A stretch of 64,000 nucleotides of DNA from Promethearchaeota archaeon. GTDB lineage: Archaea > Asgardarchaeota > Lokiarchaeia > Sigyniarchaeales > SOKP01. Positions 1 through 64,000 of the stretch are shown here, piece by piece. The notes below the pieces were generated by a model, which saw only the letters and a program-made list of their open reading frames with translations, did no database searches and was not told the DNA's origin. The stretch spans positions 64,001 through 128,000 of the forward strand of contig JAHLWP010000001.1 of NCBI GenBank assembly GCA_019057865.1. The letters are read 5' to 3'. Numbering within the stretch: the first letter of the stretch is position 1; every line of letters starts with the position of its first letter. The position numbers were made by a program, and so were the translations under genes.

Positions 1-243
1 TAAAAATTTTTTTAAATTAGTTTTTGTTTTATATACGACAAAAGAATTGAATTTTAAGATTTCTTTCGCTTCTAAATTAGATTAGTAAAAACTTAGAAAA
101 ATTGAAAAAAAAAACATTTTAAAATTTATATTTCTTAATTATGATTGAAAATTCGCTTAATGAAAACTCAATTTTTAAATTTATTAAAACTATTAATTTT
201 ATATTAAGATAGTAACAACTAAAATACCTATAATTAAAGAGAG

Positions 244-1095
244 GTGTTCGCGGCGCCAAGTTTTGGGCTAATGTTCAACGTAGAGGAGGGAGGGGTAAGC
301 ACTCCTATTGAATGGTCAAAAGAAAGTCTTACAGATGATCGTTCTGTTATAGTTTTAGACGAATCAAGTCAAGCGATTTGGTTATGGCATGGAGCAAAAC
401 AAGGATTAGTAGCACGCCGAACTGCTTTAAGACAAGCTGAATCACTTAAGGGTCATGGTTATACAATGGGAAAAATCATTCTTGGACGAGACATAAAAAA
501 TATATATGAAATCGATCAAAGGAAAATTGGTAGGGATCCAGATACAGACAAATTAAATACAGAATTTCAGAATGTATTTAATAGAAAATACAGGGAATTG
601 GATAATTTTGTTGTATCTTTTGATATGAAAGAAGTGATAATGCCTGCTCTAAAACCAGCAGTAAAAGAAGAAATTAAACCAAAAGCTGTCCCAAAACCTA
701 AACCTGAGCCTATTATCGCACCAGCAGTTTCAAAGCCCACTACTCCAGAGAGAAAAATTCAAGTGGCTTCCGAGTATGCTGCAGAAGAGGCAATGCCTTC
801 TATAAAACCAAAAGAAAAATTAGAACCTACTGAGTTAGTTTCAAAAATGCAACTTGTAACTGATGCCAAAGTCGCATTTGTAATTAGTGGAATAATTGAT
901 CATTTTGCTGATGTTTGGATTTCAAAAAAAGAGGATGGTAGTTTCGCAGTTGAGGAGATGAATGGACCTATTTGTAATTTTGCCATAAGAGAAGGAGGTA
1001 AAATTAATTTCAAGTCTGGTAGTTTTTCTGGAATTGATCTAAAAGTAAAAACCGCAATTCAAAGGAAATTTATAGAACTTACAAAACTATTATAA
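244..1095 (+). CDS. Gelsolin/villin-like domain protein with Pro/Lys-rich linker and unknown C-terminal domain
   Basis: N-terminal 'ESLTDDRSVIVLDESSQAIWLWHGAKQGLVARRTALRQAESL' matches the gelsolin-domain pattern (SL...vfiLD...i(w/y)xWxG.....r..A...A..l). Central KPKAVPKPKPEP linker. Start uncertain because the GTG lies inside a GAGGTG SD motif. Confidence 0.65.
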   Translation: MFAAPSFGLMFNVEEGGVSTPIEWSKESLTDDRSVIVLDESSQAIWLWHGAKQGLVARRTALRQAESLKGHGYTMGKIILGRDIKNIYEIDQRKIGRDPDTDKLNTEFQNVFNRKYRELDNFVVSFDMKEVIMPALKPAVKEEIKPKAVPKPKPEPIIAPAVSKPTTPERKIQVASEYAAEEAMPSIKPKEKLEPTELVSKMQLVTDAKVAFVISGIIDHFADVWISKKEDGSFAVEEMNGPICNFAIREGGKINFKSGSFSGIDLKVKTAIQRKFIELTKLL

Positions 1096-1192
1096 TTTTT
1101 TTATTATTATTTTTTTTATATAGGATTTAATACCAGTTTTTATTCTTAATTCCAATTATTTAACTATAAAATAAATCTAAAATGAATTAAAT

Positions 1193-2950
1193 ATGAAATT
1201 CAATAGGCTAGCCCAGTTATTTTCAAAATTAGAAGGTACAACAAAAAGACTTGAAATGATAGATATTCTATCAGATTTTTTCAATGAAATTAAGGAAAAG
1301 AAAGATTTTGAAGATTTAGACAAAATTATATATCTATTACAAGGACAATTGGCTCCAAATATAAAGCAGTTTCCTAAAATAGGGCTTGCAGAAAAGATGA
1401 TTAACGAAGCAGTTTCATTGCATTCAGGTATAGATAAGAAAAAAGTTAAAGAAATTTTAATTAAGAAAGGAGATGTTGGAGCTACAGCCGAATTTATTTT
1501 ATCTAAAAAGAGGACACAAAAGTCTTTATTTGATTTTGAAAGTGAAAGTACAGACTTAAAGTCTTCTTTAGAGATTTCTGAACTATATTCATCTTTAAAA
1601 AAGATTGCATTAACTGAAGGTGCCGGTTCGCATGATATAAAACTAGGAATATTAAGAGGATTAATGAGAAAATGTTCTCCATTAGAAACTAAATATTTAT
1701 TGCGAATTATCACGTCTACATTGAGAGTGGGGGTTCAATCACCTACAATAATCGAAGGTTTAGCACTTGCTTTTACAAATCTGAAAGAAAATAAAGATTT
1801 CATTGAAAGAGCTTACACATTACATCCAGATCTAGGTGAGATCTCAAAAATATTGGCAGAGAAAGGTTTAGAAGAAGTAAAAAAGATTAATATAGAATAC
1901 GGAACGCCTATTCTTAGTATGCTTGCCTCACGGGAAATCTATACTGAATTCATTAATAGATTAGGAGTCCCGTTTGTTGCTGAACACAAATTGGATGGAG
2001 AGAGACTTCAAATCCATAAAACTGGTATGAATGTAATATTATTTTCCCGACGCTTATTAGATATTTCAGAACAATATCCTGATGTCTCTGAAGTCATTAG
2101 AGAAAATATTAAAACTGAAAATGTAATAATCGAAGGAGAAGTTGTAGCAATGGATATTTTTTATGAAAAAATGCTCCCTTTTCAAGTTTTAAGCCAAAGA
2201 AGACGAAAGTATGATATTGAAAATATCGCTAAAGAAGTTCCAGTATGTTTATTTATATTTGATCTTTTAAAATTTGGTGATGAATCATATGTTGATAAAC
2301 CTCTTCCAGAACGTAGGAAAAAACTTGAAGAAATTGTTGAAGAAAGAGATGAATTAAGGCTAGTTGAATCTATACTGATAAATTCAACTGATGAATTACT
2401 CGAATTCTTTAATAAAGCTAGAGAAGAAGGAACAGAAGGAATAATGGCAAAATCAATTAAGGAAGATTCCATTTATCAAGCAGGAAATCGTGGTTATAAA
2501 TGGCTTAAGTTAAAAAGTTTAGAAGGAGGGAAATTAAAAGATACTATTGATCTAGTCCTAATTGGTGCTTTTTATGGTAAGGGTCGAAGAACAGGGGTAT
2601 ATGGAACTTATATTGGTGCAGTTTATAACCCTGAGCATGATACTTTTATAGCTTTTACTCGTTTCTTTTCAGGAATAACTGATGAGTTATCTAAATTTTT
2701 AACAAGAGATATGGAAAAATACAAGGTTGAAAAAAAACCAAAAAATGTCATTTGTGAAGATAAACCTGATGTATGGTTAAAACCAGAAGTAGTAATGGAG
2801 ATAACTGGTGATGAGATAACGATTAGTGATAAATTTGCTACTTTAGGGTATTCTATGAGATTTCCAGTTTTTGAAAGAATGCGTCCTGAGAAAGGTCCAA
2901 AAGATATAACTACCGTGAATGAGATCAAAGAATTATATGAAACGCAATAA
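1193..2950 (+). CDS. lig: ATP-dependent DNA ligase
   Basis: Motif I EHKLDGER, IIEGEVV, LFIFDLL, EGIMAK, WLKLK, MRFPVF; N-terminal DNA-binding domain. Confidence 0.97.
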   Translation: MKFNRLAQLFSKLEGTTKRLEMIDILSDFFNEIKEKKDFEDLDKIIYLLQGQLAPNIKQFPKIGLAEKMINEAVSLHSGIDKKKVKEILIKKGDVGATAEFILSKKRTQKSLFDFESESTDLKSSLEISELYSSLKKIALTEGAGSHDIKLGILRGLMRKCSPLETKYLLRIITSTLRVGVQSPTIIEGLALAFTNLKENKDFIERAYTLHPDLGEISKILAEKGLEEVKKINIEYGTPILSMLASREIYTEFINRLGVPFVAEHKLDGERLQIHKTGMNVILFSRRLLDISEQYPDVSEVIRENIKTENVIIEGEVVAMDIFYEKMLPFQVLSQRRRKYDIENIAKEVPVCLFIFDLLKFGDESYVDKPLPERRKKLEEIVEERDELRLVESILINSTDELLEFFNKAREEGTEGIMAKSIKEDSIYQAGNRGYKWLKLKSLEGGKLKDTIDLVLIGAFYGKGRRTGVYGTYIGAVYNPEHDTFIAFTRFFSGITDELSKFLTRDMEKYKVEKKPKNVICEDKPDVWLKPEVVMEITGDEITISDKFATLGYSMRFPVFERMRPEKGPKDITTVNEIKELYETQ

Positions 2951-2975
2951 TTTCATTATCATAATATTGAAATTT

Positions 2976-4322
2976 TTAAAAATAGATTTTAGCCCCTTTT
3001 TCTTCAAGTTTATTTAATAATATTAAGGATTTAGTTAGATTATTTTCTGATAAATACAATTCTTTTAATTTAGTGAGATATTTAAGTGATTCTGGTAAAT
3101 TATTCAATCTATTTCTAGATAAATATAAATATTGTAGAGAAGTGAGATTTCCAATTTTATCTGGAATGCTATTTAATTTATTATCACTTAAGTTCAATAC
3201 TTTTAAAGATTTTAGGGAAGTAATTTCCTCAGGAATAGCTGTTAATTCATTTTTTTCTAAATCTAATACCTTAAGAGCAGTAAGTTTTCCTATTGAACTT
3301 GGAAGGTCTCTTATTTCATTCCAACTTAAGTTAAGGTCCTCTAATGATTTGAGACAACTTAATGTTTCTGGAAGATAATGCAATTTATTATCATGTAAAT
3401 TAAATTTTCTAAGTGAAGATAGATTACCAATAGTATCTGGCAATGCTTCTATCTGATTAAGTCTTAAGTTTATTCTTTCTAATTTAGAGAGAGAACCAAT
3501 ATTTTTAGGGAGCGTCCTAAGTTCATTTTTCCAGAGTAAAAACTCCTTTAGAGAAATAAGTGATCCTATTGCTTCTGGTAACATTTTAATATTATTTACA
3601 TTTAGATTTAAACTTTCAAGTGAAGTTAAATTACCAATCCATTCTGGAAGAGCTGTTAATTGATTATATCTAAAGATTAAGGTTTTTAATGATGAAAGAT
3701 ATTTAATAGGTTCTGGAATTTCAGTTAAACCTTTAAAAATGAAATCAAGTTCGATAAATTTACAATTTTCTATTTTAAATTTAAGCCGCCAGTAGGTTTT
3801 TTTTAATAATGACAATGTAAAATAGTTGATTAAAATTTCAGCTAACTCTTTACTAGTGAAATTTTCTATTGAGTTTACTTTAGATAATTGTTCAAGGCTA
3901 ATTCTAAATTCTCTTTCTCTAATTTTTTTAACTTCACTAAGTAATATTTGCTGATTATTTTCTACCATATTTTTTATGATTTTTATTAGAGTTGTATGGA
4001 TTATGTTTAAACAAGAAGGGGATTCTTCATGAATGAGTGCCCATTTCATTGGTTCTAATGCTCTATCGATATATAGATTTTTCAATATCAATGCAGCTGA
4101 ATTTCGTACTTTTTCGCTAGAATCAGAAATTAATAAATTTTCTAAGAATCTAAAAGATTTGTTATCATCAATTTTAATTTTTTCGAGCCCTTGTATACTC
4201 TCAACTCTTAATTTATCACTTTCACTGTTGTCTATTAAAGAAATTAATAATTTGGCAGCAGAGTGCTTATCTAAATTATTTTTTAGATATTCTTTGTGAA
4301 TTTTTGAGGGAGTTAATTCCAT
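2976..4322 (-). CDS. HEAT-repeat + leucine-rich repeat protein
   Basis: N-terminal 'FLENLLISDSSEKVRNSAA' HEAT-like repeat followed by ~11 23-aa LRRs (LxxLxLxxNxLxxLPxxIGxL). Confidence 0.9.
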   Translation of the reverse strand: MELTPSKIHKEYLKNNLDKHSAAKLLISLIDNSESDKLRVESIQGLEKIKIDDNKSFRFLENLLISDSSEKVRNSAALILKNLYIDRALEPMKWALIHEESPSCLNIIHTTLIKIIKNMVENNQQILLSEVKKIREREFRISLEQLSKVNSIENFTSKELAEILINYFTLSLLKKTYWRLKFKIENCKFIELDFIFKGLTEIPEPIKYLSSLKTLIFRYNQLTALPEWIGNLTSLESLNLNVNNIKMLPEAIGSLISLKEFLLWKNELRTLPKNIGSLSKLERINLRLNQIEALPDTIGNLSSLRKFNLHDNKLHYLPETLSCLKSLEDLNLSWNEIRDLPSSIGKLTALKVLDLEKNELTAIPEEITSLKSLKVLNLSDNKLNSIPDKIGNLTSLQYLYLSRNRLNNLPESLKYLTKLKELYLSENNLTKSLILLNKLEEKGAKIYF

Positions 4323-4394
4323 TTTGAATTGAAAAATGAATAATTTTTTTTTATAAAATCATTTTAAGTATACTTAGAACTTTATCTATATACC

Positions 4395-6296
4395 TCAGAG
4401 ATACATCTCTAAAGACAGTTCTTTAATTTTTTCTTGCATAGGGATTCCTCTTATTTTATCCCATCCACGCTCATCATAGTAATCATCAAGTAATTGATTT
4501 GCAACTTCAGGTGTTATTATTGTTTCACCAAAAAAATCTTGGAATTTAAGGATATTTTCTCCAAATTTTAAAGGTTTAAACCATTCTTCTGGGAATTTAT
4601 CATCTTTTCGTGAAAATCCTTCTTTAATATTCATAATTTTTAATAAATTCCATGTTCTTTCAGCAGCTATTCTCAAATCATCTAATTGCATATTAAATCC
4701 AGTTACTGCATTATAAATATCGGTAACTAATTCTAAACCATAAAATCGATTCATCTGGGCTCTTGCACATAATCCTAAAGAGGTTAATACCGTGTACCAA
4801 TCTTCGGAATATCTTGTTAATCTTCCTACATTTACCACCATTTTTTTTAAGGGAGGAGTAAATAACCTTCCTATAGCAGAGTTAGGAACTCCCATTCGAT
4901 CAAAATGCATTTTAAATTTTCCTATTGACCCTCCAGCACCAAGATAGGTTGGAGAGCCCCCAGATGCAACATGAGCTCCTTTAGGGTTCACAACTTGTTC
5001 AAATTCCATAGTTCCAAGACGTAAAAGGCGAGGTTCGAAAATAATATCCAAGCCTTTTACAGTTAACATTTCGTTTTCAACTGATTTATATGTTTCAGCT
5101 AATCTTTTCCACCCATCAGCTAAGATATTTCCAAATCCTTTTCTATATACTATCATTTCTATTAATTGAACTAACGTTCGGTAATCGCTTTTCCACTCTA
5201 TTCCCGTATTCTCTTTTGTTAATATTCCTTTCTCATATAAATGAGTGCAAAACTTTAAGAGAGAGGTTATTGTTAATGAGTCTAATCCATATCTACTCAC
5301 TAAATCAAATGACTTTATAGCTTCATCATAAGTATTTAAATCATCAAGTGTGAACATTAAAAAAGGATTAATAACTGATGACGTATAATTTATCAAACCT
5401 TTAAAATTGCCTTCTTGGAGTTCAAGAATATCTTTATCACCCATAGGACATGAAGGGCATGCTATACGACGTTTCTTTAATTTTTTAAGATAAATTCTCT
5501 CACTACATTGTCTTGCCTTTTTATGCTGCCCTGAAGCCTTTAAGATCATTCCAACGGGCAAACTTCTTAACATTCCTAATTCATGCCATGATTCTCTTTG
5601 AGGATATTTCCTAATTCGTTCAAAAAGTTTTCTATATAATTGATTAAATTCTTTAGGATTTGCTATAGAAATCCCCCTACTTCCCTTCGTAACTATTGCT
5701 TTTAAATTTTTAGAACCCATAACTGCTCCAAGACCACCTCTACCAAAAGTAGATGTTTTATCAATTAAAGCCAAAGAACCATAAACTAAATTTTCACCTG
5801 CTTGGCCAATTGCTATAACTCCAGATTCAGAGTACTTCTTTTGCAAAAAATTAGTAGATTCTACGATATCTTTTCCCCAAATGTCACTCGCATCAATAAG
5901 TTCTATATGTTCGTTTAATATCACTAAATATACAAGGTCTTCAGCTTTACCAGAGATAATTATATGATCAAATCCAGAATGTTTTAAATTAAATCCAAAA
6001 CTCATACTTCCGCATGAATAGGCGATTGCCCCTGTTGTTGGGAACTTAGTTGAAGCAACTGTTCTGGAGGCACCTGGAGTGATTGTCCCAACTAAGGGAC
6101 CTGCTCCAATTATTATTACATTTTCAGACGATAATGGATCAATTTTGGGTTTAATTAAATCAGCTACGAGTTTAGTATTTATTCCAAGTCCTCCAATAAA
6201 TTGTTTAATATCATCAACATTTTGTTTAATAATAGATATTTTATCTACAGTTAAATCTATCTTAAGAATATTACCAGTATACCCTTTCCAGTCCAT
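4395..6296 (-). CDS. Tungsten aldehyde:ferredoxin oxidoreductase (AOR) family protein, divergent
   Basis: GYTGNILKIDL, IGQAGENLV, GRGGLGAVMGSKNLKAI, YYDERGWD; Fe-S motif altered (CPSCPMGD). Confidence 0.9.
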   Translation of the reverse strand: MDWKGYTGNILKIDLTVDKISIIKQNVDDIKQFIGGLGINTKLVADLIKPKIDPLSSENVIIIGAGPLVGTITPGASRTVASTKFPTTGAIAYSCGSMSFGFNLKHSGFDHIIISGKAEDLVYLVILNEHIELIDASDIWGKDIVESTNFLQKKYSESGVIAIGQAGENLVYGSLALIDKTSTFGRGGLGAVMGSKNLKAIVTKGSRGISIANPKEFNQLYRKLFERIRKYPQRESWHELGMLRSLPVGMILKASGQHKKARQCSERIYLKKLKKRRIACPSCPMGDKDILELQEGNFKGLINYTSSVINPFLMFTLDDLNTYDEAIKSFDLVSRYGLDSLTITSLLKFCTHLYEKGILTKENTGIEWKSDYRTLVQLIEMIVYRKGFGNILADGWKRLAETYKSVENEMLTVKGLDIIFEPRLLRLGTMEFEQVVNPKGAHVASGGSPTYLGAGGSIGKFKMHFDRMGVPNSAIGRLFTPPLKKMVVNVGRLTRYSEDWYTVLTSLGLCARAQMNRFYGLELVTDIYNAVTGFNMQLDDLRIAAERTWNLLKIMNIKEGFSRKDDKFPEEWFKPLKFGENILKFQDFFGETIITPEVANQLLDDYYDERGWDKIRGIPMQEKIKELSLEMYL

Positions 6297-6541
6297 TAAT
6301 CAACAACCTCCTTATATTCCAATGCACCATAAAGACAATGTTGAGCACACTGCCCACAGTGAAGGCAACTTTCTAAAAAAGAAATTTTTGGAGATAATCC
6401 ATATTTATTTTCAATTATTATATTTGCTTCATAAGGATTAAATTGCTTTTTATTTATATAAGAGCACCATAATTGGCAAATAATACAATCTGTACACCTA
6501 TCCTCATTTACTATAATCTCAACATATTTTTTTTTTACCAA
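6296..6541 (-). CDS. 2x[4Fe-4S] ferredoxin-like partner of the AOR
   Basis: CTDCIICQLWC and CLHCGQCAQHC; stop overlaps the AOR start. Confidence 0.85.
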   Translation of the reverse strand: MVKKKYVEIIVNEDRCTDCIICQLWCSYINKKQFNPYEANIIIENKYGLSPKISFLESCLHCGQCAQHCLYGALEYKEVVD

Positions 6542-6666
6542 GATGATTCAAATCTTAAAAGGTATTAAGGATTTTATATATTAATTGAAAAAATTGAAAT
6601 AATGAATTATAATTAAATTTTTATGCTTATAAAATTTTATTTTAGCCAATATTTAAGTAAATTAAA

Positions 6667-8157
6667 TTAAATTTTGATTATTAGCCCCCTTTTTCTCTCT
6701 AATCGTCTCAGTGGCTCTGGAATATTTTTAATTTTATTAAAATTTAAATCTAATATTCTAAGTGAAGGGAGTAAGGCAATTGATTCAGTTAATTGTTCAA
6801 GTTGATTTCCCCATAGATTTAATTCTTCTAATGAGGATAATTCTCCAATCCATTCAGGAAGAAAAGTGAAATTGTTCCAACTTAAATTAAGTTTTTTAAG
6901 AGTTTTTAAATTCTGAAATGATTCTGGCAAGCTAGAGAGTTGATTATTCCGTAAAATCAAATTTTCTAATGAAGTCAAGTTCCCTATCGAATCTGGTAGT
7001 TTAGTAATATCATTATCATATAAATGTAAGCTTTTCAGAGATTGAAATGAAGAAATCCAATTAGGAAGTTTCTTTATATTATTTCCACTCATACCTAATT
7101 TTTCTAATAAAGCAAGAGCTTTTATGCTGGTTGGAATTTCAAAAAAGTTATTCCAACCTAAATCAAGTTCGTTAATTGAATCGTTCAACCTAAATTCAAT
7201 TGAATTTAATTTATTTCCATGTAGATCTAAATTCTTAAGTGTTTTAAGAGATGTTATTGATTTAGGGATTTCATTCAGCATATTATTTCTCAAATTTAAT
7301 GTTTGGAGTAGTGATAAATTACATAAAGAATCAGGAAGAAGCCTTAATCTATTTGATTTTAAATTTAATTTTTTTAAGGATTTTAATTTGTTTATAGATT
7401 CTGGAAGTCTAATTAATTTATTATAACTTAAATCTAAAGATATAATTGAATCTGATTCATTTGAGATTTCTGATAGTTTTATTAAATGATTAAACCTTAG
7501 ATCAAGAACCTTAAGTTGCTTAAGAGAAAGTATAGAGTCAAAAAAATTTGTTAAAAAAATACCTTGTGGATCCACATTAGTTAAATCTAATTTAGTAATA
7601 TACCCCAAATTGTTAAATTCAAACTTTATATAACCAAACTTAATTTTTAAAAATGAGATGAAGTAATAATTAATTAATAGTTCTGCAAGATCTTTATGAG
7701 AAAAACTCTCAATCTTTTTTCTTTCAAAAACATCTTTTAAATTATATTTATATTTTTGATTATACAGGTTGTGTAATTTCTCAACTAAAATTGATTTAGA
7801 TTTCTTGTTATTAATTTCAGATAAAGTAGAAATTATTGTTATTAGACACATTAATGATGTTTCATTTTCAAGAGCCCATTTCATCGGTTCTAATGCTCTT
7901 TCTAGAAAAAGAGTTTTTATCAGAGATGCCGCTAAATTTCTTATATTTTCATTTGAATCAGAAATTAACAGATTCTCCAAAAGTTTATAAACTTTATCAT
8001 CCTTCGCCTGAATTTTTTCTAAAATCTTAATGCTCTCTAATCTGGTATCAACATTATCCGTATTATCAATTAAGGTAATTAATATTTCAAGTGCTGAATT
8101 ATAATCTAAATCTTTATTCTTTAAATCCTCATATATTGCTTTTGGAGTTAAAGGCAT
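6667..8157 (-). CDS. HEAT-repeat + leucine-rich repeat protein (paralog of 2976-4322)
   Basis: Shared N-terminus (LENLLISDS..., RALEPMKWAL) and ~13 LRRs. Confidence 0.9.
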   Translation of the reverse strand: MPLTPKAIYEDLKNKDLDYNSALEILITLIDNTDNVDTRLESIKILEKIQAKDDKVYKLLENLLISDSNENIRNLAASLIKTLFLERALEPMKWALENETSLMCLITIISTLSEINNKKSKSILVEKLHNLYNQKYKYNLKDVFERKKIESFSHKDLAELLINYYFISFLKIKFGYIKFEFNNLGYITKLDLTNVDPQGIFLTNFFDSILSLKQLKVLDLRFNHLIKLSEISNESDSIISLDLSYNKLIRLPESINKLKSLKKLNLKSNRLRLLPDSLCNLSLLQTLNLRNNMLNEIPKSITSLKTLKNLDLHGNKLNSIEFRLNDSINELDLGWNNFFEIPTSIKALALLEKLGMSGNNIKKLPNWISSFQSLKSLHLYDNDITKLPDSIGNLTSLENLILRNNQLSSLPESFQNLKTLKKLNLSWNNFTFLPEWIGELSSLEELNLWGNQLEQLTESIALLPSLRILDLNFNKIKNIPEPLRRLERKRGLIIKI

Positions 8158-8205
8158 TTTTTCTAATTTGTAGGTTAGACTAAATTCAAAAATGTAATAA
8201 GAAAA

Positions 8206-9744
8206 TTAAATTCTTTCAATCATCATTCCACCTAATACTATTGGACCACCAGTAGAATTATAAATTTTTTCTGCTCTTTTTAATTTAGATTGATTTTCTG
8301 AATAAATCCTAAAGACTAAATCACCATCTTTTATTCTTGCACCTTGTTTTTTTATAACTTCTATTCCAGAACTTTTTGAAAAGGGACACCCTGCAGCCTT
8401 AGCAATCTGATTAATTAATGCATTATTTATACCAGTTATATGTCCTCCCTTAGTGGCATGAAACTCCTTTATATACGGACCTAACTTGATTTCTTCAGGT
8501 TTTATATTAGGGTCCCCTCCTTGAACTCCTATAATTTTTTTCATTGTATCATAAGCCTTACCAGATTGTAATATTTCTTTAGCCAATTTTTGTCCTATTC
8601 CCTTTTGAGCTTTACCCCCCATTTCAAGAAGAATTCCTGCTAAATCAGTTGCTTTTTCTATTAAAGAATTAGGTCCGGCGGAATAGTCCATTAACAGTGT
8701 AAGCGCCTCCTTAGCTTCTAATGCAGGTCCAACAGCATGGCCAATTGGTTGATGAGCTAGAGTTAACGCGCATTCTGCTTCTACCCCAACATTCTTAGCT
8801 ATTTCTTTGAAAATATAAGCGAAATTTTTTCCGTCATTTGGGGTAGGAAATTTAGTCCCTGGACCAACAGGGATATCTAAAACTAATTTTTTTACTCCCA
8901 TACTTATTTTTTTAGCAAGAATAGATGGAATCATTAAACCTACAGGATCCATATGCAGGGGTCGTTCAATTTCTATTAAGATATTATCTGCAGGAGCTAT
9001 ATCGAGGGCTCCTCCCCAGACTACACAGGCTTTTTCTTCAGATATAATTTTCTTTACTTCTTCTGAATCAAAGATAACCGGGGCTAAAACTTCCATTGAA
9101 TCTGCAGTTCCAGATGGTGATGTTATTGCTCTTGTAGATGTTTTAGGGATTATTAAACCCGCAGTTGCCACTACTGGTACTATAATAAGAGACACTTTAT
9201 TACCTGGAACCCCTCCTGTTGAATGCTTGTCATATACATCTGGACCAAAATCAAATGTTTCTCCACTTCTTGCTTCTGCTAGGGTAAGAGCGGTCATTTC
9301 TTCGTTATCCATCCCCAGAATATTTACACTTGTTATAAAAGCTGCTAGATCAATTCGAGAAAGAAGTCCAGTAGCTGCATCACTAATAATCTTGTTGAGT
9401 TCTTCACTATTTAGTTTATTACCTTTAATTTTCTTTTGAATAAACCTAAAGGAATCTGGTAATTCTGCAGGTTTTATCGATAATACCATATTATCTTTAA
9501 TCTCTCTTTTCTCTTTTAAAATATCCAATGAAATACCAATCTCTCCTGGACTCACAATGGAATTGGAATAATCTATTTGCAGTATACCAATCCAGTATCT
9601 TTCTTCTAATGATTTTGATCCTATATTTTTAACTATTAGGCGATCTCCGGCTTTTTGCCCAAGAACTTGAGCATCCTTTACATTAATAATAATATCCTTC
9701 TTATTTCCTGTTTCATAATTGATTTTTTTTACCTTTAGCTTCAT
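8206..9744 (-). CDS. deoA: AMP phosphorylase (archaeal thymidine phosphorylase family)
   Basis: DKHSTGGVPGNK, PKTSTRAITSPSGTAD, QPIGHAVGPALEA, plus the N-terminal extension typical of AMP phosphorylases. Confidence 0.9.
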   Translation of the reverse strand: MKLKVKKINYETGNKKDIIINVKDAQVLGQKAGDRLIVKNIGSKSLEERYWIGILQIDYSNSIVSPGEIGISLDILKEKREIKDNMVLSIKPAELPDSFRFIQKKIKGNKLNSEELNKIISDAATGLLSRIDLAAFITSVNILGMDNEEMTALTLAEARSGETFDFGPDVYDKHSTGGVPGNKVSLIIVPVVATAGLIIPKTSTRAITSPSGTADSMEVLAPVIFDSEEVKKIISEEKACVVWGGALDIAPADNILIEIERPLHMDPVGLMIPSILAKKISMGVKKLVLDIPVGPGTKFPTPNDGKNFAYIFKEIAKNVGVEAECALTLAHQPIGHAVGPALEAKEALTLLMDYSAGPNSLIEKATDLAGILLEMGGKAQKGIGQKLAKEILQSGKAYDTMKKIIGVQGGDPNIKPEEIKLGPYIKEFHATKGGHITGINNALINQIAKAAGCPFSKSSGIEVIKKQGARIKDGDLVFRIYSENQSKLKRAEKIYNSTGGPIVLGGMMIERI

Positions 9745-9900
9745 AATTTTAAATTTTATTTAATTATGTATTATTTAGAAAATTTAACTAAATAAATTTA
9801 TTTATGAGCTTAGTATTTCTATTGCCTATTTTATTATATTAGAGGTTAGAAGGTTTTAATTCAAGAAAAAATGAATAATTAAAAATAAAAAAAAAGGTAA

Positions 9901-12201
9901 TTAAGCTGGAGAAATCTTATCTTCTGCGGCTCTTATGATTTCGAGATAGTAATCAGTATAATATTTGTTTACAATTGTTCGATATCTAGAAAGAAAATCT
10001 GTGATTTCTCGCATCAATGATATAATTTTATTAGGTTCAATTAAAGTTTCAAGTCTTTCTCTGAATTCAGTGAGTTTTGCTCTTACTCCTCGTATAACTT
10101 GTTCTTCTACATCAATAGGAAAGTATTTAGTTACAATTATTTCGGCTTCTTTAAAGAGAGTTGTTTCTCCTTTCCAAGATTTTAGATGTGTACCAAAGCG
10201 ATCTTCAAATGCCTCTGAAAACTTTCGAATACGTTTATGTATTATTGGTAGATCCTTTTCTCCTAATAATGCTGTTGTAGTATAATTTCCATGAAAGAGT
10301 AGTACTTTTTTATCTTCTTGATCTACAGTACGAAGCGCTTTTTTACTACCTGTAGCTTCTCGTACAAAATTAGTAAGTGCTGCAATCATTCCAGATATAA
10401 GAGCAGGATCTTGAATTTCAATTCCAAAAGAATACTCATACAGACTTAAACCGTCTTTTGTTAAAATAAATAAATTTCTCAATGACTTCTGCCAATTTCT
10501 TTGCATGATATATCTGCGGGACACAAAGGCAACAGGAATAGCAGCAAGAGCTATACCTGTTATTAATGCTACATAAAATAATATATCAACTGGTTCTTCT
10601 ATTACAAATGTTGTTGAAAAGTAGGCGATTTCTTCACCATTTGTCCAGAAAATGGTAACTTCATAAGATCCTTTCTTAAATCCTGAACCTAATTTAATCT
10701 CTGAACTACTCATGGTTCCGTTAATTGCAGTCAAACCAGTTTCATTATGAAGTATTTGACCTGAAGAGGATCTTATAATAATCTGTCCAGTTCCTCCCGT
10801 CATTGGTTCATTAAGAGAATTAAATATTTCTGCATCAAGTCTAATTGTCTGGCCTGTTTCAAAAGTGATTTTATCTATAAAATCTCCTCCTTTTTTAAGT
10901 TTAGTACTTATAGTATGACAGTAGTTGGGGGAATGGAAGATTCCCGTATAAGTACCTCGTTCTAAAGGTGGTCCAAAAAGTGTAGTAATTCCATAGTAAG
11001 AATGATTATAAAGATTTATTGGACCAAAAAAGATTTGTTCTACCTCATATCCATAAGGATTATAGAATCCCATAAAATCCCAATCCCTCTCAAATAAAAA
11101 GAAATAACCAAAAGTGAGAATTTCGTATGGATATTCAATAGTCCATTCTATTTTATTTTCATCAACATAGTAAGTTCCAGTTGCATTAATAAGATGAATG
11201 TAAAAAGCTTCAATATAAACTTGGCAAGACTCGATTGTCTGGTTAGTAACTACTGTAATATTAAAATCGGTGGTTACTGGTGCATCGAGAGCGATAGAAT
11301 AATATGCTTCATATCCCATAAATCCCCATGAGCTTGGTTGATAAATTGGATCAATAATTTCATCGTTAATTATATACTTAAGGCCTATATCCGCTGGATT
11401 AACTAATGTTGAATAAGTAAATTTACATAACATATCAACAGTGTCATCATTAGGGATAGGTAACAAATTTACCCCATCAAAACTTCTGGTAATACCTTTA
11501 TTAAAAGTTGAATTTTTATATTGTTCTGCTTTCCAAAAATCGTTAGGGAAAGGAATAGAAGCTTCTCCCGATATAATAATAAAGAGAAAATTATATTTTT
11601 TACCCGGCTCAAAAATATTAGGATGGGGATCGAAAGAAACCCATTCTTGTCTATCCCATTTATGATCTTCTTGATACATCCAATCAATTTCTTCGGTGAA
11701 ATCCTCATTAAAAATTTGAAGGAGCATGTAATACCAATCAAATGGTTCTACTATTAAACTATAATTTAAATAAATTGATATTTCATCTATCGCAATTAAA
11801 TCATCCACCGTAAACTCTTGTGTATATGCTATTGCTGGTGCTAGGCTTATTTGATTAGATATATTGTCTGCTATAATAAATTCCCCCAAATATGATTCAT
11901 TTATAAGATTATCTGTCCAGATTTCCAAATTATTTATTTTATATTCAACACCATTAAAAGATGCATTGTGACGGACGATATTAGTGCTAGATTTTTGATC
12001 CGACCAAAAAGAAAAAGAAGAATTGCGTTCATAATATAGTATTGAGATATCTCCATCATAATCTCCTGTAAATGTATCACCATTTGCAAGATGCAAGCCA
12101 TTTGATGTTTTTAATTGTTCATTTGTAGTATTATATCCTAGATATATAATCGAAAATATAACTAAACAACTAATAACTAAAACTTTTGAGTTTTTAGACA
12201 T
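9901..12201 (-). CDS. Membrane-anchored protein: large extracellular beta-rich region, TM helix, cytoplasmic longin/roadblock-like domain
   Basis: N-terminal hydrophobic signal/anchor, many N-x-S/T sequons, TM 'ILFYVALITGIALAAIPVAFV', then 'LRNLFILTKDGLSLYEYSF...DPALISGMIAALTNFVRE'. Confidence 0.7.
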   Translation of the reverse strand: MSKNSKVLVISCLVIFSIIYLGYNTTNEQLKTSNGLHLANGDTFTGDYDGDISILYYERNSSFSFWSDQKSSTNIVRHNASFNGVEYKINNLEIWTDNLINESYLGEFIIADNISNQISLAPAIAYTQEFTVDDLIAIDEISIYLNYSLIVEPFDWYYMLLQIFNEDFTEEIDWMYQEDHKWDRQEWVSFDPHPNIFEPGKKYNFLFIIISGEASIPFPNDFWKAEQYKNSTFNKGITRSFDGVNLLPIPNDDTVDMLCKFTYSTLVNPADIGLKYIINDEIIDPIYQPSSWGFMGYEAYYSIALDAPVTTDFNITVVTNQTIESCQVYIEAFYIHLINATGTYYVDENKIEWTIEYPYEILTFGYFFLFERDWDFMGFYNPYGYEVEQIFFGPINLYNHSYYGITTLFGPPLERGTYTGIFHSPNYCHTISTKLKKGGDFIDKITFETGQTIRLDAEIFNSLNEPMTGGTGQIIIRSSSGQILHNETGLTAINGTMSSSEIKLGSGFKKGSYEVTIFWTNGEEIAYFSTTFVIEEPVDILFYVALITGIALAAIPVAFVSRRYIMQRNWQKSLRNLFILTKDGLSLYEYSFGIEIQDPALISGMIAALTNFVREATGSKKALRTVDQEDKKVLLFHGNYTTTALLGEKDLPIIHKRIRKFSEAFEDRFGTHLKSWKGETTLFKEAEIIVTKYFPIDVEEQVIRGVRAKLTEFRERLETLIEPNKIISLMREITDFLSRYRTIVNKYYTDYYLEIIRAAEDKISPA

Positions 12202-12550
12202 AATTTAAACCCCATGTAGTACAAAAATTTAATTTAATTATAAAATTAATAAAAATTTCTATATATATAACTAACTTTTAACAAGAATATGTATTCTTTA
12301 TTCTCGTAAGATTCTAACTCTATATTACAAATTTAAATATAGTTTTATAAAACGATCTGGTAAATTTTTGAATTAAAAAATCTTTAAAACACAAATCTTC
12401 GTTCAAATTGTAAAGTCATCAATTATGGTAAATTTTTAAGTATGTAGTTAATATTGTACTGTACCAATTTTATTGGTTTTCAATAATAATCCTAGAATTT
12501 GAAAAAGTGAACTAAGATCCCTTACTTTTTAAGTATTAGAAAGATGGAAC

Positions 12551-13855
12551 TTATAATTTTATTGAAAACGGGAATTCTTTGGTTTCTGTTATTTGGTTTG
12601 AATCGGGATCTTTAAAAGTGGTGTCAATTTTAATGGTATAATCTCCGGCTTCTAAAGGTTTAAGATTAATTTCCCACTTTATATCTTCGTTTGGCTTAAG
12701 AGAATATATTTGTTTCTTTAATGTTCCTCTCATTACTTTCATTTCATCTGGAAAGTCAACTTCCACATTAAGATCTAAGGCCTCTCCTTCACTTTTATTC
12801 TCTAGTAAAATTTCTAATGGAAAAGTTTTGTCAATGAGGGGTGGTCTTAAATTTTTTATTGATACGTCTAATGAGGGAGGAGGAGATATTAGATTTGGGG
12901 TTAAATGTTGAGATGTTGTGTGATAAAAAATCAATTTACCATCCAATTCTGAAGTTAATATAATTGGTCCTATGAAGGGCTTTTCTAATTGAAAATGAGG
13001 CTTAATTTTGAATATCAATTTATTAATTTGTCCTGGTTTTAATATAATGGGCAATTCTGGTTTCTCTTGAGTAGTAAAATTATCAGAAATCTTTATTCCT
13101 ATTTTTGTGATTATTAATTCATTTATTTGATAATTGTAGAATACATAGTCTGAGATTTCTAATAGAGGTTTAGTATTAATTTCTAAAGTCAAAGTTATCA
13201 ATTCATTTGTGGTATATACCTCTTTATCTAGACTTAAATTTGTTTTTAATGAGTTGTAAGTGTTTACCAAAACTAATGCCTTTTTCGCAAGTATTTTTTC
13301 AGGCTCTCGAAAATTAAATTTCTGAAAATCATGCTCTATCTTTTCTAAATACTTAATTTTTTTATCATTTATTGCGATAGTTAAATCTTTGACTAGTCTT
13401 ATTAAACTATTTTCTTTAAAATACCTGTCATCAACATAATTTTTAAATTTTTTAACTAAATTCAAACCCTCTTCCTGTCTTCCTTTAATAAGTAAACATA
13501 AATATGATAAACATGAAAATAATAAGAAATTATAATATCGATCGTTAGAATTTTTTAAATTTGGTACATAATCTAATGCTGTTTTATAGAAATCAAATGC
13601 TTCAATAAAATTATTATTAAAAAGAGATGTCCCCCCGGCATTTCTTAAGGAATCTATACTTTGAAAGAATTTTTCAATTTCTAAATAAGATTTTGCTGCA
13701 TTTAAAAAACATACTTTTGCCGTTTCATAATCCCCTAAATTTACATAAGAATTTCCCAAAGATGTAAAAATTTTTGCAGCTTTTTTATACTGCATTGCAT
13801 TATATAATCGATTAGCTCGATTTAACAATTTTTCAATGTCTTTTCCCATTTTCAA
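12551..13855 (-). CDS. TPR/alpha-solenoid N-terminus plus C-terminal Ig-like (CARDB/BatD-like) domains
   Basis: Helical repeats (AKVCFLNAAKSY, AFDFYKTALDY); C-terminal 'LENKSEGEALDLNV...SLKPNEDIKWEINLKPLEAGDYTI'. Confidence 0.65.
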   Translation of the reverse strand: MKMGKDIEKLLNRANRLYNAMQYKKAAKIFTSLGNSYVNLGDYETAKVCFLNAAKSYLEIEKFFQSIDSLRNAGGTSLFNNNFIEAFDFYKTALDYVPNLKNSNDRYYNFLLFSCLSYLCLLIKGRQEEGLNLVKKFKNYVDDRYFKENSLIRLVKDLTIAINDKKIKYLEKIEHDFQKFNFREPEKILAKKALVLVNTYNSLKTNLSLDKEVYTTNELITLTLEINTKPLLEISDYVFYNYQINELIITKIGIKISDNFTTQEKPELPIILKPGQINKLIFKIKPHFQLEKPFIGPIILTSELDGKLIFYHTTSQHLTPNLISPPPSLDVSIKNLRPPLIDKTFPLEILLENKSEGEALDLNVEVDFPDEMKVMRGTLKKQIYSLKPNEDIKWEINLKPLEAGDYTIKIDTTFKDPDSNQITETKEFPFSIKL

Positions 13856-13886
13856 CTCACTTTAATAAAGAATTAATTATTATTTT

Positions 13887-13955
13887 ATGTGTTAATGGTG
13901 CAACCATTTCTTCAACTGAGTTCTCATTTTTCTAACTCAGAATCATTAGACACAT
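13887..13955 (-). promoter_or_regulatory. Eukaryote-like SECIS element in the 3' UTR of hdrA-mvhD
   Basis: Minus strand: atgtgt-cta-ATGA-T-TCTGAGTT-AGAAAAATGAG-AACTCAGT-TGAA-ga-AATGG-TTGCA-CCATT-a-acacat. AUGA/GA core, 7-bp perfect stem, A-rich apical loop, closing helix; starts 8 nt after the mvhD stop. Confidence 0.88.
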
Positions 13956-13963
13956 TTTTCATT

Positions 13964-14443
13964 CTATTCGGTTTTTTTCTTTTTTTGTCCATTTGAATCC
14001 TTATTTTTTTCTAATAATAAAGATTCCTTTATAGGGTTGCTGCCTAAATTCTCAATGATCTCTGAAATTCTAATCATTTCTTCTTGAAATATCTGACCCT
14101 CTGCAGAGCTGCAATGAAACATTACGATTCTATCTGGTGATAGTCCAGTAGTCTTTAAAATTTCTTTAGCATAATTTACATTTCTTTCTGCTATAAGATT
14201 TCCAGTCTCATAGTCACATTCTCCTTCATATCATCCAGCCACTATAACACCATCAGCACCCTTTCCAATCGCTCGCATCAATAAACTTGGAGTTACTCGA
14301 CCTGTGCAATTTATTCTTACCGGTCTTATTGTTGCAGGATATTGAGCTCGAATTGTCCCTGCCATGTCAGCCCCTCCATATCCTCATTTCCAACAGAGAA
14401 AAGCTAATATTTTTTTATCTCTACTTTCTGTTATTTTTATCAC
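13964..14443 (-). CDS. mvhD: MvhD/VhuD (FlpD family) [2Fe-2S] subunit, selenoprotein with 2 Sec; absent from the ORF track
   Basis: Hand translation: ...KILAFLCWK-U-GYGGADMAG...RINCTGRV...GADGVIVAG-U-YEGECDYETGN...CSSAEG. TGA at 14386-14384 and 14233-14231 occupy conserved Cys positions. TAG stop at 13966-13964. Start GTG 14443 or ATA 14434. Confidence 0.93.
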
Positions 14444-14447
14444 CTCT

Positions 14448-16430
14448 TTATATTTCCTCTAATATTGCATCAATTTGCTTTTCATATTGAGGTTCTCGAT
14501 AATATCTTAAAGTTATTGCTTCTGAAGGGCAATTAGCTAAACAAGATCCACAACCTCTGCATAATATCTCGTTTACTTCCGCTCCATCATCCATTAACTG
14601 TATTGCGTCATAAGGACAATTTAACTCACACAGGCCACACTTCGCGCATTTTTCTTTATCAACTGTAGCACGTATTAATCTTATTCTATAAATTTCTTTC
14701 CCCATTAATCTTGAAAGTGATGATGCCGCCGCTCTACCTTGAACAATTGACTCAGCTATAGATTTAGGGCCTTGAGATACTCCTGCAAGCACAATACCTG
14801 GAATTTTTGTATCTATAGGATTTAATCTTGAATGAAACTCTTTAAAAAATCCATCTTGGCTGGTTTCAAGTTTTAGGATCTTCTGAAGCTTATCGTTACC
14901 TTTTGTTGGAACCATTGATGCTGATAAAACTACTAAATCATATTCGAGTTCTTTTATTCCTAATGATTCTCTAAGAGTATTTTGGATAATGACCTTAATA
15001 TTATGAGTATCAGGATCTTCTTTTAACTTAGAAATATTAGTTCTGATGTATCGAATACCTTCCTTTCGTGATGCAGTAAAATATTCTTCATAACCTTTAC
15101 CAGCAGCTCTTATATCCATATAAGCTACATCAATCTGAGTATCAGGATAATGTTGTTTAATTAATTTCGAGTTCTTAATTGCTATCATACAACAAACACC
15201 TGAACTACAATATGTATTTTTGTTTAAATCTCTTGAACCTACACATTGAATAAATAAAACATTTTTCGGTATTTTACCGTCAGAGGGTCTTACAAGATGC
15301 CCAAGTGTGGGTCCATTAGGAGCTAAAATTCTTTCTAGTTTCAATTCTGTAATTACATTTGGATATATATTATATCCAAGGTAGCCTGTTTCGGGTTCGT
15401 ATTCATCCCACCCTGTTGCTACAAGAACCGATCCTACTTTTAAAGTAACAAGTTCATCTTGTTGATCAAAATTAATTGCATCTAATTCACAGGCTTTCTG
15501 GCATAATCCACATTTAATACATTGGTTCATATCTATTTGAGCTATAGAAGGGACTGCTTGAGCAAAGGAAACATAGATAGCCTTTCTTGGGTTTAATCCT
15601 TCATTGAATTCATCATAACCATAAACAGGGCAAGGTTCGATACATGCTCCACACCCATTACATTCGTTTGTAACATATCGTGCTTTTTTCCTGATTGTTA
15701 CATCAAAGTTTCCCACAAATCCAGATATATCCTCCATTTCACTATAAGTATAAAGATTCAACCCAGGAGTTCTTGTCGCTTGAAGCATGACTGGTCCTAG
15801 AATTCATATACTACAATCATCAGTAGGAAATGTTCGGTCTAACAATGCCATTTTTCCACCTATAGTGGGACTCTTCTCAACTAGATGGACTTCAAATCCT
15901 TGTTCTGCTAAGTCAATAGCAGCAGTTAAACCAGCGACACCCCCACCAATTATTAATGCTTTTTGAGTTATATCTACTTCTTTAATTAAAATTTTCTCTA
16001 AAACAGCAGCTCTAGCGACTCCGGATCTAATGGCATCTTCTGCTACTTTTTGGGCACCAGGTTTATCATCTCGATGTACAAAACTAGCATGTTCTCTAAT
16101 ATTTACAAATTCTAAGTATGAAGGATCTAATCCCATCGACTCTAAAACGCTTTGAAACACAGGTTCATGAGTTATAGGGGTGCATGATGCTACAATTAAT
16201 CTATTTGCATTACTTTCATTCATATTTTCTTTTATAAATTCAGCTCCAGGCTCTGTACAGAGACTAATATAATCAGAAGCTCCAACTACATTAGGTAATG
16301 CTTTTGAAAATTCAACTAGTGCTCTGCAATCAATTATTTCAGCAATATTAATACCTCACTGACAGACAGCAACATAAATTTTCGGTATTTCTCCGATATC
16401 TTTAATTTCTTCGTGTTTGGTTTCTACCAT
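14448..16430 (-). CDS. hdrA: Heterodisulfide reductase subunit A, selenoprotein with 2 Sec (660 aa)
   Basis: One frame from ATG 16430: 'YVAVCQ-U-GINIA' (TGA 16358-16356) and 'FPTDDCSI-U-ILGPVM' (TGA 15806-15804). Joins track ORFs 15804-16223 and 14448-15788. GGGVAG FAD motif, QCVGSRD, ferredoxin motifs. Confidence 0.95.
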
Positions 16431-16613
16431 TGCATATCATTCCATTATGTAATTTTTGTTTGTCCTCCAAAAATTCGTATTTTTTTTAATTATAAATCTA
16501 AATATTATATTTTAATTAAATAAATTTAAATCAAAAATGTTTGTATATAAAAATAAGCTTAAAAATTATTTTAAAAATAAGCTTAAAACTTTAAAATTAA
16601 TTTTATTGGAAAA

Positions 16614-17042
16614 ATGATGCTAATGATATTCCAAGATGAACCTCCCTTAATTGAGGAATATATACCACTCATTGCGATAGCAGTATTATTAGTTGCTGAT
16701 ATTTTTATTCTAAAGATTGGTTTAATGATGACTAAAGCACAATCAAAACGAAATTTAAAATGGGTTGCTATAAGTTTTTTAATTCAATTTGGAGTCATTT
16801 TCTTTATTAGTTTACCAACATTTTTAATGGGTATGACTGGAGCATACGATGAAGGTCCAGATCCAGGTATTATTATCCCAATTATATTACTCTCATTATT
16901 TATAGACATAAATATAATTAATGTATTACATAAAATTGGCATTAAACGATCAGTAATTGTTGCATTCTTAATTTTGGTTCCAATTATTTTAGCAATGGTC
17001 ATTTTAGGGGATTTCATGTCACCTGCACCAAATGGTGCTTAA
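16614..17042 (+). CDS. Hypothetical 4-TM membrane protein
   Basis: Four hydrophobic helices, no recognisable motif. Confidence 0.7.
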   Translation: MMLMIFQDEPPLIEEYIPLIAIAVLLVADIFILKIGLMMTKAQSKRNLKWVAISFLIQFGVIFFISLPTFLMGMTGAYDEGPDPGIIIPIILLSLFIDINIINVLHKIGIKRSVIVAFLILVPIILAMVILGDFMSPAPNGA

Positions 17043-17048
17043 AGATTT

Positions 17049-17972
17049 CTAAAATCCAATTTCTTTATTGATAGTCTTGTTCATATAAACAATTTCATCT
17101 CTAGCAGCTTTACTAAATCTTTCTGGAGCACATTTTCTATCTTTATTATATGCAAACATCACTCCACGAGAAGAATTAACAATCCCTCCTAAACCATTTT
17201 TTTTAAATCCATATTTTATATCGATTGCCTGAGCACCCTGTGCTCCATAGCCAGGGATTAATATAAAAGAATTTTCCACTATTTCTCTAATTCTTTTTAG
17301 CTCATTTGGATAAGTAGCACCAACTACAACCCCTAAATTATGAAAATCAGAACGCTTTCTTTCAAGGTTTAATCCCCAATTATATACTAACCTTGCCATT
17401 TTGATATAATTTCTTTCTAATTTAATAGATTCAATTTCAATTTCTGTCTGTGAATTTGGAATGTTTTCAATCTTAGCAGAAAACAAATCTTGAAAATTAT
17501 GACTGCTTGGATTTGAAGTTTTTACAATAATAAATAGTCCTTTTTCTTTATAATCCAAAAATGGTTTAACTCCATCGATTCCAAAATATGCATTTATAGT
17601 ACATGCATCTGCTTTATAGATATTGTATGTAGCATCTGCATAAGCTTTTGAGGTTGTTCCAATATCATTACGTTTTGAATCTAATATTACTAATAAATCA
17701 TTTTTATGAGCAAATTTAATAGTTTCCTTTAAAGCATTTAAAGCTTCATATTTTTCATAAAAAGCAATCTGTGGTTTAATTACTGGAATTAAATCATAAG
17801 TATTTTCAATTAATTCTTTATTAAATTCTAAAATAATTTTATCAGGGTGTTTATATTCTTCAATTAAATATTTGGGTATTTCTCCTTCGTTATCCATTCT
17901 GGGATCGAGTCCCATAGAAACAACGCTTCTCTTTTCCTTTATTAATTGAATTAATTGTTCAATAAAATGCAT
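17049..17972 (-). CDS. pyrF: Orotidine-5'-phosphate decarboxylase
   Basis: MGLDP, KPQIAFYE, DSKRNDIGTT, KTSNP, VVGAT, LIPGYGAQG, NSSR. Confidence 0.95.
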   Translation of the reverse strand: MHFIEQLIQLIKEKRSVVSMGLDPRMDNEGEIPKYLIEEYKHPDKIILEFNKELIENTYDLIPVIKPQIAFYEKYEALNALKETIKFAHKNDLLVILDSKRNDIGTTSKAYADATYNIYKADACTINAYFGIDGVKPFLDYKEKGLFIIVKTSNPSSHNFQDLFSAKIENIPNSQTEIEIESIKLERNYIKMARLVYNWGLNLERKRSDFHNLGVVVGATYPNELKRIREIVENSFILIPGYGAQGAQAIDIKYGFKKNGLGGIVNSSRGVMFAYNKDRKCAPERFSKAARDEIVYMNKTINKEIGF

Positions 17973-18197
17973 AATGAGAATAGATTCATGAGTATTTTAA
18001 ATAATCTTGGCAATGCATTTAATAATTATTGATAAATGAATGACAAAATTTTAGAAATTTTTGACAATGATATTAAATTATTCAATCTCGTAAAATTTTT
18101 CGTCTAAATATAAATAGGAAGTGGTTTCTAAAAAAATTAGCGATGGGAGTTGACTTTTTTAATAATTATTGGGAATGAATCTAATAATATTTAGGAA

Positions 18198-18350
18198 TCA
18201 TTTGATTTTTTCAGTTATACAGTCTTTTATTTCCTCCACGATCCAACTGTATCGAGCAGGATTCGAAATGCCCTTAATAAGTTTTTCGACTTTTTCTTTT
18301 GGATAATTGATTAATAAATAATCATATAAAATCTGTAATCCTTCTCTCAC
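18198..18350 (-). CDS. Possible small hypothetical ORF (50 aa) or gene remnant
   Basis: GTG...MREGLQILYDYLLINYPKEKVEKLIKGISNPARYSWIVEEIKDCITEKIK-TGA; in frame with the upstream DUF166 ORF. Confidence 0.35.
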   Translation of the reverse strand: MREGLQILYDYLLINYPKEKVEKLIKGISNPARYSWIVEEIKDCITEKIK

Positions 18351-18356
18351 TTTATT

Positions 18357-19082
18357 TCACAATATTTTCATTTCAGTTTTATTTTTGTATTCTTGATTCA
18401 AATTTTTAATAAATTCTTGCAACTCATTATTGAACATGGTTCTTTTTTCAGGAGCAATACAATTTATAAAGGAAAGAATGTGAATGATTCCTGATACTTC
18501 TTTATCGCAAGTATGACCAAAGCGAGGGGCTCTACATTCATGACATACTGTTAAAGCATAATCCTGAAAATTTTTTTTACTTAACTTTTTATTTAACATG
18601 AAATTTGCTCCCACAGCTGAGGAGCCGCATGGGGATGATCTTAAAACCGTTACATTTAAAATTTTCGTCTCCTTGTCTAAATTTAATTCAAAAAGAGGTT
18701 TTCCAAAATATTTTGCGAAAGTATCAATCTCTGGAATTCCTGTATTCGGTTCTAAAGAACACATGGTTCGAGGACCAACTACTTTAGGATTAATATTTCT
18801 AGCTTGCTTTAATAAGCCAAGACCAGGTGTTATGCCTAAGATTAATGGTTTTTGGAGTCCAGCTAGTTCCAAAATGATATCTGGATGCCGAACATATGAT
18901 AAATAAAGCTCGCACTCCGGTATATCAAGATAAATATCATCATCTAACATAACTGTTGGAGGGATATCTGGAACTAATATCCATTCTACATCAAAATGCT
19001 TTTTAGTGTTTTCAAAAGCTCTTTCACCATATTTTCCATCAGATACAATACCAATCTTAATTTTGCTTTTATCCTTTTCCAT
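18357..19082 (-). CDS. DUF166-family protein
   Basis: GKYGERA, HPDI, PRTMCSL, FGKP, VLRSSPCGS, CHECRAPR pattern; last gene of the DGC operon. Confidence 0.7.
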   Translation of the reverse strand: MEKDKSKIKIGIVSDGKYGERAFENTKKHFDVEWILVPDIPPTVMLDDDIYLDIPECELYLSYVRHPDIILELAGLQKPLILGITPGLGLLKQARNINPKVVGPRTMCSLEPNTGIPEIDTFAKYFGKPLFELNLDKETKILNVTVLRSSPCGSSAVGANFMLNKKLSKKNFQDYALTVCHECRAPRFGHTCDKEVSGIIHILSFINCIAPEKRTMFNNELQEFIKNLNQEYKNKTEMKIL

Positions 19083-19122
19083 TTAAATACTTTATGATAT
19101 TTTAATTTTTATCAATTCATTA

Positions 19123-19542
19123 TTATTTACTTTGAAATAATTCATCCACTTTTTTCGCTATTTCTTCAGCAATTATTTCAGCAAGTTTCATACCATCCTT
19201 TCCTAAATCTTCGCGGGATTTTGGCTTTAGTTCTGGATGTGTTCCGGCAATCTCTTGAATATATATGGTTGCTGCAGGCTTACCACTATATTTATCAACA
19301 GCAATTTTAGCACATTCCTCTTCACATCCTTCTATTGTTATCGTTGGATTATTTTTTGCAAAGTCCCTCTCCTGTTGCCCACCATGCCTTTCTAACCCAC
19401 CTGCCATAAATAAGGGTTGACATAAAATAATCGTATTATTTGGTCGTAATTTTTCAACAACTATTCTCGCAGCTGCGCGACTTAAAGTGCCTCCAACTAA
19501 TTTTTCACCACTACAAGCAATAATTCCAACCTTTTTTTTCAT
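19123..19542 (-). CDS. DGC-domain (putative zinc-binding) protein
   Basis: IACSG...ILCQP...IEGCEEECA. Confidence 0.8.
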   Translation of the reverse strand: MKKKVGIIACSGEKLVGGTLSRAAARIVVEKLRPNNTIILCQPLFMAGGLERHGGQQERDFAKNNPTITIEGCEEECAKIAVDKYSGKPAATIYIQEIAGTHPELKPKSREDLGKDGMKLAEIIAEEIAKKVDELFQSK

Positions 19543-19965
19543 TTAATCGTCCCTCTCCATGTTTTTTTCTAATAATTTATCAACTTCAGCAGCCACCTTT
19601 TCTGCTAATTTTATCGACAATTGCTTAGTATTTTCTCCAACCGGAATAATTGAAGGTTCTGGTTTTAAATCCCTATTTTCCTTTACAATATCAGTAGTCA
19701 AAAAATGAGCATCCACTTTTCCAACAGCTTCCATTAAATCATTATAAGAACATTTTAGGGGGCATCCATCTAAGGCGATTACTTTATTTTCCTTTATTGC
19801 CTCAATGACTTCCTTTTTACCTTTTACTATTAAAGGTAAGCATTCTAAATTGGTCTTATCCTTCGCTAATTCGTTAACGACTATATATGCTGTTTTTCTG
19901 CCAATGCTTCCAAAAACTTTTCCAATTCCGCTACACGGAATAATATAAACTTTCTTTTCACTCAT
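19543..19965 (-). CDS. DGC-domain (putative zinc-binding) protein
   Basis: IPCSG...LECLP...LDGCPLKCS. Confidence 0.85.
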   Translation of the reverse strand: MSEKKVYIIPCSGIGKVFGSIGRKTAYIVVNELAKDKTNLECLPLIVKGKKEVIEAIKENKVIALDGCPLKCSYNDLMEAVGKVDAHFLTTDIVKENRDLKPEPSIIPVGENTKQLSIKLAEKVAAEVDKLLEKNMERDD

Positions 19966-19966
19966 C

Positions 19967-20851
19967 TTAATCCTCTTTTTCTTTATCTAATAATTCCTTT
20001 TCCTTTAATATTTTTTCTTTCATATATTCAAAATATTCTGGACCATCCATAAGTAATTCTTTATCCTCCTCAAAATCTTTTAACTCTAATTCTGCAAACC
20101 ATCCTTGTTGATAACAATCTTGATTCATCCATTCAGGATGTTCTTCTAACGCTTTATTGACAGCAATAATTTTTCCTGAACCAGGAGATATTAATTGCAA
20201 TACTGTTTTAACAGATTCAAAAGAACCAACATCATCGAATTGTTCAATTTCTTGACCAATTTCGGGTAATTCTACAAACATTATATCACTTGACTGATTT
20301 TGCAGATAATCTGTAATACCAATTAGAGCTCTATCACCATCTGGTTTGATCCAACAATCATTTTCATTGAAGAAATATCCCTCTTTAGGAACTTGAAAAT
20401 AGAATTTATCCACAGTAATATCAAAAAAATCCATCCTTTCTGTCTTAGCTACGATAACAATATCTTCTTTTTCGCTTACTTTTAGTTCCTCTAAAAACCC
20501 CTTAGCAATCATTTCAGCTAATTTCTTGGCATTTTCACTCAATTTTAAACTCGTCCCAGGTTTTATTTTTAACTTTTTTAACATATCGGGGATAAATATT
20601 CGTTTGTAAATTTTTTGATTTCGCTCTTCGATTAATTTTGTAGCACATCTTGTCATACAACCATCTATTACAATAGTTCTAGATTCTCTTAAATTAGATT
20701 CATATTTCTCATCGCCCGTATTCAGCAAAACTGGACAAATTAAATTCAAAGCAGGTTTTTTTTCAATTAGATTAAGTGCTACTACTCTCGCAATTACCCC
20801 TAGTGATTTATCTAGACCGTTGCAAGGTAAAACACATAACTGTTTATCCAT
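19967..20851 (-). CDS. DGC domain fused to a glycine-cleavage H-like lipoyl domain
   Basis: N-terminal PCNG...ICP...IDGCMTRCA; C-terminal IGITDYLQ, FESVKTV (lipoyl Lys), SPGSGKIIAVN, MNQDCYQQGWF. Confidence 0.88.
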   Translation of the reverse strand: MDKQLCVLPCNGLDKSLGVIARVVALNLIEKKPALNLICPVLLNTGDEKYESNLRESRTIVIDGCMTRCATKLIEERNQKIYKRIFIPDMLKKLKIKPGTSLKLSENAKKLAEMIAKGFLEELKVSEKEDIVIVAKTERMDFFDITVDKFYFQVPKEGYFFNENDCWIKPDGDRALIGITDYLQNQSSDIMFVELPEIGQEIEQFDDVGSFESVKTVLQLISPGSGKIIAVNKALEEHPEWMNQDCYQQGWFAELELKDFEEDKELLMDGPEYFEYMKEKILKEKELLDKEKED

Positions 20852-20863
20852 TATGCATCACAT

Positions 20864-21175
20864 CTACTTATTTTCACTTCTAAGCTTCTTTATTAGATTA
20901 GTCGTTTCCCGCTTATCTGGGAATGATAAAGCATCAGGAGCGCAAGTTTTAGCGCACGCACGACAAAATACTACACAATTATATGGATTTTTAACAATTA
21001 ATTTTTTTTTCTCGTCATTAGTACGGGCATAAACATTATGTGGACAAAATTTATCACATTCCATGCAAAAATCACATTTCTCGTAATTAATTGTTGGCCA
21101 CCATGGGATTTGCTTTCTTGGAATTCCCATAAATGTTTCTTTTTCAGCATCATAACTCTTACTCATTTTTAACAT
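20864..21175 (-). CDS. 2x[4Fe-4S] ferredoxin
   Basis: CDFCMECDKFCP and CVVFCRACAKTC; N-terminal GIPRKQIPWWPTI. Confidence 0.88.
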   Translation of the reverse strand: MLKMSKSYDAEKETFMGIPRKQIPWWPTINYEKCDFCMECDKFCPHNVYARTNDEKKKLIVKNPYNCVVFCRACAKTCAPDALSFPDKRETTNLIKKLRSENK

Positions 21176-21545
21176 CCTCCTCTAATTTTTCCAAAGTCTT
21201 TTCAACTAAATTAACAGCTTCATCTGTAGTCATTTCGCGAATATCCAAGGGAATTAAATCTGTTTTTTCATCTAATCCTGCTTTTTTAAAAGCGTCTCTA
21301 AATAACTTATATTGCATGTTTGGAGCACATCCAGCCACCATATATTTTCGACCAGTGCGTAAATAATCATCTAAAAATCTATCGCCATCTTCTTCACACA
21401 ATTGAGGATGAATAAATCCATATTCTACAGGAAGTTCAATTCTTACACGATTAATAAAATCCCATATATCCATTGTGGCAAATCCAGGGCATTTTCCAGT
21501 ACAAACACACATAATGAATCCAATTTCTTTTTTTGTATTGTTCAA
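21159..21545 (-). CDS. Stand-alone HdrA N-terminal-domain-like Fe-S protein
   Basis: MCVCTGKC...QLC...VAGCAP...F...DIRE mirrors the HdrA N-terminus in this window (VCQUG...SLC...VASCTP...NIRE). Confidence 0.7.
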   Translation of the reverse strand: MNNTKKEIGFIMCVCTGKCPGFATMDIWDFINRVRIELPVEYGFIHPQLCEEDGDRFLDDYLRTGRKYMVAGCAPNMQYKLFRDAFKKAGLDEKTDLIPLDIREMTTDEAVNLVEKTLEKLEEDVKNE

Positions 21546-21665
21546 TTTATTAGCACCACCTATTAATCTCGAATTTGTTATCTTAATTTTAATAAAATTT
21601 AATTATTATTAACACAAGATTTAAATATAAAATTCGTTTATAAGTATATGTATTATTACGCATAA

Positions 21666-22001
21666 ATGCATAAAACAGATATGAAACTTGAAAATTTAAG
21701 ATTGGATTTATTAAGAGCTCTTTCCGATGAAACTAGATTAAAACTTTTAGAGTTTCTAAGGCATGGAAATGAGATTTGTGTTTGCGACATTGAAAAAGTG
21801 TTTGATAAAACTCAATCTACATTATCTAGACATTTAAAAACTCTTACTGAAGCAGACATCCTTGAAAGTAGAAGGGAAGGGAATAAAAAATTGTTTAAAG
21901 TAAAAGATACCCAAATTTTCAAGTTATTGGCAATAGTAGATAATTTAATTAAAAGAAATGAAAAATTTAAAAAAATTGTAGAACTCCAGCAAAAAATATA
22001 A
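21666..22001 (+). CDS. arsR: ArsR/SmtB transcriptional repressor (alpha3 Cys type)
   Basis: ALSDETRLKLL, EICVCDI, QSTLSRHLKTL; divergent from the DGC operon. Confidence 0.9.
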   Translation: MHKTDMKLENLRLDLLRALSDETRLKLLEFLRHGNEICVCDIEKVFDKTQSTLSRHLKTLTEADILESRREGNKKLFKVKDTQIFKLLAIVDNLIKRNEKFKKIVELQQKI

Positions 22002-22016
22002 AATGAAGGTGTTAAA

Positions 22017-22310
22017 ATGGTTCAACAAGAGAGTGAACTTCAAAAAGAAAATAAACTTAAAGTAGAAATTTATGTGCCTTTAAATGTATGCGCTTGCCAA
22101 TGGGAAAGATTTATGAATCTCGTTTTTCAGGTAATTACACCTTATAATAAGTATATAACATTCGATACAAAGAATTTAGATTCTGAAGAAGCAAGAAAAT
22201 TGAATTTGCATGGTAATAGTGTAGTTATTGATGGAAATGAAATCGTTACGACATCATTTGCTCTGAAGAAAAAGCTACCAGAAATATTGAAGTCAAAAGG
22301 TTTGATTTAA
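22017..22310 (+). CDS. Small thioredoxin-fold / ArsD-like Cys protein
   Basis: KVEIYVPLNVCACQW...VVIDGNEIV: beta strand, Cys pair and a thioredoxin-like C-terminal strand. Confidence 0.55.
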   Translation: MVQQESELQKENKLKVEIYVPLNVCACQWERFMNLVFQVITPYNKYITFDTKNLDSEEARKLNLHGNSVVIDGNEIVTTSFALKKKLPEILKSKGLI

Positions 22311-22311
22311 T

Positions 22312-22788
22312 TTGAGTAAAAAAGATATCCACGCAGAAAACATTGTCTTAATACCATGTTCAGGTTCAGAATATCATGGTGAATTAGCACGACAGGTAGC
22401 AATACGATTGGCGGAGAAAAGTAAAATAGCTTCTATTAGCTCATTGACATGCTCCACTATTTTTCTTAAAAATGTATTATTAGAAAAAGAACAATTAGTT
22501 GAAATTACCAAAAATCATCTCAAACATTCCTTTATTATTATTATTAACGGATGTAACACAGCCTGTGTAAGTGTAATTTATAAACATCTTGATATTGTAC
22601 CAGATTTGATTATTTCCGTCCAAGCTATCATCCCTAAGCAACGTATGAATTTAAATGATCTAAATACTTTTAAGAATCTACCTAAATTAAGCGAAATTAA
22701 AGAGGAGGATATAAGAAAGGTACTTGAGTATATTCTTCAAGAAATACAGAAACAAGGGCTTAATATTGATAAATTCGATGAAAATTAA
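22312..22788 (+). CDS. DGC-like domain protein
   Basis: LIPCSG...LTC...INGCNTACV. Confidence 0.7.
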   Translation: MSKKDIHAENIVLIPCSGSEYHGELARQVAIRLAEKSKIASISSLTCSTIFLKNVLLEKEQLVEITKNHLKHSFIIIINGCNTACVSVIYKHLDIVPDLIISVQAIIPKQRMNLNDLNTFKNLPKLSEIKEEDIRKVLEYILQEIQKQGLNIDKFDEN

Positions 22789-22869
22789 TATTTGATTTTA
22801 AAAATTTTTATCTTAACAAGAAGTAATTATAACGTAATTAATAAAAAACTAAAAACTGCTATAAGAAAT

Positions 22870-23208
22870 TTACTTTCGTCGAAAATATTTGGAAATATAA
22901 TTTACAAAATTACTCCCAAAATCATAATCTTTAAAATCTGTAGTTGAGCAAGTTGATTTAGATTCTTTATCAAAAAATATCCTACTGAAACCTAGACGAT
23001 CATAATGTGCTCTTCGTTCTGGGTCACATAAGGTTTCATATGCTTCATGAATCTCTATAAACTTTTCTTTTGCTTTTAGATCTTTTTTATTCTTATCAGG
23101 ATGATATTTTTTTGCCAACCGTCGATATGCTAATTTGATCTGGATTTTGGAAGCATCTCGGCCTAAACCAAGTAACTCATAATAATCTCGGTTTTTGAAT
23201 GAATTCAT
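22870..23208 (-). CDS. J-domain-only (DnaJ-like) protein
   Basis: [32 protein letters not shown]; no zinc finger or C-terminal domain. Confidence 0.88.
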
Positions 23209-23332
23209 TTTAAAATAGAATTTATTTGATGATTCTAGACAAGTAAAATATACTAATTCTAAATTTAAACCTTGTTTTAAAATTATTTATATTATTAAAT
23301 GCTAGGAATTATAGATTTTAATAAAAATTTTT

Positions 23333-24244
23333 TCATAAACCCGGATCATATGTGTTAAAGGGATTTCCATAGAGTATAAGACTGATTTTTTTCTTATATT
23401 TATCACATTTACTTATATCTGGTATGTTATTTAGGGTTAAATCAAGAGATTTCAAATTTACAAAATTATCTAAATCATTTATCTCAGAAATTAAATTTTT
23501 TGATAAATTAATAGTTTCTACTGATTGAAGCTGAATTAAACCTTTGAATTCTTTAATCTTATTGTGCATAAGGTTTAGGTTTTTTAATTTTTTTTGATTA
23601 GTTAAACCTTCTATTTTCTCAGTTTTATTAAATCCTAAATTTATTGAATTTAACTCAATAAGATCTTCAAGATTTTTAATTTTTGTTATTTTGTTATGAG
23701 ATAGGTTTAAATTCCGCAATTTTAATAAACCATTTAGCCCATTAATTTCAGAGATATCATTAAAGCTTAGATTTAAATCCTCTAAATGTTTTAGCAAATC
23801 TAATCCTTCAATATTTTTAATGTTCTTTATTTTGTAATTTGTAAGTGCTAACTTTTTTATTTTTCCCTCCTGTATTATAACAGTTTTATTCTCTTTATTT
23901 AGATTTGGAAAAATTATTATTAAATTATTTAAAACTTTATAATTCAAGAATCTTTCAATCAAATCATCAAGATTATGATTATAAAATATAAACTTTGCTA
24001 GTTTTGATTGATATCTTTTATACTTACTCATATAATGCTTGATTTCATTGATTAAAAAAAGATTAAGGAATGTTTCATTATAATCTTTTATTATTTCTAT
24101 ATATTTTATAACACAGTTTAGAGAATTATCAATTTGTAATGCCCATTTAATCGGGTGTAGTGCTTTTAATGACTTATACCTCTTATTTTCATCATTACTA
24201 TTCTCGATTATATAGATTAAAGATTTATTTTGAATTTCTTTCAT
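23333..24244 (-). CDS. Leucine-rich repeat protein (SDS22-like 22-aa repeats) with a shortened HEAT-like N-terminus
   Basis: LEDLNLSFNDISEINGL-type repeats; 'KALHPIKWAL' matches the paralogs' 'RALEPMKWAL'. Confidence 0.8.
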   Translation of the reverse strand: MKEIQNKSLIYIIENSNDENKRYKSLKALHPIKWALQIDNSLNCVIKYIEIIKDYNETFLNLFLINEIKHYMSKYKRYQSKLAKFIFYNHNLDDLIERFLNYKVLNNLIIIFPNLNKENKTVIIQEGKIKKLALTNYKIKNIKNIEGLDLLKHLEDLNLSFNDISEINGLNGLLKLRNLNLSHNKITKIKNLEDLIELNSINLGFNKTEKIEGLTNQKKLKNLNLMHNKIKEFKGLIQLQSVETINLSKNLISEINDLDNFVNLKSLDLTLNNIPDISKCDKYKKKISLILYGNPFNTYDPGL

Positions 24245-24288
24245 CTAATCATAATAATTTATGGATTTTAAAAATTGTAAAATATTTT

Positions 24289-24370
24289 GGAATATATAGG
24301 ACGCAATCCTATTGTCAATCTTTTACTAGTATTTTTTTAAAAGATTTCATTCAATTTTTTTACATATTCC
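24289..24370 (-). promoter_or_regulatory. Second eukaryote-like SECIS element
   Basis: Minus strand: ggaatat-gtaaaaaattga-ATGA-A-ATCTTTTA-AAAAAATACTAG-TAAAAGAT-TGAC-a-ATAGGA-TTGCG-TCCTAT-atattcc. Perfect 8-bp stem, AUGA/GA core, A-run loop, same auxiliary TTGCR hairpin as 13887-13955. Confidence 0.85.
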
Positions 24371-24845
24371 TTTTTAATTTAAAATAATGGGCAAATATCT
24401 CATTATCTTTCCCATATCTTTTTCGAATGGTTGCTTTAAACCGTCCTATATCCAATCTATTTCTCACTTTTTCTCATCAACATCCCGAATCTGGTTGTAT
24501 ATCGATAATGCTATTTGGATATAGATTAAAATCTATATCTTCTCTTAATGGCATAAAATTCCTTGGGTTTCCCTCTTCATCTGGACCATATGGCATTAAT
24601 CCAATATCATCATAAATTTCATTTTGTTTAGGGTTCCACACGAGTTGCAGATAGTTATGGATATAATCCTTAAATATTGGGAAAATCGAATCTTGGGGGT
24701 GTTCAAAAATATATTTATCAACCATGGCTAAAGCTTGTACAAATGTGGCATTATCATCTACCTCAACAGTAAATTCCTTTCCTTTTGATAATCCCGTTAG
24801 TGGTATACTTATCTTAAACGTAATTTTCTTAATTTTTGTTATCAC
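24360..24845 (-). CDS. Beta-grasp (SAMP/MoaD-like) protein, candidate selenoprotein with Gly-Cys-Sec-Sec and a 37-aa tail
   Basis: ...NLYPNSIIDIQPDSG-TGT-TGA-TGA (24479-24474), then EKVRNRLDIGRFKATIRKRYGKDNEIFAHYFKLKRNM-TAA (24362-24360). SECIS directly follows. Start probably at or just after the GAGGTGA motif (GTG 24845). Confidence 0.78.
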
Positions 24846-24911
24846 CTCTAATTTTATATTAAAATATACAATAAAATAAAGATATAAAAAATTCATGAAT
24901 TAATTCTATTA

Positions 24912-25976
24912 TTATTTGTATTTACTGTTTGTCTCTTGATATCCTTTCCAGAAACCATGTCTACCTAAATATCTCCCTAAATAAACCAAGGATAACATTA
25001 CAGGAATTTCCCAGAATAACCCCATTGTAGTCCCTAAAGCGGCAATCGAACCTACACCATACATCGTTACAGCAACGGCAATCGCAATTTCGAAATGACT
25101 TGAAGACCCTATAAGTACCGTTATAATTGCTTGGCTATATTTCACTTTTAATACTTTAGTAACTATTATATTATACCCCACAACAATTGCAAATCCGACT
25201 AATAGGGGTACCGTAATTAAAAGCAATAAATCGGGGTTATCTATAAGCACTTGACCATTCAAGGAAAATAACACCATTAATGTCATTAATAAGGCAACTA
25301 TGGCTATAGTGGAAACAACCGGTCGGTATTTATTATGGAACCAATCTTCACCTTTGGATTTCACTAACGTTTTTTTACTAATTACGCCAAATAAGAGCGG
25401 AAGTCCGATAAATACTCCTAATGAAATCAATAACATGATTGGATCTAAAGGAATTTTCTTTTCTAAAGTAATATTTGCTATACTTACCAGAAGTGTCATT
25501 ACAGGTATATACAAAATAATTATTGTTATTGTATTTAAGCTGGTTGTAATAACATTTTGTTCTTGGTTTCCTTTTGCTAACCACCCCCATACCAAAACCA
25601 TTGCAGTACAAGGGCTACTACTTAGCAAGATAACTGCAAGTATAAGTTGCTGATTTCCTCCTAAAAATAAAAGTGCCATTCCGAGCCCTACAAATGGCGC
25701 GACAATCCAATTCGAAAAAAGTGTCAGTATGATAGGTTTTGGATTTTTTCCAAGCTTTTTTAACTCTGAGGCTTGAAGATTTAACATTGCCGGATACATC
25801 ATAAGAAATAAACAAACACCAATTGGTATAGAAATTCCGGCAATTTGCCAAGAATCAATTACTTCACTTATGCCTGGGACATACTGAGAGATAAGGATTC
25901 CGATAATAATGCATAACGCTATCCAAACTGGTAGCAATTTATCAAATACTCCAAGTTTTTTTTCTTCGTCACTCAT
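24912..25976 (-). CDS. acr3: ACR3-family arsenite efflux transporter
   Basis: LFLMMYPAM, NWIVAPF, SPCTAMVLVW, SSHFEIAIAVA, WEIPVML. Confidence 0.95.
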   Translation of the reverse strand: MSDEEKKLGVFDKLLPVWIALCIIIGILISQYVPGISEVIDSWQIAGISIPIGVCLFLMMYPAMLNLQASELKKLGKNPKPIILTLFSNWIVAPFVGLGMALLFLGGNQQLILAVILLSSSPCTAMVLVWGWLAKGNQEQNVITTSLNTITIIILYIPVMTLLVSIANITLEKKIPLDPIMLLISLGVFIGLPLLFGVISKKTLVKSKGEDWFHNKYRPVVSTIAIVALLMTLMVLFSLNGQVLIDNPDLLLLITVPLLVGFAIVVGYNIIVTKVLKVKYSQAIITVLIGSSSHFEIAIAVAVTMYGVGSIAALGTTMGLFWEIPVMLSLVYLGRYLGRHGFWKGYQETNSKYK

Positions 25977-26126
25977 CGTTTTTCATGATTAATTTTTTCC
26001 GATTTTTATTATAAATTTAAAATGATTATTTAAATTTAAATACTTCGATTTATTTTGACTAAATTCAATTTAAATACATTTTTATAGATTTGTTCATTAT
26101 AAATATTTAATACGATATGTAAAATT

Positions 26127-26549
26127 TTGAAAGTGATACAAATTAAAAGTGAAAGAAAAGCTGAAATAATTAATAGTCTGAAACTATGTTTTGATCTTCA
26201 AGATCAAGATATAGAACCTTATTTTAATACCTTAAGAGAAATTGGTATTAAATTAAATAAAAATAAAAGTTTAATAGATCTTACGAAATTCTCCAATGTT
26301 TTAGGAAATGAAACCCGTTTTAAAATTGTACAGTTGTTAAATGATAAAGATTATTGTGTATGTGAATTGGAAGCAATAATAGATAAAGCGCAATCCTCAA
26401 TTTCTCATCATTTAAAAATACTTGAACGCATGAAAATAATAAGAGGTATAAAAAGAGGTTATTTTACTCATTATGAATTAATTAAAGAACAATTTCAGAA
26501 ATATGTACAGAATTTTGAGAAATATTTTGAATTATTTAATTTTTCATAA
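26127..26549 (+). CDS. arsR: ArsR/SmtB transcriptional repressor
   Basis: LGNETRFKIV, DYCVCEL, QSSISHHLKIL; divergent from acr3. Confidence 0.88.
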   Translation: MKVIQIKSERKAEIINSLKLCFDLQDQDIEPYFNTLREIGIKLNKNKSLIDLTKFSNVLGNETRFKIVQLLNDKDYCVCELEAIIDKAQSSISHHLKILERMKIIRGIKRGYFTHYELIKEQFQKYVQNFEKYFELFNFS

Positions 26550-26713
26550 CAATTGATATCTAAAAAATACAATATACAAAAAATGAAAAAAGTTATTAGC
26601 ATAGATGAATGAAGAGATTTGGTAAAATAAAATAATAGATTGCACATATAAATAGAATATTTTTATGTAATCTATACTTTTAACCATTTAAAAAACAATT
26701 TTGATATTTTAAT

Positions 26714-27079
26714 ATGCATCTAAAGAATAAAGAAAAAATAGAAAGGTTAATTAAATTTTTTGGAATAGATAGAGATATTAATGAATATCTTGAAGATTTA
26801 GAAAGAAAAAAAGATGAGATCTTATCTAAAAGTAATTTTAATGAAAAAGTTAATTATTTTTATGCACTAGGAAATAGCGTAAGATTTTTAATTTATAACT
26901 TAATAGGAAAAAAAGAAATGTGTGTATGTGAGTTGACAGCAATTTTAAATGTATCTCAATCCACAATATCTCATCATATAAATAAATTAAAACAAGCAGG
27001 ATTAGTTTTTGGTGTTAAGAAAGGAAAATTCACCTATTATGAAATATATAAAAATATAGAGAAAAAATACCTAATTTGA
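26714..27079 (+). CDS. arsR: ArsR/SmtB transcriptional repressor
   Basis: ALGNSVRFLI, EMCVCEL, SQSTISHHINKL. Confidence 0.88.
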   Translation: MHLKNKEKIERLIKFFGIDRDINEYLEDLERKKDEILSKSNFNEKVNYFYALGNSVRFLIYNLIGKKEMCVCELTAILNVSQSTISHHINKLKQAGLVFGVKKGKFTYYEIYKNIEKKYLI

Positions 27080-27166
27080 GAACTAATTTTAGAAAGAAAT
27101 CTAAAACTTTTTTTGGAGAAAAACAAAATTATGATCAAATTTTTCTTTAATTTTAATAGAAATTTC

Positions 27167-28004
27167 TCATTCAATACAACAGCTTATAACAGATATATCT
27201 CGTTTAAAGGATTGAGCTGTAAGTTTAATCGCTTCTGACAATGTAGGAAAAACATGTATTGTGTTAATAACATCATCAAGTGTCATATGATTTTTAATAA
27301 TCATAACACCTTCATGAATTAGATCAGCCGCATTACGAGATAAAATATGAATACCTAATATTTTTTCAGTTTTCCTATTAATAACAATTTTTAATACTCC
27401 TCTATCATCATTAATGATTTTTGCTTTAGGGACAAAACTAATTGGATAGTATTGCATCTGCAAACAAATCCCTTTTGATTTACTGTAAGTTCAGTTAAAC
27501 CTATACTCCCAACTTGAGGGTCGGTAAAAATCGCGTGGGGAACCACTTTGTAATCCATTCTAATCTTTTCATTTGATAAAGTATTATTTGCAGCAATCAT
27601 ACCTTCTCTAGCAGCAATGGTTTCTAACATTGGTTCGCCTATTACATCCCCAGCAGTCCATATATTATCCATAACATTCATAAATTCGTCGACAATGATT
27701 TCTCCTTTCTTTCCTAAAGTTATTCCAATCCAAGATTTTTAGTATTTGCTCTCCTTCCCGTTGCAATTAAGAGTTGTTCTGCTTTAAAAGATAATTCATT
27801 ATTATTAAAAATTACATTTAATTTTATTTCAGAACCTTCTTTTTCAATTTTATTTATTTTAGCATTGGTGTATATTTCGAACCTCTCATCTTGCAGATAT
27901 TCTTTCAGATAATGAGATATTTCAGGTTCTTCATTTGGTACTATGTTATCTAATATTTCAAAAAGATATACCTTTGTACCAAATCGAGAAAACAATTGAG
28001 TAAA
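27167..28004 (-). pseudogene. merA: Mercuric reductase-like flavoprotein remnant (5' truncated, two frameshifts)
   Basis: Three consecutive fragments: LLIATGRRAN / AGDVIGEPMLETIAAREG...FTDPQVGSIGLTE / HVFPTLSEAIKLTAQSF...ISCCIE (C-terminal vicinal Cys). The N-terminal FAD and redox-disulfide half is missing next to the hisS stop. Confidence 0.85.
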
Positions 28005-28015
28005 GATATTCCTTT

Positions 28016-29365
28016 TTATTCTCCAAATTGTTCTATAATATTATAAATTTCTTCAATAAGATAAGTTAATTTAATAGTTTTTTGATCTTCAGTCTTCATA
28101 TTTCTAATTGTAACTTCATTTTTTTCCACTTCTTGAGGTCCCACGATTAATGTGATCAATACTCCAAGCTCGTTTGCTCTGCTTAATTGATTTTTTAAAT
28201 TTTTGAATCTGTAATCAATTAGACATGGAATTTCCTCATTACGCACAACTTCAGCTATTTTAAAGGAGTATATGAATACTTCTTCATTAATAGATGCAAT
28301 ATAAATTGTATCAGTATAATCTTTCTCTCTAACTTCTTCTGGAATTAAGTTATATGTTTTCAAGAATAAAGATAACATTAAAATACCCATCCCAAATCCA
28401 GTACCAGTTATTTTTTCATCTGAAAATAGTGATAATAAATCATCATATCGACCTCCTCCGAAAATACTTCTTATATTTTCCTTTCCTGTATCGAATACTT
28501 CATAGATAATTCCTGTATAGTAATCTAAACCTCTCACAGTACCAGAAGAAAAAGTACAATAATCTGAAATTTCTACTTCAGATAGTAATCTTTCAAAATC
28601 AATTAGTTCAAGATAACCTATAGAGTCATAAAATTCTTTAGGTATATTATCAAATTTCTCTAATAATTCGTTTACACTTTTCGAATCTTTTATTTTGAAT
28701 ATACCTTGTATAATCACTTCGTTCTTAAATGTATCAATTACATATTTCTCAAACTCATTCTCTTCCATTTTGTCTGATTTATCTAATACCTTGTAAACAA
28801 TTGGTATTTTATCTTCACTTATTTTAAGTATAAATTTAGAAAGTGAATCCATGAATCGTCGACTATTATAATAAATTTGAAATTGCTCTGATGTGGCTCC
28901 AAATTCAGTAAATATATCTACAATTATATTAAATATTTCAAGATCAGCGTAAAGGCTCTTTTCGCCAAGAATATCGAAATTGGGTTGTTTAAAGGACCTT
29001 TTCCTGCCTTTTTGAGGTCTTTCATAACGATAACAAGTTGGAACTGAAAACCATCTTATTGGTTTTTTTAGCTCTTGACTTTTTTTCGCTACCATTCGTG
29101 CCAAGGATGGTGTAAGCTCTGGAATCAGTATTAGTCTCTCTCCTTTTTTCTTTTCAACAATAAAAGATTGTTCGTTAACTAGTTCATCAGAAGATTTAGC
29201 AGCAAAAATTTCAATCGGTTCTAATAGTGGAGTTTCAAATTCTTCATAGCAATATCTCTCGGCCACATCTCTTATTGTTTCAATTATCCAATTAACTTCA
29301 CGTAAGTCAGACGGATAATAGTCTTCCATTCCACGAATTGGCTGTGTACTGAACTTTTTGGACAT
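28016..29365 (-). CDS. hisS: Histidine--tRNA ligase
   Basis: RGMEDY, PELTPSLAR, YRYERPQKGR, VRGLDYYTG, GGGRYD. Confidence 0.97.
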   Translation of the reverse strand: MSKKFSTQPIRGMEDYYPSDLREVNWIIETIRDVAERYCYEEFETPLLEPIEIFAAKSSDELVNEQSFIVEKKKGERLILIPELTPSLARMVAKKSQELKKPIRWFSVPTCYRYERPQKGRKRSFKQPNFDILGEKSLYADLEIFNIIVDIFTEFGATSEQFQIYYNSRRFMDSLSKFILKISEDKIPIVYKVLDKSDKMEENEFEKYVIDTFKNEVIIQGIFKIKDSKSVNELLEKFDNIPKEFYDSIGYLELIDFERLLSEVEISDYCTFSSGTVRGLDYYTGIIYEVFDTGKENIRSIFGGGRYDDLLSLFSDEKITGTGFGMGILMLSLFLKTYNLIPEEVREKDYTDTIYIASINEEVFIYSFKIAEVVRNEEIPCLIDYRFKNLKNQLSRANELGVLITLIVGPQEVEKNEVTIRNMKTEDQKTIKLTYLIEEIYNIIEQFGE

Positions 29366-29542
29366 CCAATCACTTAAACTAAGATTGTTTAGAATTAAAT
29401 TTAAAAAAGAACCTTCTCAAATATTTTTTTCGATTTATCAGTAATATTTTTCTTATTTTTTATATGTAATTTACTAAGCTTTTAATTATTATAAATAAAA
29501 TTTTTAAATAAATGAATAAATTACTGTTTAGGAGATATTATA

Positions 29543-30190
29543 ATGTCCCAAGAGGAAACCTATACAGAAATATGCTATGCTATTGTTAATTTAGATGAGG
29601 AAAAAGCTATAAATCTAGCCAAAAAGGCAGTTAATGAAGAGATAGATTTACTTAAAGTCATTGAGAATGGATATGCAGCTGGGATTCGACGAGTAGGAGA
29701 GTTATGGGAAGAAGGAGAATTTTTCTTACCAGAATTAATGAAGGGAGCACAGATTATGCAAAATTGCATGGACATCATTATTCCCCATCTCCAGAAGGGT
29801 TCAGAAAGAGTAAATCTTGGAACTGTGGTAATCGCAACGATTGAAGGTGATATCCATTCAATTGGGAAAACTATTGTTGCTACAATGTTAAGAGCTTATG
29901 GTTTTGAAGTTTTTGATTTAGGGGCAGATGTTTCAGCTGAAAAAATTATTGATATTGCGATTGAAAAGAATGCAGATATTATTGGTGTTTCAGCGCTCTT
30001 AACAACAACGATGATTGGTCAGAAAAAAATTATTGATCTTTTAAAGGAAAAAAATTTAACAGATAAGTTCAAGGTAATTTTTGGTGGCGCTCCAGTAACA
30101 ACTACATGGGTAGAAGAATGTAACGCTGACGGATTTGCTGACAATGCTATTGAAGCTGTCAAATTAGTTAAATCTCTTTTAAATAAATAA
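29543..30190 (+). CDS. Methyltransferase cognate corrinoid protein (MttC/MtbC-like)
   Basis: EFFLPELM cap, GDIHSIGK B12 motif, SALLTTTM, FGGAP. Confidence 0.92.
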   Translation: MSQEETYTEICYAIVNLDEEKAINLAKKAVNEEIDLLKVIENGYAAGIRRVGELWEEGEFFLPELMKGAQIMQNCMDIIIPHLQKGSERVNLGTVVIATIEGDIHSIGKTIVATMLRAYGFEVFDLGADVSAEKIIDIAIEKNADIIGVSALLTTTMIGQKKIIDLLKEKNLTDKFKVIFGGAPVTTTWVEECNADGFADNAIEAVKLVKSLLNK

Positions 30191-30220
30191 AAATTGAAGT
30201 TTTTAGAGAGTTAGATAAAA

Positions 30221-31099
30221 TTGTTATTTAATGAATGGTTAAAAGACAATTCTAAAATTATTCTATTTAATGGTGCTATGGGTACTGAATTAATTAAAAG
30301 AGGACTAACGCCTGGAAAAATCCCAGATTTAATGAACATCGAAAATCCTGATATGATTAATGATGTTCATAGATCCTATTATAAGGCAGGCTCTGATATG
30401 TGCCAAACGAATACTTTTGGTTCAACACCAATGAATTTGAAGCGATATAATCTAGAAGAGCGAATTGAAGAAATCGTTAAAAATGCATTAGAAAATATAA
30501 AAAAAGCATGCCCTGAAGGTCATTTAATTGTTGCAGATATTGGTCCTACTGGTGAATTTAGACCACCTGTAGGAAGTGCTACTCCTGAACAGTGGTATTC
30601 TAGTTTTTCTACTCAAGCAAAATTGTTAGAGAAAGGAGTTGATCTTTGGCATATTGAAACAATTTCCGATATTGAAGAGATGATAACAGCGATTGAAGCA
30701 ATTAGAGGTGTATCTCAAAAACCAATAATCGCTTCAATGACATATACAAAGACAAAAAGAGGATTTTTTACAATAATGGGTGATTCTTTGGAAAAATGCA
30801 TTCAATTATTAGAAAATGAAAAAATAGATGTGATTGGAGCGAATTGCACCAATGGTTCTAAAGAAATGGTTGAATTATTTAAAATTGCTGTTAATCTAAC
30901 TAATAAGCCGTTTTCAGTAAAACCTAATGCTGGACAACCAAGAATAAAGGGGGCAAGAACATACTATGAACAACTAATTGAGGATTTTGCCAAAGATATT
31001 TATGAAATGATACAGAACGGTGCTAAAATAGTAGGAGGATGTTGTGGGACATCTCCTCAAACAATTAAAGAACTTCGAAAAATTATTGATTCAATTTGA
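30221..31099 (+). CDS. Homocysteine S-methyltransferase domain (MetH N-terminal-like), stand-alone
   Basis: GAMGTEL, QTNTFG, IETIS, GANC, KPNAG, VGGCCGTSP. Confidence 0.92.
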   Translation: MLFNEWLKDNSKIILFNGAMGTELIKRGLTPGKIPDLMNIENPDMINDVHRSYYKAGSDMCQTNTFGSTPMNLKRYNLEERIEEIVKNALENIKKACPEGHLIVADIGPTGEFRPPVGSATPEQWYSSFSTQAKLLEKGVDLWHIETISDIEEMITAIEAIRGVSQKPIIASMTYTKTKRGFFTIMGDSLEKCIQLLENEKIDVIGANCTNGSKEMVELFKIAVNLTNKPFSVKPNAGQPRIKGARTYYEQLIEDFAKDIYEMIQNGAKIVGGCCGTSPQTIKELRKIIDSI

Positions 31100-31128
31100 A
31101 ATTAACCTGAGGAGGAGAAAATTTTATA

Positions 31129-32556
31129 ATGCCGATTATTAGACCAAAAATTAATCTATTAGATAATGAACATAAGAAATCAATTTTTACTGAAGCTAAA
31201 TTGATATTAGAGACTCAAGGTGTATTCCTTGAAAATCGAGAGGCAAAGGAGTTATTTAACCAGCATGAAATTGATTTTAAAGGTTCACGCTATTTTATTC
31301 CGCATGATTTAGTAGATAAATGTTTAGCCTCTGTACCTAGAGAAATAAGTTTATACGATAGAGAAGGGAATGAGCATATTCAATTAAAGAATGATCAAGT
31401 TCATTTTGATCCAGGTTCTGCTGCGATATTTATTCTTGATGAGAATACTGGAAAAATTAGAGAAGCCTTGTCGAGAGATTTTGTTCGCTTTTCAAAAGTG
31501 GTTGAGCATTTAAAATTTATTGAAGCTCAAAGTACGGCTTTAATTTATAAAGATGTTCCTAATGTAGCTCAGGACTGGCATCGATTATATATAGCTTTAT
31601 CTAATTGTTATAAACCGGTAGTAACCGGAACATTTCGTAAAGAAAGCTTTTCAATCATGCGGGAAATACTATTAGCCTGCAGACTATCTGAAGATGATTT
31701 AGCAAAAAAACCACTAGCTATCTTTGATGCATGCCCAAGTCCTCCTTTGAAGTGGTCTGATCTTACAACTCAATCTTTAATTGATGCAGCTAAAAGTATG
31801 ATACCATCTGAGTTTGTCTCGATGCCCTTAGCAGGTGCGAGCGCACCCATAACATTAATAGGATCCATCACACAACATTGTGCGGAATGTCTTGCTGGTG
31901 TTGTAATTGCTCAATTAACAAAGTATGGTGCACCCTTAGTATGGGGAGGTTCTCCGGCTGTATTTGATATGAAACAAGGAACAACTCCAATGGGTGCAAT
32001 CGAGACGATGATGATAAACATTGGAGATATTGAAATGGGAAAATTCTTGAATATGCCTACTCATGCATATATGGGTTTAAGTGATTCAAAAGTTCCTGAT
32101 AGCCAAGCAGGTTTTGAAGCAGGAATGGGAGCCCTTTTAGCAGCACTTGCTGGAAATAATATGGTTTCTGGTCCTGGGATGTTAGATTTTGAATCTACGC
32201 AAAGTATAGAAAAATTAATAATTGACAATGAAATTGTAGGAATGGTAAAACGTTTTATCCAAGGTATAGAGGATTATGGTTCTCCTTTTGCAGCCGAAAT
32301 TATAAAAGATTATGAAGAAACACAAGAATTATTATCTCATCCAACGACTTTAAAATATTTTAGAAAAGAACTCTTCTTACCAAGTCCTATTATAGATAGA
32401 ACAACTCGTGATACGTGGAAAGCATTAGGATCTAAATCTGCAAGAAAAAGAGCAAGAGAAGAAGCAGCTAAATTAGTAAAGAAAACACCAATAAAACCTA
32501 TTGATGATTCTCTTATTAAAGATTTAGATAAAATAGTAAAGAATGCATTAAAATAA
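31129..32556 (+). CDS. MttB-superfamily (non-pyrrolysine) methylamine/quaternary amine methyltransferase
   Basis: SPPLKW, MPLAGASAPITLIG, FDMKQG, GLSDSKVPDSQAGFE, GPGML; no in-frame TAG. Confidence 0.9.
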   Translation: MPIIRPKINLLDNEHKKSIFTEAKLILETQGVFLENREAKELFNQHEIDFKGSRYFIPHDLVDKCLASVPREISLYDREGNEHIQLKNDQVHFDPGSAAIFILDENTGKIREALSRDFVRFSKVVEHLKFIEAQSTALIYKDVPNVAQDWHRLYIALSNCYKPVVTGTFRKESFSIMREILLACRLSEDDLAKKPLAIFDACPSPPLKWSDLTTQSLIDAAKSMIPSEFVSMPLAGASAPITLIGSITQHCAECLAGVVIAQLTKYGAPLVWGGSPAVFDMKQGTTPMGAIETMMINIGDIEMGKFLNMPTHAYMGLSDSKVPDSQAGFEAGMGALLAALAGNNMVSGPGMLDFESTQSIEKLIIDNEIVGMVKRFIQGIEDYGSPFAAEIIKDYEETQELLSHPTTLKYFRKELFLPSPIIDRTTRDTWKALGSKSARKRAREEAAKLVKKTPIKPIDDSLIKDLDKIVKNALK

Positions 32557-32600
32557 CCTAATCTCGCTCATTTTTTACCGGAAACTTTAAAAGATGAGTG

Positions 32601-33320
32601 TTATTTAGAAATTCGAGCTAAATAATTTCCATTTTCTCCTTTATAGAGTATTTCACAGGACCAACCTGTATCCTGAGCACAATCTTTAAGAGTCTGAGGA
32701 TCAATATGTAGAAGTCTGAATTTTTCTCCTAAAACTCCTTTATATTCCATTTGAAGTCCAATTTCACCAAAATAACGCCCTAATTGACGGTTTCTCTCAT
32801 GATAAGCTAGGTGATCAGGATTAGTGGTCATTCGGACATCTAATGAATCTAATAAGACATGACCATCAGGATTTAGCAAAATCTTACAATAATTTAAAAA
32901 ATTTTTTAAACCTGATGGATCCTCAACAAACCCAATAGCTCGTCCCATTAGAAGGATGGTATCAAAAAATTTTTCATCCAGATCATAAACTGAGGTGCAT
33001 TTAACATTTTTGACCCCTCTCTTTTTCATAATTTCACAGGCATGAGGGGATATATCAATTGCTAATACTTTCAATCCTAAAGTTTGGAGTTCAAGGCTAT
33101 CTGGTCCTACTCCTGCACCTATATCTAATACTTTACCATTACATAACTCTAATGCATGGTGTTCAAGGGGGGAGAACTCTTTTCCGTTTCTAAAACAATG
33201 AGATACAAAATAATCATGTTTTAATCCATCATCTCGGTGGAATATTATTTTTGCATCTATTTTTCCTTCAAAATAATCTTTTAAAGCTAAACCAAAAGGT
33301 TCCATTGATTTGTTAGACAT
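32601..33320 (-). CDS. Class I SAM-dependent methyltransferase
   Basis: VLDIGAGVG, AIDIS, FDTILLMG. Confidence 0.88.
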   Translation of the reverse strand: MSNKSMEPFGLALKDYFEGKIDAKIIFHRDDGLKHDYFVSHCFRNGKEFSPLEHHALELCNGKVLDIGAGVGPDSLELQTLGLKVLAIDISPHACEIMKKRGVKNVKCTSVYDLDEKFFDTILLMGRAIGFVEDPSGLKNFLNYCKILLNPDGHVLLDSLDVRMTTNPDHLAYHERNRQLGRYFGEIGLQMEYKGVLGEKFRLLHIDPQTLKDCAQDTGWSCEILYKGENGNYLARISK

Positions 33321-33478
33321 AATATCATTTTTACCTCTAATAAATTAAAACATTCTAATTGCTATAATTTATTTTTTTTATCGGGAAAATTTTAGAAACA
33401 CTTAAAATAATTTAAATTGAAATTTATAACTATTAATATATTAGTTTATATAAATTAATTAATCGGTAAAATGAAAAA

Positions 33479-33751
33479 ATGCCAAAATTAATAGAGAATA
33501 AAGAGAAAAAGTTCACTCTTTTCTTAAATAAAGATAGATGTGGTGGTTGTAGAGCATGCATAGCTATATGTCCCACAGGCATTTTAGAACTTAGCGATGA
33601 ATTGAACTACAGGATTGCTTACGTTCCAAAAGTTAAAGAAGGCAAAGCAAAGTATTGTACAGGATGCAGAAGGTGTGAATATTGTTGTCCTGATTGGTGT
33701 ATCTATGTTTTAGAAGAAGAGGAAATTCTAGCTGAAAGAGCTAAGACTTAA
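33479..33751 (+). CDS. 2-oxoacid:ferredoxin oxidoreductase delta (ferredoxin) subunit
   Basis: CGGCRACIAICP, CTGCRRCEYCCPD; first gene of the operon. Confidence 0.88.
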   Translation: MPKLIENKEKKFTLFLNKDRCGGCRACIAICPTGILELSDELNYRIAYVPKVKEGKAKYCTGCRRCEYCCPDWCIYVLEEEEILAERAKT

Positions 33752-33755
33752 AGAG

Positions 33756-34937
33756 GTGAATAAAACGAATATAAGAAATAATAAAAGATATTTACCAGAA
33801 GGTAAATATGTAATGATGGGAAATGTTGCAATGGCAGAAGGCGCATTAGCTGCTGGGCTGAGTTTTTTTGGAGGTTATCCTATAACTCCTTCAACTGAGG
33901 TCATAGAACATCTTTCCAAGCGGTTGTTAGAGGTTGGAGGAAGTTGTATGCAAATGGAAGATGAATTGGGATCAATAAACGCTGTCATCGGGGCTTCTTT
34001 AGTAGGAGCAAAAGCAATGACTGCTACTTCTGGACCAGGTCTTTCTTTGATGGTTGAAACAATTTCTATGGCAGCAAATCTTGAAATTCCATTTGTTTTA
34101 TGTGATGTTCAGCGAATTGGTCCCGGTAGTCACGGACCCGTAACTGCTCCACATCACAATGATTTAGGACTGATACGCTTTGCTGGTCATGGGGAATTTC
34201 AAGTTATTGCATTAGCACCAATGAACTGCCAAGAACTCTTTGATTTAACAATAGAAGCTTTTAATTTGGCTGAAACTTATCGATGTCCTGTTTTTATTCT
34301 CTCTGATGCCTATTTAGGACATCTTCATGAACCTATTTATATTCCACCAAAAGAAGAAATAATAACAAGAGTTATTAATCGTGAATTACCTCAAGATTAT
34401 ACTAAAAAGTTCTCTTACAAGGATGATAGTACTGGGGAATATATTATCCCAAAACCTCCAATAATCGGTACAGATTATTTTCCACTAATGACTCTTCATC
34501 TACCTCATAATTCTGAAGGTCTTCCAGGAGTTAGTGCATTACAATTCATGGAAATGCTCATTGAAAAGATTAAAACTAATATAGATAAGATTTCTATAAC
34601 CGATGAATATAAATTAGACGATGTAGATATAGTTATCATTGCATATGGTCTACCAGTAAGAGCATGTTATCATGCAGTTGATATAGCCCGGAAGGAAGGA
34701 ATAAAAGTTGGAATATTTAGATTAGTAACAGTATGGCCATTTCCAGATGAAAAAGTAAAGAATGTAGTCAAAAATGCCAGAGCAGTTATTGTGCCAGAGT
34801 TAAATTACACAGGATTCATTGCTGAACAAGTAGAAAGAGTAACTAAACTTGAAACTCCAATAATAAAAATTCCCAAAGTAGGTGTATTACACCATCCAGA
34901 TGATATATTGAAAGTTATAAGAGAGGTGTCAAAATAA
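33756..34937 (+). CDS. 2-oxoacid:ferredoxin oxidoreductase alpha subunit
   Basis: GYPITPSTE, QMEDE, TATSGPG, VWPFP. Confidence 0.93.
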   Translation: MNKTNIRNNKRYLPEGKYVMMGNVAMAEGALAAGLSFFGGYPITPSTEVIEHLSKRLLEVGGSCMQMEDELGSINAVIGASLVGAKAMTATSGPGLSLMVETISMAANLEIPFVLCDVQRIGPGSHGPVTAPHHNDLGLIRFAGHGEFQVIALAPMNCQELFDLTIEAFNLAETYRCPVFILSDAYLGHLHEPIYIPPKEEIITRVINRELPQDYTKKFSYKDDSTGEYIIPKPPIIGTDYFPLMTLHLPHNSEGLPGVSALQFMEMLIEKIKTNIDKISITDEYKLDDVDIVIIAYGLPVRACYHAVDIARKEGIKVGIFRLVTVWPFPDEKVKNVVKNARAVIVPELNYTGFIAEQVERVTKLETPIIKIPKVGVLHHPDDILKVIREVSK

Positions 34938-35854
34938 TGTCAGGTATGGGTCCAATGTATCCAAAAGAAAAACCTGATCATCCTTATGTCCAATTCTCCA
35001 CGGGAGGATATCTTTTTGGTAATTATAACTCTCTTTTTTGTGCAGGATGTGGTTATGGTATTATAGGGCATATTTTTACTCGTGTATTTGAAGATGAAAA
35101 AATAGAACCAAAATTATTCCCATTAATTATTGGAATTGGTTGTTATACTCAATTAGTAACATTAGTACATCATACTTCTCAAAAATTTTTTGCACTTCAT
35201 GGTCGAGCACCAGCAGTAGCTACAGGGATGAAAATGGCGAATCCTAAATTAAAACCTATTATATTTTCTGGTGATGGAGATTGTTTCGGAATTGGTGGAA
35301 ACCATTTTATCCATATTTGTCGTAGAAATCTTGATTGTGTTATATTTATTTTTAATAATAGTATTTATGGTATGACTGGAGGTCAAGCTGCTCCAACAAC
35401 CTTGTATGGTGCAGAAAGCACAACTACACCATATAAGATGTTTGAAAACAGAACTGATGGTGTAAAACTAGCTTTAGCTGCTGGTGCAACATATATTGCA
35501 AGAACAACGGTAGCACATCCACGAACACTTATGAAATATTTTAGAAAAGCCTTAAAACATAAAGGTACTTCTGTAATTGAAGTAATAACTCCGTGTGTTA
35601 CTTACTTTGGAAGGAAAAATTTAGATCGTTTAGGAGTTGAATATTTAGATATAATAGGTGAAAAAATGGATAATACAGGAAGAATGCTAGATTGGATAAA
35701 AAGGATCAGTGTACGTATCAATCAAGCAAAATTCATGACAGAAGAAGAATTATTCAATAATTATATTATTGGAGAATTCAGATATGACCCTAATAAACCA
35801 GAATATTCTGAAGAATATGCTAAAATTCAAAAAATCGCAATGGAGGAAAAGTAA
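34937..35854 (+). CDS. 2-oxoacid:ferredoxin oxidoreductase beta (TPP-binding) subunit
   Basis: FCAGCG, GIGC, LHGRA, GDGD...NNSIYGMTGGQ, PCVT. Confidence 0.93.
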   Translation: MSGMGPMYPKEKPDHPYVQFSTGGYLFGNYNSLFCAGCGYGIIGHIFTRVFEDEKIEPKLFPLIIGIGCYTQLVTLVHHTSQKFFALHGRAPAVATGMKMANPKLKPIIFSGDGDCFGIGGNHFIHICRRNLDCVIFIFNNSIYGMTGGQAAPTTLYGAESTTTPYKMFENRTDGVKLALAAGATYIARTTVAHPRTLMKYFRKALKHKGTSVIEVITPCVTYFGRKNLDRLGVEYLDIIGEKMDNTGRMLDWIKRISVRINQAKFMTEEELFNNYIIGEFRYDPNKPEYSEEYAKIQKIAMEEK

Positions 35855-35857
35855 AAA

Positions 35858-36457
35858 GTGACTCGATATGAAGTCCGAATTTCTGGTTTTGGAGGTCAAG
35901 GTGTCATCACTCTTAGTAAGATGATAATTACAGCAAGTTCTTTATATGAAAATCTAGCAGCAACTCAAACAGAGGCTTATTCTTCTTCAGCTCGAGGAGG
36001 AAGATGCTGGGCAGAGGTAGTAATTGATTTAGATAAAGAAGTTAAAATAATTAATTACCCTAAAGCCTTAAAACCATATGATTTTCTAATAATTCTCTCT
36101 GAAGAATCCGCTAATCTCATTAAACCAGAACATATTAAAAAAGACGAAAGTACAGGATTTTTAATATGGGACCCATCAACAATCAAAAAATTTAGAGCTG
36201 TAAGAAGGATCGATAAAGCATTAAGTATTCCAGCTCAGAAGATAGCGGTTGAGAATTTTGGAAATATCGTTTTTGGAAATTCTATTCTTTTTGGGGCATT
36301 TACTATCCTTTCTGGATTTATTTCTGAAGAATCTGCTATTGAAACTATTAAAAATTTCGTGCCAAGTTCTACATTAGATAAAAATTTGGAAGCATTTGAA
36401 TTGGGGAAAAAAGAAGCTCAAGATTTTTTAAAACAATTAAAAGAGGGTAATGATTAA
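35858..36457 (+). CDS. 2-oxoacid:ferredoxin oxidoreductase gamma subunit
   Basis: GFGGQGVI, ARGG, NLEAFELG. Confidence 0.9.
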   Translation: MTRYEVRISGFGGQGVITLSKMIITASSLYENLAATQTEAYSSSARGGRCWAEVVIDLDKEVKIINYPKALKPYDFLIILSEESANLIKPEHIKKDESTGFLIWDPSTIKKFRAVRRIDKALSIPAQKIAVENFGNIVFGNSILFGAFTILSGFISEESAIETIKNFVPSSTLDKNLEAFELGKKEAQDFLKQLKEGND

Positions 36458-38276
36458 AATGTTCATTGAGAAATTCCAAAAAGGGTGGCAAGAATTAGAT
36501 TCTGAAATTATAAAATCAGGTAAATGCCTATATTGTGGGGCTTGTGGAGCATTTTGTAGTAATATAAAATTTGATAGTGAAAAAGAAATACCTGTTGAAG
36601 ATGGTTCTTGTAAAGATGTAAGTACCTGTCGGGATGGTTTTGGACTATGTTATAATATATGTCCTAAAACTGGAACTGATCAGATTCCATTATCATTATT
36701 AGATAAATGGGTATTTGCAAAAGAACAAGAGAAAATTCTAGGGCACTATATTGAAATTTTTTCTTCAAGAATAACAGATTCAGCGCGCGAGAAAATGCCT
36801 ATGGAAGCTGGACCATTAACAGCATTATTATGGATTGCAATGGAGAATAAACTAATAGATTCAGCAATTATTACTGATAAGGATGAAAATTTTAACCCTT
36901 TTCCTATTATTGCTTCGAATCAAAATGAGTTATTTAAGGGAATTGGGTATAAACCAAGCCAGAATCCAATACTTTCATTAATAGGCGAAGCGATAAATAA
37001 AGAATTTATAGATATTGCTGTTGTAGGAACTCCATGTCAGATTCAAGGTTTAAAAAAATTACAAAATCATCCAAGATTTGATTATGAAGCATATGATTTG
37101 ATTTCATTAGCAATTGGAACTTTTTGTTTTGGCACATTTCATAATCAAAAATTATTAGAATATTATAAGGAGTTTAATATAAATTCAAGTGAAATCCAAA
37201 GGATTTTTACTGATAGAAATAATTTCAAATTGAAGATTAGGACAAATTCAAAAACCTATGAAATTCCTTATAATCATTTATATGATAAAGCTATAAGAAA
37301 TGCTTGTTTTGCTTGTTCTGATTATACTGCCTCATTTGCAGATATTTCTGTAGGTGAAATAGGTAGTGAAAGTGAATGGAAAACCGTTATAATTAGAACC
37401 CCAAGGGGAAAAGAAATTTTTGATCTTGCTGTTAACCATGGAATTCTTGAAGTAAAACCTCTGGAAAAAGATAATGAAGAATTGATAATAGATTTAACTA
37501 GGAATAAAACAGAAATTGTAACTATTGAATCAATAATAGAGCACTCTTCTGAGATTAAGAGTTTTTATTTTAGGAATCCTAGAATTGCTACAGCTTATAG
37601 ACCAGGAAATTTTGTTATTCTCTGGTTACCTGATGTCGACTTTTTGCCAATGTCAATCTCTAATGTTGATGGTAACTTAATTGAAATAACCGTACAAAAA
37701 ATTGGAGAAGGAACATCTAAATTATTTGAAAAAAATATAGGTGATAAGATTGGTATAAGAGGTCCATTTGGCAATTCATGGAATTATGAAGATGCTTCGA
37801 ATATACTTATAGTTGGTGGAGGTATGGGAATTGCTGCTCTTACTTCATTGATTGAACCATTAAAACAAAATAAGAAAAATATTTTTGTGGCAATTGGAGC
37901 GAAAGATGAACCTTCCTTAATTCTTGTTGATAGGTTAATTGATCTAATTCCTAATACTTTATGCAGTACTGATGATGGATCAGTAGGAAGAAAATGTTTT
38001 GTCACTGATACAATCGAAGAGATCATTAAGAAAGAAAAGATCGATTTAATTTTAACATGTGGTCCAGAAGTTATGATGAAACGAGTACTTGAGATTGCAG
38101 AATCTTATAATGTTGAGATTCAAGCATCATTAGAGAGAAAAATGAAATGTGGAATTGGTTTATGCGGTTCATGTTGTCTTGGCACAGATAATAATATTTC
38201 TGTTTGTAAAGACGGTCCAATATTTAATTCAAAACAATTGAAAGAATTTTTTAGGTTTGGAACGTATATTAAGTGA
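36450..38276 (+). CDS. FrhB/FdhB-like (F420-binding) domain fused to a PyrK-like FAD/NAD/[2Fe-2S] electron-transfer domain
   Basis: N-terminal CLYCGACGAFC, VGTPCQ, IGTFC, ACFACSDYTASFADISVG; C-terminal IRGPFGN, VGGGMG, TCGPEVMM, ERKMKCGIGLCGSC...CKDGP. Confidence 0.85.
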   Translation: MIKMFIEKFQKGWQELDSEIIKSGKCLYCGACGAFCSNIKFDSEKEIPVEDGSCKDVSTCRDGFGLCYNICPKTGTDQIPLSLLDKWVFAKEQEKILGHYIEIFSSRITDSAREKMPMEAGPLTALLWIAMENKLIDSAIITDKDENFNPFPIIASNQNELFKGIGYKPSQNPILSLIGEAINKEFIDIAVVGTPCQIQGLKKLQNHPRFDYEAYDLISLAIGTFCFGTFHNQKLLEYYKEFNINSSEIQRIFTDRNNFKLKIRTNSKTYEIPYNHLYDKAIRNACFACSDYTASFADISVGEIGSESEWKTVIIRTPRGKEIFDLAVNHGILEVKPLEKDNEELIIDLTRNKTEIVTIESIIEHSSEIKSFYFRNPRIATAYRPGNFVILWLPDVDFLPMSISNVDGNLIEITVQKIGEGTSKLFEKNIGDKIGIRGPFGNSWNYEDASNILIVGGGMGIAALTSLIEPLKQNKKNIFVAIGAKDEPSLILVDRLIDLIPNTLCSTDDGSVGRKCFVTDTIEEIIKKEKIDLILTCGPEVMMKRVLEIAESYNVEIQASLERKMKCGIGLCGSCCLGTDNNISVCKDGPIFNSKQLKEFFRFGTYIK

Positions 38277-38318
38277 CTAAAAATAAGATAAATCGAACTT
38301 ATTTGGAAATTCTTTTTT

Positions 38319-39914
38319 TTATTCAATCTTACTTATTTTTTTAATCCCAAAAAACAATAAGGGAACAGCAATTCCAGCCGAAAGTAATAACATTGGACTT
38401 AGAAAGTAAAATTTTACTAATTCTGGAGATGATGGTGGAGTAAACATGATTATTAGAAACATAAAAAGAAATTGGAAGGGAACCATTTGAAGAACCATTA
38501 AAATAAGATTATTAGTTGTCATTGTACGACCTTTCTCCTCAAATGAAGGAGAAAAACACTGAATACCAACTGCTTGAGATATAACTACTTGACAATAAAT
38601 TAGATAAAAACAAAAGAAAAAGATAATCGTAAAAACATCAAATTCAAAAAAGATAGTGAAAAAAATTGTTAGACCAATAGTCATAAATACATTAAAAATT
38701 AACATTGCTAACATATAAGAATAAACTAGTGAATGAATGTTTCGAGGGCTTCTTTTATAGACCCAAATAAGATCTTTTGAACCAACAAAAATGTAACTAC
38801 CGAAAAGTAAGCCATACATCATACCGCCACTATAAATTAACATTACAACTATTAATGATTCACCAATTATTTCTGTACCCATAGTAAAAGAAAAAACAAC
38901 TCCCAATACACCTACTAGTCCAGATGCATAAGCAATTTTCATAATAGTTTCTCTTCTTCTTAAAAATTCTTTTAACTGAGTAATTATTAATCCTTCCCAT
39001 TTATGTCCTGTGAATTTCCTGATTAATAAATAAAATTTATTTTCTCTTTCAATTATGGTAGTCATTTTTTCTATACCTCCCTCTACAGTAAAGAATTTAT
39101 TAGCCCTTTTATATGATAGGTATAGAATAATGAGGGGAACAAATATAGCAAGAGCGCTACTATACCATATATTCAAAAAGTATCTATTTGTCAAATTATA
39201 GTCTATAAAGTATAGTATAATATTAGAAAACCATAAAGAAGGATAAAGAATTAGCCAATTTCTTAATTGTGGGTTATTAATAAGGTAATTAAACAAAAAT
39301 TGTAAAGAATAGATTATAGCCACCATTGCTATTGAAAGGAGAAATATTAAAACCTTTCCTAAATCTCTTGCACGCTCACTTTTCGCAATCTTATGTTCAA
39401 GCCAGGACGAAACAATTGAACCTAGAAGAGCAGCAAATATTACCATCCCAAAAATACATATGTAGATTATAATATATTGAATAGGAGTAAGGGCTATAAT
39501 TGGATTTAACATTCCTATTATTATTGGGCCTATCAATAAAATAATAGCTGAATAGATAGGAAATTTTCCAATAAATTCTCCTAAAAAAATATCTCCAGAT
39601 GTAGCAGGAGACGCTAATAAAATCTCTTTAAAGCCAATTTCAGTCCTTCTATAAACAGTATTTAATGGATATATAAAAATAAAGAGAAAGAAAGTCATCA
39701 TACCATACTCAATAATAAGAGCAACAGCTAATAGAATTTCAGGAATTTGATCAATTAAAGTTGGCATAAAGAGATTAAAAATGGCTGGACATAAAAAGAA
39801 TGCCCATATTGCTAACAAAGAGTATAATGTTATGAAAAATAGCACTCTATGCTTTCGAAAAAGGCTTGTTCTCAGCCTAAGTTCATTTTTAGCTATTACT
39901 TTCCAGAGGACCAT
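38319..39914 (-). CDS. ABC exporter permease (multi-TM)
   Basis: ~12 TM helices in two halves, adjacent to an ABC ATPase. Confidence 0.8.
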   Translation of the reverse strand: MVLWKVIAKNELRLRTSLFRKHRVLFFITLYSLLAIWAFFLCPAIFNLFMPTLIDQIPEILLAVALIIEYGMMTFFLFIFIYPLNTVYRRTEIGFKEILLASPATSGDIFLGEFIGKFPIYSAIILLIGPIIIGMLNPIIALTPIQYIIIYICIFGMVIFAALLGSIVSSWLEHKIAKSERARDLGKVLIFLLSIAMVAIIYSLQFLFNYLINNPQLRNWLILYPSLWFSNIILYFIDYNLTNRYFLNIWYSSALAIFVPLIILYLSYKRANKFFTVEGGIEKMTTIIERENKFYLLIRKFTGHKWEGLIITQLKEFLRRRETIMKIAYASGLVGVLGVVFSFTMGTEIIGESLIVVMLIYSGGMMYGLLFGSYIFVGSKDLIWVYKRSPRNIHSLVYSYMLAMLIFNVFMTIGLTIFFTIFFEFDVFTIIFFFCFYLIYCQVVISQAVGIQCFSPSFEEKGRTMTTNNLILMVLQMVPFQFLFMFLIIMFTPPSSPELVKFYFLSPMLLLSAGIAVPLLFFGIKKISKIE

Positions 39915-39923
39915 TATTATCTT

Positions 39924-40745
39924 CTATCTTCTTTTCTTCCTTTTCTTTTTTATATCTTTTTCGCTATTATTTGGAGCTTTCTCCCTCCAAGCTAATAAAT
40001 CTTCGATACGAGTGGCACCCATAATTTTTAAATATGCATCTTCTAAATCTTCTGCGTTTGCAGAATCAATAATTTCTTTTGGACTTCCCTCAACTTTTAA
40101 AACTCCTTTATCAATAATCCCTATTAGGTCACATAATTCTTCAGCAGCATCAAGAAGATGAGTACAGATGAAAATAGTCTTATCAGCTTTTTTAGCAAGA
40201 TCAGATATAAGATCTTTTACCATTCTAGTTGCTGCGGGATCTAAGTTTGAAGTGGGTTCATCCAAAAATATTATTTTAGGATCTTGAATCAAGGCAGCAC
40301 ATAAACATACCTTTTGTTTCATACCTCTTGAATAACCTTCTAAAAGATCATTTTCACGCCCTTCTAAATCAAAGAGATCTAAAAATTCTTCAATACGGGA
40401 GGAGATAACTTCCTTAGGTAAATAATATAATTCTCCAACAAATTCTAAGAATTCTTTAGCTGTTAATTTTTGATATAAACCAGGAGATTCTGGTAAAAAA
40501 CCACAATTTATTTTAACTTGTTGGCTTTCAGTTATAATATCATAACCTACAACTTTAGCCGTCCCTGAAGTAGGAGAAATTATTGAATTTAACATTCGGA
40601 CGGTAGTAGTTTTCCCAGCTCCATTAGGACCTAATAATCCATAGGTTATACCATAGCGTATTTTCAAATTAAGATCTTTTACAGCAACTACACTCCCAAA
40701 ATCCTTTGTAAGGTTTTGAGTTGTGATTGCATAATCATCTGAAAT
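39924..40745 (-). CDS. ABC transporter ATP-binding protein
   Basis: GPNGAGKTT, YSRGMKQ, FLDEPT. The frame extends upstream of the track start through 'SDDYAITTQNLTKDFGSVVAVKDLNL'; probable ATT start at 40745. Confidence 0.9.
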   Translation of the reverse strand: MSDDYAITTQNLTKDFGSVVAVKDLNLKIRYGITYGLLGPNGAGKTTTVRMLNSIISPTSGTAKVVGYDIITESQQVKINCGFLPESPGLYQKLTAKEFLEFVGELYYLPKEVISSRIEEFLDLFDLEGRENDLLEGYSRGMKQKVCLCAALIQDPKIIFLDEPTSNLDPAATRMVKDLISDLAKKADKTIFICTHLLDAAEELCDLIGIIDKGVLKVEGSPKEIIDSANAEDLEDAYLKIMGATRIEDLLAWREKAPNNSEKDIKKKRKKRR

Positions 40746-40915
40746 ATATATCGCCTTTTCAATTCATTTATTAATTTTATATTTCAAAATCTTCTTTTAC
40801 AAATAAATCTTATTTGAGGGATTTAGAAAGAATTATTTCCATCCATTTCAATTTCTTTTAATGAAAAGATTCAATTCAATTAATTTTAATATTTCTCGAC
40901 TTTTACATATTTATC

Positions 40916-41875
40916 TTGCAGAGTGAAAATTTAAAAAAAGGCTTAATTTTTGGAACCATTGGAGTTGTTTTTGTTGGTTTACAACCAATTGTCGCAATAT
41001 TAAGACCTTCTGCCATGGATGCATTTCTATTTGCAGCTATGACCTGTTTAGTTGAAACAGCTATATTTTTCCCTTTAATGTTAATAGAGATTAAAAAAAG
41101 AAATTCAAATAAAAAAAATGAAGTTGATGATATAGAATTGGGGATCTCTATTTTAAAGGGTTGGAAAAATAATCTTTGGCTTTTAGTTTTTATAGGGATT
41201 ATCTTTGGAATTAACCAAGTTTTGTTTTTTATAGGGTACGAACTAGCAGGAGCTATAAATGGATCACTAACCCAAAAAACTACCGTCTTTTTTTCATTAA
41301 TTTTTGGATATATAATCTTGAGTGAAAGAATCACAAAATTACAAATAATATTCTCATTTGTCTTATTTTTAGGATTGAGTATAGGCATAACACAATTTTT
41401 TACTCTTTTTGAAATTAATATTACTATATTATATGGTGTGTTAATCTTATTGTTAATAAGTTGTTTATGGATGTTTGGGCATACTATGACTAAACCAATC
41501 TTTAACAGGAATGAAGTTACTCCTATTCAAATGGTTTTCCTTAGAAATAGTCTCTCAGGTCTAATTTTAATTCTTACTTATCTATTAATCTTTCCAATAG
41601 AAAACTTTAAAGTATTATCAGATTTCGACAATCAGGTTTCCTTTATTCTCATGGGAGCAGTCTATGGATCAGGACTTTTTTGTTGGTATAAAACGCTCTC
41701 GTATCTTGATGTGTCTAAAGCGAGTATAGTTTTTGCTCCTACTCCTGTTACCTCTGCTATATTTGCAACAATTATTCTGGGAGAAGTTTTTACGATACCT
41801 CACTTATTTGGGACTATCCTTGTTATAGTATCTATTATAATAATCGTAAGACAAAAAAGAAGTCAAGAAGCCTAA
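40916..41875 (+). CDS. DMT/EamA family transporter
   Basis: 10 TM in two repeats (ILSERIT / ILGEVFT). Confidence 0.85.
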   Translation: MQSENLKKGLIFGTIGVVFVGLQPIVAILRPSAMDAFLFAAMTCLVETAIFFPLMLIEIKKRNSNKKNEVDDIELGISILKGWKNNLWLLVFIGIIFGINQVLFFIGYELAGAINGSLTQKTTVFFSLIFGYIILSERITKLQIIFSFVLFLGLSIGITQFFTLFEINITILYGVLILLLISCLWMFGHTMTKPIFNRNEVTPIQMVFLRNSLSGLILILTYLLIFPIENFKVLSDFDNQVSFILMGAVYGSGLFCWYKTLSYLDVSKASIVFAPTPVTSAIFATIILGEVFTIPHLFGTILVIVSIIIIVRQKRSQEA

Positions 41876-42074
41876 ATATATGAGATAATTCTTAAATTTA
41901 TATAATAAAAATAATATATATATTTTTATATATAGATTAAATTAGATTTCAACTTGAAAATTGAATATTTTTTCATATTCAAAAAGTAATCATAATATTT
42001 AAATATAGAATTATATAGAATTATATGAAGAAATATATTCCTTAATAACATATAGAATAAAATATTCTTTTATT

Positions 42075-42878
42075 ATGATTAGGATGTTAAATAATGAAGT
42101 AGTTGTTGTTAAGAATTTAAAAAAGTTTTTTGGTGAAACTAAGGCTGTAAATGGAATTTCCTTTAATGTTCATCAAGGAGAGATTTTTGGTCTCTTAGGT
42201 CCTAATGGTGCTGGTAAGACTACCACTATCAAATTATTATTAGGTTTACTAGAACCTAATGAGGGAGAAATGAGCATTTTTGGATTAAATCCTGAAAGAG
42301 AAGAAGTCCAAATTAAACGTAGAATTGGATATGTTTCAGAAGAACCCCTTATTTTCAAATCACTCACACCAAAAGATCTATTTAACTTTATAGCATCCAT
42401 CCGTGGATTAGAAGAAGAAGCAACCACTGAACGTGCCAGAGAGTATTTAGAAAGTCTAGATGCCATTGAATATTATGATCAATTAATTGCTACTTTATCA
42501 CACGGGAATAAGCAAAAATTGCAAATTGTTGCTGCAATATTACATGAGCCTGATTTACTTATTTTAGATGAGCCCATCGCTGGTCTTGACGCTAAATCTG
42601 TTAGAGTAGTCAAAGAGGTACTGGATCTACATGTTGAAAATGGTGGTTCGGTTCTATTTTCAACTCATATAATGGAAATCGCTCAAAATCTATGTGATCG
42701 AATAGCTATCATAAATAAGGGTAAAATTGTAGGAATTGGTACTTTTGAAGAACTGCGTCATCAAGCTAATAAAGTTGGAGCGAGTTTAGAAGATGTATTT
42801 TTACGTCTTACTGAACAAGATACTTCAGTAAATGAGATTGTTAAAAAATTACGGGCATCGGCTAAGAAGAAAAAATAG
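42075..42878 (+). CDS. ABC transporter ATP-binding protein
   Basis: GPNGAGKTT, LSHGNKQK, ILDEP. Confidence 0.93.
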   Translation: MIRMLNNEVVVVKNLKKFFGETKAVNGISFNVHQGEIFGLLGPNGAGKTTTIKLLLGLLEPNEGEMSIFGLNPEREEVQIKRRIGYVSEEPLIFKSLTPKDLFNFIASIRGLEEEATTERAREYLESLDAIEYYDQLIATLSHGNKQKLQIVAAILHEPDLLILDEPIAGLDAKSVRVVKEVLDLHVENGGSVLFSTHIMEIAQNLCDRIAIINKGKIVGIGTFEELRHQANKVGASLEDVFLRLTEQDTSVNEIVKKLRASAKKKK

Positions 42879-42892
42879 CAGGGAAACTAAAG

Positions 42893-45463
42893 ATGGAAGA
42901 GAAAAAGTTGAAATATTATCGTTTAGCAAAATATCCCACTTATGAAATTTTAATGGATGGACAACTAGCAAGTGCAGGCGCTCATCAAGCAAGACTTATT
43001 GAGAAATTTAAGAAAAATAAAAAGTATATTAAAAATCAATTTTTAGCTCTTAAATTTATTTTTGCATTTCTCCTTTTATTTATACCTATTTTGCCATTAG
43101 CCACATATTTAGAGATCTTAGGTCATATTGGAGATGGTACATATACAATAAATACGATCTTATTTATGTCCAGTTTTATTTTTGGAATATATTTTGCCAT
43201 GACATTCTTATACATGATATTGTTCGGTATGATTTCAACAAGCTCATTCATGTCAGGCAACTCATTCAAATGGTTACAGACTCTTCCCTTTTCTAAAAAG
43301 GATTTGAAAAAAATAGGATTGATGACCCTTTTTCGCAATTTTGATGTTCCACTTATAATATTAGTCTTAGGATTTCCAATAATAATGTTAATTGGAACTC
43401 AAAACTTCTTAATTTTCATTTCATCGCTATTAGTTTCTTTTCTAAATGTTGTTTTTAGCTTTAGCTTACTTATTATTTTGGGAGAAAAATTAAGTTATCT
43501 TTTCTCAGAATCAAAGGATAAATCAAAAAAAGTGAATATAGTTAGAATTGTAACTATGCTTGGTTATTTCATTATTGCTTTTGGATCTGGATTAGTTATG
43601 AGCTGGGGATTTAGTTCTATTGATACGTTTTTAGAGATTTTCGCCACTAACGAGCCTTCTATAACAATAAACATAATTTTAAGCTTAATTTTGTTCCCAT
43701 TTACTCTTGGATATTTCCTATCATTAAGTATCAAGCCAAATCAGGTTCCTTTAGGGATATTATTAAGCACACTCATTGGTTTTGCTTTATTCATATTAGT
43801 AACATGGGCTTTATTTCGAACTGCAAGACGAGCTCTACGGAGCACAATTTCTACTGAAATAAAAGTTGAAAAAGTAGAGAAGAAAGAGGTTCAAGTCGAA
43901 ATAAAACCTTTATCTGCTATTCGTGCATATGTACGGAAAGATTTAGTATCAAGTACACGTGATATGCAATCTTTTATGTTTATCTTTTTCCCCATTTTCT
44001 ATCCTATAATATTAGTTTTAACACTACAAGGGCCAATTATTAATGAGATTGCAACTATAGAAGGTCTATTAATCTTATGGTCAATGGTGCTTATGGTTTA
44101 TCTTTTTATTCCACCAATGTTAATTGCAGGTTTTCTAAACCTTGAAGAATCAGGTTCATCAACAATATCATCATTACCAATTATCCCTCGCGATCAAGCA
44201 AAGGCTAAAATTATTTTGATGTTTTCTATCCAGGGTATATCGCTCATATTTATATCTATTATGCTCACAATACTAACTAATTCAATACTGGTATTACTCT
44301 TATTCTTAGTTACATTACCTTTTGCTTGGATTTTATTGTTATTCGTGTTTGAAATGAAGATTAAGCTGTTTGGTCGAATGAAATATAAGTATATTTTAGA
44401 AGAATTACAAAGAGAGCATAAGATAACAAAATGGATCAGTATGATACTTTCTGAATTTGCTATTTATTTTGTGATTTTAACAACAGGAACAATTCTGTTT
44501 ATTAGTTTTGATATAATTCCCACACTCATCACACTATTTATTATTGGCGTTAGTGGATTATCAATTTTAGTATTTATTTTTACAAGGATGTTTCCAAAAG
44601 CAGAAAAAATGGCAGAATACAAAACAGGAGGATTATTAAGAGAACATATAAATGTTGGAACTCTTGTATTATTGATATTATATTTTATTTTCCTTTTTCT
44701 TCCAGGTTTTGTAATACTACCCCTATCACCATTCTTACTTGATATACCCACGGTATCTGCTCTATTTATTGAATTTTTCATAATAGTTGGATTTTTAATT
44801 CTATTATGGCAGATAATAGTTCCATACGGGTTAAAGCTTCCAAATGGAGAAATGACTTTTATAGAACATGCTCGATCGATCGGTTTAAGTAGAATGAGAC
44901 CATTATGGAGAAATTTGGTGATTGGATTAGGTAGTATTGCATTATTTGGATTATCAACAGTGCTTTTAGGAGAATTATTAGGCACATATTATTTTATTCC
45001 TGAAGTGTTATTTTTTGGATTTAATTGGTTTTTATTTGTAATCATGTTAATACCTGGAATTTGGGAAGAAGTAGCCTTTAGAGGAGTAATTTTAAACTTA
45101 CAACTGCGTAAATACAGTAAATTAACAGTTGTCTTTCTTAACGGGATAATATTTGGATTATTCCATTTTGTTAATTTACTTGGGCAAAATCTCTTTTTAA
45201 CGGTTTTACAAGTGATATATGCTTCTTGTTTAGGTATTTCATTTGCCTATATGTTCATTAAGACAAATAGTTTATTACCAAGTATATTAGTTCATTATTT
45301 AATCAATTCTGTTGGTCAATTTTTCTTAACAATCGAGATACAAAATAAAGTAAATTTAGCTTTATTTGCTGTATTCGGAGTTGGAGTTATTCCCATGATA
45401 CTAATCATGATTTTAGTTAAATTAGTGGTTAAAAGCGATACTCGGCAGATAAGTCCAATATAA
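42893..45463 (+). CDS. ABC exporter permease fused to a CPBP (CAAX/Abi) intramembrane protease
   Basis: Multi-TM permease-like N-terminus; C-terminal WEEVAFRG, FGLFH, HYLIN motifs. Confidence 0.82.
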   Translation: MEEKKLKYYRLAKYPTYEILMDGQLASAGAHQARLIEKFKKNKKYIKNQFLALKFIFAFLLLFIPILPLATYLEILGHIGDGTYTINTILFMSSFIFGIYFAMTFLYMILFGMISTSSFMSGNSFKWLQTLPFSKKDLKKIGLMTLFRNFDVPLIILVLGFPIIMLIGTQNFLIFISSLLVSFLNVVFSFSLLIILGEKLSYLFSESKDKSKKVNIVRIVTMLGYFIIAFGSGLVMSWGFSSIDTFLEIFATNEPSITINIILSLILFPFTLGYFLSLSIKPNQVPLGILLSTLIGFALFILVTWALFRTARRALRSTISTEIKVEKVEKKEVQVEIKPLSAIRAYVRKDLVSSTRDMQSFMFIFFPIFYPIILVLTLQGPIINEIATIEGLLILWSMVLMVYLFIPPMLIAGFLNLEESGSSTISSLPIIPRDQAKAKIILMFSIQGISLIFISIMLTILTNSILVLLLFLVTLPFAWILLLFVFEMKIKLFGRMKYKYILEELQREHKITKWISMILSEFAIYFVILTTGTILFISFDIIPTLITLFIIGVSGLSILVFIFTRMFPKAEKMAEYKTGGLLREHINVGTLVLLILYFIFLFLPGFVILPLSPFLLDIPTVSALFIEFFIIVGFLILLWQIIVPYGLKLPNGEMTFIEHARSIGLSRMRPLWRNLVIGLGSIALFGLSTVLLGELLGTYYFIPEVLFFGFNWFLFVIMLIPGIWEEVAFRGVILNLQLRKYSKLTVVFLNGIIFGLFHFVNLLGQNLFLTVLQVIYASCLGISFAYMFIKTNSLLPSILVHYLINSVGQFFLTIEIQNKVNLALFAVFGVGVIPMILIMILVKLVVKSDTRQISPI

Positions 45464-45566
45464 ATAATTTTATTTATTTTTTATTATTCCATTATTCTCT
45501 TTATTGAAATTCGTTAATTTTTATGATTATAAACATAAGGTAACAGATTCGAGAATTTAATATCTG

Positions 45567-47243
45567 TTGAAAAACTTTATATATCAAAAGAAATTAGGGA
45601 CTTTTATTTTGAAGGAAAAAAAATTAATTTTAAAAAGTACTTTAATCAAGAATGGAAGAATAATTGATGGAACAGGAAATCCTTGGTTTAAAGCCGATTT
45701 ATTAATCGAGAATGGAAGAATTAAAGAAATTGCTCGAAAAATTAAAGCCAAAGATGGTAATGAAGTAATTGATGCATCAAGACTAATAGTTTCACCAGGT
45801 TTAATTGACATTCATACTCATTCAGATCAGACAATTTTTTCAAGCCTAGGTGAGAATGTATTAACTCAAGGTGTGACTACTCACGTAGTTGGTAACTGTG
45901 GATTTTCTATAACTCCTATAGATCCTGAATCAATTAATGATGAAATCTATGATATGGTTAAATCTATGCTTGAATTCGGGAAGGATTATAGACTATACCG
46001 ACATCTGAATAAATATTTAGAAGATTTAGAAAAAAATAGGATCCCAATTAATATTGTTCCATTAATAGGTCATTCTATGATAAGAATCATGGTCTTGGGA
46101 GTAGAAAAAAGAGAACCTAATCCTGAAGAATTACAAAAAATGAAAGACATTCTAAGAGAAGAAATGGAATTAGGAGCATTCGGCTTGTCTACAGGGTTAG
46201 ATTATCCTCCGGGTTCTTTTGCTAAAACAGATGAAATTATTGAGCTTTGTAAAGTTGTTTCTGAATTCGATGGAATTTTTACTACTCATTTTCGGGGATT
46301 TGGAAGCGGATTGGTTAGAGCTACGAAAGAAGCAGTCAAAATTGCAAGATCAGGAATACCAGTAGAAATTTCTCATTTTAAACCGTTTGGATTTTGGCCG
46401 GGAGATATAAGAAAAGCATGCAAGATAGTCGAAAAAGCTCGTGAAGAAGGTTTAGATGTCACTTTTGACGTTTTTCCTCACGCATCAAATTATACCTTCT
46501 TATTTGCAATAGTACCACCATGGGTTTATCTTTCAAAAGATAGATTAGACATTCCCCGTGCGATTGATATACTAAAAAAAAGCAGAACTGATAATAATTT
46601 AAAAAATAAGATACTTCAAGAAATGAGCACGATAGTGGGTAGTTTTTTGAATATTAAAGACGATAAAGATTGGGTGAAGGTATACATAAATGCTCCAAAA
46701 AGCAAAGAATATAATGGTAAACACGTTTACCAAATTTCATTAGAGAAAAATATCGATCCAAGAGAAGCTATTATTGATATTTTAATTAATCAGAATGGGA
46801 CTGTAAATGCATCATATCTTTCAATTACTGCTGAAGATAATATTGTAACAATTGTACATCCACTCTCTATGATAGCCTCTGATGGGCTCATTATACCAGA
46901 AAAGTCTGATGTTTTTCCAAATCCTTATTGTAATGGTACATTTACTCAAGTGTTAGGAAAATATGTCCGTAAAGAAAAACTTCTTACTTTACATGATGCA
47001 ATTAGAAAGATGACTTCATTTCCAGCCCAAAAATTGGGTTTAAAAAATCGAGGTTTACTTAAAGAAGGATATTGGGCAGATGTAACCATATTTGATGCAG
47101 ATAAAATAATTGATAAGGCAACTTACGAAAATCCGCGATTATATTCCGAAGGAGTTGTATATGTTTTTGTAAATGGAGTGCTTGCTTATAATAAGGGAGT
47201 CTTTACAGAGAGTTTGTCTGGAATGCCTTTAAGAAGAAGTTAA
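45567..47243 (+). CDS. N-acyl-D-amino-acid deacylase (amidohydrolase)
   Basis: IIDGTGNP, PGLIDIHTHSD, GNCG, STGLDYPPG, RKMTSFPA; true start probably ~20 codons downstream. Confidence 0.9.
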   Translation: MKNFIYQKKLGTFILKEKKLILKSTLIKNGRIIDGTGNPWFKADLLIENGRIKEIARKIKAKDGNEVIDASRLIVSPGLIDIHTHSDQTIFSSLGENVLTQGVTTHVVGNCGFSITPIDPESINDEIYDMVKSMLEFGKDYRLYRHLNKYLEDLEKNRIPINIVPLIGHSMIRIMVLGVEKREPNPEELQKMKDILREEMELGAFGLSTGLDYPPGSFAKTDEIIELCKVVSEFDGIFTTHFRGFGSGLVRATKEAVKIARSGIPVEISHFKPFGFWPGDIRKACKIVEKAREEGLDVTFDVFPHASNYTFLFAIVPPWVYLSKDRLDIPRAIDILKKSRTDNNLKNKILQEMSTIVGSFLNIKDDKDWVKVYINAPKSKEYNGKHVYQISLEKNIDPREAIIDILINQNGTVNASYLSITAEDNIVTIVHPLSMIASDGLIIPEKSDVFPNPYCNGTFTQVLGKYVRKEKLLTLHDAIRKMTSFPAQKLGLKNRGLLKEGYWADVTIFDADKIIDKATYENPRLYSEGVVYVFVNGVLAYNKGVFTESLSGMPLRRS

Positions 47244-47249
47244 TTGTAT

Positions 47250-48539
47250 TTATTTATTAAAAACATGTTTTTCATTCAATAGAAAAGCAATACAAATTCG
47301 TAAGGCAACTTCTAAGGTTTCAGGCTTAATTTTATCTATTGTGTCTGTAGATTGATGGTAATATCGTGAACGAGTTTTCCAATCCGCAGAATTCAGAAAT
47401 CCTGCTTTAATACCTGCTTTTGAAAATGCAGCTGCATCAGAACCCCCACTTAGGCGTCCTAAGGTTTTTTCTAATTTTCCTGCTCCAAATCGTTTAGCTT
47501 CAACACCCACATTTTCAGCTGCTTTTAAAAGTTTTTGAATCACCTCTTCTGAGTGCCAAGTTCTTGTTGTAGGTTCGAATTCTATTATATAAAATCCATC
47601 TGGGGTTTCAAGACCATCCATATTCACTATATAGGCGTCATACTTCTGTAATTCTTCTAAATGGGTTGCTGCATATCTAAATGCACCCCGTAAACCACTT
47701 TCTTCACAACCAAAACTTATAAGTCTTATTTCTGTATTATCTGGTATTATATCTCTATGATTTTTTAAATATCGCCCTAGTCCTTGGACAACTGAACAGC
47801 TACTTAGGTTATCTACAGCTCCTGGAACAACATTTCCCTTATCCCCTAAAGGTACAAAGAAAAAAAGCCCAATAAAACATGGACTTCCGATTATTAGCGT
47901 CCAAACCACCACGTTAAAAAATAAGGATTTAAGCTTAATCAATCCAACTATTATAAATATTAAATTCAAGCAGGAAAGGACTAGCCACATCAACATTATT
48001 AATATTGCTCCAAAAGCAAGTGGTATAAAACCCCAACCCAAAAGTTTCAATAATTTAAATTCAATTGCTGAATCCATGTGACTTGAAAAAATGATGATTT
48101 TTTTAAGTTCTTCTTTTGTTTTAAAGCTTCCTATTACATTTTGAGAAGTTTTTTTACGAAAAATGGGATCAATAAACTCTTTATAATTAAAGAATTCTTC
48201 CCACATTATTAAAAATGGTAATAATATCGATAAAAATGAACATATCGATAAAATCAAAAACCAGATATATTCAGTAAACAATTGAATCAAAAAGTAAAGA
48301 AAAAATGACACAACCACTAATACCATATCAAGTTTAATCCAACCCAAAAAAGCTTTAGGATGGCATGTAAACGACTCTATAACGGCTTTATCACAGGATT
48401 TTTCAAATTCTCTTTTAATTATTTCTGCAGCTTTAGCTTCTTGCGGACTGCATGGCATTCTTGGTCCAACTTCCTCGATAATCCCCTGAACAAAACCATA
48501 CATATATTTTGAATCTTCTTCTGTAATATCAATATTCAT
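47250..48539 (-). CDS. M28-family peptidase with transmembrane insertions
   Basis: SHMDS, PGAVDNLS, GCEESGLRG, GGSDAAAF, YHQSTD. Confidence 0.88.
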   Translation of the reverse strand: MNIDITEEDSKYMYGFVQGIIEEVGPRMPCSPQEAKAAEIIKREFEKSCDKAVIESFTCHPKAFLGWIKLDMVLVVVSFFLYFLIQLFTEYIWFLILSICSFLSILLPFLIMWEEFFNYKEFIDPIFRKKTSQNVIGSFKTKEELKKIIIFSSHMDSAIEFKLLKLLGWGFIPLAFGAILIMLMWLVLSCLNLIFIIVGLIKLKSLFFNVVVWTLIIGSPCFIGLFFFVPLGDKGNVVPGAVDNLSSCSVVQGLGRYLKNHRDIIPDNTEIRLISFGCEESGLRGAFRYAATHLEELQKYDAYIVNMDGLETPDGFYIIEFEPTTRTWHSEEVIQKLLKAAENVGVEAKRFGAGKLEKTLGRLSGGSDAAAFSKAGIKAGFLNSADWKTRSRYYHQSTDTIDKIKPETLEVALRICIAFLLNEKHVFNK

Positions 48540-48706
48540 AGAGCTGCCCTAAATCCTTTTTTTATAGAATTATACTTAATAACAATTAAGATATAGTATG
48601 AAAAACTTAAGGATTAATCTAAATTAAAATTATTCACTCAAAACAGAAAGAGAATTTAACAATCCTTTTATAGATTCAGACCATTGATATAATTAAGTGC
48701 AAAGCT

Positions 48707-49432
48707 ATGGTCGATATGGCAGAGCAATATGTATGTAAGGTATGTGGTTTCAATATAATAGGGTACTATCCAGAATTCTGTCCATTTTGTGGAGCTTCAA
48801 ATGATCATTTTATTACCGCAGAAGAATGTTCTCAAAGATATAAGATTATTACCACTAAAGTAAATAATGAAGTGACACGGTTAAATTCCTTACCACCTTT
48901 AGGACTTGAACATGCTGCTTACAGTATTGAAATAAATGGAAAATTTATTTGGATTGATTGCCCTTCTACATTTAGTAAGGACCTTGAATCGATGGATAAA
49001 ATATTATTTACGCATCACCATTTTCTTGGTGCATCAAATCTTTTTAGAGATTATTATACAACATTTATTTGGATTCATAAGAAAGATTCAGAGCATGCAC
49101 TTGCTAAAAGACACCCCTTCGACAAAAAATTTAAACAAAATTTCGAGTTAACCGGAATTAAAGCATTTCATATAGATGGACACACACCAGGGTTCACTTT
49201 TTATGTATTCGAAGATGTTCTTTTTATTTGTGATTATTTTTTTCTTAAGAATAAAGAAATAATATATAATCCTTACGGTCCTTCAAAAGCCACTAGAGCA
49301 GGTGCCACCAAACTAAAGAATTTTCTTAGAACACATGAAATAAATATAGTTTGTGGTTATAATTATGTATTAGATTTTAAAGACTGGAAAATGAGATTTG
49401 ATAACCTTTTAAATTCAGAAAAAGGAAAGTAA
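48707..49432 (+). CDS. Rubredoxin-like zinc ribbon + metallo-beta-lactamase-fold protein
   Basis: CKVCG...CPFCGA; THHHFLG, GHTPG. Confidence 0.8.
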   Translation: MVDMAEQYVCKVCGFNIIGYYPEFCPFCGASNDHFITAEECSQRYKIITTKVNNEVTRLNSLPPLGLEHAAYSIEINGKFIWIDCPSTFSKDLESMDKILFTHHHFLGASNLFRDYYTTFIWIHKKDSEHALAKRHPFDKKFKQNFELTGIKAFHIDGHTPGFTFYVFEDVLFICDYFFLKNKEIIYNPYGPSKATRAGATKLKNFLRTHEINIVCGYNYVLDFKDWKMRFDNLLNSEKGK

Positions 49433-49446
49433 TGTCACTTTGTTTA

Positions 49447-49647
49447 TCATTTTACTAATATTGCATTCGTTGGACAAATTTCTATACAGCATTCGCATTC
49501 ACTGCAATTTCCATTTGGATCCTCAAAAATTACTTGTCTATGATCCCCCACCTTGGTAGGGGGCTTATAAAATAAGTCGAGTGGGCATATTTCGACGCAT
49601 TCTACACATTTAATACATTTATCGTTATCTATTCCTATTACTCTCAA
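49447..49647 (-). CDS. 2x[4Fe-4S] ferredoxin
   Basis: CIKCVECVEICP, CSECECCIEICP. Confidence 0.85.
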   Translation of the reverse strand: MRVIGIDNDKCIKCVECVEICPLDLFYKPPTKVGDHRQVIFEDPNGNCSECECCIEICPTNAILVK

Positions 49648-49746
49648 GATTCGGCACTTAAGGAATTTAATTATAAAAAGAGGAAAAATAATTTAAAATA
49701 AGAGGTAATGTAATATAATTAGTAGAAAAAACTTTTTATTATTAAC

Positions 49747-50598
49747 ATGCTGGAATCTTTCAAGGAAATTGAAGTAGTTTGTCCAACATGTGGAGAAACT
49801 AAGAGTATTAACATACCAGAATCATTATTCTCCCAAAAAAAGTTTGGTACAATTAAAATACAAGTACCCGTTAATGCTGTATGCCCAAAACACCAATTTA
49901 TAGTATTTCTAGATACTAAAGGTATGGTGAGGGGTTATGAGAAAATAGATATCGCAATGTTAGTGACTCCTGCTGAAACTAAAAAGGAAGCAGCAGGAAT
50001 ATTAACCCTTCGAAAATTAATCCAGCTTTTTGGAACATATGGAATTCTTAGTTTGATGCATGCTAAAATTTTTAATTATCCGTCATATATCATAAAAGAT
50101 GAGGCTTTTGAACCCACTGAAGAACTATTGAATTTAATTAGTAATAGAATATTACCAGAAAAATACAGAGGACATAATAGCATTTATTTGCTAGAAGAAA
50201 GTAATTATAGCAAAATAAAACTTAAAGAAAAAAAAGCTCTTTTAATAGATTCTCTCACAAAAAACATCTTACAGACTCCATGGAAAGAAAAATTAAAATT
50301 TGAAGAAGAAATCGTAAAAAGAGCGTTAGAAATCATAAATGAAGAAGATCAATTACTCCTTCTACAACAGAGAATTGCTATATTTATAAAAGAAGCTGAA
50401 CAGGCTAAAGATATTCTTGAAAATGTTAATGAGATTTATGAGGAGGACCTAATTGAACAAGTTTCTAGAGAAGTTTTAATGCCAAGAATGAATCAAAATC
50501 GATTAATTTTAATTAAAGAATTTATTAAGCATAACTTTTCTCAAAAATTGGTATCAAGAATAAAAAGTAGAGTTGACGAATTTTTGTCTTCTCTTTAA
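49747..50598 (+). CDS. Hypothetical protein with N-terminal zinc ribbon
   Basis: CPTCG...CPKH, then a helical region. Confidence 0.7.
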   Translation: MLESFKEIEVVCPTCGETKSINIPESLFSQKKFGTIKIQVPVNAVCPKHQFIVFLDTKGMVRGYEKIDIAMLVTPAETKKEAAGILTLRKLIQLFGTYGILSLMHAKIFNYPSYIIKDEAFEPTEELLNLISNRILPEKYRGHNSIYLLEESNYSKIKLKEKKALLIDSLTKNILQTPWKEKLKFEEEIVKRALEIINEEDQLLLLQQRIAIFIKEAEQAKDILENVNEIYEEDLIEQVSREVLMPRMNQNRLILIKEFIKHNFSQKLVSRIKSRVDEFLSSL

Positions 50599-50700
50599 TT
50601 CTTCAAACACTCTTTCTAAGAATTATTTTTATATCGAAAAAGTAAAATAAAGATCATTAATTAATAAAATTAATTTGAAACCTAAAGAAAAGCATAAAAA

Positions 50701-51492
50701 GTGAATAAAATGGATTGGGGAATGCAAAACAGATTATCAAGAATAATAAAACCGAAAAGTGGACACTGTGTAATGTTAGCGGTGGATCATGGATATTTTG
50801 GGAATGTACCAGGATCATTAAAATGTTTTGGTGATTTAGATCCCTTATTTCAATATGCAGATGCTCTAATGCTTACTCGTGGTATGTTAAGAAGCTGTGT
50901 TTCACCAAATTTTGATATTCCTATTGTTTTACGAGTTTCAGCAGGAGCAAGCATGTTAAAAGAGCTCTCCAATGAAGATATTAATGTAACAATTGAAGAT
51001 GCTATTAGATTAAATGTATCAGCCATAACTTGCTCGATTTTTGTCGGTGGAGAATTTGAAAAGCAAACTATCATGAATTTATCTAAACTTGTTAATTGGG
51101 GTCAAGAATTTGGGATACCCGTATTAGCAGTTACTGCAGTAGGACGAGAGATGGTTAGAGATGCACGCTATTTAGGAATGGCAAGTAGATTAGCCGCTGA
51201 AATGGGAGCTACCTTTGTAAAAACATATTATTGTGAAAATTTTGAGGAAGTAACTAGTATTTGTCCTGTTCCAGTAGTAATTGCAGGAGGTAAAAAAATA
51301 CCAGAAAGAGATGCTTTACAAATGGCTAAAAACTCAATTGACGCAGGAGCCGTTGGAGTAGATATGGGGAGGAATATCTTTCAATCTGATAAACCTATTG
51401 GAATGATCCAGGCTGTTCGTGCAATTGTTCATGAGAATGCTTCTGTTGATGAGGCATTTGAAATCTATAAAAATGGTCCAGTTGGTTTATAA
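50701..51492 (+). CDS. lsrF: LsrF-like thiolase / DhnA-type class I aldolase
   Basis: MDWGMQNRLSRI, MLAVDHGYF, VKTYY, IAGGKK, DMGRNIFQ. Confidence 0.82.
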   Translation: MNKMDWGMQNRLSRIIKPKSGHCVMLAVDHGYFGNVPGSLKCFGDLDPLFQYADALMLTRGMLRSCVSPNFDIPIVLRVSAGASMLKELSNEDINVTIEDAIRLNVSAITCSIFVGGEFEKQTIMNLSKLVNWGQEFGIPVLAVTAVGREMVRDARYLGMASRLAAEMGATFVKTYYCENFEEVTSICPVPVVIAGGKKIPERDALQMAKNSIDAGAVGVDMGRNIFQSDKPIGMIQAVRAIVHENASVDEAFEIYKNGPVGL

Positions 51493-51641
51493 ATTTTTAT
51501 TTTCTTTTTTACTCTTAAGGATTAAATATATATAATGAGTTATTTCTCGAAGTTTTATAAAAATTAAAAAAAAAAAATAAAATTCATATCTAATATATTC
51601 AAAATCATTCTGAAAAATTTCTTAATAAGGGTGAGATTAAA

Positions 51642-52718
51642 ATGTTGACTATTTTAGGGTGGCTAAATGGTTTCACTGCATTTTGTGTTGTTTTCTGTGG
51701 TTGTCTATTCGGAATTTTTTTTATTTATAAAGGAATTAAAATAAAAGCGAAACTGCTTTCTTATGCAGGTTTAATGATAATTTTGACAGGATTATTATAT
51801 TTGGGTCCCTGCGTAGATTATTTTACAATTCTATCTATAAATCACAATTTGGATAATTCGTATGGATTATATGGAATATTAAGTTATATTTGGATAACTC
51901 CTGGAATTGTTGTTATGATGTATATTGGTTTTGAACTTGTTTTACCTAAGATTAGAAATATAGTGATAATTATATATTCATTTTTAGGGCTTATTTTTCT
52001 ATACCATATTCTTTTTAATACGATGGATACATTTGATTTTAAATATCCTGGAAATTCTGGAAGTGATATTATTGATTCTAATTTTGCTCAAGGATCCATA
52101 GCTTACATTTTAATAATATCTTTTGTAATTTCCATCATTGGTTTTAATGTTATAGGATCCTTAATTCGGAGTTTCCAATCATCTGGAATAATACAAAGAA
52201 AATTTATATATTTGTCGCTTGGATTTTTAATATTTGCGATTATGGGAACATTTGATACTCTCTTTTCTCCTGGTTTTGTATTATTTATTGTTCGAATTAT
52301 AATGTTAAGTAGCTGGTGGTTTTATTTTTTTGGTTTAAAAGAAGCTCCAACTAAAAAAGAAAGAAGACTTCATGAAAGAATAAAAAATTTAGAAAAAATT
52401 GAATTTTCATTATTAGAAATGCTTTTAAAAGATAATCCTCCAGAAATTGTGAAAGAACAGATTGTATATCATATTGAAAATAGAATTTGTCTAATCTGTA
52501 AAAGTAATGTTGGTGGATTTAATACTTATCTTTGTGTTAAATGTGGTGTTTTATATTGTATAAAATGTGCTCGTGCTTTATCTGAATTAGAAAATTTATG
52601 TTGGGTTTGTAAAAATCCAATTGATATATCTAAACCAACACGAAAAATAGCTATTGAAGAGATTGAAGCACTGGAAAAATCACTAATACAAAAAAGAAAA
52701 TCAAAAATTAAAAGATGA
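51642..52718 (+). CDS. 7-TM membrane protein with a C-terminal 8-Cys RING-like zinc finger
   Basis: Seven hydrophobic helices; CLIC...CVKCGVLYCIKC...CWVC. Confidence 0.75.
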   Translation: MLTILGWLNGFTAFCVVFCGCLFGIFFIYKGIKIKAKLLSYAGLMIILTGLLYLGPCVDYFTILSINHNLDNSYGLYGILSYIWITPGIVVMMYIGFELVLPKIRNIVIIIYSFLGLIFLYHILFNTMDTFDFKYPGNSGSDIIDSNFAQGSIAYILIISFVISIIGFNVIGSLIRSFQSSGIIQRKFIYLSLGFLIFAIMGTFDTLFSPGFVLFIVRIIMLSSWWFYFFGLKEAPTKKERRLHERIKNLEKIEFSLLEMLLKDNPPEIVKEQIVYHIENRICLICKSNVGGFNTYLCVKCGVLYCIKCARALSELENLCWVCKNPIDISKPTRKIAIEEIEALEKSLIQKRKSKIKR

Positions 52719-52856
52719 AAACAAAAATACAATTATTAGAATTATACTTCCTTTTATTTTACAATTTATTATTAAGTTAATTAAATAAGAATAAATTGAT
52801 AAAATTATAATTTTCATTTTCTTTTTTTATTCTTACAAGATTAGAAAAGAAACTTC

Positions 52857-53825
52857 ATGGTTATGAGTGCCCCGCTAATTAATAATCTGGAAATTAAAAA
52901 TGTAACCAATGATATTTTACTAGTTCATCAGATAAAAGCAAAAGGCAATTTTTCCACTTGTGATGGTTTGATTATTCTACCAAAGGGTGGTAGAAATTCT
53001 AAAACAATAGTTCTCGATGTTAATATTGAACCTAAATATATAAACGAACTAAATAATATTTATGGTCCTATTTCAAATTATGTTTGTACTCATGGACACA
53101 TAGATCATTCCTCTCATGTTTATGAATGGGAACAACTTGGAGCTATTGTGTATGCTCCAAATCCTGAAGCATCATTTTTATTAGATCTTCATAATTTTTT
53201 TGAAGGTTTTGGATTTAATGAAGCAATGGATTATTCAGATGTAGAGAAATTTGGTGAATTAAATGGTTTTCATGAATGTAATAATGTAAATCCTTTTGAA
53301 CCAGGGGATTCATTAAAATTTGAAAATTTTATTATTGAGACAATCTCATTTCCATGTCATTCAAAAGCACATGTAGGGTTATTTTTACCCAATGAAAAAA
53401 TATTACATGTAAGTTGCCTAGGATTTGATCAACCAAAACCGGATGTAGATGGTTTTGGACCTTGGTATGGTTTTAAGGAATGCTCTATTGAACAATACCT
53501 GAGTGATATTAATTATGCGGAAGAACTCTACATTAAAAAAGTAGAATTTTTAACTTCTAGCCATTCTTATATTGCTAAGAATCCAGATAGAAGTCCATTT
53601 AATTATATGAGAAAAAAGATTAATGATAATCAGAATAAAGTTGATGAGGCTCTAAAATCTTTGGATTTTCAATTGAATTTTGAAGAAAAACTCAAAAAGA
53701 TGCTAGAGTTAGATATTTTCTTTCCAAAAAAGAAAATGGAAGGTTTTTTATTAAACATTTATACCTTATGGGAATCTTGGATAATAAGAAAACATCTTGA
53801 AAGAAGCAAAATTATAAATAAATAA
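52857..53825 (+). CDS. Metallo-beta-lactamase-fold hydrolase
   Basis: THGHIDHSSH, CHSKAH, SSH. Confidence 0.82.
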   Translation: MVMSAPLINNLEIKNVTNDILLVHQIKAKGNFSTCDGLIILPKGGRNSKTIVLDVNIEPKYINELNNIYGPISNYVCTHGHIDHSSHVYEWEQLGAIVYAPNPEASFLLDLHNFFEGFGFNEAMDYSDVEKFGELNGFHECNNVNPFEPGDSLKFENFIIETISFPCHSKAHVGLFLPNEKILHVSCLGFDQPKPDVDGFGPWYGFKECSIEQYLSDINYAEELYIKKVEFLTSSHSYIAKNPDRSPFNYMRKKINDNQNKVDEALKSLDFQLNFEEKLKKMLELDIFFPKKKMEGFLLNIYTLWESWIIRKHLERSKIINK

Positions 53826-53835
53826 TTTTTTCTGT

Positions 53836-54885
53836 TTAGTTATTATCTAGTTCTAAAATCACCTTTAAAGATTCGCCAGCTTCACATACTACTTTAAATG
53901 CTTCTCCAACTTTGCTTAGTGGGAATCGATGTGTGATAATATCAATGACATTAATTTTTTTTGAAAGTATCCAATTATATGCTTCATCGAGGTCTTCAGG
54001 TGCAGCACCATAGGAGGTCATAATTGTTATTTCATTTCTCCAGTATTCATTTATTGGAACTTCAAGCTTTATTCTTGGTTTTGGAACCGCAAAGAAAATG
54101 ATTTTACTTCCTGGAGCTGCGCATTCTAAAGCTTGTTTTGCCGCCGATAAAGCACCAGCACAAACAATTACTATATCCGCTAACCTACCTTCATTAACTC
54201 TTTTTAATTCAGTTGCGATATCCTCTTTTGCATGAAATACAACATCTGCTCCAAACTTTTTCGCCATCTGTAATCTGAATTCATTTATATCAGTTGCAAT
54301 TATTTTTTTTGCACCTCTTAATTTTGCCAATTGAATATGTAATATACCAGATACACCACTTCCCAATATCAGAACAGTAAAACCTTTTTTAACATTAGCT
54401 AATCTTTGAGCACGACACACACATCCAAGAGGTTCAATAAATACAGCTTCTTCATATGACACGCTTTTATCTAAAATATACACGCCTTTTTTTTCTATGT
54501 TAACTTTTGGGACTCGAACATATTCTGCAAAGCCGCCAGGATCAAAATTTGTGTTATGTAGTAAATCACAAGCAGTATGATGTCCTTGTTTACAATAATG
54601 ACATTCAAAGCATGGGACATGATGAGACACAAAAACACGATCTCCCACTTTAAGGTGTTTTATAGTATTGCTTATCTCAACAATATCTCCTGCAATTTCA
54701 TGACCCAATACCAAAGAATTTACACTTAATTTTTTCATTTTAGCAAAGCGATAATATTCGAGGATATCAGAACCACAAATTCCAGACTTTTTCACCTTAA
54801 CTAAGAATTCTCCTGTTCCAATAATTGGTTTTAACATTTCATCTACTCGAACATCATCATTGCTATAATATCTTGCGATCTTCAT
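53836..54885 (-). CDS. Zinc-dependent (sorbitol/threonine-type) dehydrogenase
   Basis: GICGSD, GHE, CFECHYCKQGHHTAC, EPLGC, GSGVSG. Confidence 0.92.
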   Translation of the reverse strand: MKIARYYSNDDVRVDEMLKPIIGTGEFLVKVKKSGICGSDILEYYRFAKMKKLSVNSLVLGHEIAGDIVEISNTIKHLKVGDRVFVSHHVPCFECHYCKQGHHTACDLLHNTNFDPGGFAEYVRVPKVNIEKKGVYILDKSVSYEEAVFIEPLGCVCRAQRLANVKKGFTVLILGSGVSGILHIQLAKLRGAKKIIATDINEFRLQMAKKFGADVVFHAKEDIATELKRVNEGRLADIVIVCAGALSAAKQALECAAPGSKIIFFAVPKPRIKLEVPINEYWRNEITIMTSYGAAPEDLDEAYNWILSKKINVIDIITHRFPLSKVGEAFKVVCEAGESLKVILELDNN

Positions 54886-54904
54886 TTTTTACTCATAAAA
54901 TTCT

Positions 54905-55843
54905 TTATTTTAATGATAAAATCTTATTCAAATCTTCTTTTTTTAACTTTAATAGCTCTACTTCAGGCAATCTTTCTGTGAGTAACCGCCAATTATTATC
55001 TTTCTTAAATACGTCTTTAAATATTTGTAATGCAGCATCAAGTTTTTGACTATTAGCCAAAGATACTGCAGTCCAATATTTCATTTCAAGATTGTCTGGA
55101 AACATTTGCATGGCAGTTTTATATTCTTTAAGAGCTTCATTAACATCACCTTTATCAAATGCTTGGTCTCCATAATCCATATGCTCATAAGCTCTATATA
55201 ATTTTAACAATCTGCTAAGCTCCTCTAATGGTTCTTTATGATCTTCTACCCTGAGATCGATAAGGGGATCTTCCCATTTATCTTCTATTAGCTCACCTCT
55301 GACTATCAATAGAGCAGCAGATTGCATTCCCCTAATATCACCACCAACTGACTCTGCTGCTTCTAAAGTTTTGATTATACGCTCAGGTAGAGGGAGATCC
55401 TTATTACTTTCATAAGTTTCTGCCATTTTAGGCCAGACCTTATCTGATAACATCAAATTTGCCTGAACTGAAAAATTATCTCCTTTTATATGACCTGCAT
55501 GTTTTATACACTTTGAACCCGTATGAGTTGCAACACTATCTTGAACATTTAAAATAGCAACTTGCCTTACATCCTTATCATCATCATCAGAAAGCAAAAT
55601 GCTTAATGTTTCTTCTGGAGATTTTCCCTGTTTTAATAATTCAAGACCTCGTAGCCCAAAAGATTTGTTCAAAAAAGATTGTGTTGCTACAACTCCTACG
55701 CCTGATTCTCCCCATGCTACAACAGAAACATTGAAATAATGACTTTGTACTCCCACACCCATTTCTCTAGTTTCAGGATCTCTTGCCACAATAGAATAAG
55801 TATGAGCAATTGGATGGATTCTATTATATCTTGTATTTCTCAT
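54905..55843 (-). CDS. DUF1028 (Ntn-hydrolase-like) protein with C-terminal TPR
   Basis: HTYSIVARD, GVVATQ, GGDIRGMQSAAL, DLRVEDH. Confidence 0.88.
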   Translation of the reverse strand: MRNTRYNRIHPIAHTYSIVARDPETREMGVGVQSHYFNVSVVAWGESGVGVVATQSFLNKSFGLRGLELLKQGKSPEETLSILLSDDDDKDVRQVAILNVQDSVATHTGSKCIKHAGHIKGDNFSVQANLMLSDKVWPKMAETYESNKDLPLPERIIKTLEAAESVGGDIRGMQSAALLIVRGELIEDKWEDPLIDLRVEDHKEPLEELSRLLKLYRAYEHMDYGDQAFDKGDVNEALKEYKTAMQMFPDNLEMKYWTAVSLANSQKLDAALQIFKDVFKKDNNWRLLTERLPEVELLKLKKEDLNKILSLK

Positions 55844-55974
55844 AAACCTTTTTCCTAAAAATAGTGATTAGAATAGAATTTATTTATGAGTATTTATCTT
55901 TAGATAAATTTTTATCCATTTAATAAAAAAATTGAGATTTAAAAATAAAAAAAAACGAATAAAAATTGGATTCG

Positions 55975-56613
55975 TTATCTTGTTTTCCTACGGGTTAATA
56001 GTTTAAATGCTATATCTGTTCCCATCCCTTGTTTGTAAGCTAATTCAATCCAAAGCATAGCAAGAGGTTCTATAAGTCTAGCATTTATTAATGGTCCTGC
56101 ATCTATAACATCAAACCCAAGATCGATTCCTAATTGCTTCACTTTTGATTTTGCTTCTAAATTATCTCCACAAATAAATATATTTGCTTGTTGGGAGCCA
56201 AATTGTAATTTATTTAAACTTTCTACTCCAACAGTATGAACTGCCTTTATCACTTTAGCCCCTACTGCCCACTTTGCGATTTTTTCTGCTGCAGAGGTAG
56301 TAGGTCCTATTGATACACCTCCCAAATGGGGTGCTGCTGTAGTAGTAGAATCTACAAGAATCTTTCCATCTAAAACTCCTGCTGTCTTGATTGATTCTTT
56401 TGCTCCTGACCATGGAACGGCAAGAACGATAATATCAGCAAATTTTGCAGCTTCTTCATATGTTCCACCACTTGCACCACTTCCAATTGAATTGGCTAGC
56501 TTTTTTGCTTTCTGAGGATCGCGAGAACCAAACATAATCGTATGATCCTTTTCTGCCCACATTTTTCCTAGAGTACTCCCCAACCTTCCTGTCCCTATAA
56601 TTGCAATTTTCAT
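55975..56613 (-). CDS. NADPH-dependent F420 reductase (Fno-like)
   Basis: IIGTGRLG, GSRDP, LAVPW, ICGD, DAGPL. Confidence 0.82.
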   Translation of the reverse strand: MKIAIIGTGRLGSTLGKMWAEKDHTIMFGSRDPQKAKKLANSIGSGASGGTYEEAAKFADIIVLAVPWSGAKESIKTAGVLDGKILVDSTTTAAPHLGGVSIGPTTSAAEKIAKWAVGAKVIKAVHTVGVESLNKLQFGSQQANIFICGDNLEAKSKVKQLGIDLGFDVIDAGPLINARLIEPLAMLWIELAYKQGMGTDIAFKLLTRRKTR

Positions 56614-56743
56614 TAATTTTACCTTTGGATTAATTTTTGTTAGATGAATATAATTTCTGAACTGCTTTTTTTCTAATTGAAAATAAATCAGTTGACTATT
56701 TATATCTTGAGTTATGTATCAGATATATTAAAAATTAAGAGAT

Positions 56744-57328
56744 TTATTCAACTAAAGTATTGAGTATTTGAACCGCTCTTGAGAGATTGAAAATTCCACA
56801 AACACATGGTCTTGTTAATTTCTTTACTGCTTCTTTCACTGAAATTTTTCCATTTTTAATTAATTGAACATAGTACTCAACAGATTGGCTGGAGATACAA
56901 TGATGCCCACACATAGTTGTAATTTCTAAAATTTTTTCAGAAGGTAATAACTCTTTTTTCCCAAATGTACCTAAGGAAAGATGAACAGTATGTATGCTTA
57001 ATCCAACATCTTCAGTAGTTTTTTTAATATCAGAAAGTAATCCACTTATGACTATAGAAACTCCTAAATTTTCTTTTTTAAGAACTTTTAGAACTTTTTT
57101 CACTGATTTAATATTGGAGAATGTAGCAGTTATAATAGGAGAAATCCTCCAAAGCTTTTTTGGCATAATATTTATAGGGTTATGTTCATTTAGAATTTCA
57201 CCAATCCTTATTAATTTTTTACGTGAATCGGGATATTTATCATTTATCCCTGCTGCAAGCATAGCTAAAATAACATAATCTCTCTTAAGATCTTCTATAT
57301 TTCCTTTTCGATGTAAAGAGTGAGTCAT
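56744..57328 (-). CDS. Conserved hypothetical Cys-motif protein
   Basis: MTHSLHR, TTMCGH, PCVCGIFN; probably co-transcribed with the upstream ferredoxin-domain gene. Confidence 0.75.
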   Translation of the reverse strand: MTHSLHRKGNIEDLKRDYVILAMLAAGINDKYPDSRKKLIRIGEILNEHNPINIMPKKLWRISPIITATFSNIKSVKKVLKVLKKENLGVSIVISGLLSDIKKTTEDVGLSIHTVHLSLGTFGKKELLPSEKILEITTMCGHHCISSQSVEYYVQLIKNGKISVKEAVKKLTRPCVCGIFNLSRAVQILNTLVE

Positions 57329-57349
57329 TAACTTATATACCTCCCATGC

Positions 57350-58051
57350 TTAAGCTCTACCTAATCCCACATTGGCTTTAATATTTTTCCTAACCTTAAA
57401 ACCTTCTTCGGATAATAAATTTATAATTGGTATATCACCGTTTTCCATTATTCTAGTAATTATACCGACCGAAAATACAGTATCAATTTTCTTTTCAACT
57501 TCTCTTATAACGTTTAACACATCAGTGATTTTGCTATTATGAACCTTAAATTCAATTGTTGCCGAGAGAACTTTTTCATTTTTTATATCTTCTTTAATAT
57601 GTCCTTTATCATCAATTATAATTGCTGTAACAGGACTCTCTTTTTCATATTCTACTCCAATTTTTGATAGTTTTGTGGTGAATAATTCGATATTTCTGAG
57701 GTATGAGCCTACTCCAGGACGTCCTATTTCTATAGAGATTCCAATTTCACCGAGACTATAGCGATTAGTTACATCATTAGTTTTCATTTCTTCAGTCCCT
57801 CTCCCAGGTATTCCTGTTACTTTATGTGTAGTAATTACATTACTAAATGGACTACGTATAATACGAGGCCATTTTAGTCGTTTAGATCTTATTGCTTTGA
57901 CGGGACACTCAGCATCTCGATAACAAACAGCACATTCAACGCATTGATCTTGATTTATTACAGCTTTATTATCTATTAATTCTATAGCATGAACAGGACA
58001 AACAATAATACATTGTCCGCAACCTGTACAAACCTCTGTTTTTATCTCCAT
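57350..58051 (-). CDS. 4Fe-4S ferredoxin-domain protein with conserved C-terminal domain
   Basis: CTGCGQCIIVCP, CVECAVC...CP, GRGTEEMKTNDVT, EIGRPG. Confidence 0.8.
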   Translation of the reverse strand: MEIKTEVCTGCGQCIIVCPVHAIELIDNKAVINQDQCVECAVCYRDAECPVKAIRSKRLKWPRIIRSPFSNVITTHKVTGIPGRGTEEMKTNDVTNRYSLGEIGISIEIGRPGVGSYLRNIELFTTKLSKIGVEYEKESPVTAIIIDDKGHIKEDIKNEKVLSATIEFKVHNSKITDVLNVIREVEKKIDTVFSVGIITRIMENGDIPIINLLSEEGFKVRKNIKANVGLGRA

Positions 58052-58078
58052 AACTGTATCCTACAATAAGCCAATTTT

Positions 58079-59347
58079 TTAAGATTTCATAGATTTAATA
58101 TTTTCTATATCACGTGGAAGAAATTTTAAAATTGGAATTAGTAATAAAATACATGATAAAGCCATTATAGATAAAATAAAATATCCTGGACTATAATGAT
58201 TATTAAAAATTAAAAAGAATTGTCCAAGCAATAATAAACTTATACTTCGCCCAAATGTAATGGTTGCTAAGTAATTCAAAGAATAAATCGTTGATCTAAT
58301 TTGAGGAGGATTAATTTCTCCTAATGTTGCCTGAGTGAGAGGGTCAATTCCACCGAATAAGAATGCACCTACAAATGAAAGGGCTAAAAAAACAATAGCA
58401 ATCGATATTTCGTTTGATATAAAGTATAATGAATAGGCTATTATATAGAAAACGGATCCGCCTATGAGACAATATAAAACGATCTTTATCCTTCCATTTT
58501 TGTCTATTTCATATTTCTTATCTCCAAGTTTGCCAAATAATGGACCAGAAGGAACTTGACTTCCAAATACTAAAATCATGAAGAAGGTTGCTAATGTAGA
58601 GCTAAGATCATAATCTTTCTTAAGCATTGATATAAAGAATGAAGAAATTGCTCCAATAGATATGAACATGGCAAAATTAAATACCAATATCCAAAATGTT
58701 GTTTTAATTTTCCAAATTTGTTTGAAATCTTTTAATTTGACTTTATATCCTAATCCTAAAGCACTCTCATCAATTGTTTTATAAAGCTTATCCTTTGCTC
58801 CTCTTACTGGTTCTTTAACTAAAAATAATAAACCTGTGCATACAAAACCAAATATAGAAACAATTAATAGAGGCGTTTGCCATGTATAGTAATCAATCAA
58901 AAATCCTGAGAGCATTTGACCTAAACCATTGCCTAAAACATAAACAGCGCTTAAAACTCCAAATTTTTTACCCCGACTTTCAGCATCAACTAAATCAACA
59001 ATTAAAGAAAACACTAAAGGTAAAGCAGCACCAAATCCGATTGCTGCGATTATTTGAAATATTAATAATGAAAGAAAATCAGTTGATAATATTGTTAATA
59101 AGGTAAGAATTGACCATTCTAAGGTGCTTATAATAAGTAAATTCTTTCGTGAAAATTTATCCCCCAATAAAGCCCAAAAAAGTGAACTAATTGCCCCAAC
59201 CATTAAAAATATTGAATTTATAAAAACTACTTGGTTTTCCTCGAAATGTAGAGCACTTGAAATTTCTTCTGCCATTGGAGTTATAATGCTAAAAAGAGCA
59301 CTACTAAACAGCGTTAATAAAATTAAAATTTGAGTATTTTTCGGCAT
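58079..59347 (-). CDS. MFS transporter
   Basis: 12 TM, LGDKFSRK motif A. Confidence 0.9.
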   Translation of the reverse strand: MPKNTQILILLTLFSSALFSIITPMAEEISSALHFEENQVVFINSIFLMVGAISSLFWALLGDKFSRKNLLIISTLEWSILTLLTILSTDFLSLLIFQIIAAIGFGAALPLVFSLIVDLVDAESRGKKFGVLSAVYVLGNGLGQMLSGFLIDYYTWQTPLLIVSIFGFVCTGLLFLVKEPVRGAKDKLYKTIDESALGLGYKVKLKDFKQIWKIKTTFWILVFNFAMFISIGAISSFFISMLKKDYDLSSTLATFFMILVFGSQVPSGPLFGKLGDKKYEIDKNGRIKIVLYCLIGGSVFYIIAYSLYFISNEISIAIVFLALSFVGAFLFGGIDPLTQATLGEINPPQIRSTIYSLNYLATITFGRSISLLLLGQFFLIFNNHYSPGYFILSIMALSCILLLIPILKFLPRDIENIKSMKS

Positions 59348-59500
59348 TTTTATAAAATAACTTATTTATTAAATTGTAATTTTAATTATGTGATTTCTAT
59401 ATTTAATATTTTAATTAATTTAGATTGAAAACTTTATTTTCTTGAACAAAATAACCATAATTACTAAACAATGGTTATAAAAATAAATAAAAAAAGTAAT

Positions 59501-59713
59501 TTATGTTCTTTTATTTGATTTGCTTCTCATTAGCATTTTAAAGCTACTTTCATCGAGATCTTTATACATCTTCAACTCATTTGCTAAAAAATTATGGAGA
59601 GCAATTCTTATCGCTTCACTCCTCGAAGGATATACGCCAAGATCATTGAGAATCTGAATAGCATCAAGATATTTTTCTGGTAAATTTATAGTTATGATCT
59701 TCATTTCTAACAA
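59501..59713 (-). CDS. Ribbon-helix-helix (CopG-like) regulator
   Basis: IITINLP...YPSRSEAIRIAL. Confidence 0.85.
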   Translation of the reverse strand: MLEMKIITINLPEKYLDAIQILNDLGVYPSRSEAIRIALHNFLANELKMYKDLDESSFKMLMRSKSNKRT

Positions 59714-59955
59714 CCCTTAATATCAAATTAATAAAAAATTGGAATTATAAATAATTAGTTAATAATTAATTTTGTCGAATTATTTATAAATCAAGAGTAT
59801 TAATCCTTTAATGTATTAATTGTTTAATGGCTAACGAATATAATTATATCTTTCCTTTAATAAATGCTGTCAATTATTAACGTATTAATATTAGAAGCTT
59901 TTTAACTCTAATGTTAAAAAAAGATTAAAACAAGAAAAAAGTAACTTAAAATCGA

Positions 59956-60714
59956 TTAAGGTTCATTTAGCGATTTAACATGTAAGATTAATGAGAATGA
60001 GGATTTATACAACTCTGCATGACCAACTTCTTTAATATCCTGCAAATAATTTATTGTATAATCCTCTTCCCGTTTTAAATATGTTTTGTCTTTAGTTTTG
60101 TGATCCTTATCCAAGAATACATCGATTTTTAAAACTTTTTGATCCAAACGGCTTGGCATCTCCGGCATCAAATTAAAAGTAAAAATTAAGTCAGGATCAG
60201 AAATATTTTTTGCATCGATAACAAAAAGTAAGTTTGGCTCAGATACAGCAAGGAAACTCTCTAATGAATGAAATAAGTCATCAATTTTTATATTTATCTT
60301 ATTTTTTCTATCATCATTAAAAGCACTACAATCACTAATCTTAGGAAGGAGAAATTTTTCTTTACCGCGAAATGCAAGGCTAACCTCATTAGGATTCAAA
60401 TAATTCTTAATAATTGAATCATCTTTTTCCAAAATAAAATTATTTGAAATTGGATCAGTTTTAACATAAATTATTAATGACCCTGCTGAGATTAAATTAA
60501 TTTTTTGATAATAAATTTTAAAAATTGGATTGTAAGGTAAATTAATTATTTCTTTAGTACCACCAAGACCAATTTGGGCTAAAATATTTGATGGTACTTG
60601 GCTTGTTAATGTGAATAACAAAAAGGGTCTGAAATTTTCTAATTCTATGAAATTTGTAAAATCTTTTAAATACTCGCTTACTAAATTGATTTTATCTAAA
60701 AGTTCTTCACTCAT
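59956..60714 (-). CDS. Hypothetical protein
   Basis: 252-aa open frame with ATG start; no motif recognised. Confidence 0.7.
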   Translation of the reverse strand: MSEELLDKINLVSEYLKDFTNFIELENFRPFLLFTLTSQVPSNILAQIGLGGTKEIINLPYNPIFKIYYQKINLISAGSLIIYVKTDPISNNFILEKDDSIIKNYLNPNEVSLAFRGKEKFLLPKISDCSAFNDDRKNKINIKIDDLFHSLESFLAVSEPNLLFVIDAKNISDPDLIFTFNLMPEMPSRLDQKVLKIDVFLDKDHKTKDKTYLKREEDYTINYLQDIKEVGHAELYKSSFSLILHVKSLNEP

Positions 60715-60778
60715 ATTTACTCAATTGAAAAATCCATTTAAAGTTGATAAATCAAAGAATTAAGAATTACAATTAAAT

Positions 60779-61195
60779 TTATCCCAAATAGTTTGATAAA
60801 AATTTCTTTAAAGAATTTTTAACATCTGTAGAAATATGATGTTCAATTTCACACGAGATTTTTTCAACTAAATCCATATCATCAATCTTTAAAACTTTTT
60901 CAAAAAAGGCATATAGTAGATCATGAGTTTCATTCAACTGGATAGCTATTCTTTTTCCTTTTTCAGTTAATCTGATAGCTCTTCTAGGTTTCCATAAAAT
61001 TAAACCTGCTCGTTGAAGTTTCTCAAGCATGCCAGTAACACTTGCCGGTTTTACATTTAAATTTTCAGCGAGCTCTTTATTAGAAACCCAACCACCTCGT
61101 TTTTTATGTGATATAATGTATATCTCATCTAGATATCGTTGATAGCTTTCAGGGATATCTGATATATTTATATCATCTTTGCTATTGTTCGCCAT
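60779..61195 (-). CDS. DtxR/MntR metal-dependent regulator
   Basis: ELAENLNVKPASVTGMLEKL, LTEKG, CEIEHHIS. Confidence 0.9.
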   Translation of the reverse strand: MANNSKDDINISDIPESYQRYLDEIYIISHKKRGGWVSNKELAENLNVKPASVTGMLEKLQRAGLILWKPRRAIRLTEKGKRIAIQLNETHDLLYAFFEKVLKIDDMDLVEKISCEIEHHISTDVKNSLKKFLSNYLG

Positions 61196-61349
61196 ATTAT
61201 TTTAAAATTACTAAATGATTGTAATTATGCAAGAATGATAACATAAAATATTCATAAAAATCTTTTCAATATTACATCTAAAGAATTTTATAAATATAAT
61301 TATATATATTAGTTTTAATAGTACTAAAACGAATTATTTTTAAATAAAA

Positions 61350-61925
61350 ATGGTAAAAAATTTTCCAGGTACATTAATTTTAGTCGTTGGAAATTCTGGA
61401 TCTGGGAAAGATTCAATTATTAATGGAGTATCAGAAAAATATCCTTTAGATTTAAAGAAAATTTATATTGTAAAAAGGTACATTACTAGACCACCCTCTG
61501 AAACTGAGAATAATTACTTGATAGGTTCAGAAGAATTTAATGAGATGAGTAAACAAGGAGAATTTGCTTTACAGTGGCATATTTATGGATTAGATTATGG
61601 TGTCCCTATAGAAATAGAAGAATGGCTTAAAAAGGGACATATAGTAATAGTCAATGTTAGCAGAACAATCATTAATGACGCAAGAAAAAAATATAAGAAC
61701 CTCAAGGTTGTATTTATAGAAGTTCCTTTTGAAACTACTCTCCAACGTTTAAAAAGTAGAGAAAGAGAAAGCGAACAAGGATTGAAGGAAAGAATAGAAA
61801 GAGCCAGAAACAATCAAAAATTTCTTGAAGCAGACTTTGAAATTGATAATTCTGGGGATCTTGATGAAGCCATCAATCAATTTTTAAATTATGTTATAAG
61901 TATAGTAAAAGACAATAAACATTAA
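61350..61925 (+). CDS. phnN: Ribose 1,5-bisphosphokinase / guanylate-kinase-like
   Basis: VVGNSGSGKDS, RYITRP, FALQWHIYGLDYGVP, VNVSR. Confidence 0.8.
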   Translation: MVKNFPGTLILVVGNSGSGKDSIINGVSEKYPLDLKKIYIVKRYITRPPSETENNYLIGSEEFNEMSKQGEFALQWHIYGLDYGVPIEIEEWLKKGHIVIVNVSRTIINDARKKYKNLKVVFIEVPFETTLQRLKSRERESEQGLKERIERARNNQKFLEADFEIDNSGDLDEAINQFLNYVISIVKDNKH

Positions 61926-61992
61926 ATAATGAATAAAATTTTTTTAGAAGGAAATACTATCAATATTACTTTTTTATCCTCTTTTAAACATT

Positions 61993-62095
61993 GGCCGGGT
62001 TCGTCTAGTGGTAAGGATTGGGGACTGTGAATCCCTAGAGGTTTAAGATCTATTCTATTACCGGGGAAAGACGGGTTCAATTCCCGTACCCGGCC
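61993..62095 (+). tRNA. tRNA-His(GUG) with a 30-nt intron (62039-62068) at about position 45/46
   Basis: Acceptor GCCGGGT/ACCCGGC, encoded G-1 and C73, anticodon loop CTGTGAA (GTG 62027-62029), T arm ACGGG-TTCAATT-CCCGT. The insertion forms a bulge-helix-bulge. Confidence 0.9.
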
Positions 62096-62247
62096 CTCCT
62101 TAATTTTTATTAAGACTCTATTTAATACATCATATTTATATGTACTTTTTATAATCAAGGTTTGAAAAATTGGAAAATTAAAATCAAAGCACTCATTTTA
62201 TTTAATCGCTAATTTGCAGTTACACAAAAGTTGAGTTATTTTAAATA

Positions 62248-62700
62248 ATGCTTTTAGAAGAAGATAAGCTTCGAGACATACCAGGTTGGAAAAAAGACGC
62301 TCCTATTCCAATTTGCATGGGCGGAGATTATCGTGCTTTAACTTTTTGTTGTAAAACAGGATATTCTTTAACTTTCAGTTTTAAGTGTAAAAGAGACAAA
62401 GTTTTAAATGAATTAAATCTTTCAGCAAAAGAGTTTATAAAAATTAAGGAGGATTTTTCTAAAAAAAACGGTTGGGATTCGGAAATTGTGTGTTTTGGCT
62501 CAATATCGTATTGTTGTATGAGACGTGGAGGTTGTCCTAGGCGTGATGTCGCTTTAAGCATTAGATATCCTAAAAAATCCAAAGAAGAATTTATGAGAAT
62601 TTACTTTCAAAAGAAGAAAGAGTTATCAAAAAGGATTTTAGAGAGTATTAAGAATTATAAAGGAAAGGAGAAAGTAAAACCTTACTTGGACTTGTTTTGA
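62248..62700 (+). CDS. Methanogenesis marker domain 9-like Cys-rich protein
   Basis: W..AP..IC.GGD.RAL.FCCK...C.RD...CFGSISYCC...GCPRRD pattern. Confidence 0.75.
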   Translation: MLLEEDKLRDIPGWKKDAPIPICMGGDYRALTFCCKTGYSLTFSFKCKRDKVLNELNLSAKEFIKIKEDFSKKNGWDSEIVCFGSISYCCMRRGGCPRRDVALSIRYPKKSKEEFMRIYFQKKKELSKRILESIKNYKGKEKVKPYLDLF

Positions 62701-62713
62701 AAAATCTATGCTT

Positions 62714-62995
62714 TTAGGATATAAACTCAGATTTTAATGATTTAAAAAGTACTTTATGCTCTTTCTTAGTTAAATCCTTAATCTTTTTCCCCCTTTTATG
62801 TAAATGATCAGGATTATCTATCATAAGTAAGTTCAATAGGAAAAGTAAACAATTTTTAGCTTTAAAATTATTATGATTGATTGAGAAATCATTCATTAAT
62901 TTAATCATATATGTTACTGTCCAAAGCTCTGAGAAACTTTTCGACCTATTAATATTATGATTATAAAAATCTAATATCTCGTCAAAGCAATCCAC
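62714..62995 (-). CDS. Hypothetical protein
   Basis: 93-aa ORF with GTG start filling the gap. Confidence 0.5.
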   Translation of the reverse strand: MDCFDEILDFYNHNINRSKSFSELWTVTYMIKLMNDFSINHNNFKAKNCLLFLLNLLMIDNPDHLHKRGKKIKDLTKKEHKVLFKSLKSEFIS

Positions 62996-63180
62996 TTTTT
63001 ATCACTTATATATATTCCATTAGCAAATCTTAAAAGTTTTGTGGTTTTACTTCAAAGTTAAACTACTAAATTATACAGAGATTAATGAACATATTAATAA
63101 CTAATTAAATATGAAATTCCTTTTTGTCTGGAGAATTATAGGAAATTTTAAATAGTTGTTTTAATAAATATTTTCTTAAG

Positions 63181-63339
63181 ATGATTTTAGAGGAAGTTCC
63201 TTCACACCCATTCAGAGATGATATTTATATAAACTCAGTTATTACTCCTTATGATGAGGTTAAAAATAGCGATAAAATGATGGTTAAAAGGATCTTATTG
63301 AAAGAAATCGCTACAAAGGAGTTAAAAGTAATTGCATAA
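63181..63339 (+). CDS. Possible small hypothetical protein (52 aa)
   Basis: ATG...MILEEVPSHPFRDDIYINSVITPYDEVKNSDKMMVKRILLKEIATKELKVIA-TAA; below the track length cutoff. Confidence 0.4.
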   Translation: MILEEVPSHPFRDDIYINSVITPYDEVKNSDKMMVKRILLKEIATKELKVIA

Positions 63340-63389
63340 TAATTAACTCCTTCTAAATTTTAAACCTATAAAAATAAAAAAAAAGAAAA

Positions 63390-64000
63390 TTATTTCTTAT
63401 TAATTCTTATAAAGATTAGAGGAAGTATATAAGTTAACACAAAAGCTATGAAAGCATAACGACCGAATCTATAAAAAACACTATTAATTTCTAGTAGATA
63501 CTCAAGTGGTATGAATATAGCCATTAGAATTACTAATCCAATAACTACATTAAGCAGTTTTTGTTTATTCCTCAACTCTTTTGGTTCATATTTAATGTAT
63601 TCATTTTCTAACAGATAGCCAACACCTAATCCTAATATTACTCCTCCTACTTGAGCAAATGCTCCAGCATCTGGGAAATGATCAACTTGATCTTTAGGTA
63701 CTAAACCTAATCCAGCTCTCGGAAATAATAAGGTTGGAATCACAAATAGTAAAATCGAAATAGTTATTGTTAATATTAGTTTTATTTGAAAACTAAGCTT
63801 ATTAAATTGTATAGTAAAGATTGGTTCTAAGTATATAAATAAGAGTAAGAATCCAATACCTATTAAGAGCCCTCCAATCACATCTTGAAGATCATGTACA
63901 CCATAGAACATTCTTGATATGGCCACAAGAAATATAATTACTGAGAGAATAACTGGTACGACAGGGATACCTAAAGGTTTAGGTTTATCTTTAAATTCAT
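63390..64000 (-). CDS. PAP2-family membrane phosphatase (5' part outside the window)
   Basis: SRMFYGVHDLQDVIGG motif 3; frame open to the window edge. Confidence 0.85.
   Translation of the reverse strand, partial: EFKDKPKPLGIPVVPVILSVIIFLVAISRMFYGVHDLQDVIGGLLIGIGFLLLFIYLEPIFTIQFNKLSFQIKLILTITISILLFVIPTLLFPRAGLGLVPKDQVDHFPDAGAFAQVGGVILGLGVGYLLENEYIKYEPKELRNKQKLLNVVIGLVILMAIFIPLEYLLEINSVFYRFGRYAFIAFVLTYILPLIFIRINKK

Follow-up and report, generated by a model that had tools for sequence, protein, structure and literature searches.

As(III) is preferentially bound by three thiolates, and ArsD and ArsR are examples. In ArsD, a protein of the thioredoxin fold that serves the ArsA ATPase, the triad is Cys12-Cys13-Cys18, and vicinal Cys-Cys arms are found in MerA and HgcB. 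The arm of the mammalian thioredoxin reductase can form a selenenylsulfide and binds soft metals and arsenicals. In the proteins with several selenocysteine (Sec) residues that the consulted papers name, these residues are spaced, with a UxxU motif in SelL and a distance of 50 codons in VhuD. For the archaea, 11 selenoprotein families were counted in a 2026 review, and the Asgard surveys searched mainly via homology to known families or via Cys homologs (PMC4989117; PMC11227280). The bacterial selenoproteins of Haft and co-workers include SaoB/SaoC, a Sec-containing HgcB and ArsM-fusion double selenoproteins (PMC13188914).

As judged from the sequence, the window (the whole stretch of DNA that was analysed, 64,000 nt in length) very probably encodes, at 24845-24360 of the minus strand, a selenoprotein of 161 amino acid residues that represents an undescribed family. 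The features of the gene are as follows:

24360 to 24845, minus strand: the full gene of the putative selenoprotein, running from a GTG start to a TAA stop, with 161 codons, two of them UGA (Sec)
24483 to 24845, minus strand: predicted beta-grasp domain, ending with the Gly of ...PDSG, from an AlphaFold2 model and structure matches
24474 to 24482, minus strand: TGT TGA TGA, putative Cys-Sec-Sec, the proposed reactive loop
24363 to 24473, minus strand: tail of 37 codons, conserved, basic and predicted to be helical, whose translation requires read-through of both UGAs

The residues before the doublet are ...PDSGC, and the UGA-UGA follows. On the minus strand, GGA (24485-24483) and TGT (24482-24480) precede TGA (24479-24477) and TGA (24476-24474), after which 37 sense codons (EKVRNRLDIGRFK...KLKRNM) run up to the TAA at 24362-24360. 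The letters agree with the first-pass annotation of this DNA, which had reported GGA TGT TGA TGA and 37 open codons up to TAA. The read-through product from the GTG at 24845 has 161 amino acid residues, and in the alignment this GTG is in register with the ATG/GTG starts of the homologs. In nearly all database entries the called ORF stops at Gly-Cys; the same tail is shown by two entries that were called with TGA as Trp.

When the window genes were scanned, the family gene gave no Pfam or NCBIfam match. The same annotation had not recognised the family among archaeal selenoproteins, and it is indeed absent from the published lists of 7 Asgard and 11 archaeal selenoprotein families; no homology to the seven listed Asgard families was detected by Pfam or NCBIfam. 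No homolog with Cys at both Sec positions was found, which may be why the family was missed by searches for known families or Cys homologs. The non-Sec relatives have V-S or [IST]-[TS] at these two positions, never Cys-Cys, and only the Gly-Cys is kept. One of them nests among the Sec forms and adjoins a NifU/IscU-like gene, not ars genes, and the contigs of two others (P0119 and P0122) are too short for gene context.

Of the 400 genomes searched in the phylum, 138 had relatives, nearly all with two TGAs inside and the tail matched, and so had 117 of the 134 genomes of the window's own lokiarchaeal family. Two sets of relatives, with some genomes in common, were examined, and the TGATGA was present in every copy read (34/34 and 72/72); the compared genomes are mutually related, so that the counts overstate independence. 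In both sets the reading frame and the tail were conserved along with the doublet that the first-pass annotation had singled out, and the TGA-TGA was retained in members at 24-33% identity from other families of the class. Two closed genomes (4.4 and 6.0 Mb) of a sister family have distant members of the C-U-U type. The stops were TGA in every complete copy, never TAA or TAG. Two stop-free matches both end before the Cys-Sec-Sec site; one (G179:C46) reaches its contig end, and the other (G177:C28) begins at base 2 of its contig. The Cys codon before the doublet varies synonymously (TGT or TGC) among relatives. A paralog in the same genome, with 48% identity, also has two TGAs. A TGA-TGA behind an open frame of at least 100 codons occurs 15 times in the whole genome; the doublet of the family is regarded as more than chance because doublet, frame, tail and SECIS are conserved across relatives.

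The 37-residue tail shows coding-type conservation. Its dN/dS was 0.15 versus 0.19 for the body, its differences by codon position (0.24/0.13/0.41) were biased to the third position, and the other two frames were closed in 22/23 and 23/23 genes. The tail always lies in the same frame as the body with zero spacing, and no start codon after the UGAs was conserved in subfamily C (described below) or in the distant members. Purifying selection acts on the tail in this same frame, and on that ground the reading G-C-U-stop, in which the second UGA would terminate, was rejected.

The genome holds SepSecS (389.9 bits), and hits resembling tRNA-Sec, one of which adjoins SepSecS, score below the Rfam cut-off. 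Two SelD copies and four VhuD copies, which contain Sec, are also present. TGA is an ordinary stop in this genome, since it terminates 268 of 2101 long open frames. The signal that would direct the recoding lies behind the TAA, and the following elements were located, together with a reference element in the same window:

24310 to 24356, minus strand: SECIS core, with AUGA at 24350-24347, a helix of 24345-24338 with 24325-24318, an A-rich loop at 24337-24326, and UGAC at 24317-24314
24297 to 24311, minus strand: auxiliary hairpin (UAGGA-UUGCG-UCCUA) that adjoins the SECIS core on its 3' side
24289 to 24370, minus strand: possible closing helix of GGAAUAU (24370-24364) with AUAUUCC (24295-24289), which encloses both hairpins and overlaps the last codons
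13907 to 13952, minus strand: reference SECIS behind the Sec-containing VhuD gene, with the same layout (38.3 bits under model R2, of which it is a training sequence)

The SECIS is eukaryote-like and begins 9 nt past the TAA, about 125 nt downstream of the UGAs; it sits behind the tail, not directly behind the UGAs. In natural genes this spacing spans 107-142 nt. Its helix has 8 bp and its A-rich loop 12 nt, and the sequence of the apical loop is nearly that of the VhuD element. A layout like that of the element behind hdrA-mvhD had been claimed earlier, and the VhuD SECIS at 13907-13952 has this same layout, its gene (14042-14410, minus strand) containing two in-frame TGAs. In the alignment of the family SECIS, 96.9% of the cells pair and compensatory changes were observed in 11 of 13 pairs. 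Three of the five pairs of the auxiliary hairpin also covary, and in the same genome an equivalent hairpin is found behind the SECIS cores of VhuD and SelD. The possible closing helix of a three-way junction gained no support: at least 6 bp could be formed in 24/30 relatives versus 62% of shuffles, which a crude test does not separate from chance in AT-rich flanks.

The covariance model R1, which was built from the family's own elements and includes the auxiliary hairpin, matched the two family genes and one weak site in the genome and was discarded as a cross-check. Since R1 was too sequence-specific to cross-validate, a second model, R2, was built from 22 VhuD SECIS elements only. With filters off, R2 gave two hits in the 64-kb window, namely the VhuD element (38.3 bits) and the hairpin downstream of the family gene (36.6 bits, E 3.3e-6), and the next best scored 11.6. 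On 71 species loci R2 gave 74 hits, every one on the strand of the gene, and in about 62 of the 71 loci, as read off the table, their position was immediately beyond the family gene or its paralog. Nine hits were obtained genome-wide. VhuD genes accounted for four of them and a Prx-like gene for one; the others were the family element and three sites for which no client was found. Where two family genes stand in tandem, a single SECIS is found behind the second gene. A loose SECIS pattern scan of the genome was set aside, as its 4327 hits were far too permissive at 29% G+C.

These data bear on a reading without tandem Sec, according to which translation stops at the first or second UGA (product ...SGC or ...SGCU) or a small gene of its own encodes the tail, and the hairpin serves something else. 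Such a reading would agree with the database ORFs that end at Gly-Cys, with TGA as a normal stop, and with the finding that adjacent Sec codons were not described in the literature covered by a non-exhaustive search. It is nevertheless highly improbable, given an in-frame tail with zero spacing, coding-type substitution and low dN/dS, a doublet that is always TGA in complete copies, and a SECIS that follows the tail, is recognised by a model trained on another gene, and occurs once per tandem gene pair. A truncated by-product of the selenoprotein may form under selenium shortage.

The AlphaFold2 model of the selenoprotein had a pLDDT of 86 and a pTM of 0.84. The pLDDT of the tail was 90-95; the Cys-Sec-Sec loop is probably flexible, as its pLDDT was about 64. 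With VIA-align, the best matches of the model were the transcobalamin beta domain (Z 6.9), CysO (6.7), SAMP1 (6.6) and MoaD (5.9 and 5.4), where a Z below 8 may reflect a common arrangement only, and Urm1 was also among the best structural matches. Superposition on SAMP1, CysO and MoaD aligned 80-93 residues at about 3 A rmsd, and in the model the Cys-Sec-Sec is placed where the C-terminal tail of these proteins exits the last strand. No match at E 0.001 or better was found for the selenoprotein model by Foldseek against the PDB, and a sequence-profile search of the PDB with the family gave nothing relevant. PF02597 (ThiS) found seven other genes in the genome and neither copy of the family, and hhalign against those seven genes gave a probability of 2.9%. 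The likeness to SAMP/MoaD that the first-pass annotation had seen in the sequence holds at the level of the predicted beta-grasp fold only, and no sequence relation was detected.

The fold brings in another reading, in which the selenoprotein is a general sulfur/selenium carrier with a persulfide or selenosulfide on a swinging arm, comparable to SoxY with its C-terminal arm or to the ThiS/MoaD/SAMP thiocarboxylate, and its ars location is secondary. The match of the beta-grasp model to CysO, SAMP1, MoaD and Urm1, with the reactive residues at the exit of the last strand, speaks for a carrier, as do the non-Sec relatives that retain Gly-Cys only and the one among them beside a NifU/IscU-like gene. 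However, no sequence relation to ThiS/MoaD was detected and the protein has no free Gly-Gly terminus. The remaining evidence on this reading comes from the gene neighbourhood, which in the window comprises the following genes:

24912 to 25976, minus strand: acr3 arsenite efflux permease, directly upstream of the selenoprotein gene (NCBIfam acr3, 293.4 bits, cut-off 282.8; Pfam SBF)
26127 to 26549, plus strand: ArsR-family regulator, divergent from acr3 (Pfam HTH_5, E 1.1e-14)
26714 to 27079, plus strand: second ArsR-family regulator (Pfam HTH_5, E 4.7e-15)
21666 to 22001, plus strand: third ArsR-family regulator, head of the convergent unit arsR - Trx-like CxC - DGC (Pfam HTH_5, E 1.4e-13)
22017 to 22310, plus strand: small thioredoxin-fold CxC protein, 2 kb off, in the convergent unit (no Pfam or NCBIfam match)
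22312 to 22788, plus strand: DGC-domain protein of the same arsR unit (Pfam DGC, E 2.4e-11)

The acr3 gene terminates with TAA and is free of in-frame TGA codons, in line with the earlier statement that it is no other UGA client for the SECIS. Neighbours were counted by unbiased clustering over 71 species loci, with a reach of 3 kb for acr3 and ArsR. A homolog of the CxC protein, identified by homology search, was the commonest neighbour (50/71 loci) and is directly upstream of the family gene in most genomes. Synteny with acr3 was found in 46 of the 71 loci and an ArsR gene in 33; a HgcA-like gene was present in 14/71 and a HgcB-like gene in 15/71, and at least one of these five neighbours occurred in 62/71 loci. 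The conserved unit is arsR | acr3 > CxC > family gene. In some genomes the family gene stands behind HgcA/HgcB-like genes instead, and the paralog in the window's genome closes an operon of acr3 > cpaM-hgcA-like > hgcB-like > CxC. The distant Sec members, from other families of the class, are mostly without ars neighbours and lie near genes for a hybrid-cluster protein, AFOR, a CDF transporter or an M32 peptidase, so the arsenic link may be specific to one lineage.

The location of the distant Sec members outside ars contexts would suit a general carrier. Against it stand the strong and ordered link to acr3, arsR and HgcAB-like genes in the window's lokiarchaeal family and the absence of an E1-like partner (ThiF/MoeB/UbaA) from the 16 commonest neighbour clusters, of which only some were identified. 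Altogether, the carrier reading is quite improbable.

For the CxC protein, the model had a pLDDT of 82, and Foldseek matched it to thioredoxins (probability 1.00, TM about 0.6); its CxC occupies the position of the Trx CxxC. A Sec form of this neighbour was looked for and discounted, as 67/67 copies read have the CxC with Cys. Some of the CxC partners have Cys-rich N-terminal tails. No arsC gene was found inside the acr3/CxC/family-gene operons, and Pfam ArsC gave no match in the genome. Four LMW-phosphatase (LMWPc)/ArsC-type genes are located elsewhere in the genome, as are ArsA/Get3-like genes. The idea of a new arsenate reductase is unsupported, with these four LMWPc/ArsC-type genes already present.

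Three paralogous subfamilies were distinguished by their motifs, namely G-C-U-U, D-U-U-A (subfamily B) and U-G-U-U (subfamily C), and two or three paralogs per genome are often found in the window's lokiarchaeal family. The length of the conserved tail is 33-40 amino acid residues across the family. In the ungapped alignment of the paralogs, the first Sec of D-U-U-A lies opposite the Cys of G-C-U-U. Where the third strand begins, 45/45 D-U-U genes have an additional Cys, which is missing in 26/30 C-U-U and 4/4 U-G-U-U genes; by the beta-grasp topology, this Cys would lie near the Sec pair in space. Subfamily C has three Sec within four residues. Each subfamily retains three S/Se residues, which suggests, on sequence grounds, a three-ligand metalloid site. 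A point against such a site is that Cys substitutes would be expected, yet the non-Sec relatives carry V-S or [IST]-[TS].

A twin-Sec protein that captures and transfers a metalloid is, with modest confidence, regarded as the best explanation of the whole. The ribosome would decode both adjacent UGAs (24479-24474) as selenocysteine, directed by the eukaryote-like 3' SECIS, and the product would consist of three parts: a beta-grasp core, a flexible Cys-Sec-Sec loop, and a basic helical tail that, in the prediction, folds back against the core. The thiol and the two selenols would form a three-ligand site that catches a soft metalloid, As(III) above all and possibly Hg(II). The captured metalloid would be handed to the co-transcribed ACR3 efflux permease or, in the operon of the paralog, to the HgcA/HgcB-like corrinoid methyltransferase instead, and the thioredoxin-fold CxC protein encoded upstream would serve as an exchange or re-reducing partner. 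For the mechanism of capture and hand-over, which is read from gene context and residue patterns, we consider the chances evenly balanced. Tentatively, and with somewhat more doubt than belief, a selenium-dependent metalloid resistance is proposed, in which a beta-grasp carrier with a Cys-Sec-Sec (or Sec-Gly-Sec-Sec) loop would form As-Se bonds and pass the metalloid on, either to ACR3, which would export it, or to the HgcA-like corrinoid enzyme, which would methylate it.

The same CxC neighbour can also be read in another way, with the Cys-Sec-Sec as a redox centre, not a metal site, that cycles as a selenenylsulfide or vicinal diselenide against the CxC protein. The substrate would be tied to the operon, for example arsenate, an organoarsenical or an oxidised carrier, and the Gly-Cys-Sec-Gly arm of the mammalian thioredoxin reductase offers a comparison. 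A redox role is favoured by the thioredoxin-fold protein as the commonest neighbour, with its CxC at the CxxC position of Trx, by the Gly-Cys-Sec on a segment predicted to be flexible, by the operons without arsC, and by the fact that most known selenoproteins are redox enzymes (2026 review). We consider it unlikely, however. With four LMW-phosphatase/ArsC-type genes elsewhere, arsenate reduction is not obviously missing; the three S/Se residues per subfamily, including the remote Cys of subfamily B, agree better with three ligands at one site than with a two-electron couple; and the Cys-rich tails of some CxC partners are typical of metal binders.

If the twin-Sec reading holds, the family would be the twelfth archaeal selenoprotein family. 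Its adjacent Sec codons would provide a natural test case for the use of two successive Sec-tRNAs by the archaeal eukaryote-like SECIS system, which matters for how eukaryotes came by processive Sec insertion; if true, such insertion would predate selenoprotein P. The protein would be a ubiquitin-like fold that bears selenium where sulfur carriers hold their reactive end, and its fixed place in acr3, arsR and HgcAB-like operons points to selenium-based arsenic/mercury chemistry in anoxic sediments. As to annotation, the gene stands truncated in almost every database entry seen.

Among known systems, ArsD, MerA and HgcB resemble the proposed protein in having a vicinal chalcogen pair and a third ligand in a metalloid-resistance operon, with a proposed role in capture and transfer. 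Unlike ArsD, the new protein is predicted to be a beta-grasp protein, would use selenium and accompanies ACR3; Pfam ArsD (PF06953) matched neither the family gene nor the CxC neighbour at E 0.1 or better. ThiS, MoaD, CysO, SAMP1-3 and Urm1 may share the predicted fold, with the reactive residues at the exit of the last strand. They differ in their free Gly-Gly, where the new family has Gly-Cys-Sec-Sec and 37 more residues, and the core of the new family, of about 120 amino acid residues, is larger and has insertions. The arm of the mammalian thioredoxin reductase likewise carries Gly-Cys-Sec on a flexible segment, whereas that enzyme is an unrelated large flavoenzyme with a single penultimate Sec.

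Selenoprotein P, SelL, VhuD and the Loki PrxL.1 (two Sec) are similar in that several UGAs are served by one 3'-UTR SECIS; in the new family, by contrast, the Sec residues would be adjacent, with three within four residues in subfamily C. None of the families of Haft and co-workers matches the new protein in NCBIfam. They are alike in that Sec is proposed as a Hg/As ligand and the genetic context is organometallic or resistance-related, and unlike in their bacterial SECIS, other folds and non-adjacent Sec (CU, UxxG, CxxU) (PMC13188914). The closest likeness in recoding is to the Asgard selenoproteins (VhuD/FrhD, HdrA, VhuU/FrhA, SelD and Prx-like; PMC4989117, PMC11227280), which share the in-frame UGA and the type-I SECIS of AUGA, A-rich loop and GA soon after the stop. 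A single SECIS can act for two neighbouring genes in hdrA-frhD, as in the tandem pairs of this family. The known Asgard selenoproteins differ in belonging to other protein families, and in the new family the two Sec codons are adjacent.

In the window sequence, the frame on the minus strand ran through GGA TGT TGA TGA at the ...PDSGC end (TGA pair at 24479-24474) and stayed open for 37 more codons to a TAA at 24362-24360, as the first-pass annotation had read it. Ordinary gene calling stopped the ORF at ...PDSGC. The read-through product, counted from the GTG at 24845, with which the ATG or GTG starts of the homologs aligned, comprised 161 residues, and no model of Pfam or NCBIfam matched it. 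The neighboring acr3 gene contained no in-frame TGA and ended in TAA, again in agreement with the first reading. The two genes were located as follows:

24912-25976 (-), acr3, 66 nt upstream of the family gene on the same strand
24845-24360 (-), the family gene, with TGT TGA TGA read as Cys-Sec-Sec

A search of 5.8 billion proteins returned 79 relatives, nearly all called with a D-[SPVA]-G-C end; two database entries, evidently called with TGA as Trp, read GC-W-W-EKV[RK]NRLDIGKFK... and had their tail in common with the window's gene. When 400 genomes of the phylum were searched in six frames, matches were obtained in 138, including 117 of the 134 genomes searched from the window's own family, nearly all matches having two TGAs inside and the tail covered. 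The two stop-free matches (G177:C28, which began at contig base 2, and G179:C46, which reached the contig end) both ended before the Cys-Sec-Sec site. A second family copy in the window's genome (48% identity) also carried two TGAs, and ...PDAGC-U-U... persisted in members from other families of the class that were 24-33% identical. TGATGA was present in 34/34 and 72/72 copies of two sets of relatives, partly from the same genomes, while the preceding Cys codon varied between TGT and TGC.

Pairwise differences at codon positions 1, 2 and 3, and dN/dS, in the tail and body of the family genes
Tail: 0.24, 0.13 and 0.41; dN/dS 0.15
Body: 0.27, 0.15 and 0.45; dN/dS 0.19

The tail thus showed the coding-type conservation that had been looked for. 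The two remaining frames of the tail were closed in 22/23 and 23/23 genes, and no conserved start codon followed the UGAs in subfamily C (one of three paralogous branches) or in the distant members. Neither termination at the second UGA, the alternative that the first-pass annotation had raised, nor a separate small gene therefore fitted these results. Taken together, the comparison of relatives showed the family gene to be a predicted selenoprotein with adjacent Sec residues.

An AUGA (24350-24347) was located nine bases past the TAA; 3' of it came a helix of 8 bp, a 12-nt loop rich in A, UGAC (24317-24314) and a further small hairpin (24311-24297). A single structure fitted the sequences 3' of 30 family genes, with 96.9% of cells pairing and changes on both sides in 11 of 13 pairs; when the partners were slid by 1-3 columns as a control, only 46-58% paired. 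A covariance model (R2) was built from 22 SECIS elements that follow VhuD genes with Sec in related genomes, with no family elements among them. Run on the window with filters off, it gave exactly two matches, the next-best score being 11.6 bits:

VhuD SECIS, 38.3 bits, an R2 training sequence
24310-24356, family-gene SECIS, 36.6 bits, E 3.3e-6

Across 71 species-level loci, R2 gave 74 matches, every one on the strand of the gene, and by table reading about 62 of the 71 loci had one just past the family gene or a paralog. Over the whole 4.26-Mb genome nine matches were found: four behind VhuD, one behind a Prx-like U-x-x-C gene, one behind the family gene, and three for which no client gene was found, at G000:C37:63571-63616 (-), C71:19114-19158 (+) and C54:17258-17303 (+). 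The hairpin thus passed the test named by the first-pass annotation, recognition by an hdrA/mvhD-type covariance model. The strongest client-less match (59.4 bits) lay 3' of a short ORF for a membrane protein, ...GGS-U-LC..., a candidate for another selenoprotein not yet listed.

The UGA-to-SECIS distance in the family was 107-142 nt. Tandem family genes had a single SECIS, behind the second gene, which is the behavior of the hdrA-frhD pair (Huang et al.). In several relatives, at L002 (2004-2065), L003 (a B gene), L005 (1425-1486) and L032 (1447-1510), the terminator was a UGA within the AUGA core, so that stop codon and SECIS core overlapped. At another relative's locus (L029, ~1975-2256), a small ORF, MELESNVKCPHCGH...EKM-TGA-LMWIKCQ, occupied the interval from the stop of the family gene to the following SECIS match and may be another Sec gene served by that element. 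An extra hairpin 3' of the GA core was common to the SECIS of VhuD (13907-13952 region), SelD (G000:C30) and the family gene (24297-24311); a closing helix would give a three-way junction, and in a crude test this helix was not separable from chance.

The window's genome is that of a Sec user: SepSecS was found, adjoined by a tRNA-Sec-like gene scoring under the Rfam cut-off, and in-frame TGA occurred in two SelD and four VhuD genes. TGA terminated 268 of 2101 long open frames, so it is not generally reassigned. A 102-nt tRNA match (61994-62095, +; Rfam, 48 bits), uncalled by ARAGORN and probably intron-bearing, was the top tRNA-Sec-like match of the genome, yet below cut-off.

Five Loki selenoprotein families were described by Mariotti et al. 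2016 (PMC4989117), seven Asgard families by Huang et al. 2024 (PMC11227280) and 11 archaeal families in a 2026 review, which also tabulates bacterial families with motifs. The present family is on none of these lists, in line with the initial suspicion of novelty, and adjacent Sec residues occur in no motif tabulated in the review. The first two surveys relied mostly on homology, either to selenoprotein families already known or to Cys-containing homologs, which may explain the non-listing of a family with neither a known-family match nor a Cys-Cys form. Elsewhere in the window, an Rfam PYLIS_3 match (mttB pyrrolysine insertion sequence; 32077-32176, +; 49.6 bits) lay inside an MttB-superfamily ORF (31111-32553, +) with no in-frame TAG; the ORF looks like a non-Pyl MttB homolog, and the match like coding-sequence likeness rather than pyrrolysine use.

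Three paralogous subfamilies were distinguished within the window's family:

Subfamily A (the window's gene), ...PD[SP]G-C-U-U-EKV...
Subfamily B, ...HA-D-U-U-A-DVM...
Subfamily C, ...SSA-U-G-U-U-AK...

Aligned without gaps from either side, the four-residue segments G-C-U-U, D-U-U-A and U-G-U-U have Sec in all three subfamilies at the third position only, and the Cys of A aligns with a Sec of B as a classical Cys/Sec pair. Each subfamily retains three S/Se residues. In B, 45/45 genes had an extra Cys within Y-x-D-C, where the third beta strand begins; it was absent in 26/30 C-U-U genes and 4/4 C-type genes. In a beta-grasp fold, the third strand begins next to the end of the last one, so this Cys should lie near the Sec pair. 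Only 85 clusters were returned when 1.84 billion representatives were searched with a profile, and about 33 of them stopped precisely at Gly-Cys or its counterpart. Fifteen clusters formed a non-Sec clade (support 96/93) with G-C-[IST]-[TS]-[DE]-[WF]-E..., a lone non-Sec form, C-V-S, was nested among Sec forms, and no homolog in this search had Cys-Cys at the Sec-Sec positions. Lokiarchaeal-type family genes also occurred in a MAG labelled 'Candidatus Nanopelagicaceae bacterium' (L099, L151; DATKTW010000027.1, DATKTW010000069.1), which is therefore probably mislabelled or a mixed bin.

Unbiased clustering of neighbors within 3 kb at the 71 species-level loci bore out the expected acr3 synteny.

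Recurrent neighbors of the family gene (loci of 71)
~93-aa CxC protein, directly upstream, same strand: 50
acr3, upstream, same strand: 46
ArsR, divergent: 33
HgcB-like ferredoxin, upstream: 15
CpaM-HgcA-like fusion, upstream: 14

At least one of these five was present at 62 loci, and the usual orders were arsR / acr3 > CxC > family gene (> second family gene) and hgcA-like > hgcB-like > CxC > family gene. In the window, the CxC gene is 2 kb from the family gene, in a convergent arsR-CxC-DGC unit. No family model exists for the CxC protein; it was modelled with a thioredoxin fold (pLDDT 82, Foldseek probability 1.00), its CxC occupying the place of the thioredoxin CxxC. The CxC neighbors at L160, L162, L157 and L151 had N-terminal tails rich in Cys-Cys pairs (e.g., SCCGSSDSCC), which are frequent in metal-binding proteins. 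The operon of the paralog in the window's genome (G000:C57; L091 3241-7970) reads arsR (divergent) / acr3 > cpaM-hgcA-like > hgcB-like > CxC > subfamily-B Sec-Sec gene, in which the CpaM methyltransferase and an HgcA-like corrinoid/TM protein form one fusion and the HgcB-like ferredoxin has a Cys-rich end. This operon may serve corrinoid-dependent methylation of a metalloid in connection with arsenite efflux; the HgcA/B-like scores were under NCBIfam cut-offs, which marks these proteins as related to the mercury-methylation pair but distinct from it. A MerA-like flavoprotein disulfide reductase fragment (27104-28040, -; C-terminal ~300 residues in three frames with two frameshifts, ending ...SVISCCIE) lacks its N-terminal half, is abutted by an HisRS-like gene (28019-29434), and looks from its sequence like a decayed mercuric reductase beside ArsR genes.

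One thiol and two selenols on a flexible loop could supply three ligands to As(III) or a comparable soft metalloid, which would be handed on, in partnership with the thioredoxin-fold CxC protein, to ACR3 or the HgcA-like methyltransferase. The chief alternative is that the Cys-Sec-Sec loop acts in redox chemistry, like the arm of thioredoxin reductase, and a general sulfur or selenium carrier is a further possibility. Against a pure ligand role, the non-Sec relatives never show Cys-Cys for the Sec pair, and the distant Sec members are mostly without ars neighbors, except for one that has both ArsR and acr3 nearby and another that adjoins a CDF transporter.

An AlphaFold2 model from the family alignment (pLDDT 86, pTM 0.84) had a core of beta-grasp type, a Cys-Sec-Sec loop of lower confidence (pLDDT ~64) and a helical tail (pLDDT 90-95). 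Foldseek with this model returned no match at E 0.001 or better; exhaustive structural comparison gave top Z scores of 5.4-6.9, a range that may mean a common arrangement only:

Transcobalamin beta domain, Z 6.9
CysO, Z 6.7
SAMP1, Z 6.6
HVO_2177, Z 6.3
MoaD, Z 5.9 and 5.4
Urm1 and many ubiquitin-like domains, lower ranks

The alignments stopped at the C-termini of the matched chains, near model residues 122-126, which puts Cys-Sec-Sec at the place of the diglycine tail. Pfam ThiS found seven other genes in the window's genome and neither family copy, and hhalign of the family against those seven gave 2.9% probability. The SAMP/MoaD likeness proposed in the first-pass annotation was thus one of predicted fold, and no sequence relationship was detected: as modelled, the selenoprotein is SAMP/MoaD-like in fold but outside that family.

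Follow-up and report, generated by a model that had tools for sequence, protein, structure and literature searches.

Archaeal SECIS elements predicted to hold a kink-turn on a three-way junction with an integral third arm

The window analyzed here, a stretch of 64,000 nucleotides (contig C23:64001-128000) from a 4.26-Mb genome of 29% G+C, carries two SECIS elements, both present where the first-pass annotation of this DNA had reported them and both on the minus strand (table 1). Element 1 lies at the end of a gene whose coding sequence it partly overlaps, the 5' strand of its helix I falling within the end of the coding region and the TAA stop codon occupying positions 24360-24362. Under translation table 11, this reading frame would end at ...Ser-Gly-Cys-UGA-UGA. 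The encoded protein is 49% identical over 146 aa to a paralogue on contig C57, across both UGA codons and through a conserved 35-residue tail, and since alignment and conservation continue past both UGA, both codons appear to be read; the tandem would most simply be decoded as Sec-Sec. No Pfam family matched this protein. The adjacent gene at 24912-25976 (minus strand) is taken, by eye from its translation, to encode an ACR3-like arsenite efflux protein, and the nearby one at 26127-26549 (plus strand) is presumably, on the same kind of inspection, an ArsR-like regulator. The Sec-Sec family is absent from the seven Asgard selenoprotein families given in the text of Huang et al. 2024 (PMC11227280).

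Element 2 follows the hdrA-vhuD pair, the vhuD stop codon lying 17 nt before its AUGA and the next same-strand gene beginning about 30 nt after it. That one SECIS serves both genes of such a pair is an arrangement already described in the text of Mariotti et al. (2016, PMC4989117). Three UGA codons are in frame in hdrA: one in the context ...DDCSI-U-ILG..., another within the cluster motif ...VAVCQ-U-GINIA... at the N terminus, and the last close to the start, whose position is uncertain. Sediment DNA from two unrelated runs covers 13896-13943, a stretch comprising helix II and the arm, at a contig depth about 10 times that of the flanks, which suggests many strains or paralogues in which this short stretch is nearly unchanged. 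As for RNA, a cold-seep metatranscriptome yielded one 158-nt contig that matches vhuD at 14234-14391 with 4 differences and ends short of the SECIS, and a second RNA run gave no match.

At Rfam gathering thresholds, no SECIS family matched element 1 or 2, and the window returned only two matches. One of them (32077-32176, plus strand) is to PYLIS_3, the mttB pyrrolysine insertion sequence, at 49.6 bits; UUA stands at the UAG position, and the locus is probably a non-Pyl MttB-family gene retaining the sequence. The other (61994-62095, plus strand) is a tRNA gene which, in the Rfam alignment, has some 31 extra nucleotides in the region of the variable arm; these are most likely an archaeal tRNA intron. 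Together with the SECIS shared by hdrA and vhuD and with relatives labelled Promethearchaeota, the intron-containing tRNA marks the genome as that of an Asgard archaeon of Loki type.

Table 1. Coordinates of the two SECIS elements, their predicted parts and the genes they would serve, with stop codons embedded in the core AUGA elsewhere in the genome
Feature	Position	Strand	Remarks
SECIS element 1, whole three-way junction	24289..24370	-	serves the predicted Cys-Sec-Sec gene; sequence, MFE fold
Element 1 helix I, 5' strand GGAAUAU	24364..24370	-	pairs with 24289-24295
Element 1 kink-turn, 5' strand	24347..24353	-	C-stem U-G 24353-24352, bulge A-A-U 24351-24349, G-A 24348-24347
Element 1 AUGA	24350-24347	-	
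Element 1 helix II, 9 bp	within 24317..24346	-	24346-24338 with 24325-24317
Element 1 apical loop, 12 nt	24337-24326	-	AAAAAAUACUAG; A-rich, AG end
Element 1 kink-turn, 3' strand	24313..24316	-	G-A of tandem G.A 24316-24315, C-stem 3' strand C-A 24314-24313
Element 1 side hairpin (third arm)	24296..24312	-	AUAGGA-UUGCG-UCCUAU
Element 1 helix I, 3' strand AUAUUCC	24289..24295	-	abuts side hairpin without spacer
Sec-Sec protein CDS	24363..24896	-	start uncertain
Tandem in-frame UGA-UGA (Cys-Sec-Sec)	24474..24479	-	about 125 nt upstream of element 1 AUGA
SECIS element 2, whole three-way junction	13887..13955	-	common to hdrA-vhuD; sequence, MFE fold
Element 2 helix I, 5' strand AUGUGU	13955-13950	-	pairs with ACACAU
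Element 2 kink-turn, 5' strand	within 13943..13955	-	C-stem C-U 13949-13948, bulge A-A-U 13947-13945, G-A 13944-13943
Element 2 AUGA	13946-13943	-	
Element 2 helix II and 11-nt loop	13914..13942	-	loop AGAAAAAUGAG; two U.U by the G.A pairs, then 7 Watson-Crick
Element 2 kink-turn, 3' strand	within 13893..13913	-	G-A 13913-13912, C-stem A-G 13911-13910
Element 2 side hairpin (third arm)	13908-13894	-	AAUGG-UUGCA-CCAUU
Element 2 helix I, 3' strand ACACAU	13887..13892	-	single A between hairpin and strand
vhuD/mvhD (FlpD family)	13964..14443	-	two in-frame UGA; Pfam PF02662, E = 3e-41
hdrA	14448 to about 16430-16445	-	in-frame UGA codons; without own SECIS, uses element 2
Stop within AUGA, vhuD copy	C23:5904 (L003:198-201)		
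Stop within AUGA, vhuU	C54:17264 (L006:4001-4004)		
Stop within AUGA, second Sec-Sec gene	C57:15873 (L007:4001-4004)		

When both elements were folded, as had been proposed from the sequence, the three-way fold proved to be the minimum-free-energy structure of each (RNAfold), with z = -4.1 and 0 of 200 shuffles as good for element 1, and z = -2.1 and 6 of 200 shuffles as good for element 2. Both have AUGA directly 5' of the main stem, as do 97/97 aligned relatives, and GA directly 3' of it, where the relatives have GA (64/97) or AA (33/97). The two apical loops start A-rich and end in AG, the last base being G in 97/97 relatives and the base before it A in 90/97. Stem and loop measure 9 bp and 12 nt in element 1, 9 positions and 11 nt in element 2, so that the arms, initially described as 8 nt plus one unspecified nucleotide, in fact span nine positions in each element, as in the published lokiSECIS. 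The latter is defined, in the text of Mariotti et al. (2016, PMC4989117), by AUGA, a 9-bp stem, an 11-nt loop with leading adenines and a terminal AG, and GA, and corresponds to the type I eSECIS-like element of Asgard archaea in the text of Huang, Xiao & Zhang (2024, PMC11227280). The likeness takes in AUGA, stem, loop, GA or AA, the location just behind the coding sequence, the sharing between hdrA and vhuD and the AA variant behind VhuU; the element 1 loop differs in being one nucleotide longer than the published 11. With every published core feature of the lokiSECIS matched, elements 1 and 2 are, judging from their sequences, SECIS of the Lokiarchaeal "eukaryote-like" kind, as they had first been labelled, and are predicted to direct Sec insertion.

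To place these two elements among the SECIS of their genome, we combined a pattern scan with a covariance model of the core alone, without the hairpin (R1), for which a 12-core MAFFT alignment with misplaced gaps (A1) was dropped and a gapless alignment of 10 sequences (A2) used instead. R1 returned 13 elements at 32.7 bits or more, one doubtful match at 28.8 bits and noise at no more than 23.5 bits; element 2 scored 39.3 bits, and element 1 scored 36.6 bits though outside the R1 seed. Twelve of the 13 lie directly behind a UGA-containing ORF, which is where model hits had been expected to fall: the genes ahead of them are PrxL, four hdrA-vhuD pairs, VhuU, two Sec-Sec genes, a duplicated small four-UGA gene and two genes for tiny membrane peptides. 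All 13 have a hairpin of 4-7 bp about 2 nt after GA/AA, and both SelD genes, which carry the published type II SECIS, likewise have an arm (CCGUU-GCGA-AACGG and CCAC-GCGCGAU-GUGG, with helix I pairing GAUG with CAUC), which brings the count to 15 of 15 SECIS found in this genome. The closing helix is evident in most of these elements and is weak, made of A-U pairs only or not obvious in those of contigs C57, C61, C66 and C71. The suggestion that the hairpin would sharpen the search is borne out by the scores, the gap between true elements and noise running from 40.4 down to 21 bits with the three-arm model and from 32.7 to 28.8 bits with the core alone. The full model R3 gave element 1 a score of 57 bits (window 24290-24361) and missed element 2 and its paralogue, and one model therefore does not span all geometries. 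As for the doubtful match (C55:19375-19408), it was rejected as a SECIS: it has no upstream ORF and no arm, and scores 16.9 bits with the full model.

Several of these loci have particularities of their own. In three genes, the stop codon is the UGA of the core AUGA, so that the coding region enters the kink-turn (table 1). An ORF of contig C61 (L010:210-422, minus strand) encodes 70 residues, among them two CxxC pairs, contains four in-frame UGA codons and precedes a three-armed SECIS; it is duplicated on C81 (L011), both being short contigs, and is possibly an unlisted multi-Sec protein. A hydrophobic ORF of 31 residues on C71 (L009:3871-3966, plus strand), ending in ...Ser-Thr-UGA-UAA, and a tiny hydrophobic ORF upstream of C37:63610 (L005), ending in ...Gly-Gly-Ser-UGA, are each followed, within some 40 nt, by a SECIS and may encode mini-selenoproteins whose Sec is C-terminal or nearly so. 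Lastly, the SECIS at C66:81248-81317 (L008:3990-4059, plus strand) has an intact arm, two mismatches in helix II and no upstream ORF on the same strand; a divergently transcribed P-type ATPase gene starts there. In related SECIS the helix is perfect and the 5' flank is not the same, and this copy may be a decaying orphan.

The side hairpin is equally widespread outside the source genome. Model R1, which ignores the hairpin, gave matches in each of 36 congeneric species, and 120 matches from these congeners were fetched for comparison, the unique elements totalling 131-132. In 125 of 131 unique elements, a fully paired stem of 4 bp or more starts 0-4 nt after GA/AA, and a stem with at least two G-C pairs is found at that position in 103 of 131 (79%), against 4-6% for the latter in controls made of shuffled flanks and random genome positions. 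The stems themselves vary widely (ACCUU/AAGGU, AUCCCU/AGGGAU, AACCC/GGGUU, AACGG/CCGUU, ACAGUU/GACUGU). In 97 elements aligned with a three-way model (R2), 90.2% of the cells are paired in helix I, 94.9% in helix II and 91.1% in the side arm, percentages that are inflated by the fitting of the alignment to a model containing the helices and that come from elements of related species, which are not independent; bases change on both sides in 6/6, 9/9 and 5/5 pairs, respectively. When partners were slid by 1-3 columns, 36-54% of cells remained paired, and none of 500 shuffles reached the observed pairing. The hairpin-frequency test above and the C-stem count below are free of this model-fit inflation. 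The first-pass annotation, which had seen in the hairpin a genuine, covarying arm forming a three-way junction with the closing helix, is thus upheld on this point.

The arm is conserved in its pairing and position more than in its dimensions: its length and loop size vary, the loop ranging from 3 to 11 nt, and its stem is 51% G+C in a genome of 29%. In most elements it abuts helix I without spacer, columns 82-85 of the alignment being nearly all gaps. Orthologous Sec-Sec genes of many congeners have a hairpin of the same class as element 1, with loops UUGCU, UUGUU, AGGCC and UGC, and the paralogue and orthologues of element 2 retain theirs with loops GUGCA, GAGCA and UGC. The UUGCR motif, put forward earlier as the conserved loop, does not hold up, for TTGC followed by A or G occurs in just 7 of 125 loops. 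In the model-fitted alignment, the central base of the arm loop is G in 93/97 elements, the next Y in 94/97 and the one after that R in 74/97, so that the conserved feature of the loop is, as far as this alignment indicates, G-Y-R instead of UUGCR. A loop-loop pairing was also looked for by eye in the column table, where neither the apical loop nor the 5' strand showed a conserved complement.

The k-turn is built, in this order, of a C stem, a 3-nt bulge, tandem trans sugar-Hoogsteen G.A/A.G pairs and an NC helix, and the core of the present elements can be read in the same order. K-turns are also characterised by a kink with A-minor contacts between the strands and by their affinity for L7Ae-family proteins. 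The base 2 nt before AUGA and the base just after GA/AA would form the inner pair of the C stem: counted by position in 132 unique elements, without alignment and with the C stem absent from every model, this pair is G-C in 104, A-U in 17, U-A in 8, C-G in 2, G.U in 1 and unpaired in none (on the alignment: G-C 79, A-U 12, G.U 2, unpaired 0), and the second, outer pair is formed in 111 of 132. Elements 1 and 2 follow this rule with different letters (U-G/C-A and C-U/A-G), the pairs being U24353-A24313 and G24352-C24314 in the former, and C13949-G13910 and U13948-A13911 in the latter, where they are compensatory with respect to the commonest form, A-G with C-U. Next comes a bulge of 3 nt, consisting of A or G and then the A-U of AUGA, and G-A stands opposite G/A-A; at the first position of helix II (3b.3n), no more than 58% of elements have a Watson-Crick or G.U pair. 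Helix I is separated from AUGA by 13 nt in element 1, against about 5 usually. Taken together, the core is predicted to be a canonical kink-turn, with a 2-bp C stem, a 3-nt bulge and tandem G.A, set on a three-way junction.

A kink-turn with a third helix in its non-bulged strand, coaxial with the C helix, is known as a k-junction, as in the TPP riboswitch (Wang, Daldrop, Huang & Lilley 2014, PMC4005666). The arm described here also branches off the non-bulged strand, 2 nt beyond G-A, and in most elements no spacer parts it from helix I; the predicted topology would therefore be that of a k-junction. There are differences, however: two regular pairs stand here between G.A and the branch point, so that one could equally speak of a k-turn beside a three-way junction, and the context is an mRNA recoding signal rather than a riboswitch, known here through its sequence.

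With regard to its taxonomic spread, the full model R3 matched at full length in all 25 genomes sampled from the family, which span six genera and have 3-11 such matches each, and outside the family it matched once in each of two other families. Two other Promethearchaeota MAGs and a Jordarchaeum show the same layout, with other dimensions, downstream of vhuD. A search based on a VhuD alignment yielded mostly Cys homologues of bacteria and methanogens (6 of 80 loci were useful), and a phylum-wide VhuD protein search had only one family (f1) among the matches listed; SelD was therefore taken instead. The three-arm layout was found behind Sec-containing SelD in six families (f2, f9, f20, f21, f28 and f31), based on 20 SelD 3' regions, 12 of which were clear with a crude core finder and 2 (L216 and L220) by eye, the other 6 being left uncounted. 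For instance, the SelD elements of f31 pair GAGACCG with CGGUCUC in helix I and C-C with G-G in the C stem, and their arm is GCUGC-CGCAA-GCAGC, with compensatory variants. Since the layout is found in the family and behind SelD in six more, we infer that the third arm is Asgard-wide rather than a peculiarity of two elements. What had been introduced as a variant shared by two elements is rather the normal form in the genome, in the family and in the SelD SECIS of six further families.

In eukaryotic SECIS, the internal loop is plain on its 3' side, and helix II is longer than here. Forms 1 and 2 resemble the present elements by the tandem G.A of AUGA..GA, the succession of helix I, internal loop and helix II, the apical adenines and the location 3' of the coding region; they differ in that, here, the 3' side of the "loop" would be a whole helix and the core flanks would form a C stem and a 3-nt bulge. 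The reader of the eukaryotic elements, SBP2, is to our knowledge absent from archaea, and we found neither a homologue of it nor any SBP2-like protein in the source genome, the search yielding no more than two small ORFs of the L7Ae family (125 and 133 aa). Among archaea, the vhuD SECIS of Methanococcales and Methanopyrus are described in the text of Mariotti et al. (2016) with AUGA opposite GAC/AAC and a "short extra stem", which corresponds to the Asgard C stem (GG with CC in Methanothermococcus), whereas their helix II has the euryarchaeal GAA_A bulge. In a MAG of Methanothermococcus okinawensis, the vhuD SECIS (L146:1599-1720, plus strand) has AUGA, a GAA_A-bulged helix, GA, and C-C paired with G-G; it is followed, 2 nt after GA, by a G+C-rich hairpin (GCCUCC-AAAGUA-GGGGGU) and then by U-runs, and this hairpin, seen at one locus, may be either homologous to the third arm or a terminator. 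When a Lokiarchaeal SECIS was assayed in Methanococcus maripaludis, it did not function (PMC11881835).

The side hairpin, said earlier to have no counterpart in eukaryotic SECIS, is also missing from the descriptions in the texts consulted, figures and supplements aside. The lokiSECIS text (PMC4989117) covers the core, the upper stem and the loop only, and the text of PMC11227280 adds a generic lower stem and an internal loop with no conserved nucleotides; the third arm, the G-Y-R loop, the C stem and the three-way junction go unmentioned in both, though they may be drawn in figures or supplements. The third helix, the junction and the C stem are likewise unmentioned in the texts, figures aside, of a 2026 review and of Peiter & Rother 2025, and our literature searches found no description of a SECIS three-way junction. 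The three-armed form refines a known signal rather than defining a new one.

On this basis, we consider it very probable that elements 1 and 2 are functional SECIS in which a kink-turn sits on a three-way junction, with the side hairpin as an integral third arm. Read from 5' to 3', the conserved fold, as covariation shows it, begins with helix I, 0-2 nt (10 nt in element 1), the 2-bp C stem (usually A-G with C-U) and the A-A-U bulge, continues through the tandem G.A/A.G (or A.A) into the 9-bp helix II with its A-rich loop, returns via G-A and the C stem, and ends with the side hairpin (4-7 bp, G+C-rich, central G-Y-R) and, mostly without spacer, the 3' strand of helix I. Three other origins of the hairpin have to be weighed against this reading. 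That it is a separate 3'-end element adjoining the SECIS, either a terminator or an mRNA-stabilising stem, would suit the location of SECIS at gene ends, the U-runs that often come after the whole element (e.g., ...AAGGGG then UUUUU) and the Methanothermococcus hairpin with its U-runs; however, the hairpin is enclosed by a covarying helix I, it stands at a set distance from GA, about 2 nt, and these nucleotides themselves pair across the kink-turn, no U-runs follow the hairpin itself, and a same-strand gene starts so shortly after element 2, which together make this origin improbable. Even less credence can be given to the idea of a second SECIS of euryarchaeal type (GAA_A bulge) beside the eukaryote-like one: such eaSECIS-like structures are reported for 3.4% of the selenoprotein genes in Asgard archaea, for the most part located after the eSECIS-like element (text of PMC11227280), but the arms, plain hairpins of 4-7 bp, lack the GAA_A internal bulge, are nested inside helix I and occur in nearly all elements rather than in 3.4%. 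As to chance complementarity or a compositional artefact, hairpins of at least 4 bp do arise at 44% of positions taken at random from this A+T-rich genome, but the excess of stems with at least two G-C pairs over background, the compensatory change in every pair and the conservation of the layout over seven families leave it scarcely credible.

If the hairpin is an integral arm, what it does is a distinct question. The arm would probably stack coaxially on helix I, as proposed because no spacer separates them in most elements, and would thereby hold both the short C stem and the kink in place, as a k-junction would, the near-invariant loop G being held at a fixed position beside the kink-turn. 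Arm and kink-turn would then, most likely, form a composite surface by which the archaeal SECIS reader separates these mRNAs from other kink-turns. As first suggested, the hairpin itself may bind SelB or another factor. A purely architectural role, in which the hairpin stabilises junction and kink-turn by stacking without contacting any factor, and in which the loop G makes an intramolecular contact only or closes a stable small loop, is quite possible, if less likely than not: the general lack of a spacer favors coaxial stacking, the stem is far richer in G+C than the genome, and a protein site recognised by its sequence would not usually vary so in arm length and loop size, but a near-invariant G-Y in a free loop exceeds what stability needs, and inspection by eye of the apical loop and 5' strand gave the loop G no conserved complementary partner. 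More tentatively still, and as a conjunction of two ideas that we regard as doubtful in combination, the arm and its loop G could be the docking site of the archaeal SECIS reader (a SelB domain, or L7Ae/L30e with SelB) and the three-armed form could be ancestral to eukaryotic SECIS, with their 3' internal loop as the remnant of an arm lost once SBP2 took over recognition.

The structural definition proposed here, being complete, offers concrete mutants and baits for finding the archaeal SECIS reader, and raises the possibility that earlier heterologous tests were made with truncated elements. It also alters the comparison that underlies the argument for an "archaea-to-eukaryote SECIS transition". 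Finally, it provides a much more selective search model, which in the source genome points to candidate selenoproteins outside the seven Asgard families of 2024, namely, the Cys-Sec-Sec protein, a four-Sec small protein and tiny membrane peptides ending in Sec.
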